Assembly: GCA_951406725.2 (NCBI GenBank)
Contig: CATOCA020000025.1
Location: 1-54,160 of the forward strand
DNA length: 54,160 nt
DNA from: Octopus vulgaris
Lineage: Eukaryota
Reading direction: 5' to 3'
In this document: positions 1-54,160 of the stretch, one piece after another
Position numbering within the stretch: the stretch's first letter is position 1
Layout: each line of letters begins with the position of its first letter
Notes under the pieces: model-generated
What the model was told of the DNA's origin: nothing
What the model saw: only the letters and a program-made list of their open reading frames with translations
Databases searched by the model: none
Program-made: the position numbers and the translations under genes

Positions 1-28092: not shown

Positions 28093-28530
28093 CAGTGGGT
28101 TGTGAGTGAGTGAGAGAGAGAAAAAAAGAAGACAGGAATGGGATAGGTGCAGGATAGAATGAATGAAATCGAAAGTAAAGTAAAATCAAAATAAAAAAAT
28201 AAAGCATACAAAGAATAAAGATAGAGATATGGTTCCAGTATTCTTCTTCTTAAGGGTTGGTTGGGGTGAGAGGTCAGGCATTAAAGGTAAAGTGGAGGAG
28301 GAAGGTAGCTATGTCTATTGATTAAATAGGTTAGGTGTAGTAGGGATAGCTAAAAATAGATGCCTAGCTGAAGTGGGTATATGTAGGATAAAGGATACAA
28401 ATCAAAGTTTAAAGTTAAAAGCTAAATTAAAAATTGGGAATTTAAAAGTTAAAAATTTAAGGAATAAAGCTAACTAGATGGAGAAAAAAAGGAAAAAGAA
28501 AGGAATAAAGGAAAAGGAAAGGGAAAAATG
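28093..28530. repeat. Left arm of a diverged ~440-bp inverted repeat (right arm 29900-30360); probable PLE 3' UTR/pLTR
   Basis: For example, gtagggatagctaaaaatagatgcctag (~28340) is the reverse complement of ctaggcatctatttttagctatccctac (~30067). Confidence 0.8.
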
Positions 28531-28561
28531 AAAAGAAAGGAAAAATGTACATATAATGTAT

Positions 28562-28703
28562 AGGTACAGGAGTGGCTGTATGGTAAGTAGCTCCGGGTTC
28601 AGTCCCACTGCATGGTACCTTGGGTAAGTATCTTCTGCTATAGCCTCGGGCTGACCAAAGCCTTGTGAGTGGATTTCATAGACTGAAACTGAAAGAAGCT
28701 CCT

Positions 28704-28762
<59 letters not shown>

Positions 28763-28984
28763 TTATTTATGTGTGTATGTTTGTGTGTCTGTGTTTGTCC
28801 CCTAACATCGCTTGACGGCTGATGCTGGTGTGTTTGAGTCCCTGTAAATTAGCGGTTTGGCAAAACAAACTGATAAGTACTAGAATTACAAAGAATAAGT
28901 CCTGGGGTCAGTTTGTTGGACTAAAGATGGTGCTCCAGCATGGCCACAGTCAAATGACTTAAACAAGTAAAAGTATAAAAGAAT
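28562..28984 (+). mobile_element. Second copy of the tRNA-derived SINE, more diverged, with a deletion in the tRNA head
   Basis: Colinear with 27416-27828. Confidence 0.85.
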
Positions 28985-28989
28985 ATTGT

Positions 28990-29900
28990 AATGACCATGG
29001 AAGCATTTAGGCAGGTGTTATGTTTGTTTATTGTACTTGCATTTGGATCTATGGAAGAATCTAAAGGTGCAAAAGAACTTATGCTTACATGTAGAGGATG
29101 CTTCATGTTGTTTATTGAGTAATTGCAGAGAATTATTAATTAATATTTGGAGGGCTTCTTTCAGGCAGAGTCCACATATGGAGTGCTGGCCTTGCTATAT
29201 GATGCCAGAGTCTATTATTGTCCAAGGTATCCTATATGATACTTTCCTATTTATCAGGTGGTGTATGTGGTTGGCTAGGGATGTAGATTTACTATGTTCT
29301 TCATATTTAAATGAATTTAGATGTGCAGAATATCTCTGTTTAAAACTCATAGTAGACTCGGTGTAGTAGTTAGTAGAATTATGTAATATGTTGCAAACAA
29401 CGCATTTGTACACTACGTTAAACCTTCTGCAGTGGGCTTGCAGCGGGCATTCAGTCCTGAATTGGCAGTTGCAGCTATCTGTCCTACATGGGTTAATTGT
29501 GGAGAGGGAAGATGTACTATCTATGGACAAATTAAAGTTAAGGGTGGTATTAGGGCATTGGCTCATATCATTATTATTGCTGTTATTATTTTTATTTCTA
29601 TTATTATTATTAGTAGTAATAGTAGTATTAGTAAGTGTTAGTAGTAGCAGCAGTGCTATTAGTATTAGTATTCATTTTAGCCATATTCTGACCTTCTTCG
29701 GAAGCAGGCGATGTTTGCATCCTGGTTTGTGCTGGTTATAGTGCTAGGGTTATGGGTGTGGTTTATGTTATCATGTTCAGTGTTTTCACTGTATTGACCT
29801 ATGTTATGATTATATATATTTAGGTAGCAGGAATTAATTTTATGCTTATTAGATGAGTTAACAATAAATTCGATATTGGGCAGAGAGGAATAGGATAATT
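28990..29900 (-). mobile_element. Degenerate PLE GIY-YIG endonuclease region (Naiad-like cysteine pattern)
   Basis: ORF 29195-29566: SCNCQ..ECPLQAHC..NVVYKCVV...YY....SFKQRYSAHLNSFK....STSLANHIHHL.....PWTII. Confidence 0.75.
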
Positions 29901-30360
29901 TTTCCTTTCCTTTTCTTCTTTATCAATTTAAGTACTTTAGAAGCTACTTTATTCCTTAAATGCTTAACTTTTAAATTCCAAATTTTTAATTTAACTTTTA
30001 ATGTTTAAATTTTAATTCTTTAATTTCTATCCTTTATTCATTTAATCCTACATATACCCACTTAAACTAGGCATCTATTTTTAGCTATCCCTACTGACCA
30101 CACCTATCCTATTTAATCAATACACATAAATACCTCCCTCCTCCACTATACCAAAACCTTTAATGCCTGACCTCTCACCTTGAACCAACACTTAAGAAGA
30201 AGAATACTGGCACTTTATCTATCTTTATTCTTTTTATTGCTTATTTTTTAAAATTTTATTTTACTTTCAATCTCATCCATTCTTTCCTGCACCTATCCCA
30301 TTCCTGTCTTCTCTCTTTTCTCTCTTTCTCCTTTCTCTATCCACTCACTCACAACCCACT
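29900..30360. repeat. Right arm of the inverted repeat pairing with 28093-28530
   Basis: Reverse-complement similarity over about 440 bp, seen by eye. Confidence 0.8.
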
Positions 30361-30375
30361 TGTCTGTCTTGATGT

Positions 30376-30440
30376 CTAAAGGCGGTGCTCCAGCATGGAC
30401 ACAGTCAAATGATTGAAACAAAAGAAAAGAATAAAAGAAT
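30376..30440 (+). mobile_element. SINE 3'-tail fragment
   Basis: aaaggcggtgctccagcatggacacagtcaaatgattgaaac followed by an A-rich tail. Confidence 0.75.
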
Positions 30441-30699
30441 ACTGCCAAGTATGTTAATAAATTAATTTTATATCCTTACCAACTCTCCATTCTTCTTTAA
30501 TCATATTTATACTTATAATAATCCCATATATATTGAAGAGATATTCCTCAATGGTGTTGGTGATTAAACCAGTGAAATTTCAGATATAGTAATCCCTTAT
30601 GAGGATACAATATTCTCGCATGGACTGTATGAATATATATATATGTATGTATGTATACATATCTATATCTATCTGTCTGTTTACATACATACATACACA

Positions 30700-31570
30700 C
30701 AGGGTGTGATGGATAAATTGTCGCCATTCTATATTTTTAATTTCACGCACGTGCATTGTTTGTTTGTGATTTTGTTGACTACATAATATAGTAAGGTGAG
30801 TTGGAGACTGTCTGTGAGAAAAACAGCACTGTGATGCATTTCACTTTACCAGAAGTTTGGAAACAACATGCTGTACTGCTTGGTATTCATGCTGGAAGCT
30901 CCAGTATGAACATTTCAGAGTGTTTGGGAGTCAATCTGAGGACATGTACCAAGAATGATAAAAATCAATTATCCAGTCTACATCATGGTGATTGGCGCGA
31001 TCACTAGTGATTGCAATGTTATGCCTCCATTCATCATCCCACATGGCTTCAGACCCAACACAGAGGCCTACATCAAGTGCTTGGAGGAGGTAGTGCTGCT
31101 CTGGGTCAAGAGGGTGGCTGCTGGAGGACCCTATATCTGGCAATAGGACTCTTCATCATGCCACACAAGCAGGAAAACCCAGTCATGGCTGTCAGACAAT
31201 TTCTTCTGCCACCACATCACCTTTAACATCTAGTCACCTAACTCCCTAGATTGCAACCCCCTTGATTATATGTGGGGTGCAGTTGAGTGAGTGACCAACA
31301 ATACTCCTTGTAACACCAAAGATGAACTGAAGGCAAGGATTATGACAGCATTCACCAACTTCAACAAGGAGAACGTTTGAAAGAGTTGCAGGAGGTTCCA
31401 AAGTCGTCTGGAGGCTATGTTTGAAGCCAATGGCTATTTTATTGAATGAATTTACTCTTTAGTATTTCAAGATACATTTATGTAATTTTGGTAAATATAT
31501 TTGTTAAAATGAGATGTCGGTGTTATTTTCATTTTTGTGTAATTGACAAAAGTTTATTCATTGCACCCTC
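30700..31570 (+). mobile_element. Internally deleted, degenerate Tc1/mariner-superfamily DNA transposon (probably DD37D/maT-like)
   Basis: Imperfect TIRs cagggtgtgatggataaattgtc / gacaaaagtttattcattgcaccctc. Transposase remnants MVIGAITSD..MPPF, YIWQ*DSSSCH, SPNSLDCNPLDY and RLEAMFEANG. Confidence 0.8.
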
Positions 31571-32016
31571 TATGTACCGTAAAAACCCATGTAATTTATG
31601 CATTTTTTTCCACACAAAAAAAATAAAATTTAGGGTGTGCGTATCTCATTGTATCTTATTTTAATTTATTTTATTAAACCTTTTTTGATGTCCTTCAAAA
31701 ACTTCTTCACACTGATGAGAATGACACTGCATAAATTTAATTATAATTACTATGATTATAATTTTTTTCTTACATATCTGTATTTTCCTTTGAAACACAC
31801 ATATGTATTGAATCCTATTTTGTATTAAGTCTATTTTGATGCAACATCTTTTTCTCATCCATTTTTCTATAATTGTTTATGGTATATTTATACCTATAAC
31901 GATGTTTTTCAACTTGTATTTTTGTATATGTATTTATATATAAATATATATGTGTGTGTGTGTGTGTGTATGCATATATGTGTATGTATATAAATATATG
32001 TGTATACATATGTATA

Positions 32017-32112
32017 TCATCATCGTCATTTAACGTCCATGTTCCTTGCTAGCATGGGTTGCAAGGTATCACAAGAGCCAGCCAGACAGAAGCCTGCACC
32101 AGATTTCTGTGA
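32017..32112 (-). mobile_element. Short RTE-tail/SINE remnant
   Basis: catcatcgtcatttaacgtccatgttccttgctagcatgggttg resembles the reverse complement of the RTE terminus. Confidence 0.6.
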
Positions 32113-32115
32113 CTG

Positions 32116-32150
<35 letters not shown>

Positions 32151-32421
32151 GTGTTTGTCTCTCTCTCTCTCTCTCTCTCTCTATTTATATATATATATAT
32201 ATATAGTTGAGGTTATAAGAGATAATGGTGTCATTGAGACCCAAAGGTGTCAGTTAATGCCGAATAAGTGCTATAGATGGACCATAGTTAAGTTCCAGAT
32301 TCAGTAATATTGCGAATAAAGGGTTCAACATTGGTTCTATGTTAGTGTGTGTATATAAGAAGTTTTTGCGTAATAAGATTTAAAAAAAACAAGGCTGTAT
32401 AGATATTAGAGCATTTATAGA

Positions 32422-32478
32422 TAGGTCTTACAGCTGTTTCTAGGATATTTATTAATAATATCCCTTCATCGGAGATGG
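32422..32478 (-). ncRNA. Degenerate hammerhead motif (CCGATGA core variant)
   Basis: Minus strand: atct CCGATGA agggatatt...aatatccta GAAAC agct GTA agacc; same family as 27306-27390. Confidence 0.55.
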
Positions 32479-32885
32479 TGTGAGAGGAAAGTTAAGTCAT
32501 AGTTAGTTTAGATGTGGTACAAAATAGAGTGTGAGGTGGAGGAAAGAAAATAGATGCAATATATGTATGGGCATTGAAGTTGTAAATCCATTTTATAGGC
32601 ATAATGGTATGTATGCAATATTCCAAAATCCTATGAGTAAAGTCCAAATAAATTCTTTTCTATGAGTAAAGTCCAATAAATTCTTTTCTAACCTAAACCT
32701 ATCTATCACATTCGAAAACGAATGTTATATATTAGAAGAAATGAGGTACTCAGAAATTCGGATGGTTTTATATTTACAGATATTTATTTGTATATTACAT
32801 GTTTTTATACATCATAGAACTTAAGCATATATTAGTGCTTTCTCCCATTCTGGTGGGGTTTTCAAATCGAATTAAGTTCCTGTGA

Positions 32886-33285
32886 AAAAGTTTTGACCAT
32901 TTTATAGTGTTATTGAGTGCATTGTGGTGGGGAGGGACATAAGACAGTACAAGAGGGTGATGAATGGGGGGGAAAGTGAGAGAGAGAGAGAACATGTGTG
33001 TGTGTTTTTGTATTTGGAAGATGTGTTAAAGAAAAAGAGAGGAAGGGAGAAAAGGGAGAGAGGGAAGAACAAAAAAATTGTTTTGCTGGTTAGTTGGTCA
33101 GGATGTTTACTCCAAGGGGGGTCTAAGATCTTGGGGAAAAGAAAGTTTTGACCATTTTATAGTGTTATTGAGTGTGTAGTGGTAGGGAGGGACATAAGAC
33201 AATACAAGAGGGTAATGAATGGGGAGAAAGTGAGAGAGAGCATGTATGTGTGTTTTTTGTATCTGGAGGGAGTGTTAGAAAAGAA
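32886..33285. repeat. Two diverged direct repeats of ~140 bp
   Basis: aagttttgaccatttt(a)tagtgttattgagtg...gagggacataagaca at about 32888 and 33143. Confidence 0.75.
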
Positions 33286-33529
33286 GATAAGGAAGGAAGG
33301 GGAGGGAAGGTAGACCATAGATTATATTTCCTTTTTATCATTGTCTTGTGAGAGAGTGTGTGTGTGTGTTTAAGGAGGAATGGTCAAATGGTTTTTGGTT
33401 TTTTGAAAAGATTTGTCTGGAATTCTTTTTATTGTTTTGTGGAGGTTTGTGTGTGTGGGTGCCTGTGAGTCTGCAAGGGGTGTCATTGTAGAAAGGAAGA
33501 AAGAAGAAATAATTATGTTGATATTTATA

Positions 33530-33576
<47 letters not shown>

Positions 33577-34057
33577 CACTAAATGCTGCACTATGTTTGT
33601 TAAATTATAATTTGAAAGATTTGTCCTTCAATGTATGATGAGCAAAATTTCATAAGGTCCATACTTGAAAAAGAGACTTTCTTGTGTTGAAGTTACAGAT
33701 GACAGAATACAAACTGACAACCATTGAGTCTGTTGTCTGATCTTCAATTGATTTAGTCTAATATCTCATTGATTGACAGTTAAATAAATATCATACAGGA
33801 GCAACTGGTTCCACCAATTAAAGTGAAATGGTTTCATTCAAATATTAGAATATCCTTTGTTCAATGTTGTATTTTCAAAAACCAAAACATATGTGTAGAA
33901 CTGTGTGTGTGTGTTTAATACAGTTTACTTAAATTTGGTCCTCATTCTGGTACAGCTTATTATAGAGATATTTTCAGCCATTCAATCATTCAATTTTGGG
34001 GAGAACTTAGTTATGAAATATTTTTCTATATTCCTCCTCAAGGAGGTGTCATTCTTT

Positions 34058-34112
<55 letters not shown>

Positions 34113-34119
34113 TATATAT

Positions 34120-34255
34120 CTTCCCTTCTCCTATGTTTCCGATGAAGAGCTCCCCTCGAAATGTTAAACCCTCCTTCTTTCCTGAGCATCCAATAATACT
34201 ATATTTGTTCCACGTCCTCGTGTTGTGTTTTATTGTGCTTTCTTGTTTGGATTAA
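34120..34255 (+). repeat. Short interspersed repeat with a decayed hammerhead-like core
   Basis: gttt CCGATGA agagctcccctc GAAAT gtta aac: spacing is hammerhead-like but the core carries substitutions. Confidence 0.35.
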
Positions 34256-34385
34256 CTTTATATATATACATACGTATATATATATATATACACATATATA
34301 TACATACATATATATATATATATATACATATATTTACATACATATACATATATATATATATACATACATACATATATTTACATAC

Positions 34386-34420
<35 letters not shown>

Positions 34421-34451
34421 CATACATATACATACATATATATATATGTAT

Positions 34452-34482
<31 letters not shown>

Positions 34483-34489
34483 CATATAT

Positions 34490-37058
34490 AATTCATAAAT
34501 GAGATTCCATTATTACCATATCGGACCGATTTCAGAGTTAGCTACTAAGAGCCCTCTCTTCATCAGTGATACACGTGGCAAAAGAAATAAATGAGATACT
34601 TACTCATACCCATGGAAGAAGCAAATACTAAGTCATGGGTACAACTAAGGACCCCAAATACATCCAAAATAGAAATACTCTAGCCCATTCGAGGCACGTG
34701 CAATTTGAACTGAGGCTCTCACAGAGTGAGTTAGTTAGTTCGGAAGTGAACGCTTAAATTTATATCAAATGTGAGGATAAAATTCTTTTCGAAAAAAAAT
34801 ATTTTCTCCAAAAAAATTTTATCAATGGCCAGCATATCAAAAAATACCTTTAACGGTTAAATTTATAAACAATTCATAAATGAGGGCAAAGGAAAAAATT
34901 TCTGATGCCAAATAGGCCGAAAAATTGGACATATTGTCCATTAACCATATAATTTTTTCACAATACGCACGCTACTCGAAAAAAGGTCAACAGAAATTTC
35001 TAAAAAATTCCATTATTACCATATCGGACCGATTTCAGAGTTAGCTACTAAGAGCCCTCCCTTCGTCAGTGATACATGTGGCAAAAGAAATAAATGAGAT
35101 ACTTACTCATACCCACAGAAGAAGCAAATACTAAGTCATGGGCACAACTAAGTACCCCAAATACATCCAAAATAGAAATGCCTCGAATGGGCTAGAGTAT
35201 TTCTATTTTGGATGTATTTGGGATACTTAGTTGTGCCCATGACTTAGTATTTGCTTCTTCAATGGGTATGAGTAAGTATCTCATTTATTTCTTTTGCCAC
35301 GTGTATCACTGACGAAGAGGGCTCTTAGTAGCTAACTCTGAAATCGGTCCGATATGGTAATAATGGAATTTTTAGAAACTTCTGTTGACCTTTTTCGAGT
35401 AGCATGCGTATTGTGAAAAAATTATATGGTTAATGGACAATATGTCCAATTTTTCGGCATATTTGGCATTAGAAATTTTTTCCTTTGCCCTCATTTATGA
35501 ATTGTTTATAAATTTAACCGTTAAAAGTATTTTTTAATATACTGGCCATTGATAAAATTATTTTCGAGAAAATATTTTTTTTCGAAAAGAATTTTATCCT
35601 CACATTTGATATAAATTTAAGCTGTGAGAGCCTCAGTTCAAATCGCACATGCCTCGAATGGGCTAGAGTATTTCTATTTTGGATGTATTTGGGGTACTTA
35701 GTTGTGCCCATGACTTAGTATTTGCTTCTTCTGTGGGTATGAGTAAGTATCTCATTTATTTCTTTTGCCACATGTATCACTGATGAAGAGAGGGTTCTTA
35801 GTAGCTAACTCTGAAATCGGTCCGATATGGTAATAATGGAATTTTTTAGAAATTTCTGTTGACCTTTTTTCGAGTAGAGTGCGTATTGTGAAAAAATTAT
35901 ATGGTTAATGGAGAATATGTCCAATTTTTCGGCATATTTGGCATTAGAAATTTTTTCCTTTGCCTTCATTTATGAATTGTTTATAAATTTAACCGTTAAA
36001 GGTATTTTTTGATATGCTGGCCATTGATAAAAATTTTTTCGAGAAAATATTTTTTTTCGAAAAGAATTTTATCCTCACATTTGATATAAATTTAAATGTT
36101 CACTTCCGAACTAACTAACTCACTCTGTGAGAGCCTCAGTTCAAATCACACGTGCCTCAAATGAGCTAGAGTATTTCTATTTTGGATGTATTTAGGGTAC
36201 TTAGTTGTGCCCATGACTTAGTATTTGTTTCTTCCATGGGTATGAGTAAGTATCTCATTTATTTCTTTTGCCACATGTATCACTGACGAAGAGAGGGCTC
36301 TTAGTAGCTAACTCTGAAATCGGTCCGATATGGTAATAATGGAATTTTTTAGAAATTTCTGTTGACCTTTGTTCGAGTAGCGTGCGTATTGTGAAAAAAT
36401 TATATGGTTAATGGACAATATGTCCAATTTTTCGGCATATTTGGCATTGGAAATTTTTTCCTTTGCCCTCATTTATGAATTGTTTATAAATTTAACCGTT
36501 AAATGTATTTTTTAATATAAGGGCCATTGATAAAATTTTTTTGGAGAAAATATTTTTTTCGGAAACAATTTTATCCTCACATTTGATATAAATTTAAGCT
36601 GTAAGAGCCTCAGTTCAAATCGCACGGGCCTCGAATGGGCTAGAGTATTTCTATTTTGGATGTATTTGGGGTACTTAGTTGTGCCCATGACTTAGTATTT
36701 GCTTCTTCCATGGGTATAAGTAAGTATCTCATTTATTTCTTTTGCCACATGTATCACTGACGAAGAGAGGGCTCTTAGTAGCTAACTCTGAAATCGGTCC
36801 GATATGGTAATAATGGAATTTTTTAGAAATTTCTGTTGACCTTTTTTCGAGTAGTGTGCATATTGTGAAAAAATTATATGGTTAATGGACAATATGTCCA
36901 ATTTTTCGGCATATTTGGCATTAGAAATTTTTTCCTTTGCCCTCTTTCATGAATTGTTTATAAATTTAACCGTTAAAGGTATTTTTTAATATGCAGGCCA
37001 TTGATAAATTTTTTTGGAGAAAATATTTTTTTTCAAAAAGAATTGTATCCTCACATTT

Positions 37059-37060
<2 letters not shown>
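34490..37060. repeat. Tandem array of ~470/500-bp units, each carrying a hammerhead-like motif; the first ~700 bp are inverted relative to the rest
   Basis: CTGA(C/T)GA cores at 35309, 35780, 36283, 36757 (+) and about 34560, 35063 (-); inversion point near 35179. Confidence 0.9.
35298..35357 (+). ncRNA. Hammerhead-like motif, representative copy (others at ~35770, ~36273, ~36747 on +; ~34518, ~35020 on -)
   Basis: gtatca CTGACGA agag(ag)ggctcttagtagctaactct GAAA tcg GTC cgatat. Stem II agag/ctct; stem I gtatc/gatat with an A-C mismatch next to the core. Confidence 0.65.
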
Positions 37061-37093
<33 letters not shown>

Positions 37094-37485
37094 GTATATG
37101 TATATATATATATATGTATATGTATATATATATATGTATATGTATATATATATATATGTATATGTATATGTATGTATATATATGTATATATATATATATA
37201 TATATGTATATGTATATATATATGTATATATATAAGTATATATATATGTATATGTATATATGTATATGTATATATATAAGTATATATATATGTATATATA
37301 TATGTATATATATGTATATATATATATGTATATGTATGTATATGTATATGTATATGTATATATATATGTATATATATGTATATATATATATGTATATGTA
37401 TATATATGTATATGTATATATATGTATATGTATATATATATATATGTATATGTATATATATGTATATGTATATATATGTATATGT

Positions 37486-37517
<32 letters not shown>

Positions 37518-37782
37518 GTATATGTATATGTATATGTATATATATATGTATATATATGTATATGTATATATATATGTATATGTATATATATATGTATATG
37601 TATATATATATGTATATGTATATATATATGTATATGTATATATATATGTATATGTATATATATGTATATATGTATATGTGTATATGTATATATATATATG
37701 TGTATATGTATATATATATGTATATGTATATATATATATGTATATATATGTATATATATATGTGTATATATATATGTATATA

Positions 37783-37827
<45 letters not shown>

Positions 37828-37898
37828 GTATATATATGTATATATATATGTATATGTGTATATATATATGTATATATATATGTATATATATGTATATA

Positions 37899-37953
<55 letters not shown>

Positions 37954-37954
37954 G

Positions 37955-37987
<33 letters not shown>

Positions 37988-38090
37988 GCATATATATATA
38001 TGTATATATATATATGTATATATATATGTATATATATATGTGTATGTATATATATATGTATATATATATGTATATATATATATGTATATA

Positions 38091-38135
<45 letters not shown>

Positions 38136-38205
38136 GTATATATATATATGTATGTATATATATATGTATATATATATATGTATATATATATGTATATATA
38201 TAACA
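37059..38205. repeat. Compound (TA)n/(TATG)n microsatellite, ~1.1 kb
   Basis: Directly visible. Confidence 0.98.
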
Positions 38206-38649
38206 TATATATTCACTTTATTTATTTTTTATTTATTTTCCATTTTATTGTAATGTTATCAATCTTTGCATCTAGTCTTCTATTTATTTATTTATTTATT
38301 TGCCTATTTAAGTGTAGATGTTTACATACATATCAAGTCATCTAATTTGTTACCTATTTATTTTTTTTTTTTTTTTTTTTTTTTACTTATTTACTTATAC
38401 TGGGGTAGTTTTATACATACATATCTATCATTTATTTTTATTTAATTTTAATAATATATGAATACATATATACTGGTTTGTACTTATAATTATGTGTATA
38501 ACCGTATTTATTCCTTCGTATTTATTCCTTCTTATTTATTTTATCACTTTTCATCTTAAGTCTTTATAATATAAAATTTATTTAAAATTTCTGTGATGTT
38601 CTCATAAGCGTTTACATTAGTACTTCCCCTTCTATTTTTTAAATGCCTA

Positions 38650-39283
38650 AACTGATATATTATGGCACTATATTTATTAAGTTAATAAGTGACTTATTTA
38701 TAATATTTAAATTAATATATATTTTATATTTTATATTTTATAATTTAGCGTACTTAAAATCATAACAAACTTACGATAAATCTAACAACCGTATGTTTAC
38801 TCTGCAACAAACCGGTGTTATAAATTTTAAGTTACCCATGAAATAATTATCTGACTTAGTAACATACTGATATTTAAAAATATATTTATATCTAAATTAA
38901 ATATTTTATGGAATGCATGGATGGTTCTTTTTTGTTATTGAGGCACAGTTATAATTTTGAAGGACTAAATGGTAGCATAGTTGCTTCCCTTTTTTGTTTA
39001 TCTAAGTGCTAGTTGTTGCTTGTGATTATGTATGTGTATAAGTGTATGTATATACATATAACTATGTGTGTATGTGCGATTGATCTGTAGATGCGTGTGT
39101 GAATATTGGCGTTCCCTGACTAACCAACCGTATAATTTTCTTTTGTGATTTAAATTTCAAACCAATAGCCAATCGAATTAATCTAAATTTTCTTTACCTA
39201 GTGGTCAGCATTTCTTAACTCATAGTTATTTCGATCTTGAATGGATGGACTTGGTGCTAACTTAACTGTATCTATTTTTATTA

Positions 39284-39338
<55 letters not shown>

Positions 39339-39990
39339 ATTAATAGTAATTTTTATTAACTTTTATAGCTTTAGAATTTTATGAACTGTACCATGGTTTT
39401 AATTATTATTTTTCATCTCCATATGTGTTAGCCTTTTTTTTATAAAAAAAACTATTAGCCAAATATGTATAATATCGGTACTTATTAATATTAATATATA
39501 CACTGTTATATATTTTGTTTTATTTTGTTCTGTTTACCTTCCTTTTTTGTACAAATGTGTATTATATTATATAAGTGTAGCATTATGATGTATAAGTTTT
39601 TATATTTTACATTTTTATATTTTTATATTTATATGTATATGATTATATAATATTTTTCACTATTATAACAAATTTAATTTAATTCTCTGAAGAGGCCGTG
39701 GGGCATCCTTGTTAATGCCTCATTTATACCTGCCTTTATGGCTTATAGGTTAAATGAGGTATGACTGCCCTCACTGCCGAAACAGCTGTCAGTTTTGATT
39801 TATTTGCATATTATATTTGAAATTTTTTACTTATATCTCTTTATCTTTTTACTATTACTGTATATCTCATTTCATTTTATATATTGCCTTTACTCATATG
39901 TAATGGTGTATTAAAGTATGGATTGAGTATCATCGGATAGTTGATGTTTTACTGATTTAAGTATGTTTCTCCATTCTCTAATTTTGTAAT
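38650..39990 (+). mobile_element. Highly decayed PLE 3' end or pLTR
   Basis: Weak remnant VCLLCNK near 38792, followed by an AT-rich region and the hammerhead at 39687. Confidence 0.35.
39681..39797 (+). ncRNA. Type I hammerhead motif with a long stem II hairpin
   Basis: ct CTGAAGA ggc-cgtggggca...atgcctcattta...taaatgaggtat...tgccctcac-tgcc GAAAC agct GTC ag; stem I is weak. Confidence 0.7.
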
Positions 39991-40021
39991 ATATATGTAT
40001 ATATATATGTATATATATATG

Positions 40022-40058
<37 letters not shown>

Positions 40059-40059
40059 G

Positions 40060-40134
<75 letters not shown>

Positions 40135-40454
40135 GTATATATATGTATATATATATGTATATATATATATGTATGTATATATATATATGTATGTATATAT
40201 ATATATGTGTATATATATATATGTATATATATGTATATGTATATATATATATGTATATATATATATATGTATATATATATATGTATGTATATATATATAT
40301 GTATGTATATATATATATGTGTGTTTATATATATATGTTTGTATATATATATATGTATATATATATGTATGTATATATATATATATATATATGTATGTAT
40401 ATATATATGTATGTATATATATATATGTATGTATATATATATATGTATGTATGT

Positions 40455-40495
<41 letters not shown>

Positions 40496-40660
40496 TATAT
40501 GTATATGTATATATATATATGTATATATATGTATATATATGTATATGTATATATATATATGTATATATATGTATATGTATATATATATGTATATATATAT
40601 ATATGTATATGTATATATGTATATGTATGTATATGTATATATGTATATATATATATATAT
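39988..40660. repeat. Compound (TA)n/(TATG)n microsatellite
   Basis: Directly visible. Confidence 0.98.
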
Positions 40661-40934
40661 GTGAATTGAAGAAATGGAGTTGAACGAAGATTGAACAGAA
40701 ATCATTTTATTGCATTCTACACGTGTTTGAAAGCCACAATTTACCAAATTCCGATTGAATAAGGAGACCATATTGTGTCTTTCTCTTCAGGAAGAAATTT
40801 CTTCCTGAAGAGAAAGATACAAAATGGTCTCCTTATTCAATCGGAATTTGGTAAATTGTGGCTTTAAAACACGTGTAGAATGCAATAAAACGATTTCTGT
40901 TCAATCTTCGTTCAACTCCATTTCTTCAATTCAC
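40661..40934. repeat. Near-perfect 274-bp palindrome; each arm holds a decayed hammerhead-like motif
   Basis: gtgaattgaagaaatgg...ccatttcttcaattcac centred on ggaagaaatttcttcc. Each arm reads ttc CTGAAGA gaaag...cttt (a/c)AAAC acgt GTA gaa. Confidence 0.9.
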
Positions 40935-41095
40935 TAATAATATTAAAATTCAATTATCCGCACCAACGCATGGTTGCAACACCATATGGTTGTACCTCCA
41001 ACCGTGCTGTCTTCTGCTGTGATTTTTGCTACCAAGGTATCGGTTAAACTTTTGATTAATCTGCAACAAGATTATTCATCTTTCTATTTCACAAA

Positions 41096-41528
41096 ATATA
41101 TATATATATGTATATGTATATATGTATATATATATATGTATATATATATATGTGTATATATATGTGTATATGTGTATATATATGTATATATATATATATG
41201 TATATATATATATGTATTTATATATATGTATATATATATATGTGTATATATATATATGTATATATATATATGTGTATATATGTGTATATATATATGTGTA
41301 TATATATATATATGTATATATATATGTGTATATATATATATATGTATATATATATATGTGTATATATGTGTATATATATATATGTATATATGTATATATA
41401 TATGTATATATATATATATATGTATATATATGTATATATATATGTATATATATATGTATATATATATGTATGTATATATATATGTATATATATATATGTA
41501 TATATATATATATGTATATATATATATG

Positions 41529-41615
<87 letters not shown>

Positions 41616-41828
41616 GTATATATATGTATATATATGTATATATGTATATATATGTATATATATGTATATATATATATATGTATATATATATATGTATATA
41701 TATATATGTATATATATATGTATATATATATATGTATATATATGTATATATGTATATATATGTATATATATATATATGTATATATATATATGTATATATA
41801 TATATGTATATATGTATATATGTATATG

Positions 41829-41859
<31 letters not shown>

Positions 41860-41870
41860 GTATCTATATG

Positions 41871-41901
<31 letters not shown>

Positions 41902-41976
41902 GTATGTATATGTATATATGTATATATGTATATATATATATATATGTATGTATATATATATATATGTATGTATATG

Positions 41977-42007
<31 letters not shown>

Positions 42008-42047
42008 GTATGTATATGTATATATATATATGTATATATATATATAT
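41096..42047. repeat. Compound (TA)n/(TATG)n microsatellite
   Basis: Directly visible. Confidence 0.98.
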
Positions 42048-42267
42048 CCGGCGTGGCCGTCTGCCAGCCTCGTCTGGCATCTGTGTCGGTGGCACATAAA
42101 ATCACCCACTACACTCTCGGAGTGGTTGGCGTTAGGAAGGGCATCCAGCTGTAGAAACACTGCCAGATCTGACTGGCCTGGTGCAGCCTTCGGGCTTGCC
42201 AGACCCCAGTTGAACCGTCCAACCCATGCTAGCATGGAAAGCGGACGTTAAACGATGATGATGATGA

Positions 42268-42271
<4 letters not shown>
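42047..42271 (+). mobile_element. RTE 3'-terminal fragment ending in (GAT)n
   Basis: Near-identical to 47910-48136. Confidence 0.85.
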
Positions 42272-42345
<74 letters not shown>

Positions 42346-42434
42346 GTGTATATATATATATATATATGTGTATATATATATGTATATATATATGTATATA
42401 TATATGTATATATATATATATGTATATGTATATA

Positions 42435-42481
<47 letters not shown>

Positions 42482-42506
42482 GTATATATATATGTATATA
42501 TATATG

Positions 42507-42539
<33 letters not shown>

Positions 42540-42710
42540 GTATATATATATGTATATATATATATATGTATATATATATTTATGTATATATGTATATATA
42601 TATGTATATATGTATATATATATGTATATATATATGTATATATATATGTATATATATATGTATATATATATGTATATATATATGTATATATATATATGTA
42701 TGTATATATA
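42271..42710. repeat. (TA)n-rich microsatellite between two tail-to-tail RTE ends
   Basis: Directly visible. Confidence 0.97.
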
Positions 42711-44415
<1,705 letters not shown>

Positions 44416-44417
<2 letters not shown>

Positions 44418-47400
44418 CCTAGCCAAAGATAAGCCGTTGTACCTGGCTTTTGTTGACTTGGAGAAAGCCTTTGGCAGGGTCCCCCGATCCCTTATCTGGT
44501 GGTCAATGAGGAAACTAGGGATAGAAGAATGGTTGGTGAGAGCTGTGCAAGCTATGTACAGAGACGCTGCTAGTAAGGTGAGGGTTGGCAACGAGTACAG
44601 TGAAGAATTCCGGGTAGAGGTTGGGGTCCACCAAGGTTCAGTCCTCAGTCCCCTCCTATTTATCATAGTCCTCCAGGCAATAACGGAGGAATTCAAGACA
44701 GGTTGCCCCTGGGAGCTCCTCTATGCTGACGACCTTGCTCTAATTGCTGAGTCACTATCAGAACTGGAGGAGAAGTTTCAGGTGTGGAAACAAGGATTAG
44801 AATCGAAGGGCCTTAGAATCAACCTAGCCAAAACCAAAGTCCTAATAAGTAGGAAGGTAGATCAATCACAAACGCCTTCAGGTAGATGGCCCTGCTCGAT
44901 CTGTAAAAAGGTGTAGGTAGAAACTCTATAAGATGCACCATGTGTAAGCTATGGACACATAAGAGGTGCAGCAATGTCAAAGGAAGGCTAACTAGGAAAA
45001 TAGTTTTTGTCTGTGGCAAATGCTCAGGAGCAATAAACACTGGAAATGTGCAGAGACCAACTTCTGCCACGTTCCAGGGAGACAAACTAGAAGTAGTTGA
45101 TAGCTGCCGCTACCTAGGAGACCAAGTCAGTAGCGGGGGTGGGTGTGCTGAAAGTGTAACTGCTAGAGTAAGAATAGCCTGGGCAAAGTTTAGAGAGCTC
45201 TTACCCCTGCTGGTGACAAAAGGCCTCTCGCTCAGAGTAAAAGGCAGACTGTATGATGCATGTGTACGTACAGCCATGCTACATGGTAGTGAAACATGGG
45301 CCGTGACTGCTGAGGATATGCGTAAGCTCGCAAGAAATGAAGCCAGTATGCTCCGATGGATGTGTAATGTCAGTGTTCATAATCATCAGAGTGTAAGTTC
45401 CTTGAGAGAAAAGTTGAACCTAAGAAGCGTCAGTTGTGGTGTGCAAGAGAGACGGCTGCGCTGGTATGGTCATGTGACGAGAAAGGCTGAAGATAGTTGT
45501 GTGCAAAAGTGCTACACCCTAGCAGTTGAGGGAACCTGTGGAAGAGGTAGACCCAGGAAAACCTGGGACGAGGTGGTGAAGCACGACCTTCGAACTTTAG
45601 GTCTCACTAAGGAAATGTCTAGAGACCGAGACCTCTAGAAGTATGCTGTGCGTGAGAAGACCCGGCAAGACTAGTCAGGCCATAACCCGTGGCCCCTACC
45701 TGGGACGTAGTCAGTCCTCCTGTGCATACCTTCCTTCTTGTGACACTTATGAAGACCTGTTGAGGCAAGTGAAAATCATATCAAAACAAATCAAAATAGA
45801 TGAACATCAGTGGAATTGTATTCTTTGTGGTACCAGTGCCGGTGGCACACAAGAAAACCACCCAAACGTGGCCGTAGCCAGTACCGCATCGACTGGCCTC
45901 CGTGCTGTGGGCACAACAAACACCATCCGATCGTGGCCGTTCGCCAGCCTCATCTGGCACCTGTGTCGGTGGCACATAAAGACACCATCCGAAGACCCGG
46001 CGACGTAGTCAGTCCACCTGTGCATACCTTCCCTCTTATGACACTTGTGAAGACCTGTTGAGGCAGAGGCAAGTGTGTGACACTTGTGGAGACCTGTTGA
46101 GGCAAGTGTGTGACCCTTGTGAAGACCTCTTGAGGCAAGTGAAAATCAAATCAAACCAAATCAAAATAGATGAACATCAATGGAATTTGTATCTTTGTGG
46201 TTCCAGTACCGGTGGCACACAAGAAAACCATCTGAACGTGGCCGTAGCCAGTACCGCATCGACTGGCCTCCGTGCTGTGGGCACAACAAACACCATCTGA
46301 TCGTGGCCGTTCGCCAGCCTCATCTGGCACCTGTGTCGGTGGCACATAAAAACACCATCCGAAGACCCGGCGACGTAGTCAGTCCACCTGTGCATACCTT
46401 CCCTCTTATGACACTTGTGAAGACCTGTTGAGGCAAGTGTGTGACACTTGTGAAGACCTGTTGAGGCAGAGGCAAGTGTGTGACACTTGTGGAGACGTGT
46501 TGAGGCAAGTGTGTGACACGTGTGACACTTGTGAAGACCTGTTGAGGCAAGTGAAAATCAAACCAAATCAAAATAGATGAACATCAATGGAATTTGTATC
46601 TTTGTGGTTCCAGTACCGGTGGCACACAAGAAAACCATCCAATCGTGGCCGTTCGCCAGCCTCATCTGGCACCTGTGTCGGTGGCACATAAAAACACCAT
46701 CCGAAGACCCGGCGACGTAGTCAGTCCACCTGTGCATACCTTCCTACTTATGACACTTGTGAAGACCTGTTGAGGCAAGTGTGTGACACTTGTGTAGACC
46801 TGTTGAAACACCATCCGAAGACCCGGCGACGTAGTCAGTCCACCTGTGCATACCTTCCTACTTATGACACTTGTGAAGACCTGTTGAGGCAAGTGTGTGA
46901 CACTTGTGTAGACCTGTTGAGGCAAGTGAAAATCAAAATCAAATCAAATCAAATCAAACCAAATCAAAATAGATGAACATCAATGGAATTTGTATCTTTG
47001 TGGTACCAGTACCGGTGGCACACAAGAAAACCATCCGAACGTGGCCGTAGCCAGTACCGCATCGACTGGCCTCTGTGATGTGGGCACATAACAAACACCA
47101 TCCGATCGTGGCCGTCCGCCAGCCTCATCTGGCACCTGTGTCGGTGGCACATAAAAACACCAACCGAAGACCCGGCAAGACTAGTCAGGCCATAACCCAT
47201 GGCCCCTACTTGGGACGTAGTCAGTCCACCTGTGCATACCTTCCTTCCTTCTTGTGACACTTGTGAAGACCTGTTGAGGCAAGTGAGAATCAAATCAAAT
47301 CAAATCAAAATAGATGAACATCAATGGAATTTGTATCTTGTGGTACCAGTGCCGGTGGCACACAAGAAAACCATCCGAACGTGGCCGTAGCCAGTACCGC

Positions 47401-48136
47401 ATCGACTGGCCTCCGTGCTGTGGGCACGCAACAAACACCATCCGATCGTGGCCGTTCGCCAGCCTCATCTGGCACCTGTGTCGGTGGCACATAAAAACAC
47501 CATCCGAAGACCCGGCAAGACTAGTCAGGCCATAACCCGTGGCCCCTACCTGGGACGTAGTCAGTCCACCTGTGCATACCTTCCTTCTTGTGACACTTGT
47601 GAAGACCTGTTGAGGCAAGTGAAAATCAAATCAAATCAAAACAAATCAAAATAGATGAACATCAATGGAATTTGTATCTTTGTGGTACCAGTGCCGGTGG
47701 CACACAAGAAAATCATCCGAACGTGGCCGTAGCCAGTACCGCATAGACTGGCCTCCATGCTTTGGGGACGTAACAAACACCATCCGATCGTGGCCGTCCG
47801 CCAGCCTCATCTGGCACCTGTGTCGGTGGCACATAAAAACACCATCCGAGCGTGGCCGTCTGCCAGCCTCGTCTGGCACCTGTGTCGGTGGCACATAAAA
47901 ACACCATCCGAGCGTGGCCGTTCGCCAGCCTTGTCTGGCACCTGTGTCGGTGGCACATAAAATCACCCACTACACTCTCGGAGTGGTTGGCGTTAGGAAG
48001 GGCATCCAGCTGTAGAAACACTGCCAGATCTGATTGGCCTGGTGCAGCCTTCGGGCTCCCCAGACCCCAGTTGAACCGTCCAACCCATGCTAGCATGGAA
48101 AACGGACGCTAAATGATGATGATGATGATGATGATG
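44416..48136 (+). mobile_element. RTE-clade LINE, 5'-truncated, with a ~2.4-kb tandemly expanded 3' region
   Basis: [24 protein letters not shown] motifs; frameshift near 44905; premature TAG at 45636; (GAT)n tail. Confidence 0.92.
45655..47960 (+). repeat. About six imperfect 340-410-bp units with nested ~30-bp and ~60-bp subrepeats
   Basis: aaaatagatgaacatc recurs at about 45793, 46163, 46570, 46966, 47307 and 47648. Confidence 0.9.
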
Positions 48137-48142
48137 TATATA

Positions 48143-48530
48143 TCTCTCTATATATAAACGGCAGTTTGTCTGTGCGTGTTTCTGTGTGTCTGTTTTCTCG
48201 TACCCTCACCCTGACCACGGCTTTCAACCGATTCTGATGAAACTTGACACACAAATAGCCCAATGTCATAATTCAAAACTAACGCAGCGAAAATTTTGAA
48301 AAGTTAACCCCAGTTCTGAAAAAAATCGATAAATTCGACATGGGGTCGAGAATCAAAAAAAACAAACCACAGACTGTCTAGGGGACGCAACTCAACCTTT
48401 TTTTACTCTCAAAAAAAAATTTACCATAATTTTTTTTCCATTTTTTTGCTATTTTTTGGCTATAACTCTCTAAAAATGCTTTATAGTTATTTCCCTTACA
48501 AACCTGAGCAACGCCGGGCGATACTGCTAG
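48143..48530 (+). mobile_element. Non-autonomous Helitron-like element
   Basis: Starts with TC (tctctctatatataaac), ends ...gcaacgccgggcgatactgCTAG with a subterminal GC-rich hairpin, and sits between A and T with no TSD. Confidence 0.75.
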
Positions 48531-48552
48531 TATATATATATATATGTATATA

Positions 48553-48722
48553 TATGTCCAATTTTTCGGCATATTTGGCATTAGAAATTTTTTCCTTTGC
48601 CCTCATTCATGAATTGTTTATAAATTTAACCGTTAAAGGTATTTTTAATATGCAGGCCATTGATAAATTTTTTTCGAGAAAATATTTTTTTTGAAAAAGA
48701 ATTGTATCCTCACATTTGATAT
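48553..48722 (+). repeat. Dispersed fragment of the 34490-37060 repeat unit, lacking the hammerhead
   Basis: Near-identical to 36893-37061. Confidence 0.9.
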
Positions 48723-48738
48723 ATACATACATACATTT

Positions 48739-48781
<43 letters not shown>

Positions 48782-48858
48782 TTTGATTTTTCCAGTTTCA
48801 GCTAATGAGCTGTGGCCATGCTGGGGCACCGCCATTTGGTTTGCTACACGGGTTTACC

Positions 48859-51800
48859 TCACGGATGCTTTTTAGCAAACGCCATCTGATGCATGAGAGA
48901 GTTCGATGCAGCTGCCCTCATCTGCACCTCCTGCCGTGAAGTTGATTCATCCGGTACACCTGACAGGAAGAGATCCAGTCCTACTTTAAAGACATCCGCA
49001 TCTACACCATGCAGGTCCCTCAGGTTCTTCGGGAGGATATTGAAGAGCCGTGGGCCTCTGAAGCCCAGGCTATCACAATATCTTGTCCTACATCTTGATG
49101 GCAAATTTGGAGTCCTTGGTACTACGCAGTGGCGTCCGGTTCTGGCGTTTGTGTGGCTCTCGATGCCAAAGTCTGGGACAAGACCTTCCAGGATCTTCCA
49201 GATATATATTATGGCATATCTTTCTCGCCTATGCTCCAGGGAATAGAGCTTTAATCTCTTGAGTCTCTCCCAGTAGCTCGTATGCTGCACAGATGCTATC
49301 TTCTTCGTGTAGCTTCGTTGGATCGCCTCAAGTTCTGTGATCAACTTGACACTGGATGGTGACCATAGCTGAGAGCAATAGTCAAAGTGGCTTAGGACAA
49401 GTGTCTTCCAGAGGACCATCATGGTTTCTTGTTCTCTTGTTCTAAAGGTTCTAAGAATCCATCCAGCCAGCCGTCTACATTTCATTGTCAGTTTAGCAAC
49501 ATGTACATGAAAGGTCGCGTCATCACTCATGTGAATACCCAGGTCACGCACTGATTGTGCCTCTGGGATTGCAATCCCTCCGGGTCCAGTGTATTCATTG
49601 GGTATTGCATTCAGTTTTGCATGCTGATAGTATAAAGCTTGAAACTTTTCAGCATTGAACTGCATGCTATTCTTTTCAGCCCACTTGTATATTTCGTCCA
49701 GCTCACATTGCAGGTGCTTAGTGTCTTCAGGGTTCTGTATTGCCTGTGAAACTTTTGTATCATCTGCATAACTTGTGATTGTGGCTCTCCGCGTGGCTGA
49801 GGGCATGTCTGAGAGGGCCATTATGAACAGTAGTGGTCCCAAAACAGTGCCCTGTGGAACACCGCTCACTATTTGCGTGCTAATGGAAGTGGCCCCATTG
49901 GCTGCTACCACCTGACTTCTATTCTTCAGAAAGTCATGAAGCCATTCTCCTAGTTTTCCAACTATGCCAAGATCACGCAGTTTGTGACATATCATTCCAT
50001 GATCGACTTTATCAAAGGCCTTTGCGAAGTCAAGATATATCACTTCTACATTTGAGTGGTTGAGCAGCCGTTTCAGCACCCAGTCATAGTGTTGCAGGAG
50101 CTGAGTTAAACAGCTTCTCCTGGTCGGAAACCATGTTGGGTGTCAGGCAGCAAGTCATTTTCTTCAAGGAAGGTGATTAGTTTCCTTCTGACTATTCGTT
50201 CCATGACCTTGCTGATGTGTGAGGTCAGAGAGATAGGTCTGTAGTTCTTGGCCTCCGCTCTGCTACCTCCTTTATGAATAGGGCATATTTTACCTTCCTT
50301 CAGTTTTCTTGGAAGTTTGCCAGCTGCAAGGAAGCTCCTAAAGAGGAACTGCAGTGGTCTTGCTAGGACTCTCTTACATACTTTTAGGAGGATTGCCGGG
50401 AATCCATCGGGGCCAATAGCTGAGTCTGTTTTCATTTCATCTATAGCCTTTATTACATCGTCTTGTAATTTATCGTCGCCGCCTCTGATTCTATATCTGC
50501 AGTGGTAAAGAAGTCAGTTGGATTGCTGATTTGGAAATGCCCAAGGGGTGGAGTGAAAACACTCTTGAATTGTTCATTCAGTATTTCACTTACCCTCATT
50601 GGTTTTCCTGTGAGTGTGCCATCCTTTTCAAGGAGTGGCCCTATCCTACAGTGCACCGTAGCTGTTTCTTTGGCATACCTGTAGAAAGCTCTGGGGTTAG
50701 TTTTTATGTTGTCTATAGCCCAGGCTTCTTTGTCTGCTCTTTCCTTCTCATGGGAGAGTTGCAGACAATTTTCAATTTCCAACAGTTTTATTTTCAGGCG
50801 GGACTTTTCACTGCTTTCAATTTGTTTGTTTAGGCGATTTGAAATTTTTGTACGCCGTCTCATTAAAATTTTCCTCTCTCTGGGGATTTTGTTCTTGTGT
50901 ACAGTGGCCTTTCTCTCTGGGACACATTTGTAGCATATGGCTTGCATTACAGACATGAATTGTTGAAGTATCATGTCGATGTCCGGCGAGGAGAGACATT
51001 CAGGCCAGTTTTGTTTGAGGATCTCTTTCTCAATTTGTTTCCAGTTTGCCTTATTGAAGTTCAAGCTGGAAAGATTCTGAGGGTTTCTTGTAGGCTGCAT
51101 GTCCGTGCTCGCTTTTGGCCCGTACATGGTCAGCTCTACCATGTTGTGATCCGAGCGTAGTGTCGGTGTCACTTTCACATTATGGATGAGATCCATATTA
51201 TTTGTGAAGCAGAGATCCAGTGTGTTACCTGCTCTGGTTGGTTGGAGTATTACTTGCTCCATGTACAGGGTGTTGATGAGGTTCAGGAGGGACCTCGCCT
51301 GTCCTCGTTCACATCTTGTCATTCCTGGGAGAGAAAGGCCCTCGGGCCATCTGACATTGGGTAGATTGAAGTCTCCCATGAGAAGTACACTTATGTGTTG
51401 TTCTAATGTGATTAGAACTTCTTCTATTTTTAAAAGGCAGTCCTCAAACTTGCCCATATGACTTGGGGCATCTGGAGGGCGATATGTAGCACACACAACT
51501 ACATCAAGTTGCCTTATGTGTCCAATTAGTGTGTCACACACCGAGTTTGAGTATGACAAAAGGACCTGGGGTGTGATGTCCCCACGGATGTACATAGTAA
51601 CTCCTCCATGACTCCTTTCTTTCCTGTCGGTCCGTAGTACAACATACTGTGGTATGTGTAATTCCGCATCTGCTATGTCCGGTTTCAGATGCGTTTCTGT
51701 GAGTGCTATGCATAAGGCTTGATTGCATGCGACAAAGTCTCTCAGGAACGGGACTTTTGTCCTGTTACTGTGTGTTAGTAGTCCTCTGATGTTCAGTAGG

Positions 51801-51949
51801 AGCATCGAGGTGAGGTGTATGCTGTTGCCGGCGGTGTCCACCCCGGGTCCATCTGCTGTGGCGGTCTTGTGAACTGTGGGCAGTTCCATCTGCGAGCCTG
51901 AGCCTGATGGAGCCAGGTTAGCTGCTGTACAATCTTTTGTGCCATGCAC
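48859..51949 (-). pseudogene. LINE ORF2 (APE-RT), complete length but disrupted by a ~13-nt deletion near 50465 and a 1-nt deletion near 50118
   Basis: Both deletions are seen by comparison with the open copy at 178-2178 (gattacatcgatataaaggaagac; ccagggagaagc). Confidence 0.88.
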
Positions 51950-52683
51950 AAAAAAGATTCCTGCTCAGCAGCTGCCCTTTCAACAACACGTTGGTGGTTT
52001 GTGGTACGCACCACATCTGCGTACCTCCGTTTTGGGGCAGGTGATGCGTGGTCCATCCCATTTCCTTTCGGTGGTTGGTTTCTGTGGCAGGGTCCCAGAT
52101 GTGCAAAGCGGCAGCCTGCACCTTCCTCTCCATGCCGGCAGGCACCTTTCAGGTAGAACCTACATACCCATGTGCGCTGCTTGTTTCCATCCTTTTTGGC
52201 ATATGGATAGTTAGGTTTGCCTCTATCCCTGGCTGCCTTGCCCCTTGGCTTTGTCTGAGTTTTAGCTTCAGTTTTTCTTCCTTTTTTGGTTTTTTCATCT
52301 CCATGTCCATGGCTTTTGGTGCTGGTAGGAGCATCCGCACCTGGGTTCATCTCCCGGGCAGGCCTCTCACTGGAGTTTTCTTCCTGGGCGTCTACCAGGT
52401 GGGGGTGACCCTCCTCATCAGCGCTCGCATCTCTATCCTTGCCAGCTTTACTTTGTTCGCGTTTTTCGCTGTCAAAAATGGCATCCAGCGTGTTAATGTG
52501 CGATCTGACAAGTGCGTAGGAGCGTATAAATTCTTGCTTCTTCCGCTCTATTTGAGCTGACGTCCTTTTGTATCCGTTGTTCTTCAGCGCAGCCGTAATT
52601 ATATTATTTGGATTTTCTCCGTCAGCGCATTGCCATCCTCGCAGGAACCACGCCAGTTCGTCACGTTTCCAGGTTCTGGACAT
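51793..52683 (-). CDS. LINE ORF1 (296 aa) with an N-terminal Myb/SANT-like motif and a CCCH zinc finger
   Basis: ATG-initiated intact ORF: TWKRDE...W...LKNNGYKRTSAQIERKK...Y and CRFYLKGACRHGEEGAGCRFAH. Confidence 0.78.
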   Translation of the reverse strand: MSRTWKRDELAWFLRGWQCADGENPNNIITAALKNNGYKRTSAQIERKKQEFIRSYALVRSHINTLDAIFDSEKREQSKAGKDRDASADEEGHPHLVDAQEENSSERPAREMNPGADAPTSTKSHGHGDEKTKKGRKTEAKTQTKPRGKAARDRGKPNYPYAKKDGNKQRTWVCRFYLKGACRHGEEGAGCRFAHLGPCHRNQPPKGNGMDHASPAPKRRYADVVRTTNHQRVVERAAAEQESFLCMAQKIVQQLTWLHQAQARRWNCPQFTRPPQQMDPGWTPPATAYTSPRCSY

Positions 52684-53309
52684 TCTTGATATTTTATCTA
52701 TCTATCTATCTATCTAATTATATTATATTAATTTATATTAATCTAATAGTGCAATAGGGGGTAGGGAGGAAGTAGAGAAAGAGAGCGTCTATGTACTTAA
52801 GGAGAAATTGGGAGCCGAGAGTAAGAGAGAAGAGGAAGAGGAGAGACTGAGAGCTGAAGGAAGAGAGAGAAAGCGTCTATGTCCTTATATGTATCCGAGA
52901 GAGGAGAGTAAGATAGAAGAGAGTAATGGAGAGACAAGGAGAAGCGGGAGAGAAACTGAAGAGATAGGGAGAGAAGGAAGAAATATAGAGAGAATTTATA
53001 TATTTGAAAGAGGGGAGTAAGATAGAAGAGAGTTATGAAGAGACAAGGAGAAGCGTGAGGGAGAGAACTGAAGAGACAGACAGAGAGGGGAGAATTCTAA
53101 ACGAAGCTATTTGTACACACACATACACGCGCACACATACATATATATACACACATATACACATGTGTGCACATGCACATATATAAACAATAGTACCAAG
53201 TGAGTATATAAAGAAACAATAATAATAATAATAAAATAGCTGAAAGAAAACAATCCAAGAGATTTTACAGAATTTAAGCAGAGAAAAAGAGAAAAGAAAA
53301 TATATATTT

Positions 53310-54020
53310 GTCCGTCGCTACAGACAATGTCTTCTAAAATAAAAACTAATTGCGACTATACTTCTAACACACACATATACATACACATAGATATACGGGA
53401 ATTAACGGTAAAACAGGAATTTACAGGGATATAAAACAATAATTCGATACACATATACATATACATACAGATATATACACGCATGTGACAAATAATAATT
53501 GCGACTATACTTCTAACACACACATATACATACACATAGATATACGGGAATTAACGGTAAAACAAGAATTTACGGAGATATAAACAAGAATTCGATACAC
53601 ATATACATACAGATATATGCACGCTACAGACAATGTCTTCTAAAATAAGAACTAATTGCGACTATACTTCTAACACACACATATACATACACATAGATAT
53701 ACGGGAATTAACGGTAAAACAAGAATTTACGGAGATATAAACAAGAATTCGATACACATATACATATACATACAGATATATACACGCATGTGACAAATAA
53801 TATTTGCGACTATACTTCTAACACACACATATACATACACATAGATATACGGAAATTAACGGTAAAACAGGAATTTACGGAGATATAAACAAGAATTCGA
53901 TACACATATACATACAGATATATACACGCATGTGACAAATAATATTTTTATATTTAGGATAGATATGCCGGAATTTACGATAAAACAAGAATTTACGGAG
54001 ATATAAACAAGAATTCGATT
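53310..54020. repeat. About five tandem ~150-bp units upstream of LINE ORF1
   Basis: ttgcgactatacttctaacac at about 53350, 53499, 53656 and 53804, plus a partial fifth unit. Confidence 0.9.
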
Positions 54021-54160
54021 ACTTATCTTATTAAAGATATACGAAGAGGTTTTCTTTTTTCCTTTTGCTATTTGAGTCGACTGGAAATAAATTTAGAAGA
54101 TTCCATGTGCTTTTTCGACAGGGAGAAATCTTGTGTGTGTTGCGAGCACAAGTGAACAAT

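What the first reader, a model, noticed from the sequence alone, without database searches (positions are those of the whole stretch)
34490..37060. Six-copy hammerhead tandem array with a fold-back inversion
Seen: non-coding units alternate between about 472 and 503 bp because of a ~29-bp indel (gttcacttccgaactaactaactcactct). Each has CTGAYGA...GAAAtcgGTC with a near-palindromic minimal stem III (ATCGGT). Two copies face minus and four face plus, meeting near 35179 in a fold-back with arms of about 650 bp. Known: minimal PLE-type hammerheads cleave as dimers, which tandem copies allow, and PLE reverse transcription produces tandem and inverted pLTRs. Inference: a multimeric retrozyme-like insert whose transcript could be cut into ~0.5-kb monomers and also form long dsRNA. 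All six copies have an A-C mismatch at the first stem I pair, so activity is uncertain.
Basis: partly seen in the sequence, partly recalled or inferred. Interest (0 to 1): 0.72.

Follow-up and report, generated by a model that had tools for sequence, protein, structure and literature searches.

The report
Longest copy of a Penelope-type retrozyme
This is the longest copy we found of a non-coding repeat that carries a predicted self-cutting RNA and is scattered hundreds of times through this animal genome; its back-to-back layout is shared by most copies examined and is likely the ordinary footprint of pasting by a Penelope-like retrotransposon.

Summary
The array is real: six hammerhead cores (four +, two -), units of 473/503/474 and 503 bp, a 28-bp indel and a head-to-head junction at 35179. 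It is not a one-off. The 503-bp unit is a dispersed family (793 exact hammerhead matches in G000, control 0). Copies sit in (TA)n, have variable 5' ends and two fixed 3' ends about 108 nt apart. 44 of 72 inserts examined are two inverted arms, and 33 of those pair one end type with the other, as this array does. That is the published Penelope-like-element insertion pattern (inverted truncated copy, one-sided tail). Helix II covaries between subfamilies, and the A·C mismatch is family-wide, not decay. Special here: it is the longest of 85 loci, and the deletion in alternate units is private to it. No autonomous partner with matching ends was found; cleavage and expression are untested. The scan already reported this kind of element, from other repeat families, in this genome. 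Verdict: new member of the animal non-LTR retrozymes; modest interest.

The parts
34490..37062 (.). Whole bipartite insert, 2573 bp, between (TA)n tracts
34259..34489 (.). Left (TA)n-type microsatellite, target site
34490..34503 (-). Fixed 3' end E1 (unit 143-156), joined by a template jump to unit position 20
34504..35179 (-). Minus arm: unit 351-503, one full 503-bp unit, unit 1-20
34513..34581 (-). Hammerhead, core starts 34566, predicted cut after 34524
34725..34752 (-). 28-bp segment present (long unit)
35016..35084 (-). Hammerhead, core starts 35069, predicted cut after 35027
35179..35179 (.). Head-to-head junction of two 5'-truncated arms (unit 351 and unit 331), one shared base
35179..37062 (+). 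Plus arm: unit 331-503, short unit, long unit, short unit, unit 1-264
35294..35360 (+). Hammerhead with a 2-nt deletion in helix II, core starts 35309, predicted cut after 35349
35350..35822 (+). Short unit P1 (473 bp, lacks the 28 bp); ends in the hammerhead whose core starts at 35780
35823..36325 (+). Long unit P2 (503 bp, reference unit); ends in the hammerhead whose core starts at 36283; 28-bp segment at 36097-36124
36326..36799 (+). Short unit P3 (474 bp, lacks the 28 bp); ends in the hammerhead whose core starts at 36757
36800..37062 (+). Terminal partial unit P4 ending at fixed 3' end E2 (unit 264)
37063..38212 (.). Right (TA)n-type microsatellite, target site
48552..48723 (+). Solo fragment (unit 94-264) sharing P4's private variants; local sister or daughter of P4

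Best explanation
The array is one insert of a dispersed, non-coding 503-bp repeat family with a predicted type I hammerhead in each unit, and it was likely written into a (TA)n tract by the reverse transcriptase and endonuclease of a Penelope-like element acting on a multimeric or circular RNA. Shown: family size, (TA)n targets, two fixed 3' ends (unit about 156 and about 264), variable 5' ends, head-to-head arms that pair one end type with the other, and helix II covariation. Inferred: both nicked DNA strands primed reverse transcription, one at each fixed site, on RNA from one source; the two truncated cDNAs were joined at 35179; the short-long-short pattern comes from a period-2 template or from a duplication soon after insertion, with later gene conversion. 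Predicted: the ribozyme needs a dimer and probably a protein, cuts slowly, and is often read through. This locus is most likely a drifting, passive copy.
For: Family: 106 matches from 40 scored of 3138 candidates; 239, 793 and 746 pattern hits with control 0. Architecture: 44 of 72 inserts in 70 loci are bipartite inverted, 33 of the 44 are E1+E2, 2 are E2+E2, 0 are E1+E1, 9 have one end elsewhere. In the 45 loci picked by hammerhead pattern only, 14 are clean E1|E2, none clean E1|E1 or E2|E2, 3 mixed, 23 with one end called, 5 with none. Fixed ends abut (TA)n. Opposite arms of one insert share derived alleles at 65 of 322 sites against 611 of 33062 across loci; 12 of 93 in this array. Two compensatory pairs in helix II, 13 cells, 0 of 500 shuffles as high (related sequences inflate this). 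Core changes 5 of 360 against 147 of 1470 between flanking anchors in 30 copies chosen without the core. Unit folds at z = -5.05 against 40 shuffles. Window copies are 2-3.6% from the subfamily majority, like dispersed copies at 2.4%. Intact RT plus GIY-YIG Penelope-type ORFs that also end in (TA)n exist in G000. Inverted truncated copy, one-sided tail and (TA)n bias are described for PLEs (PMC8557442, passages); two internal priming sites define the tail (PMC11167929).
Against: No autonomous PLE among the roughly six families examined shares its terminal repeat with the unit. The one head-to-head chimera with a Neptune-like PLE (L129) is equivocal: the PLE arm is 99% identical to its family, the retrozyme arm about 90% to the nearest copies held. 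The distance between the fixed ends (about 108 nt) is longer than the published 30-40 bp tail. By column, core conservation is not significant (0 of 12 against 12 of 49 recurrent columns, p = 0.10). 5' truncations are not enriched at the cut site (4 of 138 at unit 1-5, at least one of them a scoring artefact). The monomer is predicted to favour an inactive fold (-18.2 against -11.8 kcal/mol), and 10.1-11.1 is A-U rather than G-C. Shared alleles between arms could come from gene conversion instead of a shared template.
Confidence: 0.8

Rival explanations
1. A short ordinary insert was lengthened at the DNA level (unequal crossover or slippage of a short+long block) well after insertion, so the six-copy array says nothing about the RNA template.
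For: The 28-bp deletion occurs only here (38 long alleles and 0 short in other loci; 1 exact hit genome-wide) yet in two units; P4 has a local sister 11.5 kb away; no other of 85 loci has more than three cores.
Against: P1 and P3 differ at 18 of 472 sites, nearly as many as P1-P2 (21 of 473) and other pairs, so any duplication is about as old as the insertion. It does not explain the E1/E2 ends.
Confidence: 0.25
2. The unit is the terminal repeat of an autonomous PLE that was not found, and the copies are its 5'-truncated 3' ends.
For: PLE 3' ends greatly outnumber full copies and carry such hammerheads (PMC4209133); only about six PLE families were inspected.
Against: Copies that extend past one unit continue into another unit, never into an ORF, in the loci examined; 21 exact tandem pairs have unit spacing.
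Confidence: 0.08
3. The inversion is a sequencing or assembly fold-back on a small unplaced contig.
For: The window is a whole 54-kb contig; no listed contig piece bridged 35179 (lists truncated, repeat breaks contigs).
Against: The arms are not mirror copies (5 of 151 and 17 of 473 differences plus the 28-bp indel), start at different offsets, and end at E1 and E2 like 33 inserts on chromosome-scale contigs; P4's private variants recur at 48552-48723, so they are not base-call noise.
Confidence: 0.03
4. The locus is a maintained source of long double-stranded RNA or of monomers that regulate the family.
For: 34504-35860 is predicted 95% paired; all six cores are intact; it is the longest array found.
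Against: Copies have drifted as far as dispersed copies, one core has a helix II deletion, and most inserts can fold back too. No promoter or locus-specific transcript was shown.
Confidence: 0.04

Closest known systems
Animal non-LTR retrozymes (PMC7229834, passages and parts 2-3 of 6 read; bioRxiv 10.64898/2026.07.22.740005, parts 1-3 of 5 read)
   Same: Non-coding, low-GC, self-paired unit with one type I hammerhead, weak palindromic helix III, tandem copies, size variants from a 20-30 nt indel (coral has a 20-nt indel), most families with at most seven units.
   Different: Unit is 503 nt (170-400 nt in PMC7229834, up to 972 in the preprint); mostly sub-unit to dimer inserts in inverted pairs; cleavage and circular RNA not shown; A2.1·C1.1 and A10.1-U11.1.
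EN+ Penelope-like elements: insertion structure (PMC8557442, passages; PMC11167929, parts 1-2 of 4)
   Same: 5' truncation, partial tandems, inverted truncated copy, tail on one end only, (TA)n targets, internal priming at two sites, hammerhead upstream of the 3' ends.
   Different: No ORF; tail about 108 nt instead of 30-40 bp; no matching autonomous partner found.
Minimal PLE hammerheads (PMC4209133, parts 1-2 of 4)
   Same: Intact core, near-palindromic helix III suited to dimers, long helix II, pairs of cores on opposite strands 100-700 bp apart already noted in Schistosoma.
   Different: Helix I is extended (4 + 6 bp around a 4-nt bulge) rather than short; the conserved G10.1-C11.1 pair is A-U here.
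Non-autonomous Chlamys elements such as MRC1 (PMC8557442, passage)
   Same: Non-autonomous PLE passengers with multicopy head-to-tail insertions.
   Different: Those lack canonical hammerheads and usually resemble their partner at the 3' end.

Membership tests
Animal non-LTR retrozyme | Type I hammerhead in every tandem unit | tested here: met
Animal non-LTR retrozyme | Non-coding, GC below 50%, strongly self-paired | tested here: met
   GC about 33%; no ORF of 130 aa or more in the array; z = -5.05
Animal non-LTR retrozyme | Dispersed, with monomers, dimers and multimers | tested here: met
   793 cores, 21 exact tandem pairs, 4 of them in this array
Animal non-LTR retrozyme | Unit of about 170-400 nt (PMC7229834); 51-972 bp in the 2026 preprint | tested here: inconclusive
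   503 nt: above the first range, inside the second
Animal non-LTR retrozyme | Self-cleavage in vitro | not testable with these tools
   folding only
Animal non-LTR retrozyme | Accumulates as linear and circular RNA | not testable with these tools
   only contigs of runs guessed to be RNA were available
Autonomous EN+ PLE | ORF with RT and GIY-YIG endonuclease | tested here: not met
   none in the array or collinear upstream of copies
PLE-mobilised passenger | 5' truncation, partial tandems and an inverted truncated copy | tested here: met
PLE-mobilised passenger | Tail extension at one end only (30-40 bp in print) | tested here: met
   33 of 44 E1+E2, but about 108 nt long
PLE-mobilised passenger | Insertion into (TA)n | tested here: met
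PLE-mobilised passenger | 3'-end similarity to an autonomous partner | tested here: inconclusive
   none with the roughly six families fetched; not all PLE families screened
Minimal PLE hammerhead | CUGAnGA and GAAA core, UH cut site, palindromic helix III | tested here: met
   AUCGGU forms 6 bp with a second copy, -4.5 kcal/mol
Minimal PLE hammerhead | G10.1-C11.1 pair with an extra base before it; short helix I | tested here: not met
   A-U at the base of helix II in 19 of 20 aligned copies; helix I 4 + 6 bp

The most novel reading that the evidence does not exclude
This insert records a PLE enzyme copying one heterodimeric (short + long, about 980 nt) retrozyme circle for more than two rounds from one nick and more than one unit from the other nick, each from its own fixed site. 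The one-sided PLE tail would then be an obligatory two-site, two-strand priming rule, here stretched to 108 nt, and a slow hammerhead with a fixed A·C mismatch would be tuned to leave multimers uncut.
Probability: 0.2. Interest if true: 0.62.

Novelty: new member of a known kind. Interest (0 to 1): 0.36.

Why it matters
How retrozymes get back into genomes has mostly been inferred from co-occurrence with PLEs. A family with hundreds of copies, two fixed priming ends that are almost never paired like with like, and arms that share alleles gives a countable genomic footprint for PLE mobilisation and a natural substrate for the existing in vitro PLE assay. This particular locus adds only length and a private deletion that marks template order. 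It does not look like a functional gene.

Tried and rejected
Rfam: no hammerhead model hit, only hairpin and (TA)n noise. ARAGORN: no tRNA in the window, so no support for a tRNA-type promoter. Sequencing runs: no RNA holder listed on record. Contigs of four DNA-type runs (organism labels A and B) cover the family but no listed piece spans the junction. Four runs guessed to be RNA had 46-90 contigs on the stretch, some across the cut site, but strand, level and RNA origin cannot be shown; neither call is used as evidence. Autonomous partner: two Neptune-like and several Hydra-like PLE families (clade names by motif, no tree) were fetched; none shares its terminal repeat. RNA editing lead from e1-8662707: no significant A>G over T>C excess (58 against 53 overall, p = 0.11; shared 11 against 8, p = 0.19). 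Cut-site junction lead from e1-8797406: 4 of 138 truncations at unit 1-5, about 1.4 expected, not convincing; L014 is one possible case. Core conservation between subfamilies is circular, because those loci were chosen by the core; one search replaces it. In copies chosen by DNA similarity, core and rest drift alike (7 of 426 against 374 of 15718). The energy of the full double hammerhead could not be evaluated (crossing pairs); a constrained fold cost 16 kcal/mol over the unconstrained one. A strict period-2 template fits 5 of 7 shared-variant sets (my count), but the classes were defined after the fact, so it is only suggestive. Literature on an A·C mismatch at 2.1-1.1: two searches and look-ups found nothing relevant; Lunse et al. 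on PLE hammerhead dimers was not held and is known only from its citation in PMC6765202 (passages). Searches listed no paper describing this family; supplements of the retrozyme and PLE papers were not read and could list it.

Full report
Observation. The array runs from 34490 to 37062 between two (TA)n tracts. Six hammerhead cores are present, four on + and two on -. Cut site to cut site, the units are 473, 503 and 474 bp on + and 503 bp on -; the length difference is a 28-bp indel. The minus arm starts at unit 351 and the plus arm at unit 331, and they share one base at 35179. Unit position 1 is the first base after the predicted cut. Rfam does not recognise the motif.

It is a family. The window is the whole of contig C55 in a 2.8-Gb assembly. 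A DNA search gave 3138 candidates; the 40 scored gave 106 matches, the best at 91-97% identity. Exact patterns gave 239 hits for this subfamily, 793 for a broader core and 746 for flanks that ignore the core, each with control 0. Contigs from runs with two organism labels carry the family. Earlier notes in this scan call the genome a cephalopod; I did not test that.

The inversion is the family's insertion footprint. Read in hammerhead sense, copies stop at two fixed places, unit about 156 (E1) and about 264 (E2), and run straight into (TA)n; their 5' ends vary. Of 72 inserts in 70 loci, 44 are two arms joined head to head. Of those, 33 have E1 at one end and E2 at the other, 2 have E2 twice, none has E1 twice, and 9 have one end elsewhere. 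The first 26 loci were chosen by a query that favours E2, so I repeated the count by motif: in the 45 loci chosen by hammerhead pattern only, 14 were clean E1|E2, none clean like-with-like, 3 mixed, 23 had one end called and 5 none. This array obeys the rule: E2 at 37062, and E1 supplied by a 14-bp piece at 34490-34503 that jumps to unit 20. Similar tiny jumped ends occur elsewhere (L015, L026, L056, L144, L150). Craig et al. describe partial tandems, an inverted 5'-truncated copy, a 30-40 bp tail often on one end only and (TA)n bias for PLEs (PMC8557442, passages). Frangieh et al. show that the tail lies between two internal priming sites, and that the PLE hammerhead cut only with protein and was not needed for insertion in vitro (PMC11167929, parts 1-2 of 4). 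Cervera and de la Pena noted opposite-strand hammerhead pairs 100-700 bp apart in Schistosoma (PMC4209133, parts 1-2 of 4).

One source for both arms. Opposite arms of an insert share derived alleles at 65 of 322 sites, against 611 of 33062 across loci; in this array 12 of 93. This fits one RNA or one source locus, but gene conversion could also produce it. There is no significant A>G excess.

The ribozyme. Helix I is 4 + 6 bp around a 4-nt bulge, helix II is 4 + 4 bp around an internal loop, and helix III is one pair closing a near-palindrome that forms 6 bp with a second copy. Across 20 aligned copies from several subfamilies, two helix II pairs change on both sides (13 cells, 0 of 500 shuffles as high; relatedness inflates this) while loop II varies. 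In 30 copies chosen by flanks alone, the core changed at 5 of 360 cells against 147 of 1470 elsewhere; by column the difference is not significant (p = 0.10); 25 of 30 cores were intact. A2.1 is in 30 of 30 and C1.1 in 28 of 30, so the mismatch belongs to the active lineage. Against strong activity: the monomer prefers a fold that pairs CUGA with UCGG (-18.2 against -11.8 kcal/mol), the 10.1-11.1 pair is A-U, 106 segments read through the cut site, and truncations are not enriched there. In the 2026 preprint only one of nine predicted dimers cleaved (part 3 of 5). I infer a slow, dimer- and probably protein-dependent ribozyme.

What is special about this copy. Exact tandem pairs number 21 in the genome, 4 of them here. 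I inspected all 17 others, and no locus of 85 has more than three cores against six here. The 28-bp deletion is private: 38 long and 0 short alleles in other loci, one exact hit genome-wide. It sits in alternate units P1 and P3, which differ at 18 of 472 sites, about as much as any pair. So the period-2 pattern is about as old as the insertion: a short+long template copied more than once, or an early duplication. Copies are 2-3.6% from the subfamily majority, like dispersed copies (2.4%), which points to neutral drift. A fragment at 48552-48723 shares P4's private variants, found only at these two places; this shows the differences are real and that local copying has occurred.

Artefact check. 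The arms are not mirror images and end at the family's fixed sites, so a read fold-back is unlikely. Independent contigs could not confirm the junction.

Double-stranded RNA. 34504-35860 is predicted 95% paired. That pairing would cover the cores at 35309 and 35780 in a + transcript and both cores in a - transcript, so at most P3 could be released (inference). No transcript of this locus was shown.

Partner. G000 holds intact PLE ORFs: two Neptune-like families with RT and GIY-YIG motifs and several Hydra-like ones (clades named by motif; Pfam RVT_1 passes for the two Neptune-like proteins, nothing for the three Hydra-like ones). None shares its terminal repeat with the unit. L129 joins a truncated unit head to head with a truncated Neptune-like copy, but the two arms differ in apparent age. 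The mobiliser is unidentified.

Verdict. It works like a non-autonomous PLE passenger and meets the sequence criteria for an animal non-LTR retrozyme (PMC7229834); the RNA-level criteria are untested. Searches listed no paper on this family. New member of a known kind, interest 0.36.

Noticed in passing
window 34118-34258: A second, unrelated repeat end with a variant hammerhead-like core (CCGAUGA, 3-bp helix II) just left of the flanking (TA)n; by eye it resembles the 3' end of the young Neptune-like PLE in L137-L142, whose core is UUGAAGA.
   Followed up: partly
window 48552-48723: Solo fragment of the unit that shares P4's private variants, next to a repeat end that finishes in CTAG (Helitron-like, recalled, not tested).
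   Followed up: yes
window 2356-19644: Satellite array of about 360-380 bp units with internal (TC)n, some 45 copies.
   Followed up: no
window 24192-25142 (-) and 29051-29509 (-): Decayed PLE remnants: a Neptune-like RT-EN piece and a Hydra-like C-terminal piece.
   Followed up: partly
L129:1000-3780: Head-to-head chimera of a truncated unit (E2 end) with a truncated Neptune-like PLE, both outer ends in (TA)n.
   Followed up: yes
L092:425-4173 and L093: Neptune-like PLE family with two overlapping ORFs (495 and 811 codons stop to stop) in which no hammerhead was detected.
   Followed up: partly
L102 and L103: A Hydra-like PLE family also shows two 3' ends about 150 nt apart, one of them on an inverted piece, so long tails may be common in this genome.
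   Followed up: no
L132, L133, L186: Subfamilies with altered helix III loops (UCGC; UCGGG) that would pair less well as dimers.
   Followed up: no
L014:1060-1166: A copy begins at the predicted cut site, joined to about 100 bp of unrelated sequence that itself ends in (TA)n.
   Followed up: partly
window 53316-53944: Tandem repeat with 148- and 305-bp periods at the contig end.
   Followed up: no
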